Source: the human T2T-CHM13v2.0 reference genome, Homo sapiens
Strand: one strand, 5' to 3'
Assembly (NCBI RefSeq): GCF_009914755.1
Contig: NC_060935.1
DNA length: 64,000 nt
Shown here: piece by piece, positions 1 through 64,000 of the stretch
How positions within the stretch are numbered: position 1 is the stretch's first letter
Layout of the letters: the number at the start of each line of letters is the position of its first letter
The notes under the pieces: model-generated
Seen by the model: only the letters and a program-made list of their open reading frames with translations
Database searches by the model: none
What the model was told of the DNA's origin: nothing
Program-made: the position numbers and the translations under genes

Positions 1-314
1 GGCAAAGCAGCGTTTTCCCTCCCAGTCTAAGAGCCTGTGATGTAACTGACCTTTCTTTAAGGAAAGATGATCTTATGGTCCCTGCCCTCAAGATGTTTAC
101 ATTCTAATGATTGTGTGGCTTATCCATTAATCTGAAAAGAATCACAGATAAAGTAGATAATAACATAGACTAGGAATTAGCATTACCAGGTATTTCAGAT
201 TTGGGGATTTATTTCATCTTATTTCTGTGACTTAGGATATGATAGAGGACCAGATACAGTCCCTGCCATCAAAACCCTTACGATACAAAGGCCAAACATA
301 TAAGTAAGCATGTA

Positions 315-616
315 GGCTGGGTGCGGTGGCTCATGCCTGTAATCCCAGCACTTTGGGAGGCCGAGGCGGCTGGACTGCCTGAACTCAGGAGTTCGTGACC
401 AGCCTGGGCAACACGGTGAAACCTGGTTTCTACTAAAATACAAAAAAAATTAGCTGGGCATGGTGGTGTGCACCTGCAGTCCTAGCTACTTGGGACGCTG
501 AGGCAGGAGAATTGCTTGAACTCAGGAGGCGGAGGTTGCAGTGAGCCAAGTTCAAACCACTACACTCCAGCTTGGGCGACAGAGTGAGACTCCATCTCAA
601 AAAAAAAAAGAAAAAA
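315..616 (+). mobile_element. Alu (AluS-type), full length
   Basis: Starts GGCTGGGTGCGGTGGCTCATGCC, has the A-rich linker and a poly(A) tail; degenerate TSD AAGTAAGCATGTA / AAGTAAACTTGTA. Confidence 0.95.
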
Positions 617-1557
617 GTAAACTTGTAAGGACACTTTATATAATTGATGTGTGTGAACAATATGAATGCATGTGAACACTGACCAACTAAAGTAAAGGTA
701 GTTCAGAAATCCTGGGCAGTTCCCATTAGGGCTGCCTGAACGGAGGCTGGGAGCACAGAAAGGAGATGGAGCTACAAAACACATAAATGTAAGCTACACA
801 GAAAAAGGGTCAATTAAACAAATCTTGTTGACTCTGGAGTCTGGCTCTGCATCCCTTTTAAGTGAAGGCCAGGGGCTTCCCACTGGGTTTAGGTTGGAGC
901 TGGCCTGCAGGATAGATTGTGTACTGGATATCATGCAATCAAATCCTATCTGGAGACCTATTAACGGGCCTCATGTGGTGTTTTTCATAAGGAAAATCAC
1001 CCTCTGTTATTTAATGGAGGTCTGTAGACTTTGAGTCTGTTTTATAGTGGGGATGTTCTTTGTAGATGACAACTACAGGGATTGGAGACATTACTTTAAC
1101 CCAAACACTGTGGCAGCTGGGAAAGGAAGATTTTTGGAGCAAATGAGACTTGGAGAACACATCACATCTCATCATATAAAAAGCTGTTCATAGATTCTGT
1201 TCTGCACCTTCCTTTATTCTCACGTTGCGTATAAGTTACTTGCGGATATTCTCCTCCAGATCCATAAATTGTAAGTCAACTTCCATTTTAGGTTTCTCAG
1301 ACCAAGTTTGTGTGGTCAAAATTAGCATGGAGTTACAAGCTCTTAACTCTGTACTTCTGCCTCAAGGGAACATGTTTTTCTGTAGATATTTAGAAAACTC
1401 AGCACTCAGTTTGTGCTTCACATTATGGGGTTCCCTTTTCTTCTCAGATAATCCAGGTCTTCCACCTTGGTGTTTCAGGACTATCATTATTTATACATTT
1501 TAGATTACACTGCCAGACCCTAAGGTTGTTCCAAGAGCTCTTGGCTGCACTGGACAT

Positions 1558-1860
1558 TGTATTCTTTTCCTAACAGTGCTGTAAGAAATGGCCAAAAATT
1601 AGTGTTTAAAGCAATGTAAATTTACTATCTTCTAATTCGGAGTCAGACTTTCTAAAATCAGTGTGTTGGTATGGCTGCATTCCCTCTCAGTGCTCTAGGG
1701 GAGGACCCATTTTCCTTCCCTTTTTAGGTTCTTGATCCTATGTGCATTCTTTTGCAACCCTTGACCTGTGGCTTCTTCTTTCATCTTCAATGCCCACAGT
1801 GTATCTTCTTCAAATTTCAAGTCTCTTTCTCTTCCTTATTGTCTCTCATTTTTATAAGGC
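1558..1860 (-). mobile_element. MLT1 (ERVL-MaLR) LTR fragment, old
   Basis: TGTATT...GCTGTAAGAAAT...AAATTTACTATCTT...GCTCTAGGGGAGGACCC resembles the reverse-strand MLT1C/D consensus. The right boundary is approximate. Confidence 0.65.
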
Positions 1861-2794
1861 AAACAGTAAAAGCATATGGTCTCACGCCTTCCAGCCAAAA
1901 CATAATCATTCTGAAGGGCAAAATATGGCATACAAATATTTTACATGTGGCCTCATTCTTTGGCTCGGTGGCGTCTTTTCTTCAACTTCAGCTTCTTCAG
2001 GCCAATCTGTGGGTATTTCTAGACATCTGCAGGAAAGCTCTGGAATTCTTGTATGTTGCACAGTGTTCCTAAAGATTGGTCATGCTACAGATTGTGCAGA
2101 TTGTTTCTGTACCAGCCAGTCAATCAGCCAACAGATAATCAAGAAATATGTATTAAGTTTCTATTATTATACCAGGTACTCTGCTGCATGTAGGGGATAC
2201 AGTGGAGAATAAGACAGATGTTCAAGCGTTATCAACAGACAGCATCAAAAAAGCAAGCAGAGTAGCAGAAACTGAATTACGGCTATTTACTAGGCATATC
2301 TTCAAGAGCAGAATAAGCAGAATGCAAACTAACACAATGCAAAGGAGGAAAGATTGGAGTCTGCGTCTATAATAAAACTGCACTGCACTAGTTGTTCAAG
2401 AATAATAGATAAAAATTAAAAGGCTTAGATCCTGCATTCAGAAAGTTTTCAGTGTAAGTGGGCAGACAGAATATTATACATAAAATGATAAAATAAGTTA
2501 GCCAATTATAAATATAAATCAAGAGCAGGAGCAAGGGTACGGAAGGAAGAATTGTCTAGCAAGGTGAGGGAGCAATGAGCTCAGACCTGAGGGACTGTTG
2601 TGAACAGTCATGGAAGGAGGCTGGAGGCTGCCACATGTAGTGGGAGTAAAGAAAGATTTGGACTTTCAACAAAGCATTTTCAACGCTAAGGAATAATCGC
2701 TGTTGGTAGGGCAAAATCATTCTGTAAAGTACATCTGCACGGGTGTTGACAAATCTAGATGAAAGTTGCTACATAGATATCAGGTGTGGTTACA

Positions 2795-2925
2795 AAATCT
2801 AAGCTCCTTGATGAACGGGACTTTGCTTTATTCACCATTCTACCCATAGAACTCAAACTACTGCCTGGCACAGAGTAGGCAGTCAGTAAACATTTGTTGG
2901 TGGATAAGTGAGTGAACAAATGCAG
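2795..2925 (+). mobile_element. L2 3' end fragment
   Basis: TAAGCTCCTTGA...TGCCTGGCACAGAGTAGGCAGTCAGTAAACATTTGTTG...GAGTGAACAAATG is the typical L2 3' terminus. Confidence 0.7.
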
Positions 2926-3978
2926 AGACAGAGGAATGAGCAGAGAATTGCACTTTGGACCAAGGACAGTAATAAATAGACCCCTCTAGCTTACCTCTCT
3001 GGAATGCAATACTAATCACCCAAAAGCAGGTTATCATCAATTTCCTTTGCCTACCTGGAGAGCCAAAGAAATCAAGGCCAGACATGGAGGGTCTTAAGTC
3101 ACAGACACAGCTTGTCCCTGCACACCGGAGCAGGAGTGGAAGCTGGGAGGTCTTTTTATTACATACATCCTATAACAGTTCTCATGGGCTTGGCTTACAA
3201 ATCCTACAAAAATAAGAATGAGTAAAAGAACTGGGGAGTATTTCTAGGAACTCCCTTGTTCTTCCAACACCCTACTCTTGTCTCTTTCAAGTGATCTGCT
3301 CCAATGACTGCCCCATGTGGCATAAGTCCCCCACCCCAGCACTGAGAGCCACAGTGTCGCTATTGGAGGAGAAACCTGAAGACAGGGGAACTGACAGAGA
3401 CAAGTGCGTTAGACTAAATCCAGCGTCTAATGAAGTTCCACAGCAATTACTTGCCATGCTGTTTATGGAAACAGTTTCCTGTCTCCTTCATGTGGCCTCA
3501 GCAGGCCTTTCAGTATCTCATGCTTTGCAGAGTCCCTGTGAAATTTTCCCTCAGCCTTTCTCAGGGTGCTCCCATACACCTTGGAGTTTCTTTTAGCCAA
3601 CATCTCAATCAACTGGGGCTTTGAAGATGGATTTTTGTTAATAAAGTGAATTATGTGACACTATTCTTCCACAGGACAATTTTTCATCTATCAGGCCAGG
3701 CCCTTGATGCAGGAGAAGGTGGCAGTGAAGGATCTGGAAGGGGCGTCTTTCTGTGTCTCAGCTGTTTCCTGGAAGTTTGCTCCTGGGCACCTCCACCTTT
3801 TCTTCACCTCTACCTTCCTTCATTAGGAGAAACCAGAATGGTCCCCGACTTCCCAGAGCAGGTCCCCAGCAAGGAGCAAAGAAACAAAATACAAAGTAAA
3901 TAAACACTGGGACAAGAGGGCATGCAGAGTAATGATAATGTTGTGAACATGAAAAGCACTGTGGCCTCACTCCACATC

Positions 3979-4397
3979 TGATATGTTCGGATATTTTATC
4001 CCCTCCATTCGCATGCTGAGATGTGATCCTCATGTTGGAGGTGGGCCTGGTGGGAGGTGTTGGGGTCGTGGAGGTGGATCCCTCATGAATGACTCGGTGC
4101 CCCCTCATGGTAATGAGTAAATTCTTGCTCTGTGAGTTCACCCAATATCTGGTTGTTTAAGAAAGCCTGGAACTTCCAGCTCCCTCTCTCTTGCTCACTC
4201 TCTCCCTCATGTGACATCCAGGCTCCCCTTAGACTTTTCACCTTGACTATAACATTCCTGAGGCCCTCACCAGAAGCAGATGCTGGCACGATGCTTTGTG
4301 TGCATCCTGCAGAACTGTGAGCCAAATAAGCTTATTTTTGTTATAAATTACCCAGCCGCACATATTCCTTTATAGCAATGCAAATGGACTAATGCAC
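3979..4397 (+). mobile_element. MST-family (MaLR) solo LTR
   Basis: Starts TGATATG, contains GGTGGATCCCTCATGAATG and CCTCACCAGAAGCAGATGCTGG, and ends TATAGCAATGCAAATGGACTAATGCA. Confidence 0.85.
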
Positions 4398-5944
4398 CAT
4401 CCCCAGTGGCCTCCTTCCAATCCACAACCTGCTAGCCAAGCAAGGGTGGTGGAGGCAGATTTGAGGGTGAGCCCTGGGATATGAGGCAACTCTCATGTGT
4501 GACTGGCTGTGGCCTTGAAGCAGCTGCAATGATTTTCGTCTCCTGGGCAGACTGAGGTTAGGAGTTTAATCTATGCTACGGGGTGAGGTCAGAACACCTT
4601 CCCTTGTTTTGATCTCATTGGGCTCCAGCCTCCCTTATAAAGGTCCTATTAAAAGGGGCTATAACTGCCTCTGTCTTGGCCTGCCTACTCTATGGGAATT
4701 TTCCTATAATTTTGAAGTATTTCAAATCAAAATTTAATTATTTGGAATGGTTTATTTAAAACCCTTCTGAAGGAAAGAGGAAGGGCTAAATGAGGTCTTT
4801 GGCATTCTCCTGTACTGCTACTTTCAGTGGGGCTCTTTCTGCCCAAGGCTCTTTTTCAGTAAATTGCCCTGGTTGGCTAAACCCAGTGGGTTTCTTCCTA
4901 TCACCATATCCCATATACTCTTACAGGAATTTCAGAAGAATTACTCCTTTTTGTTTCCTGAAATGAGCATTCTATGAGCCTATGTTTTTAAATAAAATAG
5001 CCTGGAACCATTTTCATTAAAAGATAGTACAGCAGTACAGTGCAAACATTTAACTTATGAAAACTAACAAGCAGATGAAACAAAAAGAGTTGAGGGCACT
5101 CAGTGAGGAATGCTCACTATTGAGGTGTTAGTCGTGAAGCACTGAAGAGAGTTTGAGAGAGTTCAGGGAGGTGTTCTAAGCACATCTGCCCTCAGCATGT
5201 ACTGTTTGTATAGGATGTGAGGTTCTGGACCAAGTCTCAGCAAGGAGAGAAAAGGAGTGGGGAATGCAATGAGGTCTCTCTCCTCATAGTGCTCAGTCCA
5301 GGGGAAACCTAGAAAGGAGTAAGTCAGGGTCACCCTACAACTATTTTTGAGGCCACAGTTGCACAGGGCACCTACTGAACACCATTTCAGTTCAAAAGAC
5401 ACACTTGCTTATGAGCCTCATTGAGGGTAACTCATCTTGTATTCACCAGAGAAAGGGGGAAACCCACTAATCTAGAAGTAAAGGGACCTGTAACACAAGA
5501 GCTTCTGTATGACACTGCCAAGGCTCTGTACTGACTTTCAAAAACAAAACAAAAGTAAGAAGTTTATAATGGTAAGAAGAATTGAAACCTGCAAAGCAAG
5601 TTTATCAAAATATAAGGTTAAAGTGGGGATTCCAAATTGTCCAATATAATATGACGCTAAGCCAAAATTTCATTACCACCTTGAAACTTTTCTTCATGAG
5701 AATTTTGTTCCATCTGTGTCTCATTAACATGTTCACTTATGTTTACTGTCCTATGAAGTCATTACATAGCCTCTTTTCTGAGGGCTCAGACCTCTAGACA
5801 GTCCTTCCTCAAGTTCACCTGAGAGTCACACCTGGCCTAAAACCTTTAAATCTAAGAGAAAAACTCACCTATACATTTCAACAATGTTTACTTAAAAATC
5901 CAAGTTATCCAAGGTCATAATTTTCATGGAATATTGCCAGAGGG

Positions 5945-6232
5945 TCTTTAACTAAATGTCACCTTTTAATTAAGAAGGCAACTGGCAACTATTTCTAAAA
6001 CTTAGATTGCCGTCTCAACATTCTCTATTTCTCTTTACCTCTCCTTATTTTTTCCTTAGCACTTACCACCATTTAACCTAGATTATATTAAATGTGTCTG
6101 GTTTGTTGTCTGTGTCACATAGTAGAATGTTAGTTCCATAAGGGAGTAAATTTTGACTCTTATTTACAACTATAGTCCCAGTATCTAAAACAAAGCTTAG
6201 AACACATTAAGAACTTGATAAATATTCATTAT
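5945..6232 (+). mobile_element. L2a 3' fragment
   Basis: AAATGTCACCTT...TAGCACTTACCACC...TAGAATGTTAGTTCCATAAGGG...ATAAATATT are L2 3' landmarks. Confidence 0.65.
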
Positions 6233-6349
6233 CAAATTCTACAGCTCAACTTAGCACCACTAGACCCATTGACTCTGATGCTGATATCTTCTCAACAAAA
6301 TCATACATGACATAAGAAAAATAAATAGCTTCTTCTCATATGATGGGTT

Positions 6350-6659
6350 TTCTAGACCAATATTAACCAGTGTCTACATGTGACTGTTGAGCATGGAAAT
6401 GTGACTAGTCCAAATTGAAATGTGAGTATGAAATACACACTGGATTTCAAAGAATTTGGATAAAAAAAGGATGGAGAATATCTCAGGAATCATTTTATAT
6501 TGATTGCATATTGAAATGATAGTATTTTAGATATATTGGGTTAAATAAAATATATTATTAAAATACTTTTTACCTGTTTCTTGTTTCTTTTTTAATGATG
6601 CTACTAGAAAATTTAAAATTATATACATGGCTTATATTATATTTCTATTGGAGAGCACC
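6350..6659. mobile_element. MER33-like hAT-Charlie MITE
   Basis: ACATGTGACTGTTGAGCA...AAATACACACTGGATTTCAAAG...TTGGGTTAAATAAAATATATTATTAAA...CTACTAGAAAATTTAAAATTA...TTTCTATTGGAGAGCA. Confidence 0.8.
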
Positions 6660-6781
6660 TCTTCCAGAATACAATTTTCCAATGCCTGAAACACTTTTTT
6701 GAGGAAATGCTAGGATGCAGACCAAAATGTAAAGAACCTGACCTCTTAATCCTCTTTAGAGGAATTCATATTATTTGTGTA

Positions 6782-7122
6782 CAGTTGTCCCACCTCATCA
6801 GGGGAGGTTGAGCATTCTGCAGTTTCAGTTACTCAGGGTCAACTGAGGTCAAAAAACAAGTGAGTACAGTACAATAAGATACTTTGAGAGAGAGAGAGAG
6901 AGAAACAACATTCATATAAATTTTATTACAGTATATTGCTATAACTGTTCTATATTATTTTCAGTTATTGTTCATCTGTTTCTGTACTAACTTATAAACT
7001 TTAGCATGAGTATGTATATATAGGAAAAAACATAGTATATAAAGAATTCAATCATATCTGTAGCTTTAGACATCCAATGGAAGCTTTGGAACACATCCCT
7101 TTAGGATAAGGTGGAATTACTG
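6782..7122 (-). mobile_element. MER44A (TcMar-Tigger MITE), complete
   Basis: Terminal inverted repeats CAGTTGTCCCACCTCATC / GATAAGGTGGAATTACTG, TA target duplication on both sides, and the internal (GA)n typical of MER44A. Confidence 0.85.
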
Positions 7123-7291
7123 TATAAGGATAAGGATTTTAGAAAATAAATTCCCTTCTACATGATGGTTTTAATCTGTTTCTTTCTCAAACATGAAACA
7201 AAGGAATTTTGGTAGAACACAGAGTGAACTAGGGCTCTTAAACTCAAGTAATAATAGAAGTATTACTTGTCTGTTATCTGGCATATAATCA

Positions 7292-9567
7292 TGTATTAGT
7301 CTGTTCCCACACTGCTACAATGAACTACTTGAGATTGGGTTATTTATGAGTAAAAGAGGTTTAATTGACTCACAGTTCCTCAGGATGTACAGGAAGCATG
7401 ACTGGGAGACCTCAGGAAACTTATAATCATAGCAGAAGGTGAAGAGGAAGTCAGCACCTTCTTCACATGGCTGCAGGATAGAGAGAAAGCAAAGGAAGAA
7501 GTGCCACACACTTTTAAACCATCAGATCTCATGAGAATTTACTCACTATCATGAGAGAAACAAGCGGGAAATTCACCCCCATGATACACCACCTTCCACT
7601 AGGCCCCTCCTCCAATTCAACATGAGATTTGGTTGGGGACACAAATCTAAACCATATCATTCTGCCTCTGGCCCCTCCCAAATCTCATGTCCTTCTCACA
7701 TTGCAAAATACAATTATTCTTTCTCAACAGTTCCCCAGTCTTAACTCATTTTAACATTCACTCAAAAATCCACAGTCCAAAGTCTCATCTGAGACAAATT
7801 AAGTCCCTTCTGCCTATGAGCCTGCAAAATAAAAAGCAAGTTCATTGCTTCCAAGATACAATGCGGGTACAGGCATTGGGTAAATGCTCCCATTTAGGAG
7901 AAATTGGCCAAAACAAAGGGGCTACAGGCCCCATGCAAGTCCAAAACCCAGTAGGGCAGTCATTAAATCTTAAAGCTCCAAAATAGTCTCCTTTTATCCC
8001 ATGTCTCATATCCAGGGTATGCTGATGCAAGAGGTGGACTCCCAAGGCCTTGGGCAGCTCCACCCCTGTGACTTTTCAGGTTACAGCCCCAGTGGCTTCT
8101 TTCATTGGCTGGCATTAAGTGTTTGTGGCTTTTCAAGGTGCATGGAGCAAGCTGCCAATGGATCTACCATTCTGAGGTCTGAAAGATGGTGGCTGTCTTT
8201 TCACAGTTCTACTAGGAAGTGCCCCAGTGAGGACTCTGTGTGGGAGCTCCAACCCCACCTTTTCCTTCTACACTGCCCTAGTAGAAGTTCTCCATGAGGA
8301 CTCCGTTCCTGCAGCAGACTTCTGCCTGGACATCCAGGCATTTCCATACATCCTCTGAAATCTAGGGAGAGGTTCCCAAACCTCAACTCTTGCCTTCTGC
8401 ATAGCTGCAGGCCCAACATCAAGTGGAAGCCACCAGGCTTGGGACTTACACCCTAGGAAGTCACAGCCTGAGCTGTATCTTGGGTGGCTGGGATGCAAGG
8501 TGCCATGTCCCAAGGTGAAACCATATTTCCCTCCTAGGCCTCCAGGCCTGTAATGGGAGGAGCTGCCATGAAAGTCTCTGAAATGTCCTGGAGACATTTT
8601 CCCCCATTGTCTTGGCTATTAACAAATTTCTGCAGCTGGCTTGAATTTCTCCCCAGCAAATGGGTTTTTCTTTTCTACTGCATGGTCAGGCTGCAAATTT
8701 TCCAAACTTTTATGCTCTGCTTCCCTTTTTAATATAAGTTCCAGTTTCAGATCATCTCTTTGTTCATGTATATGAGTATACACTTTTAAAAACAGCCAGA
8801 TTGCATCTTGAATGCTTTACTGCTTAGAAATTTCTTCCACCAGATACCCTAAGTATTCTCTCTCAAGTTCAAAATTCCACAGATCTCTAGGGCAGAGGCA
8901 AAATGCCCCAGTCTCTTCACTAAAGCATAGCAAGAGTGACCTTTACTCCAGTTCCCAATACGTTCCTCATCTCCATCTGAGACCACCTCAGGCTGAACTT
9001 CATTGTCCATATCACTATCAACATTTTGGTCAAAACCATTCAACAAGTCTCTAGGATGTTCCAAACTTTCCCACATCTTTCTGTCTTCTTCTGAGCCCTC
9101 CAAACTGTTCCAACCTCTGCCCATTACCCAGTTCCAAAATTGCTTCCACATTATTGGGTATCTTTATAGCAGTGCCCCACTCCCAGTACCAATTTTCTCT
9201 ATTAGTACGTTCTCACACTGCTATAAATAACTAGCTGAGACTGGGTAATTTATGAAGAAAAGAGGTTTAGTTGACTCACAGTTCTGCAAGCTGTACAGGA
9301 AGCAGGAAGTTCCTGGGAGGCCTCAGGAAACTTACAATCATGGTGGAAGGCTGAAGGGAATCAAGCACCTTCTTCACATGATGTCAGAAGAGAGAGAGCA
9401 AATGGGGAAGTGCCACACACTTTTAAACCATTATGTCTCATGAGAACTCACTCACTATTATGAAAATAACAAGGGGGAAATTCGCCCCCATGATCCAATT
9501 GCTTTCCACTAGACTTCTTCCAATTCAACATGAGATTTGGGTGAGGACACGAATCCAAACAGTATCA
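7292..9567 (-). mobile_element. Full-length THE1D-type MaLR retroelement (LTR 7292-7659, internal 7660-9197, LTR 9198-9567)
   Basis: Two homologous LTRs (TGTATTAGT/TCTATTAGT ... ATATCA/GTATCA) and a perfect 5-bp TSD AATCA at 7287-7291 and 9568-9572. The internal ORF remnant 8849-9151(-) 'GRGWNSLEGSEEDRKMWESLE...NWSKGHSCYAL' is characteristic of THE1/MST internal sequence. Confidence 0.93.
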
Positions 9568-11274
9568 AATCATTATTCTGATTTTCTCAAGTTTAACTGA
9601 ATTCTCAAATGATACTGACAGATTTATCTTAAAGTTTATATTCTTTTCATGTCTCAAAGTTATATTTCTCTTGAAACAAATGAATATAGGTTCTTTAGAG
9701 ATGGTATCTGCATTTTATAGTCTGTACTAAAAAGCTTATTTTCTGATGGGCCACTCATCTAAAATGAGTGTGTTAAATCATAAAAGGAAACAGCTGGTCA
9801 AATTCACCAGTAAGCATAGCATAAATGAGTGTCCATGTAACTAGTGAATGGTGATATACTCAACACATTTGATAAATATTTTCTACATTGGTCAGTGGAA
9901 TATTAAGATGATAATATGTTGAACCTATCTTCAAAGAGTCTGTAGTTTTATGAGGAAGATGACACATAAGCAGTTTATTTCAACATCATGTGGTAATTTT
10001 CTGATAAACAGCAAAACTGGGTGCAATAGGTGAACAAAAAAAGGAACGAGGCCCAACTGGTTAGTGTGTGTGTGTGTTTGCAGATGCATCATGTAGTGAG
10101 GTGATGGAAGAGATAGGGAGGAACAAATGTTATATCTCCAATTAAGAATCAATATTATTGATTATTGAATAGTTAGACTTTTCTTGTTTATCATCATCTT
10201 GATATGCTACATTAGTTTGAAAGTGACCACGTCCTTCTTATCGGGACTTTCACTATAACTGTCCAGAGTCTTCTTGTGTTAATAAGGAGTAATGAGATCA
10301 AGTAGATAAGACAGCTGTGATGACATTTTCTGCATTTCTTTACTTTCTAAGAAATGCTCTGCCATCAGAGAAGGAAAGACAACTTCTTCCTTGCTGCTAA
10401 TGGCACGTTTCTACTCAGTTATCCTGGCCAGGTCTGTACGATCTTGCTCAAGCACCTTCCTGAGCATTCCATCAAACCCAAGGAAGCTTCCTGAGAAAGT
10501 CTCAATCCTGCCTGTAGGATTGCCCTGGGACTTGTCTTTGGAGGAGATGGAAGAGCTTATGTTTAGGTGAAAGAAGAGACCAGCCTTCTCAAATGTCAAA
10601 ATATCCAAAGTGGCTAATATGCAGGTCTGGTATCAAAAGCTTATGGAAATTCCTTCAATTGAGAAGCAGTTTATGGATCCTGCTGGAGACTCGAAAGTCA
10701 AATTAGGGTATTTCAACTGCAGTCATAATCATAATGCTTATTCATAGATAAATGAATTTGCGTTCAAGGAAAAGAAGTTCAAGGTATTCTAAATTTAGTG
10801 ATTTCTATCTAACTAGACTATCAGAAAGCAACAGGCCTACTCCCCTTCTCCCGATGCAAAATGTCTCATACCCAATATTTGATACAGTAAAAATAAAAAC
10901 ATACAAAATTATTCTACATGTATAATTAAACCATTTTTAAAGAGATAGTTTATTGTGTGTCATTATGTGGTTCAATGACTCTTTGCAGTACATAACTAAT
11001 CCAAAAATTTATTTACAACTTAGAATCTAAAAAAAAATGATAGGCTTATATCTGGTTAAAAAACAATAGCCCATCATGTTTCTCTAATTTTCTTGCCTGC
11101 CAAGAAGCTCAGGAAGTGGTACTGCTCAAGCAAGTAGCTCAGTGTTTCCCATAGGGTGCTCCACAGAGTTCTACTGCACGATGATTTTAAAAACATTTGT
11201 TTAATGACATAAATGTGAGAAAATAAATGTACAATTCCATCAGTATATTAGCAATTCTAAGAGATCTAATAATA

Positions 11275-11882
11275 AATGTTTATATTTATGTATTTGTTTA
11301 TTTTTATTTCAATAGCTTTTGGGGAACAGATGGTTTTTACATGGATAGATTCTTTATTGTTGATTTCTGAGATTTTGGCGCCCCTGTCACTTGAGCAGTG
11401 TACACTGTACCCAATGTTAGACTTTTATTCCTCACCCCCTTCCCACCCTTCTCCCTGAGTCCCCAAAGTCCATTATATTATTCTTAGGCCTTTGTGTCCT
11501 CATAACTTAGCTCCCACTTATAAGTAAGAGTATACAATGTTTGTTTTTTCATTCTTGTATTACTTCACTTAGAATAATGATCTCCAACTCCATCTAGATT
11601 GCTGTGGATGCCATTGTGTTGTTCCTTTTTATGACTGAGTAGTATTCCATGGTATACACACACACACACACACACATATGTATTACATTTTCTGTATCCA
11701 CTCATTTGTTGGTGGGCTGGTTCCATATTTTTGCAATTGCAAATTGGGCTGCTATAAACACAAATGTGCAAGTGTCTTTTTCACATAATGACTTCTTTTC
11801 TTCTGGGTAGATACCCAGCAGTGGGATTGCTGGATCAAATGGTAATTCTTCCTTTAGTTCTTTAAGAAATCTTCATACTGTT
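11275..11882 (-). mobile_element. L1PB-type 3' end fragment with internal (CA)n
   Basis: TTTATTTCAATAGCTTTTGGGGAACAG...CCCCAAAGTCCATTATA...GGGATTGCTGGATCAAATGG matches the reverse-strand L1PB 3' UTR and ORF2 end. Confidence 0.85.
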
Positions 11883-12422
11883 CGAATTTGTTTTATCCAA
11901 TCTTTCCTAAACTTATCCGACTGTAGAATTCTGCCTTTGCATAATATCTGCTATTTCAAAGCTCACAAAGTTGGGAAAGGCTGACCTAGGCCGTTGACTG
12001 ATTTATTTCCCTCTTCCTTCTAAAGGTCCATTTTGTTTTTCTCTACTTCCATGCCTATCTTCCATATATGGATTATAAGGCACAGATAATAAACTGTGAG
12101 TGGGGGCAAGTCTGTATGTATATGTAGTAAACACACCACAAAAGGTGTACGTTCTGCTCTGCTTCTTCCCCCGCTCCCCCCTTTAGCTATTGAGCTCAAG
12201 CTTGTTCCTGGCAGGACCTGCACATAGCAATATAGCCTTCTAGGGAAAACCCAAAGCCCTTCAGGAAGTGGTATGCGATGATGTACTATAGTAGCTGGTA
12301 TGTTTCCTTCTGAGTCAGGGCTACCACAAGGGGGTCCCCAGGATTTGACACCTCTCTGAAAAGATGCCAAGATGCTGGTGCCGAGGTCATGACTGCCTCT
12401 CCCTTTGTTAAGGGCCCTCTAG

Positions 12423-12824
<402 letters not shown>

Positions 12825-13629
12825 TGCTTCCTTGTTTTAATGCTTCCTTGGAGTATCTTCAGTCTCCCGTTTATGGTTTCACATCCTTCTACCATGAAAG
12901 GCACACTTCAGTGCTGCATCCAAAGCAGCGTCATAAAGATGTTCCCATGGGTTCATTTCGCATTTGCTCCCAAATCTTCCACATGAGAAGACTAACTTAA
13001 AAGGGTTCCTGAAACATACCATATGCCTGGAGCAGTATTAATAATGCCGTTTCACATGTTTAGAGATCTTTAACTCTTCTTCCCTGTGCTGGTCAGTGCA
13101 CGTCTTCAGAGGCTCAGTTCTATAGGGCTCTGTCAGGCTGATTCTTACAGAAAAATACTCCCATGCTCCTTATATAAGGAATTAACACTACTGTGAAAGA
13201 ATCCTAGAACCATTGCCATTTAGTTGAAATCTTGCTTCTTTTATGCAAATTAATAATAATATAATTATTAAGAGAGTTCAGAAGTGCTAGCCAGTTTCTC
13301 TTTTGTCAGCAGCTGTCTGGAAAGCTTTTACCTAGAGAACAACTTTACATTCTAGAGCTTCTTTTCTCTAGAAGACTCCAGATAATTCTCAAACCATTCT
13401 CTTTGAAAGATGGAGAAAACTAGGCCCAGTGGAAGGCAGTGAATCTCCACTGGCTGCTTTCGAACCTGTTCCAGATTCAGTGTACAGAACCTCAGTCCTA
13501 GGTCAACTTTCCAACATATGGCACTGCTTCCTGGACACAATCTGTCATTTAAAAAATAATGTTTATAAAACATTGATCTGTGAACCAGAATCTCCTGGAG
13601 TGCTTATTTTAAGATTAAATTTTAGTGGA

Positions 13630-14370
13630 AAAATTGGTGAAATCTGAATAAAGTCTGTAAATAGTAAGTGAATAGTATGCGAAAATTAAGTGAATAGTAA
13701 TGTTCCACAATTGTGTATGAAATTAACGTTGCGCTTTTGGGTATTTAACCAAGTGAATTGAAAGCAGGGACTTGAACAGATATTTGCAAACCCAGGTTCA
13801 TAGCTGCATTGTTCACAATAGTCAATAGGTAGAAACAATACACATATCCATCAACACACAAATGAAGAAAGAAAACGTGGTATATACATGCAATTGAATA
13901 TTATTGAGACTTACAAAGGAATGAAATTCTGACACATGCTGCAATATAAATGAACCTTGAAGACACTACGTTAAGTGAGACAAGCCAGATACAAAAGGGC
14001 AAATATTGCATGATTTCATCTATATGAGGTACCTAACAGAGTCAAATCCATAGAGACAGAAAGTAGAATGATGGCTGCCAAGACAGAACGGAGTGTTATC
14101 ATTCAATGGCTACATAGTTTCCATTTGGGAAGATAAAAGATGGATGATGGTGATGGTTGCCCAGCAATGTGAATGAATATTCTTAATGCCATTGAACTGT
14201 ACACTTAAAATAATTAAAATAGTAAATGTTATATTATGTATATTTTACCACAATTTTTTAAATTAAAATTAGGGGAAATGGAATGGAGGTGAAGGGTATA
14301 CTAAATTCACAATACTGTCTGTGTGACTTTCTTTGTAGCTCTAAAATGATTTCCCAAAATAGTTGATTTT
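13630..14370 (+). mobile_element. L1MB 3' end (~13733-14262) nested in older L1M sequence
   Basis: GAATTGAAAGCAGGGACTTGAACAGATATTTG...AAATCCATAGAGACAGAAAGTAGAATG...TGTATATTTTACCACAAT are L1MB 3' UTR landmarks. Confidence 0.8.
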
Positions 14371-15233
14371 TTTTAAGCCACTAATGGAGGACTAGACGTT
14401 CACCATAAACAACAACAAGAAAAATATATTTCTGGCCTCCACACTAAACTGTATCAGAATCTCTGGAGTTGGGAGGTGGGCAAGGCACTTTATTTTTAAT
14501 AAGTTTTAAAATTTAAGAACCACCTTTTCTTCAAGTTATTTCTAATAATTATGTTCTTTCTTCCTACCTCTTTCATCAATAATGGAATGAAATCTGTGTG
14601 TGAATTTCCAGGCCACCAATTTTGTAGGTGGATGTTGCTTCATGACTGTGCTCTGGTTAGGCTTCGGGGCTCAGCGAGGACCACTGGGAGTGTATGTAAC
14701 CCCAGAACTAATGGTGTCGTCAGGCCCCCACCCCTTCCCCAGATCCTCTCTCTGTGGCTCCCACTTTCTTTTCACTTCCACTTCTCTACCTTAGAAAAAA
14801 GGCTCCATTCCTGAGAAACTTAGTAACCATGAGTTGATTAGGTCATGCCCAAGCTCATTTCCCTCTCCTTCCTCACCCTCTTTGAATGACCCCTTTCAAA
14901 AAGGGTCAGGGTCAGATTTGTAATGGAATACAAGAACAACAAGCAAGAAAATGTGACAAGAGCATTGAGCTTTAAAACCTTATTGTGTCGATGCTACACT
15001 CAATAAAAAGGAAAAAACAGTGGTCATGGGCATGTCAGGCTGGGGACTTGGAGGCTAGAAGTGAGTCCTGTTTCCTCCATGAAAGCCACAGCACTTTACT
15101 TCTCAGTGACTCAGTTTCCCACTTGTAAAATGGGAGAGGTGGAAGAGAAAGACTCTAAGGGTTTCCCCATCTTTGAAAGAGTGTGATTGAAAAAAATAAG
15201 ACCATCCTGACCTGAAGTGGCCACTATCCTTAG

Positions 15234-15626
<393 letters not shown>

Positions 15627-16809
15627 TAAGATGATTCAAACTAAACTTCTAAATGTAAGAAGATTATATGACTGAGTCAACTTTTCCAACACCTCTAAAA
15701 GAGAGGAGTGTTGGGAGGAGAGAGGCACTGGTGGCCTCTGAGAGACCGTGAGGTGACTCTGTTTTCTGATGTGTATGTAAGTGGCTCCTGTCTTATTCTT
15801 TATTGAAGAAAAGGAAACTGTGACAGCAACAAGTTTGGTGTTTAGAAGAAGACAAGAATGTGGGGGCTTGCTGATGCCCCCACGCTCTCTTCTCATTTTT
15901 CTCCTCACTCGTGATTTCTGGCCAAGCAAACAGTTCCCTGGAGGATGGCATGACCTTGAGTGGGCTGGTCTAGTCTTTGGAGCTTTGGAAGCCGGGATGC
16001 TGAAGTTTGGAGATGGTATGCTTGCTGCTCAGGGTTGGAAGCTTAGGTACTTAATAAAGTCTGAAAGCTGTTGTTCCAACAGGGATAACCAGTGCCCCAA
16101 AGCCACTCTGAGCAGCACTGAGTTAGCAGCTCCAGCCAGACTAGAAGAAGGGAAGCAGGTCAACTGAGAGCTGACACAGAGAGCCCAAAGCAGGGTGGGA
16201 AAAAAGGGGGCAACACAGACAGATTGAGATGAGAGGGCTCCCTTCTGCCAGAATTGCCCTTCCCGCATGAGCCAGGGTTGTCTAGGCACAGCAGCTTCCT
16301 TAAGCATCCCTAAATTCACCTTCCTGGGCTCTGGGGTATCAAAATCTTGTAAGCAGTCCCACAGGCCTGCCAGAACTTTGTCATTCCTCCTGCTGCTTTG
16401 ACTGACTTTGGGAACTGGATGATCCTTCTGCCTGGTTTGTGGACTCTTGATTTTATTCTTGCTGCCACTAAGGCTGCTATAATGGTTGTCGGATTTCCTT
16501 GGAACTTGAAGATGGGCAGAGGGTGCTTTCATAGTTACTGACAAGGTAATGTCAGGAGCACTCATTTCCCTGACTCTGGAGATGAAAGCAAACAAAAACA
16601 AAAACAATAAGCAGTTTATATTGGGCCAACCATCTGTGGTTAAGGAGAAAGGCCAAGCAATGACTACAGCTTCCCAGCCCAAACAGGCTCCAGGAAAGAG
16701 GGCTCAGTTCACAGGCTGGGAATATGGACAGCCAGAGACACTAAGGCCGGTTATGAGCTTTCATGAATCTGAGCTGGAGCCTCATCTGCCTGTTTTGCAT
16801 TTCAGACAG

Positions 16810-16965
16810 GAGGAGGCAGTGTGGATGAGACTGTCAGAACTGGCAGCATTTCCCCTTGCAACTCCACAACTTATTTGCTGAGTGACCTTGAGCAAGCTCC
16901 TTAACCTCTGAGAGGCTTCAATTCTCTACCTGTGAAACAGAACCAGCAACATTTCATTAAAAGTT
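16810..16965 (+). mobile_element. MIR
   Basis: Core TGCTGAGTGACCTTGAGCAAGCTCCTTAACCTCTGAG...CCTGTGAAAC. Confidence 0.65.
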
Positions 16966-18339
16966 AAGGAACCTGGAGCATAATGACATTTCTCTATTAG
17001 AGCTTTCTCGGCTTGCCCCTTGGTAATTTTTGCCTTTCAGCACCTTTCTGGAAAGAAATGAAATGAGTAGTGTCTTCTTGTGAATAGGTGTCTTTTATAG
17101 AGTTATGGAAAAAATAATTCCCTTGCCCCGGCACCTTTCTTTCGTTGCTAGTTGTGCCACTGACTTGTTGCATATCCTGGATCCAGTCAGTTTTCTTTTC
17201 CTTGCCACTAGACCAACACTAGATCTTATAGCAGCCCCCATATACAAATGATTTCCACAGGATCCTCATGCTGCGTGTTCTCAGGCTCCTGATAGTGAGT
17301 GTTGAACCATCAGGCCATTCAGAGTTCACTGAATATGACTTTTGCAATAAAGATTAGATCCTAATAATCCCTGCTCACAACACGATTACTAGCTAATCCG
17401 TCCCAGTCGAGGGTTTCTTTTCTCCTTTGAGTCACAAGGAATCCTTATTACATGAAAGATGAAAACATGAAATGCCTATCAGAGATATCACCACATGCAC
17501 CGCCCCCCGAACCAGGCCGTGGGGTCGGTCAACGAGTTCTCCCTGTGGTTTGGATGCTGACACCTGAGTGACTCCCCTCATGAGCTCAGAAGCAGAGAGA
17601 GGGAACTGTTTTCAGAGCAGAGAGGTGGCTTAGAGGAAACATGTACAGGACTTGGCAAAGAACCTGACTCCATGTGAATGCTCACTCCGTGTGAAATTGT
17701 TCTTATTATAGTGATTTGTGGGGAAGAAATAACCAAGGAGGGAAATAAACAACCACAGTGACAAGATAAAGGAAGAAACCTAGGCCCTAGAAAGGAAAGT
17801 TTTCTAGGCTGATTTCTACCCCTGAAATGCACCCATCGACTCTTCTGGAAACTCAACTGTGCCTCCCACCTCTGAGGTCAGCCCCTCCCGGGGCTAACTG
17901 CAGCCCAAGCAAGCCCCCGTGGCAGGAGTGTGGCAGGGGCCTTCAGCTCACCCACCTCTGCTCTCTGAACATGGCACAACGAGCCTGTCAGACCACTTGC
18001 AGCCCTGCTATTTGATCTTATCGGGCCCTGTCAGGGAGGTGAAGTGCATGCGTCAAGAAGTTCGTGCCTGTTCATCATTGTGGTTGCCCCGAAGTGGAGC
18101 AGGCAAGGTAACACTTGAAGCCATTTTTGCAGAGAATTGCACAAACAGCAGCGGGTGTCATAGACTCAGTGGTTCCACTTCGGATCGAGAAAACACCCAC
18201 AGAATGGTAGAGGCTGCTAAAGAAACACCACAAAACACAGAGCAACATATACTCATGCACACACACCAGAGCAGTGTGAACCAAAGCCCCGGGCAGGAGG
18301 ACGTGCTGTGTGCCAACAAAAAACAAAAGGGGAGATGCA

Positions 18340-18457
18340 TTATTTGTTTTGGGGTAGAAAGGTTGCGGGACTGAGGCTCTGCTGCAGACAGATGGGCGCT
18401 ACACTTATTTGTTGGGTGGCAGAAAAGTTGGGGGACTGAGGCTCTGCTGCAGATGGG
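18340..18457 (+). repeat. Two-copy ~65-bp tandem duplication
   Basis: TTATTTGTT...AGAAA.GTTG.GGGACTGAGGCTCTGCTGCAGA...TGGG occurs at 18340 and again at 18405. Confidence 0.85.
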
Positions 18458-19148
18458 TGGGCACTGTATGACTTTCTTTGAGGAAGGCACTTCTGAGAGT
18501 GAGAAAAAAAAACAACTGATAGTTCTTGGAGCTTGAAACTGAGAGTTTCTACTATGGAGAATTGAAAACAATTTCCTTCTGAGGGAGAAGGTAGATGGAG
18601 CAAGGGAAGTCCAAATTAGGCCCCTTTTGGAGGTAATAGATATTTTCAATCTGCTAAGCAGTGAAGCAGGCAGAAACTGACAATTGTTATAATTATTCTT
18701 GTATAAAGTAAATAAGATTTTTCTCAAAGGAGAAAGCACCTGTTGATTTGGCTAAGTTAAGCATTAGAAACACCTGAACTTACCGTTACACATTCTTCAA
18801 TTTGGCAAATGCAATACAAGAGTGAATGAGACAAACCTTGACTTGTTCTCATATAATTTATTATCTAGTAGAAGAAGACATTAAGGAAACAGACACTGAA
18901 ATATATAATTATGAATTATGATTTGTGTTTTGAAGAGAGTGTTCAGTGTTTATGAGACAGAATATCTGTTTTTACCTAGAAGTTTGATTGTCTATTCAAT
19001 ACGCATTTTAAAAGTAGTTATTCCATGTAAAATTGTAGGGATATACAGGAATTATTGATATATGATCTTTACTTTCCAAGAGCTCAAAACCTTTTAAGGG
19101 ACTCAGGCACGCTGATAGATAAATAGTAGTATTTAAAAGTAGAAATAA

Positions 19149-19465
<317 letters not shown>

Positions 19466-19672
19466 TAAAAGTAGAAATGAGAGATTTATCACGAAATTAT
19501 TCTAAAACCTACATTTTTTCTAGAAAAAATATGAATAGGCTTTGTGCTATATACTTCTTCCAGTTATCCAGATCTGAGCTTTTTAAAAAAAATATAATTA
19601 AGCTTAACAAACACGAAAGATATTACTATTCACCTGGTGGAAACCATCCAACTATGGGCATTGCATTTTACA

Positions 19673-19846
19673 GCAGTGCTTCTGAAGCTTTAATGGATGT
19701 GTAATTATCTGTGGAATTTGTTGTTAATAAAATGCAGATTCTGATTCAATCTGTCTGGAGTGGACCCTGGGATTTCACATTTTTTTGTATCAATTTTGCA
19801 GATAATGGGATGCTAGTGATCTACAGAGCACAGTTGGAGTAGCAAG
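19673..19846. mobile_element. MER5B-like hAT MITE
   Basis: CAGTGCTTCT...AAAATGCAGATTCTGATTCA...GGAGTAGCAAG. Confidence 0.7.
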
Positions 19847-21344
19847 GTCTTAAGGAAGAAATCAAATTCTACAATATTATGTTCAATTAGTATTCTTTCA
19901 CTCAACATAAATTTATTGCATATCAGCTATGGAGTCTGGTTATATGAAGCCTTAATCATCCCTTCCCTTACAAAAGCAATTAGAAAACAAATTTAATTTT
20001 TTTTACAAAAGAGTTCTGAACTCCATATTGGCTTGACTCATGGTAGTGTTGTGTTGGATGATATAAATTTGTATTGACATAAATGTATTTGGCAGAGGTT
20101 GTTCTGAAACTCAACGCAACTCACAGACACTCTCATGCGAGCAGAGACCATCCCTCTGGAGCAGAGAGCACAATGTGCCTTCTGCCTCCCTCCCCAACTC
20201 ATCACCTTCCCTCTCAACGTCCTTCTGCCCGGCTGCCCCTCAGGCAGGCGGCCCCAGAGGCCGTGGGCATGCTGCTGTCCCTCCCCACAGTGATACTCAT
20301 CACCAAAATGAAACCTGACACCAGAATTGTCATCTTACTGAGAAGATGATAAAACTCATTTAACCTTTCCACTCAATAGGCTGATAATTCCCTCTGTCCT
20401 GATGAACGTTGGTGAGGTTCACTGAAGAGACTCAAGTTACCAAGGGCATGCTAATGCAAGGGTTATTCTTTCCTTTTCACATTAGGAGTTCACTTCTACC
20501 CAATCATTTTCAAACTTCACAGAAATGGAATTTCCATACTCAGATATGAAGAAAGCACCTTGATTTCCTCCACCTTCACATCATGAAGAACATCGAAGCT
20601 GGGATGAACGATGAAAGGAGGTAATATTCTAGGCATAGACAAAGCCCTTTCTCCACTGCCTTCAGGCTGTCAGGGAAGTAATTGATGTGTCTCCCAGAGC
20701 ACAATCGCTTCACACTTTCAACACCTTTTTGTCCTGCTGCGAATTAAACCTGTCACTTTGTCTAATTCTCCATTGGTAAGAAGCATTCACTGCCAGAGAC
20801 TTGTCAATGGGGGTGTGATTACTTGCACTGATAGCAACTGTAATATTTAATATTCCCCAAATGAGGGACAACCCTGAGAAGACAGAAAAAAAAAAGGCAC
20901 ATTTTGTAGAAGGAGTAGTTGTTCTTCATTGTGTAACTTCAAGGGAATTACTGTCTACACTGTCGGAACTAACTCGATTCAAATCCAAATTTTTTAATAG
21001 GAAGAGCTAGCCAGAGATTTGAGAGACAATTTGAGTAAAATGACTCTAGGTGTGTAGTTGTTCATTCAAGATGCTTATGCACACTTTCCATGGGAAGGCA
21101 CTATTACAGACCCTTTCCATTGTTTAAGGGGAAAATATTTTGAAAAGGGGGAGGATCAGCTAACAGGAGATATAGGGAATATGATATACATAAAGGAGAA
21201 TATGATGAGGCTGTGGGTGAGGAGGGTTGGACTCTAAATCGAGTTCTACCCTCAGCAGGCTGTGAGAATTTGAGCTCACCCAGTTCCCAATTGCTCCATT
21301 TGTTTAATGAGGAGAACTGAATTCTTGGTAAAGCTAATGTTTCA

Positions 21345-21668
<324 letters not shown>

Positions 21669-23399
21669 TTACTCATCCTACACTACCTAAAAGGCAAGTC
21701 TACATATCTCAGTGGGTGTCTACAAAGGGCACACTCTATCTGCTTTAAGAAAATAAAAACAAGATGACCAAGGGTGAAATAAAATTACATTCTCCTATTA
21801 ATCTTACTATGAATCAGTTTGGATACTTGGGACAGAGCAGCTTGATACAGGCACCCTGATTTAACTCTGTGCCAGTTTTGGTTTCTGAGTTTAACAGGAC
21901 AGTTGTGGAAAGAATATAGACATAGCAGAGTAGAGTTAAATGTAGATTTAAATGACATGATGCATATAAATGTTTAACTCACAGCCTGGAGCATAGGAGA
22001 TACTCAAACTTTATTCCCTTTCCATATATAAAGAGATTAGGCCCATAACATGAAACTGAGAGATAAACATTCTCCCTACAGAATGGAAAGGAAGAAAAGA
22101 GCATTGATGAAGCAGCTCGATGAACTCTTGTAAGACCTTTCTCCAAGTGAGTTATCATTCCAAGGTTCCTGTTGTTACTTTCTGAAGGGCTTTGTGCTTA
22201 TGAAGCAGATAGGGACAGAAGGGCGGGCCGGACCCCATGGTCATCTGGCAGCCTTGCTTGTGTTGGGTCAGCGTGCCAGCATTCATGCCCCTGGGGGTGT
22301 GAGCACCCTTTCTGGAATCTTGAAAGGAAATGCAACCTCCCCAAACCCCACTACTCTCTCAAGGAGTCATGGGTGATGAAGATGTTTCCTGCCATTCTCT
22401 GCAGGACAGAGAGTTGCTTAACCCTCGTTTCATTATCAGTGGAGGAGCCAGCCATTGGACCCCCACCCCTCAGAGTGAGCCAGCAGCCAGAACTAGCCCT
22501 TTGGCATCCCCCGTCTTGATTGCAAGCAAGCAAACCTGTCACCTTCCTGTTTTATCTACTCATGGTGTTTGTTTCCTTTGACGTGGATTCTTACACTTAG
22601 GGTGGGAGGGATTTCTCGAAAAACATTTGTTGTATGCCACTGATCCTGGCCCCACAACGCCCCTTTCTCTTTCCTTTTCAAGGCTCCAGGAATTGCTAAA
22701 TGGCATATCCTGAACACCCAGCACTCTGGGGCTAAAAATACCAGAGGGTGTGTTTATCTAGATTGGGGCTTCCTCTCCAGGGGCTTTACAGACGTTATCT
22801 CATTTATCCTTGAAAACACTCTGCGAGGCAGCATGTAGTCAAATAACTTTACCCCAGAAAGGTACGGAAGGCTTGAAGAGGAAAGGTCATCGGTGGAGGT
22901 TCTATTCTGAGGCCCAGTAGACAGGCTCAGGTCTTTAATTTCTCAGCTTAAAATTCCATTCACTCTGCATTTCCCCCTTAGAACTGTGGGAATCCTTAAA
23001 AAGCAAATACAAACCCACGACTCCTGGCACATAGAAAAAGGCCAGGTTGAAATACCCCCCAGGTTACCTCCTCTCGGTGTCTTCATTACATCTTTACAAA
23101 TCCGAGATCCCATGGCCTTTGGTCATCTCTTCTAATTGCTCCACATACACAGGCTCCCTCGAGACCTCATTTGCCACCATGGTTTAAACTCTCACCTATC
23201 TAAACTGATGGTAGACACTTTCCATATCTCTCACACCCTCTCCATAGTTGATATAAAATAATTACCTACTAGAAGTTGTACATGAATTTGTTACATACAC
23301 AGCATTTCCCCCTCATTTTGCACATCCTCGATATTCCCTGGCCCATACCCAAAGACCTGAGACTCCTGGCACATTCCATCCCCTCTCTGACTGCCACAT

Positions 23400-23880
23400 G
23401 CAAACAGTTACTGAGTTAGCTATCTTCCAGGTGCACCCCCAGATGCACTTTCCCTCCCTCCAAAATGCATGCCTAAGGAGCCTGACTTACAGGCTCCTTC
23501 TTTGCCCTCTGGCTACTCCCTGGGGTTGGTCTTTGGTGAGCACTGGCAGGAGAATGGGAGGAGGCAGGAGAGGGATGATGCTGTATGTATTGTCCCATTC
23601 TTCTCCCTGTGGGGTTGCCATGGACTGGCTGCATCCTGGATACAAGGTCAGGTCTCATCAGGCATCCTTTTCCACACAGCTGCTTTCCTGGTGGCCATCG
23701 GGCCTGGAGGTGGCAAAAGCTGCTGCCTCCTGATGGCATCAATTCCAGGGCACCGCTCAACCCCTGGTGCATGTTTTAAACTCCACCCACACATGCTGTA
23801 AATAGCCCTTATATGAAAGTTATTACAACATCCAGCTAGAGTGGGGTCTCCTCTCTTTCTGGATGCTACCCAAACTAAAG
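23400..23880 (+). mobile_element. LTR33-like (ERVL) solo LTR
   Basis: GCACTGGCAGGAGAATGGGAGG...GGACTGGCTGCATCC...GGGCCTGGAGGTGGCAA...TGTAAATAGCCCTT resembles the LTR33 consensus. Confidence 0.6.
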
Positions 23881-24429
23881 TCACCAATTTCTATATTTTA
23901 CCATTCAATTCAGATGACATTTTACATGTATGTATACATATTTACTTGTTGAATTAGAAAAGCCAAGATGGCATTATATTTTAAGCCAATACATCAGACT
24001 TCGATATATGTGTTACTTCCAAACCTCTCTCCCTGTAGTCTCCTCACCATTGTTCAGATTGTCAAAGTGTCATTTCCAAATACCTGTGAAATTACATTAA
24101 TCTTGCATAAGTTCATCAGAGGTCCCAGTATCTTTCAGCATATGATTCACTTTTACTTATGTCTGTCTTTCTAGAGTAAGTCTTTTATCTCTACTTCCAG
24201 GACATCCTCAAATGTTTTTCAAACATTTATCAAATAGACAAACACTGAATGGAACTTTAGGTCTTAAATAAGTGTAGCTATTTCCTTTTACAATATTATT
24301 TTCTTTTAAACTGCAATTTCTTGTCCTACTGAATAAGTCCTCCTTACGTGGCTACAGGAATGCAAACACCTGGGTATAATGTGATGACTTTCTAACTTTG
24401 CAGAACTGTTATCAATGAGGGCTTAGACT

Positions 24430-24665
24430 GTGATGTAAAAGTAAGGGCTCTAAACTAGATTCCCTGGATTCCTGATTTCTCTGCTAGTCCCGCAACCTCG
24501 GGCAACTTACTCAACATTCTATGCCTCCATTTCCTAACCTATAAAATGAGGGTAGTAATATCATCTAACTCATGGGTTTGCTGCAAGAATTAAAAGAGTT
24601 AACACACACACACGGAACACTTAGAATAGTGCCTGGTGAAAACACAGTAGAGTTAACTGTTATTT
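24430..24665 (+). mobile_element. MIR
   Basis: CCTCGGGCAACTTACTCAAC...CCTATAAAATGAGGGTAGTAATA...CTTAGAATAGTGCCTGG. Confidence 0.75.
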
Positions 24666-25667
24666 CTTAACTCATTCTTAGTTTACCACCATCATCCTCA
24701 GGCTGTTTGCCTGTGGTTTGTTTAGCTCACCCTTTCTTGAAAACAGACCTTTACCTGAAAACATTCTGATATCAAAACCCACAATACCTGGCATTTGTGA
24801 CCATGAGCGCTTCACTGGAAGTTGGTGCATGGACTTCCTTCCCTTAACATCTGCTGAAGGCATTCTGCATGAACGCTCTCAGCAGTTTCCCCCTTCAATG
24901 GTTTGTCAGAAGCCAGGGAAAAAAAAATATGAGTACTTAAAATGTCTTTGTATATTATGTTTATGACTCCCCATGATTTTTTCCAAAACAAAAAGAAAAT
25001 TTCCTTCTACATGCCTGCACCTTTGTCTTCTTCTCTCTTCCCTTTTTTTTACTTTTTGAAGAGACTCACTCCCAAGTCTTCATTCCTTGCAAAAATCGAT
25101 AGAGTAACCTAAATTTGGAATTTCAAAACTAAACTTACTGAGCCAAAGTTTTACATAGTTTTTATTAACTGATTATAAAATACATGTTTATTATTAGAAT
25201 TTTAGAGAAAGTATCAAGAAAAAAGAAGAGAACTGCCATTCCAACACCCTGAAAAAATCATCACTAATGTTTTACAGAATCGTTTCCAGTCTTTTTAAAT
25301 TTACATGTATTTTATCATTGAGAATATAGCCTATATGCAATTTTTATGCTGCATTTTTTCATTTTGTCAAATAATATCACTGATCCAAATTATATATAAG
25401 TGATTTTAATGACACCATTAATTTAACAGTGCCATCATTATATTCTGTCATTTGTTTTTAATTAAATATCCTGTTATTAGAAAAATTTTCTACTTTTAAA
25501 ATTATTTCTATAGAACTGGAATATGATAAACCTCTTTAGTTATAAATTGTTGTCCAGATTTTTATGAAAGTTTCCAAAAATAAAATTGCTGGGCTGAAAA
25601 TACAAATATTTTAAGACTTTTGATAAACTGTAATAGAAAAAATTGCTTGCTTAGAAAGTATAAGCAT

Positions 25668-26200
25668 GAATTTCATTACTGGGTATATACCCAGAGGAAT
25701 ACAAATTATTCTACCATAAAGACACATGTATGTGAATGTCCATTGCAGCCCTATTCACAATAGAAAAGACAAGGAATCAATGTGAATGCCCATCAGTGAC
25801 AGACTGGATAAAGAAAAGGTGATGCACATACACCATGGAATACTATGCAGCCATAAGAATAAGATCATGTCTTTTGGAGGGACATGGATGGAGCTGGAGG
25901 CCATTGGCATTAGCAAGCTAACGCAGGAACAGATAAACAAATACAGTGTGTTCCCATTTATAAGTGGGAGCTAAATGATGAGAACTAATGGATACAAAGT
26001 AGGGAACAACAGACATTGGCGGCTACTTGAGAGTGGAGGGTGGGAGAAGGAAGAGGAGAAGAAAAATAACTATTGGGTACTAGGCTTAGTATCTAGGTAA
26101 CAAATTAGTCTGTACAACCAATCCCCGTGAGATGAGTTTACCTATATAACAAACCTGCACATGTTCCCCAAACCTAAAATAAAAGTTACCAAAAAAAAAA
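25668..26200 (+). mobile_element. L1PA15/16-type 3' end inserted in older L1M sequence
   Basis: CTGGGTATATACCCAGAGGAAT...GGACATGGATGGAGCTGGAGGCC...CCTAAAATAAAAGTT plus poly(A); degenerate TSD AAAGTATAAGCATG / AAAGTATATGCCTG. Confidence 0.88.
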
Positions 26201-29200
26201 GTATATGCCTGTTTATAGTTTCACCAGCAGCATATCAAGGTTAAAGATAGAGTTAGGGTGCCCTTAGTAAGATCTAAATTTACATATTGGTTAATCTTTT
26301 CTCACTGAAAGTCAAAGCCTATGTCTTTTAAATATATGTTTTAAATAATAAATATTAAAATAAATATAACGTGGCTTGCTTAACCTCCATTTGAGTTTCC
26401 TATGTTTTATTTCACTAAATGGGACTTCGAATGAGACCGCACTTTATCATATGTGCCATGGGATACAGAAGGAACAGCGCCTCCCATCAGAGACATCCAT
26501 GGCATGGTGAGCCCTACAGTCTTAGAGGGCACCCTGAACATGCATCCGTGGTTAAACAGCCCTGGAGGACCATGCTCAGACCCCTGCAATACACATGCAC
26601 CCCAGATCCCAGCTTCCAGCTGGCTCCTTACAGAGACTGCATATAAAACAGAGGCACTTAGAGAGCATTCGTTCTCCTGCTCACTCACTCAATACCTACT
26701 AAGGGCCAATTCCATGGGAGAAACTATGCTCAGCACCAAGGAAACCATATCAGTAGGAGAGGCTCAGGGCCTGCCTTTGTAAAGCTTACATTTTAGAGAA
26801 AGAAATGACTGTTATGTAATTGATTACCTAATTAGATTTTTAATCATGTTTATGATGAAGCACTCTAAAACAGAATAATAATTGATACAAGGAACATTCA
26901 ATCTGGGGAGTTCATAATTTCTGCAAAAGGTATATTTTATGTCACAAATATCTTTGTACATGGAAATCACCCTGTAACTTAGAAACACCTGGTATGCTTT
27001 AACATGAAGAAATGGAGCACATGCCAGCTCCTCTAACTCAGTCTGTGTGTCAGGGTAAAATATATATTTCCAGTGCTGGGCAAAGATGGAAAAGAAAAAT
27101 AAGTTGACCTAAAATCTTTCTGTTTCTGTAAGTTTAGCGTCTCATAGATCCTCAGTGACCAACCCCATGTGGTGAGGAAAAATGAAGCCTAAAGAATTTC
27201 AGTCGTCTATCTTTTGCATAGCTAATCGTAGAAAGAACTAGGAACTGTCCCACAAAAAAAAAAACAAAATAATAATCTAGGTCCTTCAGGCAGCTTTGCA
27301 AATAGCCACTTACTCACCTGCTTAACCAGCAAGTAATAATTCATGCTGGACAAGTGACGAAGAATCCCACTTTGGTTTATTGCCTTTCCCATAGCTCTTC
27401 AAATGTTTGATCTCATTTGCAAGGTTATATTCTGAATACAAAAATGCATCTCTCCCCACGGCCAGTGAAGGGCGGCATACTAATCTTCCATTCCCATCCA
27501 CACACCAAGTGAATCTGGGGAGACTAAACCAAAGTTCAGCTCTGGGGCATTGTTTGTTTCCCTGCAGATCCTCTTTCCCTTCCTTTGGTGCCTATTTGCT
27601 TACCAGGGTGAACACAAGGCAGAAAATGCAGCCCTGAGCCCACTGTCACCACCGGTGAGGAATGGTGTCCTCTGAACACTCAACTAGCTTCCACCAGCTT
27701 CCGGTAAGTGAAGCAAAACAGAGACCTTTGACATGTAGAGACCAGGGAGAGGTTCTTGAAGGAACAATGGGACATACTGTGGACTGTTTACAGACCCTGC
27801 TACCCTCTGTTGTGGCTACTGAGTCACCGGCAATTTGTATAGTTTGATTCACAACCCCCAGGCCCCCCTGGACCGCCAGCGCCAGTATCTGCTTCTGCTC
27901 CATTATTGTCACTGATGGACTCATCCTGGCCTTCCCCACCCCCCACACCCACTGCCGCCATCATCATTTCCCCTATTGTTTGCCGAGCCTGGCCCTGACC
28001 CCTGGGTATTTATAAAGGCCACTTCCCACTGCATCATTGTGTGCTCTGTGGCCCTCAGCTCCCCACATTTCCTGACAACGTGGGGGTGGCGGGGAAGGGC
28101 TTGTTAACAACCCGAGTCCAGCTCCCAACTTCCTCCATGTCCTGTTTACTGCACTCTGCAAGCATCTCCCTGGCCACTCCTCAAGCAGAGTCCGCAGGCT
28201 CTGACTTATCCCAATGTGGGCTGCAGTGAGGGAAATCCTATTTCAGCCTCGCAGTTTGCCTGCAGTAAAACAAGCCAAAGAGCAAAGGGCTTCTTGTGTA
28301 ATGGAATGGGACTCAAAAGGTGTTTCTGTCTCTGGATTAAACCACTGGTGTTTTGAGTCCAAGCTGGAGATGTCGGACTTGGAGAGTTACACATGCAGCC
28401 TCTTTCCCTGTGTTTCTCAGTGTATGGAATTGCTGACAATTGCAGTCTCCACATTACCTCTTGGGTTCTCTGGAGCTTGGAGCCTGAAGGTATACACTGC
28501 CAGGGCTATCATACATTTAGACAAAAGTCCTGCCCTGTGGGCAAACGTGAGGGAAGGTAGACAGAAATACGGCATTTCTGTATTTTCTAGAATGTATTTT
28601 CTTTTTTCCTCCACCTTTTCCTTGCTTTCCATTAGAAGCGTCATCCGCTTTTGTGGAATGATGCATTACATTATACACATTGGTAAATGGAACGAAGAGT
28701 TGCTTTGTGCATCTGTGACTATAATCTTTCAACATTTGTTTTTTGTTTGTTTTCTGACTTAAGTTGATAAGGAGCTCCTTTCATTTTTCCAAACCAAGAT
28801 GAAAGAAACAGGCTCACTCAGAGAGTTTAAAAACTCACTTAAGGTCATGAGCCAGTTGCAAAGCCCCTTCCCTATCTAAAAGCACTAGGGCTTATAGCTT
28901 TGGTCATTTGCTGTTTCTTCCCTTGGTGCTTTGCTGTGCCCGATCTGCCCATCCGTCCTTTCACCATTCATGTACTCTTCTGGGAGCGTGATGGGATTCC
29001 TGGGGTTACATCCACCAAAAGCACAAACTCTGTTTAGAAGGATTCATGGCTGAGCCCTTGAGACTCCCAGCTGTCAGAGAAGAACTTTCAAGGCTCAATC
29101 CACTGGGATGAGCTTCTCGTCAAATCAGGCGCTAGCCCAGGCCGGCTGTTGTGATGCGTGGTCTCTCCCACTGTGCAGCCTCTCAGCAACTGAGATTTCG

Positions 29201-30419
29201 GCTGCCCCATGTTGTTTATTATTGCAGTCAGAGCTCTGCCTAGGGTGGGAAACGAGCAAAAGGTGACTGGAGCCCCCATCGTACCCTCCAAGACTACTTT
29301 CATCCCTGGATTGTTTGGTTGGGCAAAACCACGATCTTTTCTCAGCATCCGGGTACCAATAGCCAGACACTCTTCTCCATACATTCATTTGGCCACTCTC
29401 TCTGTCCCTGATCATCCACACTTCCTTGGGCACACAGCTGAATATGGATGAGTGTTTGGCCTGAGCTGCCTCATCCTCCCGGTCCAATAGCCTCCACCCC
29501 TGCCCTCTCTCTCAGCACGCTTCCTGTTTCATTCCCAGTCCAGCGGCTGTGCCAGACTGTGAAGCTCCCAGCAGGCAGCAGGCCAGTCTCAGGACCATGA
29601 CAGGGTGAGTAATGCACAGGCCAGCCAGCAGGTCAGAGGGCAGCCGCTCCTGGAATTGCATCTCCTTAGATGAGGAGGCCGGTAACTGTGATCACCCAGT
29701 GGAATTAGTTCCCAGAGCTGATGGGCAAGATAAAGCACATTAGCAAAATGTGTCCTCTCTGACTTTATACCACAGGGGGCAGGGCCTTGCCTGGAGGATC
29801 TGGACTCACCATTGACTCTCCCCCAAGCTCCCGCCACTACATGATCATCTTATCAGCACCATCGTAGTCATGTAACTCTAGAATGTCAGAGCTAGAAGGG
29901 GCCAGACAAACCCCTTTTATAAATGAGGAGACAGTGCCCTAAAGGGCTCAAGCAGCTTCCTGAAACTTGCACCCCACTGTCCTGTCCATCTCAGTGACCC
30001 CTTCACTACATTTTGCCACCATGACTGTGAGAGACCTCCCCAGGGTAAAAAGAGCAGGTTGGGAGTATGAGCTACAGAGGTGAGGATGTCCCTATTTCTC
30101 AGATTAGCTTCAAAAAGGGAAATGCCAGGAAGGAGCTCCCCACCCCACAGACATATCCTTACTTGCAGGCAGGGGGAGAGATGGTACACTGCAATCGCCA
30201 GCCCTAGAGACCAGCTTCTTCTCCATCCATCACTCTAACCTACTCCATGTAAAGCTAAAGTCATACAGCCACAGAGAAAAATACTAAGAATAGTAAAGAA
30301 ACATGCCAAAAAAGACAGCAGCATCACCAAATAGCCTATAAATGTGCACAGACTTGTGTAATCAAGCAAACACCATCCAACTCAAACTAGGTAGGTACCA
30401 GTTTCTGATGTATAAGCAT

Positions 30420-30613
30420 ATTCATTCATTCATTCATTCAATCAACAAAGACATATATGAAGGTTCAGTCTACACTTATTCATATTTTATGCCAGCCACT
30501 AAATAGTTAGCAGGATAATTCATCTGTGCAATAGTTATATTGGTGCCTACAGTTTGGTAGGGGTAATAGATATAGTAAAAACAGTACAGCCTGATGTAAG
30601 AATATATCAAAAA

Positions 30614-30655
<42 letters not shown>

Positions 30656-31100
30656 CCATAAAATAGAGATGTGCACAAAGAGATTAAGCTTGCTTGGGAT
30701 GGATGAGGAGAACATCAAGAATGTCTTTGCAGAGGAGATACTATCGGAGCCAAATTTTGAATGATGACACACTCTGGGGAGTAGACTAAGAATTGAGCAG
30801 GCATAGCAGACAGACAACAGCAAAGAGAAGAGGACACAGGAGCCTTAGGCTGTTCAGAGAGTCATGCAGCATAACTGGAACGGGAGGTAACCATGGCTCT
30901 GTGTGTAGAGCTCAAATCACAAAAGGCCATATTTGCAAGAGCATGGCCTTGATGTTGAAGGTACTGCAGAGCCATTAAAGACTAGCATAAAAAGAATGAC
31001 AGAATTAGGCTTGCAATGAAGAAATACTCTGCTTCTCAAATGAAAAGCAAATTGAAGGGAGGTGAGGCTGATGGTCAGGAGGCTATGGAGCAGTCCAGAT
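30420..31100 (-). mobile_element. L2 fragment(s)
   Basis: (TTCA)n terminus at ~30420, followed by a degenerate L2 body (GAGCCATTAAAG...GGAGGCTATGGAGCAGTCCAGATGAG). Confidence 0.5.
30617..30654 (+). repeat. (CA)19 microsatellite
   Basis: Perfect dinucleotide run. Confidence 0.97.
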
Positions 31101-31883
31101 GAGGGCTTCCATTTGTAAAGTGCCTGATCATACCAGATACTAAACTCATCACTTTTATGACAACAAGTATGAATGAGCAGATGCTAGTTTCCAGACACTG
31201 TTCTGGGCAATGTAGACACAGTGGCTGATAAGCCTGACAGAGTCCCTGACCTTGAGCAGCTTACACTCTAATAGGGGGAGTTAAATACATAAGACAATTT
31301 CAAGGATGGATAAATCCTAGAAACTGATCATCTCATTATGTTACTTGCCCACAATTATATGGAAAGTAAGAGAAAGAGCCAAGATTTGAGCCCAGAACTG
31401 AATCCTCAGTCTATGATCTAGCCCACATGGACTTTAGGATAGAAGAACAACTTGGGCTCAGATGCGGTGGGAAGAAGGTGCAGAGGAGCTGGGGAGATAA
31501 GAGTCTGGATGATCCTAACGGCAGACTCTTCACAGTGTGCTGTTTAATCAGCTATTATTGGCTGTGGGTCAGCTAGCTGAGTAAGTTTATAATTTGCTAT
31601 AAGTCTTAGAATTTTCGTTAACTCATTTATTCACTCATTCACTAATGAACATTTACTCTGTTCTTGGCGCTTGATCTCTAAGCATGGAGGTAAATATAGA
31701 GCCTTTCCCTTTAATTTGTTCATAAAAAAGTGGGAAATCAACCAAATAAACAGAAACATAGAGAAAAGCAGGATAGGTGCCCTTAAGATAGTTAATACTG
31801 TACTGAATAGCTGCCTGCCAGATGCGGCATTACATGAAATATGGCAGGAAATATCAAAAGACATCTCTGTTTGTTACTGTTAC

Positions 31884-32189
<306 letters not shown>

Positions 32190-33139
32190 TGTTACTGAGT
32201 CAGGCAGAGAATGGCAATCAATCCAAGAAGAATGTGGGAAGGCCAAGATATGTGTAAGACAGTGTGAGAAAACATTGAGGCCTGAGAAACTTAAGGAAGA
32301 TGTTTAGACTCTAGAAATATCTGTCATTCCAAATGGCACTTCCATGCATACAGAAATGTAGCTTATTTCTTATACAGAGTTTTGTTTTCCAAACCAGAAA
32401 TGCCAGAATAAACCAGCTACATAAGAGTTTTCCTCTTAAGGAGGTCCATTCTGTATTTGGTTGAATTGTGTTCATATTACATAAAAGAGTTCTAAACCTA
32501 ATCTTTTAAAATTGCCCCCAAAGCCTGAAGCACATTGTCCCAGATATCTTTTCTAGTGCTTCATTTTTAGTCCTTCAAATATAAATTTGATTTATAGAGA
32601 CAGTCTAAATCTGTTAGAGCCAGGTGTGAAGAATACTAAGAACAATTTTGTGGGATGAATAATGTTTGATAAAAAAGAAGAGCAATAATTATAATCTAAA
32701 ATTCACCGAGTGCTTTCTCGGGGTCAGATGCTGTAACAAGTGACTTTTGTTCTCAAAAAAATCTATGATATGGATATAATTATTTTTATTCCTACTTTAT
32801 TGGTGAGAAAAAGATCTGAGAGGTAATGAACTTGTCCCAGGTCATATAAAGATTCTGAATCAAAATCTGTGTCTGAATCTAGGACTTGAGTTTTTAACCA
32901 TTATGTCATTCTATTCCTCTGCCATACGAGATTCTAAAATGAGGGCTTATAAGTTAGACAAGCAGCAAGACCATTTTATAAAGCTTCTTGTAGCTTAACA
33001 TTCTAACTTTTGGAGACTACACATCATAATACATTACACATATGACATATTACACATATGACGTACGTGTAATGTACCTATATTTTGAATAGATGTGGCT
33101 TACAGATAGTCTCTTGAAATGGCTAACAGATAACTACAT

Positions 33140-34380
<1,241 letters not shown>

Positions 34381-34849
34381 TAATCTGTGTTGAATTGCTA
34401 CAGTCTCTGACAAAATTATTAATAAGTTAAATATGTATTAATTTTTATTTACAGCTTTATTTTTACATTTTGGGCCCAGTCATTCTTTTTTCTAGTCTCA
34501 TATTTTGTGAAGGCATCGAAAAACATGCTGACCGTAGGGGCACCATGGCTATAACGACTTGCCTACAGTTTGTTTCCAAGGAAAAGCCGTAGAAAGGATT
34601 AGAATCTCACAGTTGGATTATGTCTGTAGTCTCTTAAAATGAATACTGTACTGTGCCAAACAACCTTTAGTCTCCTTGCTTAAAAGCCTCAAGTCAGATG
34701 TATGATCTCTCTTACTCTGAGGAAATGCAGGGGCGTGTCCCTGGTGATCATCTTGGTTGAGTTTCCTGTCTTGGCTCCGTTGCCTGAAACCTCATCCAAT
34801 GTCACCTTTTAGTGAATCTAAAAGCCACTCAGAAAATAGGCAGAATCTA

Positions 34850-36320
34850 CCTATTACTCTGAATTATTCGTGGGCAGGGCATAGCGTACCCATCTCCCAA
34901 ATCACACTTCAGCTTTAGGATTTCTACGTCTTACCCCCATAGGTATTTTGAGGAGCAGGGCAGCCTCTATCGTGGCTTCATTTATTTTGCTTTCGGAAAA
35001 GTGGAAAGAGATTTCCCTAAGCACTGGAAAGAATCTGAGATAGGAAAGAGAAAGCCAGAAGAGAAACAAACTTCAGACAGCAGCGTGGAGGAAGGAAGTG
35101 GAAACAGAGACCAGATGAATTCCGCTCCCCAACTTTCAACCCAAAACTGCCTCCTGAGCTGCGGGGTCCCAGAGGCTCCTGGGTCCTCCAGCAGGAATCA
35201 ATGTGCACATTTCCATATCAAAGAAACAAGCTCCCCGCACAGGACCTCAGTGAAAGGAGATCTGCACTGAGAAGAAAGCGAAGTTAGGCGCCTCGGCAAG
35301 CATTTAGAAATAACTTTAAGCACCAGCAGCTCAGGCCTCATTTTTGTAATGCTCAATCACGGATCACCTATCGACCAACCCATCAAACTCCCCGCCCCCA
35401 GCACTTTTATTTCTCCTCTTTAGGAAGTACACTTCAGTATCTTTGGCACAGTGCATGAGCACGACTAAAGTAAAACATCGCAGAAAACATAGCTTTAGTC
35501 TACCCTTCGTGTCCTAAAAGGAAAACCAGTAGCTTCCCAGGCCACCGGAAGGGCAACACATGTCCTCTGCAGTTTCTGCACACGGGAAGGTAAAGACAGA
35601 GAGAGGACCTACTCCTCAACACAGAAACATTTCAAAATCTTTCCTCGCCTGCAACCCAAGCTGAAGTCATTCTCCCCAGAAATAACAAAAGTTGGAAGAG
35701 AAGCCGGAGACAGGATAGGTGCAGGAAGCCCACACTTTGAGGGCAGCACTCAGACACCCTCTCCTGTGTGCAGGACGTGCCGAATGTTCAGGTGCAATGA
35801 GAATGAGCCATGCTTGGCTTACGAGGGCAATCTGGCCCATCAAGTGGCCTTCGCCTCTGGGAGTAACAAAAATGCACTTCAAAATAGCTTCTGTAATCAA
35901 GCTGCATGGGTGGAGTACTCCCCAGCTGACTCCAGGAAGTTCTCTATCCAAAGCTATTCATTAGGCCAGAGCTGTGCAAATAATTAGTCACCCACTTGCT
36001 CCATAACCCTCCATGACAGCCCAGGCATTGAGTCCAGGTGGGACCATCAAGCCATGCTCTGGTGGCTCATGCATTATCATAGAAATGGGAGGCTTTATTT
36101 ATTTTACTAAAAAGAACAAAAACAACAGACTGCTGTCCTTTAGACAATAGGATCACGTCATCTGAGCCCTCTGTGCCCCAGGTGACAAGCCCAGCCCCAA
36201 GTTCTCTTTCCTCAGCCTCCCCACACATGTTCTGGAGGAGATGGGCCCAGCAGGCTGCTCTGAGGCCTGGCTGTCTCATCCTGAGAATGCGTCACCGTGA
36301 AGTGCCCTTGCAGATGTTTC
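34850..36320. promoter_or_regulatory. Candidate lymphoid enhancer, containing the putative GS94 knock-in site
   Basis: No recognisable repeat, and CpG-richer than the flanks. ETS cores AGGAAGTG 35093, AGGAAGTA 35422, ACCGGAAG 35544 and CAGGAAGT 35933; GC box CCCCGCCCCC 35390; TCACGTCA ~36153. Protospacer 35805-35824 recalled as the GS94 guide. Confidence 0.5.
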
Positions 36321-36719
36321 CTGGGCTAAGCCTGACAAGGCTGAGAGCAGAGACTTTGGCAGCAGGAGGCCAGGGGGAAACAAGAGGCAGCCCTGAACTC
36401 AGCCTTCACGGCCCTCCCTAAACACATGGGCCAGCCACAGGGAAGAAAAAAATGCCCTGTAGCACAGGAATCTAAAACATTGCTGTTGTTCTAGTTAATA
36501 AAAGGACTTAGAGATTGAAAAGAAGTACCATCTGTATGGCTGGCAACAGACAGCATGATTTTGATGACTGACTCTGGGGAGATCTGAGAAAACAGTACAT
36601 AATATGTCCTTACCTCTGCTCCATCATTCATGACCCAAGCTCCTGCCCTGTCTTCTCAGGAAGATTCTTACAGTAACTCCAGTTTGGAATTCCCCTTTCA
36701 TATTTGAAATAACAACAGT

Positions 36720-36990
36720 AATAGTGACCACTAATGCTTACCGAGTGTCCACTCTGTGCCAAGCATCGTGTTTTTATCATCTTTTTTGTTAGGCACTGTA
36801 CATGGATTAATACAATTACAACCCACCACAACCCCATGAGATAAGTACTTGTACTATCCTCATTTTATGGGTGATGATACAAGAAACAGAAAGGTTCAGC
36901 AACATGCCTAAAGCCACACAGCTACTATGAGGCAAAGTCTAGGTTTGAACTCAGAAATTCTGACTTCAGACTCACTTATCTTATTATACT
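36720..36990 (-). mobile_element. MIR
   Basis: CCCCATGAGATAAGTACT...CCTCATTTTAT...GGTTTGAACTCAG...TCTGACTTCAGA. Confidence 0.7.
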
Positions 36991-39900
36991 TCACTTAGTA
37001 TCTCCCATTAATTAATTCATTCATTCTTCCTTTTATTTGTTAATTCACCAAATATTCTGGGAAGCTACTTGTCTAGACACTGTATGAAAAATGAGAATGG
37101 ATACAAAGCAACCTCAGACATGAACTCAAGGTCCTTACAAGCTTAAACGTATATGATACATTTCCAAATAGCAATACTATGAGGACAGCTGATACTCACA
37201 ACATAAGTCTTGGTGGTCACAGGAGATCTATCATAGGATTTCACGAAGAACCTGACACTGAAAACCAGAACTTGAGGGAAATAAAACCAAAATAGAAAGC
37301 ATTGCTCACAGAAGCACGTTCAAGCGTAGCCCAGCAGAATGCATGTTTATAGACAGCAATTTTCTAGATTGGTAATTATGACATATGCATGAGTAGCACC
37401 ATGAGTGATAAGAACAAGACTGGCAGGTTATGGCCAAAAAATGAAGATTACTGAGTTTAGGTTTATTTGTAGACCAAGGGGAGTCCATGAAGGTATTTGA
37501 ACAAAAGAATGATGCAATGAAATTGTGCTTTGGGAAGATTAATCTGCAGTGTACATCGTGACTAAGTTAGAAGGGAGAGAAGAAACAGAGGATGAGTTGG
37601 GTGACTATCACAGAACAGGCAAGAGATAATGGCAAGTTAAACCAGAATGAGATGGCAGTGGTATAGAGTAGAGCTGCTGGGGAACCCGCAGGGAAAGTTC
37701 AATGAAAGGACGTGTTGGCCTTCTGTATATGAAAGCCCATGGAGGGGAATTGTGCGTAACTAGGGGGCTGGAGGAATATTGTTCTATTAAGAAAGAGAAG
37801 AATTATGAGGATGGTGTAGTTTATGTGAATAGTACCAGAGAGTTTGACTTTGAGCTCCATGTAAGTATGTACATACTTACAAAGCAGAGAACTGAACATC
37901 TTTGACTATAGCTTAGGAGAGAGTTCCAATGTGCTGAAAGAAATTTAAGCATCATCCACACAATAGTGGCCATTATAATGGTAGATGGAGATGGAATTGA
38001 CATAAAACAGTAATTGCAGAATTTTTTAAATTATAGAATGAAAAATAATACAGGCTGGAAGTTCCCTGAAGGTGTCACATATCCCTGATTTATATTCAAG
38101 GCCATAGGCTACACAATAGGCTTACAATAAATAGTTATTTGTGGAAAAAATGAAGCCTTGTAGATTCAGGATAAACTAGAAAATTAGTCTGGACAGCTGC
38201 GGAAACTTTAACTTCTACCCTGAAAATCATAGTAGTGGACAAATTAAACTAAATTTCTTCTCTAAGCCATTGGTAACTTTCAGCTCTAAAATGTCAAGCC
38301 TTTCAGAAGAGTGGACTTGTGTTTCCCATCTCCACATCCCATCCGCAAAATGCGGGCAGAAGTTTCACCTTCAGCCCTAGAAACATCTTTTCAAACTCCA
38401 CAGAAGAATTTTAGACACTGTTCTAAACTGCAAAGTAATTATTAAATGTTGCATTTAATATTAAAAAAATAAGTCCCTTTTATCAACTTCTTATAAACAG
38501 AAGTTGTTTTTAAGAATTGCTCAGCCTGGTTGACAGATTGAAGAGGGTGAATTCTGAGTTAGGGCTCCAGCCAGCTTTCCCCAAATCAAGGATGATGGAC
38601 ATGATGTGTGTACACTTGAGATGGGTCAATATTCAACAGTGGCCAAAAGCACACGCTGAGCGGTAGAATAATTTCCACTCGAATTTTCAGGTCAACCCTC
38701 TAAGAGATATTTGGGGCAACATGATGACTCTGCAGTGGTTTTTCTCTGGTGGTTCTGTGTAGATTGAAGGATGGTTGAGGAGATAAACAAGGAGACAAAC
38801 AGAGTGTTACCACAGATACCTGAATTTGTTTCTTCTCATCAAAAGTTATTTACCACACACTGGTTCTTTTGATCTCTTTCTGGTCCCTATCAAAGACATT
38901 GGCTTGTACCTTCACCTAATTCTCAAATCAAACTTTTCAAACTTTAAAATTTAAAAAAAAGAATTTAATTCATTATTTTATTTCATCTTTTTACCCTTTC
39001 TGCCATCGTCTTTATATTTCCCATCTCCCCAGGTAGTATATGATGAAATTTCCTCACCTTAGCCTTATATGTCAGGGGAAATGTTGAAATTAGCTATTTC
39101 TTGGGACCTAACACTCAAACTTAGATTCATTTTTTTGGTCTTATTTTTCAGACCCAAAGTAAGATCAAAGCCTTAACTAAGATCACCCAGCACTGGAGGG
39201 ACTGTGGTGGGACATAAAATCTACAGCTTCCATAGCCTGGGAGCTCAGAGCATGAGGAAACAAAAGACCATCACTTCATCATCCTCAGCTTCAGTAAGGC
39301 ACTAGATTTAAAGGGTTAGAGATAGTAATAAGAACCATTTTTAAAACTAGATTAAAAGGTTAAAGTAGAAATTGGTATTGTCGTCTTTTTGTAAAATGCA
39401 TATGGAGAGGGGGAAAGGAGCATTTCGGTAATCCATCTCCAGTCTGTGCATTTAGTAAGTAAAACGCTAACCAGCATGTCCGCGTCCACACTTCTACAAA
39501 CACACTCCTCCTCCTCTCTGCTAGATGTAAATGACTCCACAAGTCAGAAGCATGGAGTCGGCCTGAAATATCTTGCCCCTATTCCCTTTCCCTCATATAT
39601 AATCAATCTCATTAATCAACACTCCCACGTTTAAAGTCTGCTCTAAAAACAAACACATACATATCTATCTTGTCAAGACTAGTAATATCAAAGGGGAATT
39701 TTGCCCCTGAGAGGGATATTTTATATATATTTATGGTGCTATTACAATTATATGATCAAGAATCATTGTTTCTGTATTTTTAATTTAAGGCATGTTTCCA
39801 TGAAGGATACCCATGCATATGAATAAATGAAACTGTATCTGTTTTTCCACAAAGATGTTTGAAATTCTTTCGTGAATTTCACTCAAGAAACTCTTTCTTG

Positions 39901-40363
39901 AATGCACTTTGCATTCAAGACCCAGGTTCAATCCACAATTTGGGGTAAAGGTCCCCACAATCAAGTCACAGAATCTTGTTTGAGCTAACAACCAGTTATT
40001 CTACCCAAAGTAAAGAGTAACTTAAATTTTCCCATTGTTCTTCCAGGCTGGAAGATGTAAGAAACACACACAGTATAGTGTAGGTTTCCTCCATAGTTAA
40101 GTACCCCAGAGCTAGGCTGAAATCCAGTGTTGGATTGTTTCCAACTTATAGTAGGGAACCGCCAATGACATGAAAGAGCATTACCTTACCGGACTGATTC
40201 ATATTCTACTTCCAGTCATAGTACAAATGATCACATGTCCACACCCACATGTGCTCTGATAAGTAGTCAATTGAGAGGAGTGAGTCAGGGAGCCGTAACT
40301 TTGCAGCCAACCTGCCAAGAAGAACTGATGCTTTTAGAAATTCAGCAGCTTTCATTGGCATAG

Positions 40364-40732
<369 letters not shown>

Positions 40733-41986
40733 TATCTCAGGATTCTTAATGTAAAAACAGTTCAGTATGGAAAGCGTACTTATGACAGAGCTGTTGCAGA
40801 ATGTGAAATCACCCATGTGCCTAAGTGTCTCCCTACTACCTGGAACACTAGACCACATGCAGCAGGCCCGCCTCCACAGGTGAAGGCCTCTGTTCAATTG
40901 AAGAGGAGCTTTGACACCTTGGAAACAGAGGTGGAGCCAAGAGGCTGGAAAAGCCTACCTGTCACTACTGAATTTTCAGAACACAACTGTAAATACCCTC
41001 TGGGTTTATTTGGGAGAAGAATGTGTATTATAAAGTATAGTTTGTAAATCAAAGCAAAGCACATAAATATGATCTTGTTCACATAAGTGCTAAGAAGGGC
41101 TAAATATATTTCCCTAGAATCGGCACGATCCCAGGGCTGAAGGCTGAAAGAAACCCCATCAAGCCCAGAAAGACACTGGTAGGTATAGTGGAAATAGTAT
41201 TTGTCTTAAATTTAAAAAGCAAAGGTGGAACTCCAAGTTTGCCACTATCTATAAGCTATTTATCCCTTCTATATTCACTTTCCTTATGGATAGAGAGGAT
41301 TGAGTTAGTTGGCTTTTAAAAATCTTTCTCGCATGAAACTGACTGTAATCTAAGTCCCTTTTCCACTTCCTTTTTATTTGGTTTTTATTTATTCATTCAG
41401 TATATTCATTCAGCAACATTTATTCAAACACAAGACATTGCTAGATATGCAAATAGCTGCAACACCTTAAGCCCAACTCATGGTCTCCCGTGGCTTTTCA
41501 TATGTCTTATTCTCTTTGAGCCTCACAATAATCCTGTGAGTATAGGCAAGCCTGTCATGTCTATTGCACTTTAACATGAGGACACAAGGAATTGGTGAGA
41601 ATAAATGTTTCAACAAAAATGATATGTCTAAAAATGATAAGAAATGGGGTCAGTAACCATATCTTTTTACTCTTGGATTAAACTTTCATCTACTATTTCA
41701 AATTTTCTCACCAAAATAATATTCTGCCCTTTTAATTGGACATTATTCTTTATAAAATACCCTCTGGAAAAAACCTAATTTGATCTTTACAAAACTCATA
41801 CAAAGTTGTTAGAATCAAGCCTATCTGACACAACCAGACACGAAATAAAGACTTGAGCTATGTTAACTCAAATATAGTCGGCTACTTAGCTGAATTCTCA
41901 TAGGCTAAATATAAGGAAGATTATAAACCACTCATTTTCTGCTATATATCAGGCAGGTACTATGCTATTTTCTTAACATATGTCTA

Positions 41987-42313
<327 letters not shown>

Positions 42314-42804
42314 ACAATAACCCTCTTCAGAAGGAATTATCATTTAACAGGAAAAAATTAATGAGGCTCGGTTAAGTAATCTGTATAAGGTCACATAGCT
42401 AATAAGTGGCTGGAGCAAAACGCAAATATAGGCATGTCTGACTGCAAAGTTCCAGCTCTTCACACAGTTCACAGGGAGAGTCTATAATTGAAAATTGATA
42501 AACTTGGTTCCAGGTCACATCAAGCTATCTAACTGATCTCTATCTTTCAAGAGACAGTGTTCCTAACTTAGATATATCTGGAAGGAAAATCTGAGAGGGT
42601 GGAACTAAGAAAAAACACATTTACAAATAATATAATCAAATGAATTGGGTGATACAGATGCCAGGATGAGAAAAATTCTACCACAGTCCTACAGAGAGGG
42701 GTTGTGCAGCTAGCGAGCAGTGGTTAGTATTATTTCTTAAATGTATCACAAAGCTCTGTCCAATTACATTTTGAAGAGTTCAGTGCTTGAGGCTGGAAGT
42801 GTCA

Positions 42805-43202
42805 TAGTTTTATTTGTCAGGATAATGAGGTTATGCTGCAGGAACAAATCAACCCTCAAAATCTCAGCGGCATAACGACAACTATAAAGTTTTATTTCTC
42901 ACTATGCAAAGCCTGCTGCAGGTCCAGTAGCTTTCCAGGACAACTCTCTTTTGTGAGGTACATCAGGCTCCACTCTACTTCTCCAATATTTTTCTACAAC
43001 ACGCCTGGTCTTCAGGTTCCCATAGCAAAGAAAAAGACACATGGTCAAGTGCTGTCCCTTTAATGCTACAACCCAGAAACAATATGTGCCAATTCCACTT
43101 GTAGCCCATTTGTCAGAACTAGTCACATGACCTTACCTGGCACAAGGGAGCTGCGGAGCACGTGGTTTAGACGTTTGGGAAGCTATAACTATCTCTGCCA
43201 TA
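42805..43202 (-). mobile_element. MLT1J/K-like LTR
   Basis: GTCAGGATAATGAGGTTATGCTGCAG...AAAATCTCAGCGGC...AAGTTTTATTTCTC...AGAACTAGTCACATG. Confidence 0.7.
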
Positions 43203-43239
43203 TTACTTTTCAAGGACAGTAAATCCCATTCCCAGCACA

Positions 43240-43703
43240 TCTAAAGAGTGGGTATTTGGGGTTTTCCTTGCAGGGGCCTCTATCCTTTTTTACCCTTCTC
43301 TGTGCACCGGGAGACTGAACCAGACACATCAAATACACGCCCTCCTCTTCACTTCCTGCACCTCTGACTTCCTCTTGTATTACTACAAGAAGCACCTATG
43401 GAAGAGAAAAGTAAGGTCAAGATAATGATTGTTTTTTTCTTCCTGTGACATCTCCAAGGAATGAGACTAGGGCTCTACCATTTTCCACTTTAACTCTCTC
43501 TTTCTGGGCTCCAGAAACCATTCCTATCCTTCATCCCTTCAGGGACCCCAGCAACCTATTCTTATGGAGCTGAGGGCATTGCACCATTTCTTGTGATTTC
43601 TCTGTACTCTGCCCACATTTTTATAAGTTATCTGTCTACTAAACTCTTTCCAGATTACCCAATTTAAATTCTCCTGGTTCCTGCTGAGATACTGACTGAT
43701 ACA
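43240..43703 (+). mobile_element. LTR33-like (ERVL) LTR
   Basis: The 3' end ACTAAACTCTTTCCAGATTACCCAATTT...CCTGCTGAGATACTGACTGATACA matches the LTR33 terminus. Confidence 0.6.
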
Positions 43704-44144
43704 AGGGAATTCTGAAAAAGGATTACATATTTTAACTATTCAAAAGAGCCTCTGTTGGACTCTACCACTTGAGTTAGAAGTGTATTAACCTGTAATAGAA
43801 TTTACTTATAATAACTGCATAAATTGGTGTTCTCTTTCTATTTCTCTCTGCATTTCTATCCATCCTCAGTATCATCAGAAAAGTTGATTGATTTTTTTGG
43901 ATAGTTTGTGTTCTTAGAATCCCCTAGTGACCTCTCATTACCATAGAAAAATATCCAAAATTAATAGCCCAGATTTCAATACACTCCATTAATCAGCCAA
44001 TTTTCAGTTCACTCCAGGTATATTGCTCTCAATTCTCCAGACCAAAGGTTAGTAAACTATAGCGTGTGGGCCAAATCTGGTACATTTATAAATAAACTTT
44101 TATTGAAACACAGTCACACTCATTCATTCTATGTGTCAATGAGT

Positions 44145-44371
44145 GTCACATAGCTAATAAGTGGCTGGAGTGAAACGCAAACATAGGCATGTCTGACTGC
44201 AAAGTTCCAGCTCTTCACACAGTTCACAGGGAGAGTCTATAATTGAAAATTGATAAACTTGGTTCCAGGTCACATCAAGCTATCTAACTGATCTCTATCT
44301 TTCAAGAGACAGTTATCCTAACTTAGATATATCTGGAAGGAAAATCTGAGAAGGTGGAACTAAGAAAAAAC
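44145..44371 (+). repeat. Direct copy of 42390-42616
   Basis: 227 bp with 6 substitutions counted by eye (~97% identity). Confidence 0.97.
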
Positions 44372-44395
44372 TCATTCACATAGAATGAATGTGAA

Positions 44396-44585
44396 AGAAG
44401 GGTAAAAAAGGGTAGAGTGCCCCTGCAAGGAAAACCCCAAATACCCACTCTTTAGATGTGCTGGGTATGGGATTTACTGTCCTTGAAAAGTAATATGACA
44501 GAGATAGTTATAGCTTCCCAAACGTCTAAACCACGTGCTCCGCAGCTCCCCTGTGCCAGGTAAGGTCATGTGACTAGTTCTGACA
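44396..44585 (-). repeat. Inverted copy of 43111-43299
   Basis: The reverse complement matches 43111-43299 with about 4 substitutions and 1 indel (~97%). Confidence 0.97.
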
Positions 44586-44789
44586 GGTCACACTCATTCT
44601 ATGTGAATGAGTTTTTTCACATAGAATGTACTGTCTGTGGCTGCGTTGACAACACAACAGTAGAGCTGAATAGTTAAGACAGAAACTACAGAGCCTACAA
44701 GCCTACAGTATTTAGTATCTAGCCGTTCACCAGAAAAGTTTACTACCCTGGTCTCTAGATCACAGTATCATCAAAAGCATTCACATATC

Positions 44790-45122
44790 ACATTGTCGCA
44801 GGCCTAGAGTGAGGATAATCTCTGGTATCAACTTCATCTGTAAAAAATTAGACTCAGATACCGTTTCCAATCTTATCCCTTCAATAAAATGTTTCAAAGT
44901 TTCCAGCTAGATTTTTCCAGCAGCTTGTTTGCAACTTTACTTAGCATTTCCTATGTTACTTATTATACAAATTTAGTTGCTTTTATATCTGTTTCTCCTT
45001 ATTAGATTTGAAAGAAACTTAACAAAAATTACATTGTATGCATCTGTATATCTCCTTTGATGCCTACATAGTGTCTGGCAGCTTTAAGGTATTAAATAAC
45101 TCTATGTTGACTGAATGAATAT
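44790..45122 (+). mobile_element. L2 3' fragment
   Basis: CCTACATAGTGTCTGGCA...TATGTTGACTGAATGAAT terminus. Confidence 0.6.
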
Positions 45123-46391
45123 CTACAGTAGTAGGAAATATCAACTGCTCTTGAAAGGAACATGATCATGCTTCCTGGATTTGCATGAAGAAATTGACAT
45201 CATTTGATTCCCCAGTAGTCTAAGGGAAGGGAGGAGATAAAGAGAAAAACTGTACCATTCTTCAAGACACAGTAGCTGCTCTTCTCATCTCAGCTCTTCT
45301 CATCTATAGTGAGGAGGAAACAACAGAAACCTGTATTTGCACAGATGTGAAAACAACTTATATTAATGTTGAGAAATAATACCAAGATTCTGAGGGGCTG
45401 TGTGAGCTGGAATTAGTCAGTTAGGTAACAGTGGGTAACATAGTGGGATGTCCCAGTATATTTTAGTGTACATCATATTTTTTTCATTATCATCTCCCTC
45501 AATAATACCAAAAATATTTTTCTTCCATTAGTATGTTTTATATTTCTTATGATACACTTTGAGATTCATTTCTTCCTTTAAGTTTCACAACAATCTTATA
45601 CATTATGTTTGGTTCTGTTTTAATATTGGGAAATAAATAGAAAAGACCGTTAAAATAAGTACTCAATCATGTTATCTCTACCTAAAAAAAGAAGAAAAAT
45701 AAAAGAAAATAGACATTGGTCATAATTAGGAATCTCTTGTATATTTCCTTCCTAAAGTATTTGTGGCAGTGAATGGGATTTATCTTCTGAATTTTCAGAC
45801 AAATTAAATCCCGAAAAAAAATGCAGCTATCTCTTCTCCTTTCCTCAAGCCAACTCAGTTGAAGCCAAAGGAATAGTTTTGTAAGAGCAAAACCAGTGTA
45901 CACAGTAGGGATGTTATAGATTATTAATGAAGTCATTTGTGTGGTTCTGACATTAGTTCATTTTCAAGCATCCTTATTTTTGTCACTGCAAATCCGTTTT
46001 TCAAGATGGTTTTTCTCCCCTCTCCTCCCAAAGACTATATCCAGGGAGAAGAAATAAATAGACGGCAGAAAGATTCTATGAATTGTATAACCAGGTAGAA
46101 CTTTGAACTATTAACTTGGGTGGTTTTCCACAGCTCTCTCTTATACCCTTCTTCGAAATCCATTGTCTTGATTACAATTCTACCGGTAGTAATAACTTTC
46201 ATTATATTCTACTCTGTGGAGAGCAATTGATTCAGCTGAAAACCAACAGTCAAATTGAAGGCATTGAGTTTGAAAATCTGTCCCTATACCCATATCAGTA
46301 GTAAAATTCTTAAAAGTCAAGACTTTCAAACACATGAACTAAGGTTTGGAGAGAAAGGGAGAAAAAATGGAAAAGAAGGCATTATGATCAA

Positions 46392-46818
46392 TGTTATAGT
46401 TAGGATGTTTGTCCCCTTCAAAACTCATGTTGAAATTTAACTCCCAGTGTAGGATGTGAGACCTAAATGGGAGGTGTATGTGTCGTGGCGGCAGATCCCT
46501 CATGAATACATTAATGCACCAGGGAGGAATGAATAAATTCTCACTCTGTTAGTTTCCATGATTGGTGGTTGTTAAAAAGAGCTTGGTAGCTCCCCTCTTG
46601 CTCTCTCCTGCTTTCTCTCTCGCCATGTGATCTCTGCACATGCCAGCTCCTCCTTCCACTTCCTCCATGAATAAAAGCAACCTGAGTCCCTCACCAGAAG
46701 GAGATGTCAGTGCCTTCTTGTACATCCTGCAGAATCACAAGCCAAATAAATCTCTTTTCTTTATAAATTTCCCAGCCTCAGGTATTCTTTTATAACAACA
46801 CAAATGGACTAAAATCAT
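46392..46818 (+). mobile_element. MST-family (MaLR) solo LTR
   Basis: TGTTATAGTT...CAAAACTCATGTTGAAAT...GCAGATCCCTCATGAAT...CCTCACCAGAAG...CAAATGGACTAA. Confidence 0.85.
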
Positions 46819-48749
46819 CTAAAAAACATTTTTCCTACTCAAAAGAAGATAAAAGTGTGACCAAGAGTAGGAAGAGGAAAATCATAGAAATGTGAAGAGA
46901 GTTTCAATACCCGCAAGTCTACATAAAGAACACCAATTTTTTGCAACAATGCCCATAGACAAACTAAAAGCCCGGAGAATCCCCAAGAGAAAATCTAGAT
47001 CCATCTGTCAGGGACAATGGAGGGAGGATCCAGGAGCAGAAGAAAAGATTACTTACTTTCCCAATGTTATAGCCAGGGAGAACTGCAAGACTCCAAAATA
47101 GCCAATTATTGGCACCTGAGCTGTAAAGTAGTTATCACTGAGTGTTGGACAAATGGGATAGAGAACAGACTTTCATAATCCAATGCACTGCAGTGGAGTG
47201 AGGAGAGCACCCAGACATTTTCATCTGGAATGGAAGTGGCTCAACAGTCACTGGTGGCCCTGGAGATGTCTCATTATGGAGGCAAAATGAATGAGGCATA
47301 ATCTACAAGGATATAGTATCAGAGGAGGGGAGTGAAGTGTAGGACTTAGGGAAGGCTCAATAGAGACAGGAACTGACAACAAACCAATGGAATTTGCACA
47401 TCTCAATAGAAACCAGCCTGCGATGTCCACAGAAAGACACTTAAAGACACTTACCCTCAAGGTCAAAACAACTTACCCCCTCCCCAAAGTGAGATTACTT
47501 CACAGAGAAGAAATAAAAAAGAAGAAAGAGCCTAAAGAGAGTGCGTTTAAATCCTAGTAAGATGAATTTACATGGGAAGTGATTAGATCTATCGGGCAGA
47601 GTAGAGCTTGAGAAGCTAAGTTCAATTACCCAGAAATAAAGGAAAACTTATTTGCACCCTTAAGCACGTGTCTCTGAAAAGTGTGCCCTCTGTAATTGTT
47701 TGTAGAGTTCCAGTAAATACAGAAAGAGACAAGAGGTGCCTAATACATCATAAGACGTTAAAGGATACTGGCTAGCATTTACATAGTTCAGAGTGCTTTC
47801 CATGTGTTAACTCATGTAATCCTCACAACAACTGTAAGGGATAGATAATGCTATCCTCACTTTCACAACTGAGGGAGTCAAGGCATTCAATAATTTGCCC
47901 TACATCAGGGTAGGAAATGGGATTGGAACCCAACCAAGTGCTCCAGAGGCTGATGACTCAATTTCTGCTCAGATGGCCTCTCAGTTGAATTGCAGTGGTG
48001 GCAGCACCTGGGCTTCCATTGGTTCTTTCTACCAGAGACATTGCAATCTTTGCCTTCTGTCTCCAGAAATCACATCATCTTTTTGGTCTATATCCTCTTG
48101 TCTCAACTCGGATTTTCCTGATTTCTAAGCCCTGGTCTTTCTCCAGCAGAGCCTTTCCATTCATACCTGAGCTTCATGATCCCCACAGTGGGGATCTCTG
48201 CCTCCCTTCACTGCCCCAGTGCCCTGGGCTCAATTTTCTGGCTGTCATTGGAAGGAACAGACTGGGGCCTCTGTCTGCCCTTCCCAGTCTGCTCCAGCTG
48301 GTCCTTTAGTTCTCTTTAGTTCTTTCTCAAGGAAGAAACACAGCTGCCCAGTCAGCTTCAGTGACCAATGCCAAAGAAGGCCAGGAGCAAAGCTAGGCAT
48401 CACAGACAGTGAAGCATGAAGTTTTATTGAGAAAAATCCAAATATTGAAGCAACTGTGGCAACGCAATGTTGAAGAAAGATCAAACTTATTTCCAATGGT
48501 TTCAGAGGTAGGTCAATTACAAACACATGGAAAGCAGAAGAGGAAAATATATGCGTCCAAAGGGAGAAAAAAATTCTTAAAACTGGAATTAGGCCATAAA
48601 GTAATAACTACTTTGAGGGCTTGTGAGCTGCATGTCTAGAAGACATTCACCAAGGTCTAAATGTCCCCCACCTCAAGGGGATGCGGGATGGAGGAGGGAA
48701 GGAATGACTAGAGGACCTGTGTAATCCCTAAATTGCTATTATCCTAGAT

Positions 48750-49272
48750 CAGATATCAGCAATCTTTTTTTCTGTACAAGATGAGATAGAAAAGATTTTG
48801 GACATTGTTGTTCTTCCAGTTTCTATCAGCTACTCATTTCTGACATTATAGCTAGAAAGTACCACAGACAAATAGGTGTGGCTGTATTCCAAAACATCTT
48901 TACAGGCATGTATTGCTTAACAATGGGGATACATTCTGAGAAACATATCTTAGGTGATATAATCATTTGCAAACATCACAGAGTATACTTAAACAAGCCT
49001 ACTACATACCTAGGCTGTATGGTGTAGACTATCACTCCTAGGCTATAAATCCATACAGCGTGTGACTGTACTGAATACTGTAGGCAACTGTATCCCAATG
49101 GTAAGTATTTGTACATCTAAACATACCTAAATATAAGAAAGATAGAGTAAAAACATGGCTTTATGATCCCATGGGACTACTGTCACATATGTGGTCTGTC
49201 GTTAACAAAAATGTTATGCAGCACATGGCTGCATTTGTAAAAGAAGGCAGCTGGGTTTGGCCTGCAGGCTGC
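48750..49272 (-). mobile_element. MER58A interrupted by Tigger3a/MER7-type element (48903-49231)
   Basis: The inner element runs CAGGCATGTATTGCTTAAC ... GTTATGCAGCACATGGCTG, with the internal TACTGAATACTGTAGGCAA typical of Tigger3. The flanks are reverse MER58A halves. Confidence 0.8.
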
Positions 49273-52200
49273 AGTTTGTTCTAGATAATTCCAAATTTAG
49301 GTAACTTAAATCTAGGAAATAAATTTTTCCTGGATAATTTCGGCATCATTGTGAAAGAACTGTGAGAATTATGGGTGTAAAGATCTGAGTGAAGGGAAGA
49401 GGAGAAGCTCTACGCAGGATTGGAGAGGCTGGGAAGCATGAAGGCTTTCTCCCACCTTTGGTTTTGCCTCAGGTTGGCATTCCCTGCATAGGTGGCTCCC
49501 TGCAGGCCTGAGCGACCAGTGTCAGTGTCATGGATTCCAGGCAGCCTCCAGAGATCCACTGCCTGGAGAATCAAAAAATGTTAAATGTCCATGTTGAAAA
49601 ACATAAAATTATTATCCAGTGCAACACTTCACTTTGAGAATAGAGATATTAAGGTCCATGGAAGAAAGTAACTTCTCCAAGGACACATTTGAGTGGCAGA
49701 TCTAAGCCTTAAAATTGCATTGCCCATTTACTTTATTGATGTTTTCCTTGAATGTGACTGAGGGTAGATATTCCACAAATTGAAGAAGTCCTGACAGGTG
49801 TCATAGCTGTGGGCTTACGTAGGTGAGACACAGCATGGGCTGAAGATGCACAGATTAAAATAACTCTACACTGGTAAATCCCCCCAGAGAATCGGTGGTA
49901 CAATTTCTCATTTATTTTCTATATGTTCTTAAACAAGCCCTAGAAATATCTCATAAAATTGGATTATATTTATTTCTCTAAATGTATATTAAGCTCCTAT
50001 CCAAAACCCACAGTTATACTTCCTCCTGTTCAGAAGTCCTCTTTACTGGTTCTGTGTGCCTCTGCATCCTCCTCACCTTCACTTCAAGCCCAGCCTCCTC
50101 TCCTGGGGACAGTAAGCAGAGGCACAGATTATCACTTGCAATAACCAATGCCAGCCCCATGCACATTGCCTAAAGCTAAGCCTAAATCCACCTCACAGAA
50201 TGGCAGTTATCTAAAGAGCTCATGAAGTACCCCCACCCATCCCATCCTGAAGATTCCACCCATTCTTCCCTTTGCCCAATAACCAGAGTGTTCTGGCAAT
50301 TAGCTAGTTCAAAGCCCTCTCTCCTCATGGACGCGTGCTATCAGAGAACCCAAAAAAAAGCAGCTATCTTCAGCAGCAGGAATCCAAAAACATCTGGGTT
50401 GCATCCCGAGCTGTCAGTCTTGCTAACTTATTAATAACAGAGGGAGATGACCAAAAAACTGGATAAAAGGTTATCAGCTTCTCTTCTCTCCTCTCTCGCA
50501 TCTTTCTGATGGCCTGATTGATGCCAGATTGCCTGGCACGGGACAGAAATGCTATTTTTAGTTGGCTCTGAATCTGAGGGGCTTTTATTTCTGCTTGTGA
50601 ACCTTTATAAATATTTAAGAGAAAGAAAAAGCATGAATGGGGGAACATGTGGCTGCATGGATATCCATCAAAGCTGGCTGTGGAAATTATAGATATGTGT
50701 GTGTAGCTGGAGAGCTGTCTGGAATTATGGAGCTGCGTGTGCATGAATAAAAGAAAACTCTCAAAGCCTTGGAGACAACTTCAAAGCCAAGAGGAAATCA
50801 AGGCTCATAATGTGCACACCCTGGGCTCTTTATTCAACTGCTTCCCTGACCTCAGCCTCTGTTTTCCAGTCATAGTACAGGTGTGCTTACCTTCCCTCTC
50901 CTGAAAATGGGAAATGCTGGGTGGGAGAGGGGCTCCAAGATTTGGGTTCAAGCCTTGGGTCTTTCCATGACCACAGGCAAACAAGGTATTTCACCCACTA
51001 GGGCTCAGGATCCCATATAGAAAATGAAGTCAGCATGAAGCTCCACATCTAAATTTATACTTGTAAAAAATTATTCTTCATTCTTATGATCTTTATGCAA
51101 ATTTATTCCTTCATTTCAGAAGAATCTGAAATGTCTTACCTTTTGTTTTCTCGCATGGCACATTAAAAAGTCAATTCGACAAGCATTTCCTGAGTGTCTG
51201 CTTCACTAAATACCCAGTGCTGGCCCAGTGTGAGAAAAGAAGTTCTGGGAGGATGGTGTTCTTTGGTAGACGAATGGGCAAGATCCTCTTCAGTTCCCCC
51301 GGCACAGCTTCAAAAGGCGGCAGCTCCTTTCAAGAGGGAAGAGCCTATCAACTCCTTTTTTTCAGGGAAAGGGCTCCCATGGATCCAAGTTTTCACCAAG
51401 ATTTCACTCATTCTTATTTGTCTCACCAAAACTGTGAATGATATATTCTGAAGGGCCGGAAAGGGGAGGGCAACCACCTGTACACTCATGCAATGATTCT
51501 TTCAGTAGTATTTATTGAGCACCTACTACGTTAAGTACTGACAATCCTGCATCAGAGAAGGAACCACAATGCCTGCATTGTGGAATTTACAATCCAATTA
51601 GGAATTACAGGCATTGAAAAAATCATAACAAACTTGATAGACATGCATAGGATGTCACCGCATGGAAGCCCATAAGGGAGGTGGAATCATCCACTTCATA
51701 ATGTTCCCTTTAACTGATCTCAGCATGTCCCTGTAGGAAGCCACAGACTATTCTTTAAAAGCCATCACAAGTATCTGAGAGCAGCCCAGGACATTCCTCC
51801 TGACTTGCCATCCTCTCCCTGCATCTACATCAATCCTCCTGTAGGTCCCCATGGCTCAGCTCTGTGGTTCCGGCCTCTGTTTTTATCCCTTCCTTGTTTA
51901 TTATGTTTATGTATTCACTCCTTTGGAGTGGCAGTTCAAGCAGTCACCCCTCTTCAACTCAGGTGAGTGCTGGCAGGACCCCTAATCTGCCTCCTGACCA
52001 TGCACACCAGGTACAGCTGAAGTAAAACCACCAGCCTCCCACCTTGACCTCCCAGCCCTCAGCCACCCATGGAAGAAGGCAGCATTGCAATGAAGGACAA
52101 ACATAAACCACTTAGGCTCTGTGTCAAAGACTCTGCCCACGTGGTCAGAATGTCAGTCATCCCTGTGAGTGTGAAGCGCTGAGGGGACGAATGAAAGAAA

Positions 52201-53519
52201 GAGACTGAGTTTCTCAGCAGCACAGACAAATTAAAGCTGGGACTGTCTGCCCGCTGTGCACCTTGCCAGCTGCCTTTTCTTCCCTGCTCCCGCGTGAAGC
52301 CTCAATAAAGCAGGTCTGCTTGAGGGACCACCCTGCAGCTTACCTGTACTTTTATGACTTCCCCACACAGCTCTCATGCCCTTCCCACCCAGAAAATTCC
52401 TGCATTTCTGTCGAAATCTGGCATCTCCCTTGAAAATTATTCCCTGATCACCACCTACCACCAGAAGAGATCATTTCTGAGCAGCCTTTCTCCCATAAGA
52501 CCTTGTACTTCTACTAACATGGAACCGCTCCTTCAACAGATATTTACTGAGCTCCACCTTGCAGGTCCTGTGATTGGTTTTTGGCAGTCTGTCTCTTCTC
52601 CATCAGGATGGACAGCCTGAAAGCAGAACCCATACCTTTTGTCTGAGAATAGTGCATACATAAGCCCTCTGCCTAGTAAGTATTAGGCATTCAGTAGGTG
52701 CCTGGTCAATTGATGATATACTATGACTTACTTTTTGAAGGAGCTGAGAGACATGAATTGGCAGAGAGAAGACCTGAATTGATATCAAGGGAATTAGACT
52801 CCATGAGCAAGATAGAACTAAATTTGATTAAATGGGTCTCTTTCAACATCGTAATGCCATTCCAGAGTGGAAGTCTCCACTTTAGGACAGCTAATCTCTG
52901 GTTTCTAAGTTTCCCTAAGGGATCGCAGACAGGAATATAATCTGTTCCACAGGCCCTGTCCTCTTTCCCCTTTTGGCCTCTGATTCTTAGCATTGCAGAA
53001 ATATTACTCACAGAAATAAACTGACCTTTTGAAAAGTAACCGAAATCATGCATTCCAGCTGAGGACAATGAACTTGATGTTTAAAAAAGTATAAGCTTCT
53101 GTGCCAACATAATGAACTTGTTGGCTACTACTATGTTCTTTCAATTTTGGAATAAACATAAATGTGACCCTCAAACACTTGTTTTAATAAAATCATTTAG
53201 TGTGTGTGTTTTTTCTTCCTACCTTAGCCAAATGTTATTGAAAGTCCAGTGGGGTGGTTAAACCCTACCTTATCTCCTTAACAGTCACGAAGATCATAGA
53301 ATTTTTGTTTCAGAACCATGACCACCCCCTGCCCAATGACTTGTGTAATCCAAGATAGATCTGAAGGTGATTGCACATGATACAGATTTAATTCTATGAA
53401 CATAAGTGTAGAAGTGAAAACACAAAGCCCTTTGAGTTAGATTTATCCTTTCATCATTGATAGTAACAACCTTGGATATTCGCACAGTACCTGACAGTTT
53501 ACTAAAATGTACTTATTGT

Positions 53520-54160
53520 TGTCATATTTAATCCTTCCAAAAAAGTAGGAAGGTGTTTTATTATTATTATCATTGCCTATATCTTATGGATGCAGAAACT
53601 CAAGTTTGGAAACATTACATGATTTGCCAAAGGCCAAATGTAAAACAGGTTTTAGAAACCTGCGAGGTGTGGAGGAAAGTGTACAGGCTCCAGCCAGACA
53701 AAACCTAGTTTGATTTTTGGTTCCTCCACTTATAGCTTTATGATCCTTGACCTAAACAGCGATTACAACAAAATGTATCTCATGCTCACTGTGCCCAGGT
53801 CAATGTTCTAAGCACTTAGCTTGTCTTATATTATTTAATCTTCATAAGAGCCTATGAAATAAGTTCCATCATTATTCCCACTGACAGCTGAAGAACCTGA
53901 GACACAAAGGGATGGGAAACTTGTCTGGAATCTTCTAACTGATCAGTGGAAAAAACAGAATTAGAACCCATGTAATTTGACATCAGAGCCCAGGCTCCTA
54001 AGCACTAGGAAACCCCGTCTCCCTAAGTCAGTTTGCTTCTCTCAGTCACAATATTCTCATTGGTAAAAGGGAGGTAAATGGTGCCTACCTTGCACAATTG
54101 TTATTAAAAGTAGAAATAATATCCATCAAGTACCTAGCAAAATTCTTAGTAGGGCACTCT
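53520..54160. mobile_element. Cluster of nested MIR fragments
   Basis: Multiple MIR cores (ATTTAATCTTCATAAGAGCC...GAAGAACCTGAGAC...AGAACCCA; GTAAAAGGGAGGTAA...CCTACC). Confidence 0.6.
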
Positions 54161-54298
54161 CACCAAATTTTCAGATTTCTCTAACCCACGTGAGATTTTC
54201 CATGATATGCTAGGCCAGGATTTTTATTCTGAACCCATTTTGGAGTCCATAAATGAGCTTCAGAGACAATACAACCCTCCTGAAATGGCATCGGTAGG

Positions 54299-54379
54299 TC
54301 TATCTCTGTCTCTGTCTCTATCTCTTTCTAGCTGTGTGTGTTTGTGTGTGTATGTGTGTATGTGCGCGCATGCATGCAC
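54299..54379 (+). repeat. Compound (TC)n/(TG)n microsatellite inside an old hAT-Charlie MITE (~54216-54462)
   Basis: A TC-rich tract followed by a TG-rich tract; the flanks (GGAGTCCATAAATGAGCTTCAG / AGCTTTCATCAGATTC) resemble a Charlie-type MER. Confidence 0.7.
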
Positions 54380-55745
54380 TCATTTTTCTGGGGACACTGT
54401 CTCTAGCTTTCATCAGATTCACAAAAATGTCCATGTCTCCCAAAGAAACATTAGCACTACTGTTGGATAATCTTGAAATAAGTCATATACTCTCCAACTC
54501 TATTTTTTCATGTATAAAATCATTTAAATATTTTATCCAATCAACATCCTCAGCAGAAATGTGTTTGCCAATTCAACTTACTGTTAATCAAGTTTTAAGC
54601 TCATGTTATAAGAAGATCTATTTCGTTTCTTGGATGGGTATAATTGAGTTTGAAGATCTGAGGAAAGAAATGTTTCCTATATCTTGGCCTTCCTCCCTAT
54701 CAGCTGGCTGTGTTTGGGGCTGAGAAGAAGTCTGCATCAGCACATGTGAGTGTGTGTGTTTACATGGGCCCCAGGGGAAGTGATGACTGTGAGGCAGGCT
54801 GTATGCCTGTCCTGAAATGTCTGCCCTCCTCTTATCAGAAACCAATGTGCGTGTTTATTCTATTCCCTCATTAATCTCCTCCCAGCAAACCACAGACTGC
54901 CACAAGCAGCTTGATGTCTCAGCACACTTGGCAGCCAGGCAGGTCACTAATGAGTCCTCAGCACCCTGGCCTTGTTTGTTGCTCCCCAGCCCACCAGGAA
55001 CTGGACTCTGCTGGGCTGATGAGAAGTGGGCGGAAGGGAGTGTACTGGCCCCACAACCAAGGTGCGCACAGGGATGGACAGCCCCAGAGAGTCCCAATCC
55101 TCACACCGTCAAAGGACAGCAGACACAACTGATGCCAGTTTATATGAGGTTGACATGAAGTTCAAACCAGCCCACTGCTATTTTTAGTGGAGAGGTTGGC
55201 GGTGTGATTGCAGAGGGCCTTATTTAATAAATCACCTACTCCCGGGATTCGAGAATAAACAAACGCTATGAGCAGTGTGAAGCTGCCATCACCCCTCCTG
55301 CTCTGCATTTGCTTTCTCACCTTTGCTCGTCTTCTATTTCTGTTTTTCTGTTCCCACTTCTGTACTTCCTTCAGCTGGCTCTTTGAGAAACACAGCTGAG
55401 CTTAATGCATTCATTAAGTGGAACTAAATATTCCCGAAAAAAATTGAGTTATGACAACTTTTTGAATAAATATTTCATGGTCCTTAAAAGATTCTAGGGA
55501 TGTCTCTATAAACCACCTTCCAAACCCTCTTGCTTAAAGGGCTCTTGCCTCATTAGGGCACTGGCATTTCAATGTTGTATGCATTTTAACATTTAAATTA
55601 AAATTGTTCTAATTTAATAGCTTCATTCACCACAGCCTCTTATGTTATTATAATCACCTGTAAGTTATGCAATGGTGATAAATGGCATAAAGCTTTAAAG
55701 GTTTCAGATAATCATACCTATTTTATTCTCTCTCTCTCTCTCTCT

Positions 55746-55962
55746 CACCTCCTGAGCTCAAGCAATCCTCCCTCCTCAGCCTCCTAAGTATCTGGGACTA
55801 CAAGCATGTGCCACCCTACCTAGCTAATTTTTTAAATGTTTTTGTAGAGATGGGGTCTCATTATGTTTCCCAAGCTCATCTCAAACTCCTGGGCTCAAGC
55901 AGTCCTCTCCCCTGGGCCTCCCAAAGTCCTGGGATTACAGGTATGAGTTACTGTTCCCAGCT
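55746..55962 (-). mobile_element. AluJ-type, 3' part missing, abutting (TC)n
   Basis: CTCAAGCAATCCTCCC and CTCCTGGGCTCAAGC are J diagnostics; there is no poly(A) end, and (TC)n at 55727-55746 sits in its place. Confidence 0.85.
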
Positions 55963-56004
55963 CCTATTTTCTAATCTCCTCCCACACATTCCCCAATCTT
56001 TCAT

Positions 56005-56960
56005 AATCTAGGTTCTGCTCCCATCACTGATGGAAACTGCTTACTTAAAAGTGACCTGAGAGCTTCCAAATGCCTCTCCCCTCTCACACCTCTTCCTGCT
56101 CACCTGCGGACCCCCATCAGAGGGACCACTTCTACCATGTGACAGCACCCCCCTTACTTTCTGTCACCCAGCCCAGCACTGGTTGCCTTCCACTTATTTA
56201 GACTTTTCTATCAGCCCATGTTGCCGAGACTTTCATCTGAATCTTCCCCTTATGTGCAATCCTTATGTTCAGCTTTGGTTTATTCACTTACCTAATAGTG
56301 TTATTATTAAGTGCCCATGAATGCCAAAGCCACTTCCAACAACATATCAAACTGATTATCTGAAAACCTTCCAATTACAAAATACCTAGAAAACTCAGTA
56401 ATTATATAAGAAGTAGTTTAAATAAGGGGGAAAAAACACAACAAGAAACATGAAAGTAGGAGGAAAATTTTTTAAAAGATAGTATGCAGGGTATCAAACA
56501 ATCCCATCTTTTCTCAAGCAAAATCCAAACCCATATTTTTGACCACCTACTATACAGTCTCTTTTGACTACGCTATAAAAGGCTTAAGCTCAAAGTGGTG
56601 AGAAATGAGCTAAATATCTTTCTTCAAAATGTTTCTTCACATTTGTTCCCAGGCTAAGTACACAGAAACATAAATCTTCTGTTCATACATTCCCAGAATT
56701 TCTAAGTCATCTTTTACCTACCCTCTCTTTGGTCCTGCTGTAACCTGGAATCCAGTGTACCTGGGAAGAGTCCTGGTACCTATGAGTCTATCTGGTTACT
56801 TCCTATTCATTTTCTCCATTTCCTAAGTCCCCGTGGCTAGACTTCCTTACCTTGTGCATTCTCTAAATCCTCTCCTGAGACCAAAATCCTTCTCTAAGAA
56901 GCTGGTGTCCTGACACTGTCTAGTTTTTACCAAACCCTTCCGTGAGATCTTCTGTGCCAT
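56005..56960 (+). mobile_element. L2 body fragments
   Basis: GGAAACTGCTTACTTAAAAGTGACC corresponds to the L2 RT motif ETAL.KVT; degenerate L2-like sequence follows. Confidence 0.45.
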
Positions 56961-58211
56961 AACAGCATTACCTCAATGACATTACTGTTATTTGGGGCAT
57001 CACACTTGACTAAATATATCCTCTGTCACACTGAACCTATAGCCAGATTCCTAGCTTACAGCCCTTAGCTTAAATATTGATCCTGGCAAATTTAGCAACT
57101 TGAAAGTCTGCTGTCAACATGCCCTTTGCTCTGTCCTGGAGGAGAATATTTCTTTCATATAGGGATACACCTTGAACCTGAACTAGACAATTACTGGGAT
57201 GCTGGTATTTCAGGACATATATCTGGGTGCGTAACTGGTGTATTTGAACTTTGCCTACCAGAAGTTTATTTGCATGAGGATCTCATGAGCATCTTGGGAG
57301 AAAACACTTCTCAAGAGAAGAAAGAGTTAGGCAGGCCAAGAAATAAAGTCTCAGTCACTGAAAAGAAGGAATAACTCTGAGTTTGATGTGGTATTAGTAC
57401 ATTGGATATCCCTCCAAGTCCAGCAAACCATGGAGTCCTCTATGTGAGCTTTACAAAAATGGTGAGTCGGCTATAAGGCCTGAAATGGAGAAGCATTAAT
57501 TAGAGGCTATTGGTGCTGTGATAATTACCAGACTGAATTCCTGGCTGCCACTTGTGCATGCAAGAGTGAAAAGGCAGCTCAGGCCTGGGGCCAGTGAGAG
57601 GATTAACTGGGGGAAAAGCCACTCATTCTCACAACAATCCAATGCCCCAGAGCCCATGGGATGAAAACTGTGACTTAAAATTCAGCATAGAACACAGAAT
57701 AAAAAAGATCAGAAGGGCATGAGATGAAGGAAGAACCGGGAAGAAGCAACAGGCACAAGAGTAGTTTCAGGACATAGAATTGGTACAAGTATCTCAGCTC
57801 CAAGGAGCTCACACCTCCTCTCTTTTCACCCAGTAGATTTACATTTCACTACGACTTGCCAGCATCACAGTCTCATGCTCCTCTCCATTTCTGCAGCAAG
57901 GTAGCTTATGAGCAAGAAGCTGTGGCAGCAAGTGCTGGGGCAGAAGGTCGTGCTGTGACAAACTAGTTTAACCACCCCCTCCCCATACACCCCCAACCAC
58001 TTTCAACATAGCCTGGTTCAGCCACTGAGGCTTGCTTAATTATAATTAACTCTCCTCATCTGCCTTACATGTCTTCCTTTTCCCCTTTCCTTTATCTTTA
58101 TTTTTAAGCCATGGTCAAATGCTTGTTTTTCAAAGTCTCTCTCCCTCCTACATGTTAAACAAGGTTAAACAAGAGGCAGGATGTGAAGTGCGCATTCTCA
58201 TATCTCCTAAG

Positions 58212-58251
58212 ATGACTCTTGAAAAATCAAGTATGACTCTTGAAAAATCAA
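58212..58251 (+). repeat. 21-bp-period tandem duplication
   Basis: ATGACTCTTGAAAAATCAA at 58212-58230 and 58233-58251. Confidence 0.95.
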
Positions 58252-59229
58252 TATTGCCATGAAAACTGTCAGGATTCCCTGCTCCAAATAATGAATAAAT
58301 GAAATGACTGGTCTAAAGATCAGCAACAAATTGGAGACAGAACAGAGGTGACTCTAAATATGTAATTTATCCCCTTAAACAAAAGGAAATTGATCTCTTA
58401 TTGAATTATATCCACTTGATACTGACAAAGTAACTTACTGTGTATTTAACATAGTAGAAATGCTAGATCAATAACAGATGGAGTCATATTGTGGCTTCTG
58501 GTCATAACTCCAGAGCATGAATGGACCCATATGTTTCTAAGCACCCTGGACAGTTCCTTTGCTCTCATCAGCTCTACCACTTGCATCTTCTCATTGGGAT
58601 AACTGCGTCATATTATCGCTACATGGGTTTTAAAATCCTGTGTCAGAAATCGTATTAACTGTCATTGGGCTCAAACTCCTTTATTGAGAGGTGAAGAAAT
58701 TAGGACCCAGAGGGGTATTACATTGTTCAAGGTCACTATCTAGTGCAGGAAAAAAATTTCAAGTCTCCTAAGTCTGATTCTGAAAGTCCTTTCTACAACA
58801 TACCGAGGTTTCCTAGCTTCCTCCTAATAATTATTTTTTAAAATAAGAGAAGCCAAGAAGCTTATCAGACTTTCAAGATATTTATTTGCCAGAGTTAACT
58901 TTCTCTCCTCTCTCACCCTTCGTAATCAGAAACCGTGATCCAGAAGGAACATGTATCATTCTTTCCATGTTTTCCATGCCTAGATGAGGTTTAAACTCTA
59001 TCTTATCTACTTATATATTTGCGTTTTTTAATATTTCTGTAGATAGTTGGGACATAAAGATGTCAGAAAACCAGTATTTCCAAGTAACGTGCCTCACATA
59101 CAGGAAATGGGAGCTTACATTCCCTTTAAGACATTATCATAGATGTACAAAAATATGATTGATTCAAAGTATTCTTAACATAATAATACATCTTTGAACG
59201 GTAATTGTGCCTTGATTTCCAGCACATAT

Positions 59230-59990
59230 TTCTATCAATAACTTCATTTTAAAATCACTAGGGCCTTCTGTTGTTGTTGCTTCTGAAAGCTGATACTAGA
59301 AGTGATGTACTCCAAGAAGCCCCTTTGAAAACTTTGTTATGTAATATTACTTACAACAATCCATCCTTTCCTTTCTGCATTACCACTGTATTGCCGATTT
59401 TCCTTCTGCGTCAGTTTTTGTTTATAAACATTAACGCATCACATTTTAGGCTCTGCTAAGGTGAAATGCTGTCAAAATAAATATACTTTTTCAAAACTCA
59501 TTTCCATTTCCTCTCTTCCCCAATTTCCTATTGCAATAAAGCTCTTCTTCTTTTTTGTTAATGTCCTTGATTTTGACATTGTTTTTCCTAACAGGCTTCG
59601 AAAATACCATCTTTACCAATGTGATTATTCTAGAACACATCTATTCTCAATTCTTATATTCTTACATATCTTTTTCCTAGCCCTGCCTTTCATCCTTTTT
59701 GGCCAACTAAAGAAGTCCTCCCACCACCCAACTTTTCACGTCATCTGTAACACTAAAACTATTTCAAGTTTTAACCGCTGCTAGAAAGAGGATTTTAACA
59801 ACCCATGATTTGCCACAGCCATACATTTTATTTGTATACCATCCTGTCCTTTATCTAGAACTAGACTGTCTATCATTTCTTCCTTCAATATGGTGTGGTC
59901 ATATTGCCAACAATACACATTTTGAGCATCAACCTTACTTAAGGACACAAAAGCTATGAAACATGTTGTATACCACTGAAAGCTACAGGC
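59230..59990 (-). mobile_element. Ancient CR1/L3 LINE reverse-transcriptase remnant
   Basis: Minus-strand fragments occur in CR1 order: FVSLSK...DHTILKEEM...LD (cf. YLDFSKAFD..SH.IL..KL..GLD), then VTDDVK (cf. FADDTK), then AAATGTGATGCG (cf. QQCDA), then TTGGAGTAC (cf. LEY). Confidence 0.5.
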
Positions 59991-60282
59991 AGTATGTGAT
60001 TCAGATGATGGATGCTCCATAATGGATAAAAGGTTCAGAGAAATTCTTCCGGGTCAGATCAAGCTGGAAATGGCAGTGAAGAAAGGGGAGAACATAGCCC
60101 ATTGGAAAGGAAGAGGAAAATTGTTCCACAGGTTATGCCTTGATTTAATAATTGGTTGTATAATATTGGTAGATATGTAAACATAATTCAATTAAAAAAG
60201 ACTTCCAAAAAATCTTTCTAAAAGACAAAAATATCATCTATTTATATGCACTGAAGCAAAAATTAAAAAACTTCTTTATATT

Positions 60283-60420
60283 AGCCGGAGGCGGTGGTGC
60301 ATGTTGTGAGCCCAGCTACTCAGGAGGCTTAGGCTGGAGAATCATTTGAGCCCAGGAGTTCAAGGCCAGCCTGAGCAATAGTAAGACCCTCATCTCAAAA
60401 AATAAATTAATTAAAATAAA
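60283..60420 (+). mobile_element. FLAM-type Alu monomer
   Basis: Single monomer ending GAGTTCAAGGCCAGCCTGAGCAATAGTAAGACCC plus an A tail; TSD-like CTTTATATT. Confidence 0.8.
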
Positions 60421-60851
60421 GATAGAGATAACTTTATATTAATTTTCTGAATATTAAAAACATAAGCAAAGTAATATATACTTGGCATATATTTATATAC
60501 TTTAATCAGTTTATTAGTCATAGCTGCCTCTAAAACTGTGTCAGGAGTATTTTTTTGAAGAATATATATTTTATTAAGTTAGTACTGTTATTTTTCAGTT
60601 TTTCCTTAAAGTTTTCTACAATCTGCTTAAAAGCTGAATTTTCATTTCATCAACTTGTAATTACTGGCATTATCAATTCTTCTTTTAGCCCATTTTACTT
60701 TTTATTGAGAAAACACTGTAAGTGCTTAGGGGAATTAAGAACAAATTCTGCTAAAGAGGGGATATTCTTAATTCTAATTTTTTTACAAGGAAATATGTAA
60801 GCATTTCAGCTCAAAGATTCTTAAAGTTTCTGCTTTTGGATTCCAACCAAA

Positions 60852-61183
60852 TTATTTTATTTTATTTTATTTTACTTTTTTACAAGATCTGGCTCTATCA
60901 CCCAGGCTGGAGTGAAGGAGTGCAATCTAGTCTCAATGCAACCTCTGCCTCCCAGGCTGAAACCACCCTCTCGCCTCAGCTTCCCGAGTAGCTAGGATGA
61001 CAGGCACGCACCACCACCCCCGGATAATTTTTGTTTTTGTTTTTGTTCTCACTTTCGTTTTCGTTTTGGTAGAGACGAGGGTTTTGCCATGTTACCCAGG
61101 CTGGTCTCGTAAGCTCAAGCGATCAGCCTGTCTCGGCCTCCCAAAGTGCTGGGACTACAGGTGGGAGCCAATGCACCCAGCCC
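60852..61183 (-). mobile_element. AluJ-type
   Basis: (TTTTA)n tail, diverged dimer and an expanded GTTTT linker. Confidence 0.9.
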
Positions 61184-61614
61184 AAATTACTTTATTTGAC
61201 AAATGTTTTATAGGCTCAAACCTTTCAAATAACATATCTCTATTTATAATTTTTCAATGTCTCACAGAATGTAAATGCTGTAAAATTATAAGTCATCTCA
61301 ACTTAATTCCATTCTTTTAGAGAATATAAGTGCATCTAATTAAAAATAAAAGTTCCATTTAAAAAATCTTCCCCCAAATAGGTATATTTCAAATTTCCAT
61401 TGAATTTCAGAATTAGAGCTTCTATTTGAGCTCTCAGTCTCATTTGACCAGGTAAGCCCCTGCATTTGTATTCAAAGTCAGTTCCTCTTCTGTATTTTTT
61501 ATTTTCAAGATATTTCTGCTTGCAAATTTTGTTTTTAGTAATTGCAGTTTTCTAAAATCTTCAAAAGGTAAAGTTTTGTTGTATGCAAATCATTTAAAGT
61601 TATGGTAAAATTTA

Positions 61615-61778
61615 AAAACTTAGCCAGGCATGGTGTCATATACCTGTAGTCCCAGATGCTCAGGAGGCTGAGTCAGGAAGACTGCTTGAGTCCAGGAGTT
61701 CAAGGCTGCAGTGAACTTTGATTAAACCAACACACTCCAACCTGGGCCACAAAAGTAGACCCTCTCTCAAAAAAAAAA
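61615..61778 (+). mobile_element. FRAM / AluJ right monomer
   Basis: TTAGCCAGGCATGGTG...GAGTTCAAGGCTGCAGTGAAC...poly(A). Confidence 0.85.
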
Positions 61779-63347
61779 TTTTTTTAATTAAAGAAAGATT
61801 CCCAAATGACTTGGACCAAAACACAATTAAATTTCAGAGAACTTATTTATAAAAAACCATGTAATAACTTTATAAGACATTCAGGTCAATTAATATAAAA
61901 TTTAAACATTTGTAAAATTGATGGCAGGTAGAAAAGGACATCTTTTTATTTATATTTTTTTATATTTAAAATTTATAACAAAAAATTTAAATTTACCTAT
62001 TAGCTCTAATGCTCTAAGGCATTCATTATATGTATCAAAAACTTTTCTTGTGCACATGAGAATAGTATTCCTTATATACCATCTTGGCAGAATTGAGAAA
62101 ATATCTCTCAAATAACATTTTTGTCTTCTGTCATTCAGATAAGAAACTTGGTAGAATATACTAATATAAAATTGGCAACATGTAACTGCTAGTGAATATT
62201 TTATTCTCTACATGGGGCCAACACAATAGTTGCTATTACTTTGGTTTTTGTATTATGCCTGCAGAAAAACTTGGAATTAAAAACAAAAAGAAATTAAATT
62301 GGAAGAACAGCCATTTAAAACCATACATGAAAAGTCAAGCTTCAAGCATTATACGTAAAAAGCACCTTCTAGAACTACAGATACTAAATTATTGTCTTCA
62401 GGTACCATCTTCTTAAAATAACTACTAATTTTCTAGGAGATGCTGATGCCACTTCAGCAGATTTGTGTGTTCTTGTTTCTATGTGGTCAGTGAGAGCACC
62501 ACAGCCTCCGGGGTAGATGGTGCCCCTGGACAAATACTTGGTGCAAGTTACAGAGTCATCACCAACTTTCTTGAGAATGAAAACTTAGTACTTAAACTGT
62601 TATTAAACAGGCATTTTGATTATTTTTTAACTTATTTCTGTCAAAAGGGTTTATTGCAAAAATAAAAAAGTATTACAAAGCAATGAAATAGTGGCTATAG
62701 ATCTATACCATACAATAAGTAGCAAAAATACCATAGCAAAATCATGCACACGACTCACTCCATTCTCTATACGCTGTAGAGTGTACAGGACTGCTTGGCT
62801 TCTATATCATGTCCGTCTAATAGAATTTCCCACCCTTGCGGTCGATCCTGCTGACTGGAAGCCTGACAGCCTCACACGTCTCTCAGGCCATGTCACAACT
62901 GGCTAGTGAAGCAAGGGTCCATGAGCACAGCAACTTCCAGAGCTTCTCCCAGCTCCACTCACGGCCAGAAAGAATTAGCTACCCCACACTGCTCGTATCT
63001 AAACACGCTTTATTATATCATTGAGCATCTGGCATTCCTCCCTTGAAATGGAAGCATTAATTAGCTGTATCCAGAAAGAGGGCCTTAACTACATGTCAAG
63101 CTGAGACCTCCTTTCACTATGTGTGAGTCTCATATAGACTAGAAGAGCTCACAGCAGAACCCTTGGGTACAAAGTGGAGGTCTCCCAAACTCAACCCAAC
63201 AATGTGGTCCTATCAGTTTAGTGCAACCATTAATACTAATGCTTTGTTAGAGAATAAAAAATCCAGAGCTAATGCTAAACTAGCTAGGATGCCGAGCAAA
63301 AGGCAAAACCTGGAGACTGTTGAAACTGAGACATATATCACTCCTAC

Positions 63348-63709
63348 TGTATTAGTCCATTTTCACATTGCTGATAAAGACACTCTCGAGACTGGGTAAT
63401 TTATAAAGAAAAAGAAGTTTAATGGACTTACAGTTCCATGTGGCTGGGGAGGCCTCACAATCATGGCAGGAGGTGAAAGTCACATCTTACATGGTACCAG
63501 ACAAGAGAGAATGAGAACCACGCAAAAAAAGCAATCCCTTATAAAAACCATGGATCTCATGTGACTTATTCACTACCACAAGAACAGTATGGGGGAAACC
63601 ACTCCCATGATTCAATTACCTCCCACTGGGTACCTCCCACAACACATGGGAATTATGGGAGCTACAATTCAAGATGAGGTTTGGGTGGGGACACAGAAAA
63701 ACCATATCA
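63348..63709 (-). mobile_element. THE1B-type solo LTR
   Basis: TGTATTAGTCCATTTTCAC...GCTGATAAAGAC...ACCATATCA; perfect 5-bp TSD CCTAC at 63343-63347 and 63710-63714. Confidence 0.93.
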
Positions 63710-64000
63710 CCTACCATAAGCAAACCACAAAAATACATTTTAAACAAAAATTTTCTTAAAATATTTAAATTTCTACATTATAATGTTCAGTAAAGATCAT
63801 GGTTTTTCTACATAGTTTCTCTACTTTAAAAAATGTCTCTGCTCAGATGAGACTTTGTGTATTCCAGATGGCTTTACAAAACATTAGGTTAAACCGAATG
63901 AAGTTGCCCTCTTTGTCATTCAGAAACAGTTGAGTATCACCAAGTTTGTACTGATAATCCTAATATTTAAAACAACCTATAGTTCAGAAGATATGTTGTT

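What the first reader, a model, noticed from the sequence alone, without database searches (positions are those of the whole stretch)
44113..44629. Fossil multi-template-switch insertion: two nearby donors plus copies of its own breakpoint, stitched into a MER58A
Seen in sequence: the MER58A is broken at about ATGT (44131-44134, repeated at 44626-44629). The insert reads, in order: (1) a short snap-back AATGAGTGT (44138-44146), the reverse complement of flank 44116-44124; (2) a direct copy of 42390-42616; (3) an imperfect inverted copy of the left junction (CTCATTCACATAGAATGAATG); (4) an inverted copy of 43111-43299; (5) a re-copy of the left flank (GTCACACTCATTCTATGTG); (6) a final fold-back. 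The donors are 0.8-1.8 kb upstream and cross repeat boundaries (MIR/unique; MLT1/LTR33), and the insert has no poly(A) and no retrotransposon-length TSD, so this is not transposition. Inference: at least five template switches during repair of a germline break, as in polymerase-theta end joining or MMBIR/FoSTeS. Both copied blocks are about 2.6% diverged from their donors, which fits one event of roughly great-ape-ancestor age.
Basis: partly seen in the sequence, partly recalled or inferred. Interest (0 to 1): 0.8.

Follow-up and report, generated by a model that had tools for sequence, protein, structure and literature searches.

The report
Fossil multi-template patchwork insertion in transposon relic
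A 495-base patch stitched from two nearby stretches of the same chromosome plus small copies of its own break point sits inside an old transposon relic; it is a clear fossil of a known kind of error-prone DNA break repair, with no sign of a function.

Summary
A 495-bp insert (44135-44629) splits a MER58-like element between two copies of ATGT. Twelve other copies of that element run straight through the break point.

The insert holds a direct copy of 42390-42616 (221/227) and an inverted copy of 43111-43299 (4 mismatches, 1 indel in 189). Six short exact pieces (7-25 nt) copy the left flank or junctions made earlier in the same insert.

Genome-wide, both blocks occur only at donor and insert. 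Unrelated repeat copies match across the donor block ends but stop at the block ends in the insert, so the upstream sites are the sources. Junction overlaps are 0-6 nt. There is no poly(A) tail and no long target duplication.

Best reading: one replicative repair event with about eight microhomology-primed template switches, of the MMBIR/FoSTeS type with polymerase-theta-like snap-backs.

This kind is in print, including human germline insertions from up to five templates. It is a new instance, not a new mechanism.

The age is untested, because no primate genomes were available. Divergence is 2.4% (95% CI 1.15-4.4%).

The parts
44036..44134 (.). Left arm of the host MER58-like transposon relic (start approximate), ending ...CATTCATTCTATGT
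   Evidence: Family copies elsewhere in the genome match it. In 12 of 12 aligned copies it continues directly into the right arm.
44131..44134 (.). ATGT, left copy of the 4-bp duplication at the break
   Evidence: The family alignment allows only one ATGT in the unbroken element.
44135..44137 (+). GTC, three bases with no template found. The G is re-copied in all later copies of the flank, so it was there when they were made.
44138..44146 (-). Snap-back: exact reverse complement of left flank 44116-44124
   Evidence: 9/9
44145..44371 (+). Block 1: direct copy of donor 1 (42390-42616), 221/227 identical. It overlaps the snap-back by GT.
42390..42616 (+). Donor 1, 1.5-1.75 kb upstream of the break. 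Its left end lies inside an old interspersed repeat that continues leftwards.
   Evidence: Repeat copies span 42390 in 9 of 9 nhmmer hits.
44370..44394 (-). Inverted copy of the left junction: 44370-76 = rc 44138-44, 44377-91 = rc 44121-35, with TC skipped. TGA at 44392-94 and A at 44395 have no clear template. It overlaps block 1 by AC.
   Evidence: (I5)
44396..44585 (-). Block 2: inverted copy of donor 2 (43111-43299), 4 mismatches + 1 indel
   Evidence: (I1, I2)
43111..43299 (+). Donor 2, 0.84-1.02 kb upstream of the break
   Evidence: One unrelated genomic copy (L047) matches 43095-43139 across the block end.
44587..44599 (+). Direct re-copy of left flank 44113-44125 (13/13), preceded by an unexplained G at 44586
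44594..44618 (-). Reverse complement of 44364-44388 (25/25), i.e. of the junction between the end of block 1 and the inverted flank copy. It overlaps the previous piece by TCATTC. Read as one arm, 44588-44618 pairs with 44364-44394 at 30/31.
   Evidence: (I3)
44616..44628 (-). Terminal fold-back: reverse complement of 44595-44607 (13/13), also identical to 44375-44387
44626..44629 (.). ATGT, right copy of the 4-bp duplication. ATG is shared with the fold-back.
44630..44760 (.). Right arm of the host element (end approximate), starting ACTGTCTGTGGCTGC

Best explanation
This is the scar of one germline break or fork collapse inside an old MER58-like transposon relic. It was repaired by low-processivity copying that changed template about eight times.

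Inferred order, left to right:
1. The 3' end at ...TATGT gained a G and snapped back on its own flank (9 nt).
2. It moved through a 2-nt overlap to a site 1.75 kb upstream and copied 227 nt in direct orientation.
3. It returned through a 2-nt overlap and copied its own freshly made left junction backwards (22 nt).
4. It left again and copied 190 nt, inverted, from 0.84-1.02 kb upstream.
5. It came back to the left flank (13 nt).
6. It slid through a 6-nt overlap onto the reverse complement of the junction made in step 3 (25 nt).
7. It folded back once more (13 nt).
8. It annealed by ATG to the other side of the break. This left ATGT on both sides.

The donors stayed in place, so the process was copying, not cutting. 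The two long tracts have opposite polarity. At least one of them therefore needed a duplex or sister template.

This fits microhomology-mediated break-induced replication or fork stalling and template switching. The short snap-backs are of the polymerase-theta kind.

Shown: the anatomy, that the blocks occur nowhere else in the genome, the direction of copying, and the overlaps. Inferred: a single event, the left-to-right order, and the enzymes. No function is implied.
For: Anatomy and identities.

The host element is unbroken elsewhere:
- Of 27 family loci fetched, 5 had both arms adjacent by BLAST (L013, L014, L015, L016, L030). Their extrapolated arm-to-arm gap is -1 to +3 bp.
- In a MAFFT alignment of 12 loci that I chose from the 27, 12 of 12 have 0-1 residues in the 490 insert columns.

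The blocks are not a repeat family. Whole-genome searches with the insert and with both donor regions return only the donor and insert places for the blocks.

The donors are the originals:
- Unrelated copies of an old repeat match across 42390. Two genome hits cover 42362-42419 and 42370-42410.
- 9 of 9 nhmmer hits span that position, four of them weaker than E 0.01.
- One copy matches 43095-43139, across 43111.
- Against the insert, these same copies stop at 44145/44146 and 44584.

Iterative copying rather than ligation: 44370-91 contains the snap-back junction, and 44594-44618 contains the block-1-end junction.

Junction overlaps are 2, 2, 0-1, 0-3, 6, 3 and 3 nt.

The blocks are equally diverged: 6/227 against 4/189, Fisher p = 1.

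Literature:
- The MMBIR model predicts complex events with inverted pieces, 2-5 bp microhomology and multiple switches by a low-processivity polymerase (abstract).
- Human germline templated insertions from up to five templates are reported (passages).
- In human cells, polymerase-theta-initiated, polymerase-delta-dependent MM-BIR gives inserts with medians of 155-234 bp, median overlaps of 2-3 bp, fold-back synthesis and several non-overlapping inserts from one 10-kb hotspot (abstract and passages).
Against: - No outgroup was available, so one event as opposed to several is parsimony, not observation.
- Three junctions carry bases with no template (GTC, TGAA, G). Two have little or no overlap, which also fits end joining.
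- The order and strand of synthesis cannot be proved from the product. A right-to-left reading is possible with more steps.
- The ten substitutions could in part be synthesis errors. Polymerase theta is reported at about 1 error in 30 bp in templated inserts, which by itself would give about the divergence seen.
- Against that, the only three sites I could polarise point to changes on both lineages. This rests on a weak alignment of nine diverged repeat copies.
- Why the break fell here is unexplained.
Confidence: 0.78

Rival explanations
1. A single event, but pure polymerase-theta end joining of a two-ended break. Polymerase theta made the whole insert, most of the 2.4% difference is synthesis error, and the event is much younger than it looks, possibly human-specific or polymorphic.
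For: Snap-backs, repeated returns to one flank, skipped bases (TC), untemplated bases and 0-3 nt overlaps are polymerase-theta hallmarks. An error rate of about 1 in 30 is reported for its templated inserts (passages; abstract start of PMC4912351 in the listing).
Against: - In the same paper the inserts are overall under 25 bp, and about 85% are primed within 10 bp of the break. Here two tracts of 227 and 190 nt come from 0.84-1.75 kb away.
- Of three polarisable differences, one is derived in the donor (42427; the copy state C is held by 6 of 8 family copies). One pair looks like a CpG decayed separately in each copy.
- The transition to transversion ratio is 7:3, as in ordinary drift (my count from the alignment).
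Confidence: 0.08
2. Two or more separate events: first an insertion with block 1, later a second insertion of inverted block 2 into the end of the first.
For: Nothing in one genome can exclude it. The divergence estimates have wide intervals.
Against: - The piece right of block 2 copies the junction left of block 2.
- Both blocks are equally diverged.
- All junction pieces are built from the same 25-nt flank motif.
- A second independent break would have had to strike within a few bases of the first scar.
Confidence: 0.07
3. Capture and ligation of free DNA fragments (non-homologous end joining of excised or over-replicated pieces) at a double-strand break.
For: Some junctions have 0-1 nt overlap and stray bases.
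Against: - Fragments would not contain copies of junctions created during the same event.
- The donors are intact.
- Six short exact flank copies in both orientations need synthesis.
Confidence: 0.03
4. Retrotransposition or an RNA-templated patch (LINE-1 machinery, class 1 or 2 templated sequence insertion).
For: Templated patches from elsewhere in the genome exist as human polymorphisms (abstract).
Against: - The class 1 features named in that abstract are target-site duplication, polyadenylation and a TTTT/A target. None is seen: the duplication is 4 bp, the A6 run is donor-templated, and the target is TATGT/ACTGT.
- The two blocks have opposite orientation.
- No gene is annotated in the window (the hub's table).
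Confidence: 0.02
5. Assembly artefact.
For: None found.
Against: The copies differ from their donors at 10 substitutions and 1 indel. A mis-join of reads would give identical copies. The junction architecture is coherent.
Confidence: 0.01

Closest known systems
MMBIR / FoSTeS complex rearrangements (Hastings, Ira and Lupski 2009, PMC2621351, abstract read)
   Same: Complex product with direct and inverted copied pieces, short microhomology at junctions, multiple template switches by a low-processivity polymerase, and donors retained.
   Different: - The scale is hundreds of bases and the net result is a small insertion, not a kilobase-to-megabase copy-number change.
- It is fixed, or at least old, in a gene desert rather than a disease allele.
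- Several junctions have stray bases and 0-1 nt overlap.
Germline MMBIR-type templated insertions, including complex ones from up to five templates (Osia et al. 2021, PMC8421209, passages read)
   Same: Human germline insertions built from several nearby templates in forward and reverse orientation, with microhomology at the switches.
   Different: Their search looks for inverted templates within 100 bp, and insert size is limited to read length. Here the two main templates lie 0.84-1.75 kb away and are about 200 nt long, so this event would fall outside that search.
Mitotic MM-BIR started by polymerase theta and extended by polymerase delta (Ngo et al. 2026, PMC13065848, abstract and passages read)
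   Same: Insert sizes (medians 155-234 bp), overlaps (median 2-3 bp), fold-back-induced synthesis, and several non-overlapping inserts drawn from one small region.
   Different: Those are somatic events at telomere fusions or nuclease breaks in cultured cells, with templates from many chromosomes. This one is germline, uses only local templates and returns to the original chromosome.
Polymerase-theta end-joining templated inserts (van Schendel et al. 2016, PMC5068794, passages read)
   Same: Snap-back copies of the flank, reiterated priming and dissociation, use of mainly one flank, slippage and untemplated bases.
   Different: Those inserts are mostly under 25 bp and are primed within about 10 bp of the break. 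The two long tracts here do not fit.
Short-range template switches in great-ape genomes (Walker et al. 2021, PMC7954356, passages read; Loytynoja and Goldman 2017, listing only)
   Same: Evolutionary fossils of template switching, found by comparing sequence with its own neighbourhood. They create inverted repeats.
   Different: Their four-point model describes one excursion and return within a fork. This event has about eight junctions and two long excursions, so that model cannot describe it.

Membership tests
MMBIR/FoSTeS-type replicative complex rearrangement | Complex product: discontinuous copied segments, some inverted | tested here: met
   One direct block, one inverted block and six short pieces in both orientations
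MMBIR/FoSTeS-type replicative complex rearrangement | Microhomology of about 2-5 bp at junctions (abstract) | tested here: inconclusive
   Overlaps are 2, 2, 0-1, 0-3, 6, 3 and 3 nt. Three junctions carry 1-4 untemplated bases.
MMBIR/FoSTeS-type replicative complex rearrangement | Copying, not moving: the templates stay in place | tested here: met
   Both donors are present and sit in their original repeat context
MMBIR/FoSTeS-type replicative complex rearrangement | Origin at a broken or stalled replication fork; dependence on POLD3/PIF1 or the like | not testable with these tools
   Needs experiment. The opposite polarity of the two long tracts only suggests that both strands or a sister were available.
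Polymerase-theta-mediated end joining templated insert | Small inserts (mostly under 25 bp) templated within about 10 bp of the break | tested here: not met
   The short pieces fit. The 227-nt and 190-nt tracts from 0.84-1.75 kb away do not.
Polymerase-theta-mediated end joining templated insert | Snap-back (reverse-complement) copies of the flank and reiterated priming | tested here: met
   44138-46, 44370-91 and 44616-28. The window has only 15 such short inverted repeats, and 2 of them are at this insert's ends.
LINE-1-mediated insertion (class 1 templated sequence insertion) | Target-site duplication, poly(A) tail, TTTT/A target (abstract) | tested here: not met
   Only a 4-bp ATGT duplication, no tail (the A6 run is in the donor), and the target is TATGT/ACTGT
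Interspersed repeat family (the insert itself as a mobile element) | Multiple dispersed copies in the genome | tested here: not met
   Whole-genome searches find the blocks only at donor and insert. The 31-nt inverted arms occur only here. The tool warns that counts of repeats are lower bounds.
MER58A (hAT-type non-autonomous DNA transposon) as host element | Match to the family along both arms | tested here: inconclusive
Dozens of 73-93% matches to both arms across the genome, and 12 aligned copies of about 216-241 bp. No repeat library was available to confirm the subfamily.

The most novel reading that the evidence does not exclude
The insert is a germline record of the hybrid pathway recently described in cultured human cells: polymerase-theta priming followed by polymerase-delta break-induced synthesis. 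The trigger would be secondary structure at the centre of a palindromic transposon relic.

Its signature is a return to a 'home base' hairpin at the break between each long excursion, with re-copying of nascent junctions. That signature could be searched genome-wide to measure how often this pathway has shaped primate genomes. It would also give the order of synthesis from sequence alone.
Probability: 0.12. Interest if true: 0.55.

Novelty: new member of a known kind. Interest (0 to 1): 0.35.

Why it matters
The scar has no apparent function. It lies in a gene desert, overlaps no annotated element and matches no RNA family.

Its value is as a very legible natural example of serial template switching in the primate germline:
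- It has eight junctions.
- It combines short snap-backs with tracts of about 200 nt.
- Later pieces copy earlier junctions, which gives the order of synthesis.

Published germline catalogues that I read look for templates within 100 bp or for a single excursion. Events of this intermediate size, with templates 1-2 kb away, are probably under-counted.

A targeted genome-wide search for this pattern could show how common they are. It could also show whether the differences between copy and donor are age or mutagenic synthesis.

Tried and rejected
- **Earlier findings of this scan.** Nothing was used.
- **Primate orthologues and human haplotypes.** No tool here holds them, so neither the age nor fixation could be tested.
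- **Naming the repeats (MER58A, MIR, MLT1, LTR33).** No repeat library is on hand. I could show only family copies spanning the relevant points. For donor 2 a single 45-bp hit (L047) is all there is.
- **Break caused by a hairpin of the palindromic host element.** This is weak.
  - The pre-insertion element folds at -24.7 kcal/mol with 36 pairs spanning the break. The z-score is only -2.0 (200 shuffles) or -1.7 (60 shuffles), using mononucleotide shuffles.
  - The 12 family copies range from z +0.38 to -3.18, with no consistent local structure at the equivalent point.
  - The break sits at 43% of the element's length, not at a clear apex.
- **A structured RNA in the new inverted repeats.** There is no Rfam match at gathering score in 42000-45200.
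- **A unified model in which both long tracts are copied from the resected 3' tail of the left end.** I rejected this by reasoning. It predicts the opposite order of the two blocks.
- **Templates for the stray bases.** The 8-10-nt matches to 40-48 kb are at chance level for that search space.
- **This locus in print.** A search for 'MER58' with 'template switch' gave one unrelated clinical long-read paper (listing only). A search on templated insertion / primate / fixed / ancestral gave nothing on this locus (listing only). These two searches are the whole basis for calling the instance undescribed.

Full report
**What is there**

I read 42300-44900. I then ran a repeat search, local alignments, a maximal-exact-match parse of 44105-44645 against 40-48 kb on both strands, and exact extension of every piece.

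The host element's left arm ends at 44134 (...CATTCATTCTATGT). Its right arm resumes at 44630 (ACTGTCTGTGGCTGC...). ATGT stands at 44131-34 and again at 44626-29. The 495 bases between (44135-44629) read, in order:

| Insert coordinates | Content | Match |
|---|---|---|
| 44135-37 | GTC | no template found |
| 44138-46 | reverse complement of 44116-24 | 9/9 |
| 44145-44371 | direct copy of 42390-42616 (block 1) | 221/227 |
| 44370-76 | reverse complement of 44138-44 | 7/7 |
| 44377-91 | reverse complement of 44121-35 | 15/15 |
| 44392-95 | TGAA | no template found |
| 44396-44585 | inverted copy of 43111-43299 (block 2) | 4 mismatches, one 1-bp indel |
| 44586 | G | no template found |
| 44587-99 | direct copy of 44113-25 | 13/13 |
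| 44594-44618 | reverse complement of 44364-88 | 25/25 |
| 44616-28 | reverse complement of 44595-607 | 13/13 |

The 44370-76 and 44377-91 pieces together form an inverted copy of the left junction with TC skipped.

It is better read as two exact copies that overlap by TCATTC. Read this way, neither a 4-base skip nor a later mutation is needed.

**More than chance**

- A self-BLAST of the whole window gives only the three matches of this structure at 92% or more over 25 bp or more, plus one unrelated 30-mer.
- The window has 15 distinct short inverted repeats (arms of 9 nt or more, spacer of 20 nt or less). Two of them are the two ends of this insert.

**The host element was whole before**

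A whole-genome search with 44030-44765 found dozens of 73-93% matches to one or the other arm, and 27 loci were stored.

By BLAST, 5 of the 27 showed both arms side by side: L013, L014, L015, L016 and L030. The extrapolated gap between the point matching 44134 and the point matching 44630 is -1 to +3 bp. A sixth locus, L031, had the second arm 1.1 kb away, so I did not count it.

I aligned 12 of the 27, chosen for two-arm matches or long left-arm matches. The 15 left out include seven chr16/chr7 loci with matches of only 44-70 bp. All 12 have 0-1 residues in the 490 insert columns. The alignment leaves room for one ATGT, not two.

So the insert is an insertion with a 4-bp duplication and no measurable loss.

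**Which copy is the source**

Genome-wide, the two blocks occur only at the upstream sites and in the insert. The tool warns that repeat counts are lower bounds.

At the upstream sites the sequence is continuous with older repeats across the block ends:
- Two unrelated places match 42362-42419 and 42370-42410.
- All 9 nhmmer hits in the window and the other stored loci span 42390. E-values run from 1.3e-7 to 0.31, four are weaker than 0.01, and two are duplicates of each other.
- One place matches 43095-43139, across 43111.

Against the insert, the same copies stop at 44145/44146 and 44584. Family similarity fades by about 42475, while block 1 runs on to 42616.

The names MIR, MLT1, LTR33 and MER58A could not be checked against a library.

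**How it most likely arose**

The donors are retained, so this was copying. Later pieces contain junctions that exist only because of earlier steps:
- 44370-91 includes the snap-back.
- 44594-44618 includes the end of block 1 joined to the inverted flank copy.

That argues for iterative synthesis on one growing strand from left to right. It argues against ligation of loose fragments. A right-to-left reading needs extra steps.

Overlaps at the eight junctions are 0-6 nt, with 1-4 stray bases at three of them. The two long tracts have opposite polarity, so a single-stranded tail alone cannot have templated both in the observed order. That last point is reasoning, not a computation.

The best fit is microhomology-mediated break-induced replication or fork stalling and template switching, whose model abstract lists exactly these features. 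The snap-backs and reiterated priming are of the kind shown for polymerase theta.

Polymerase theta alone fits poorly. Its inserts are reported as mostly under 25 bp, with about 85% primed within 10 bp of the break.

A 2026 study in human cells describes a pathway in which end-joining factors start a polymerase-delta-dependent break-induced synthesis. It reports insert medians of 155-234 bp, median overlaps of 2-3 bp, fold-back synthesis and several non-overlapping inserts from one small region. That is the closest match in scale.

**Age**

There are 10 substitutions in 416 aligned bases, which is 2.4% (95% CI 1.15-4.4%). With the indel it is 2.6%. The two blocks do not differ (Fisher p = 1).

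I compared this with pairwise divergences that I recall, not from any call. In the table, "≥10" means ten or more differences and "≤10" means ten or fewer.

| Comparison | Recalled divergence | Probability |
|---|---|---|
| Human-chimpanzee | 1.2% | P(≥10) = 0.03 |
| Gorilla | 1.6% | P(≥10) = 0.14 |
| Orangutan | 3.1% | fits |
| Gibbon | about 4% | P(≤10) = 0.06 |
| Macaque | 6.2% | P(≤10) = 0.0004 |

The only test I could make used nine diverged copies of the repeat under block 1 as an outgroup:
- At 42416 the donor state is ancestral (C in 6 of 9).
- At 42427 the copy state is ancestral (C in 6 of 8 with a residue).
- At 42417 the family splits 4 A, 4 G and 1 T, as for a decayed CpG.

Changes thus seem to lie on both lineages, as expected for age. 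But this is three sites on a weak alignment. Gene conversion between donor and copy would also bias the age downwards.

**Why here**

This is unexplained. The host element is a degenerate palindrome and the break lies at 43% of its length. The predicted fold is only marginally better than shuffles (z -2.0 and -1.7), and the family copies show no consistent structure at that point.

**Comparison and novelty**

The kind is known. Complex germline templated insertions from up to five templates are in print. So are short single-excursion template switches across great apes, with 4017 significant events reported.

This instance differs in scale and legibility. Its templates lie 0.84-1.75 kb away, outside the 100-bp search radius of the first study. 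It has eight junctions, outside the one-excursion model of the second.

Two literature searches found nothing on this locus (listings only). I did not see the supplements of any paper, and catalogues in them might list it.

No function is suggested. No gene or element is annotated over it (the hub's table), and there is no Rfam match.

**Verdict**

The finding is real and correctly read. It is a new example of a known mutational process, of moderate interest to specialists in repair and genome evolution.

Noticed in passing
window 42559-42560 vs 44314-44315: One of the differences between donor 1 and its copy is a tandem double change (GT in the donor, TA in the copy). This is unlike the other differences, which are single changes and mostly transitions. 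It might be a synthesis error rather than drift.
   Followed up: no
window 42416-42417 vs 44171-44172: The donor has CA and the copy has TG. This is the pattern expected if a CpG present at the time of copying decayed independently in each copy. Family copies split 4 A / 4 G / 1 T at the second position.
   Followed up: partly
window 42200-42320 (end of the masked stretch 41979-42322): This stretch gave the top-scoring genome-wide hits (81-90% identity, thousands of first-look candidates). It is an ordinary high-copy repeat just upstream of donor 1 (an Alu by recall) and is not part of the event.
   Followed up: no
L020-L026 (G000 C16 at 14.9, 15.2, 16.3, 16.7, 18.4 and 18.6 Mb; C7 at 69.0 Mb): Seven places give two sets of near-identical scores against the left arm: 93% over 44 bp at five places (four on C16, one on C7) and 80% over 70 bp at two places on C16. 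L020 and L022 are identical in the repeat alignment. These copies evidently lie in large recent segmental duplications.
   Followed up: no
window 15558-15587 and 19288-19317: A 30-bp inverted match (93%) between two masked repeats about 3.7 kb apart. It is the only other self-match in the window at that threshold, and is probably two copies of one repeat family in opposite orientation.
   Followed up: no
window 42609-42616 and 43284-43291: Both long copied tracts have an A6/T6 run at or near the end where copying stopped (block 1) or started (block 2). A paper on short-range template switches reports that poly(dA:dT) tracts may modulate event initiation.
   Followed up: no
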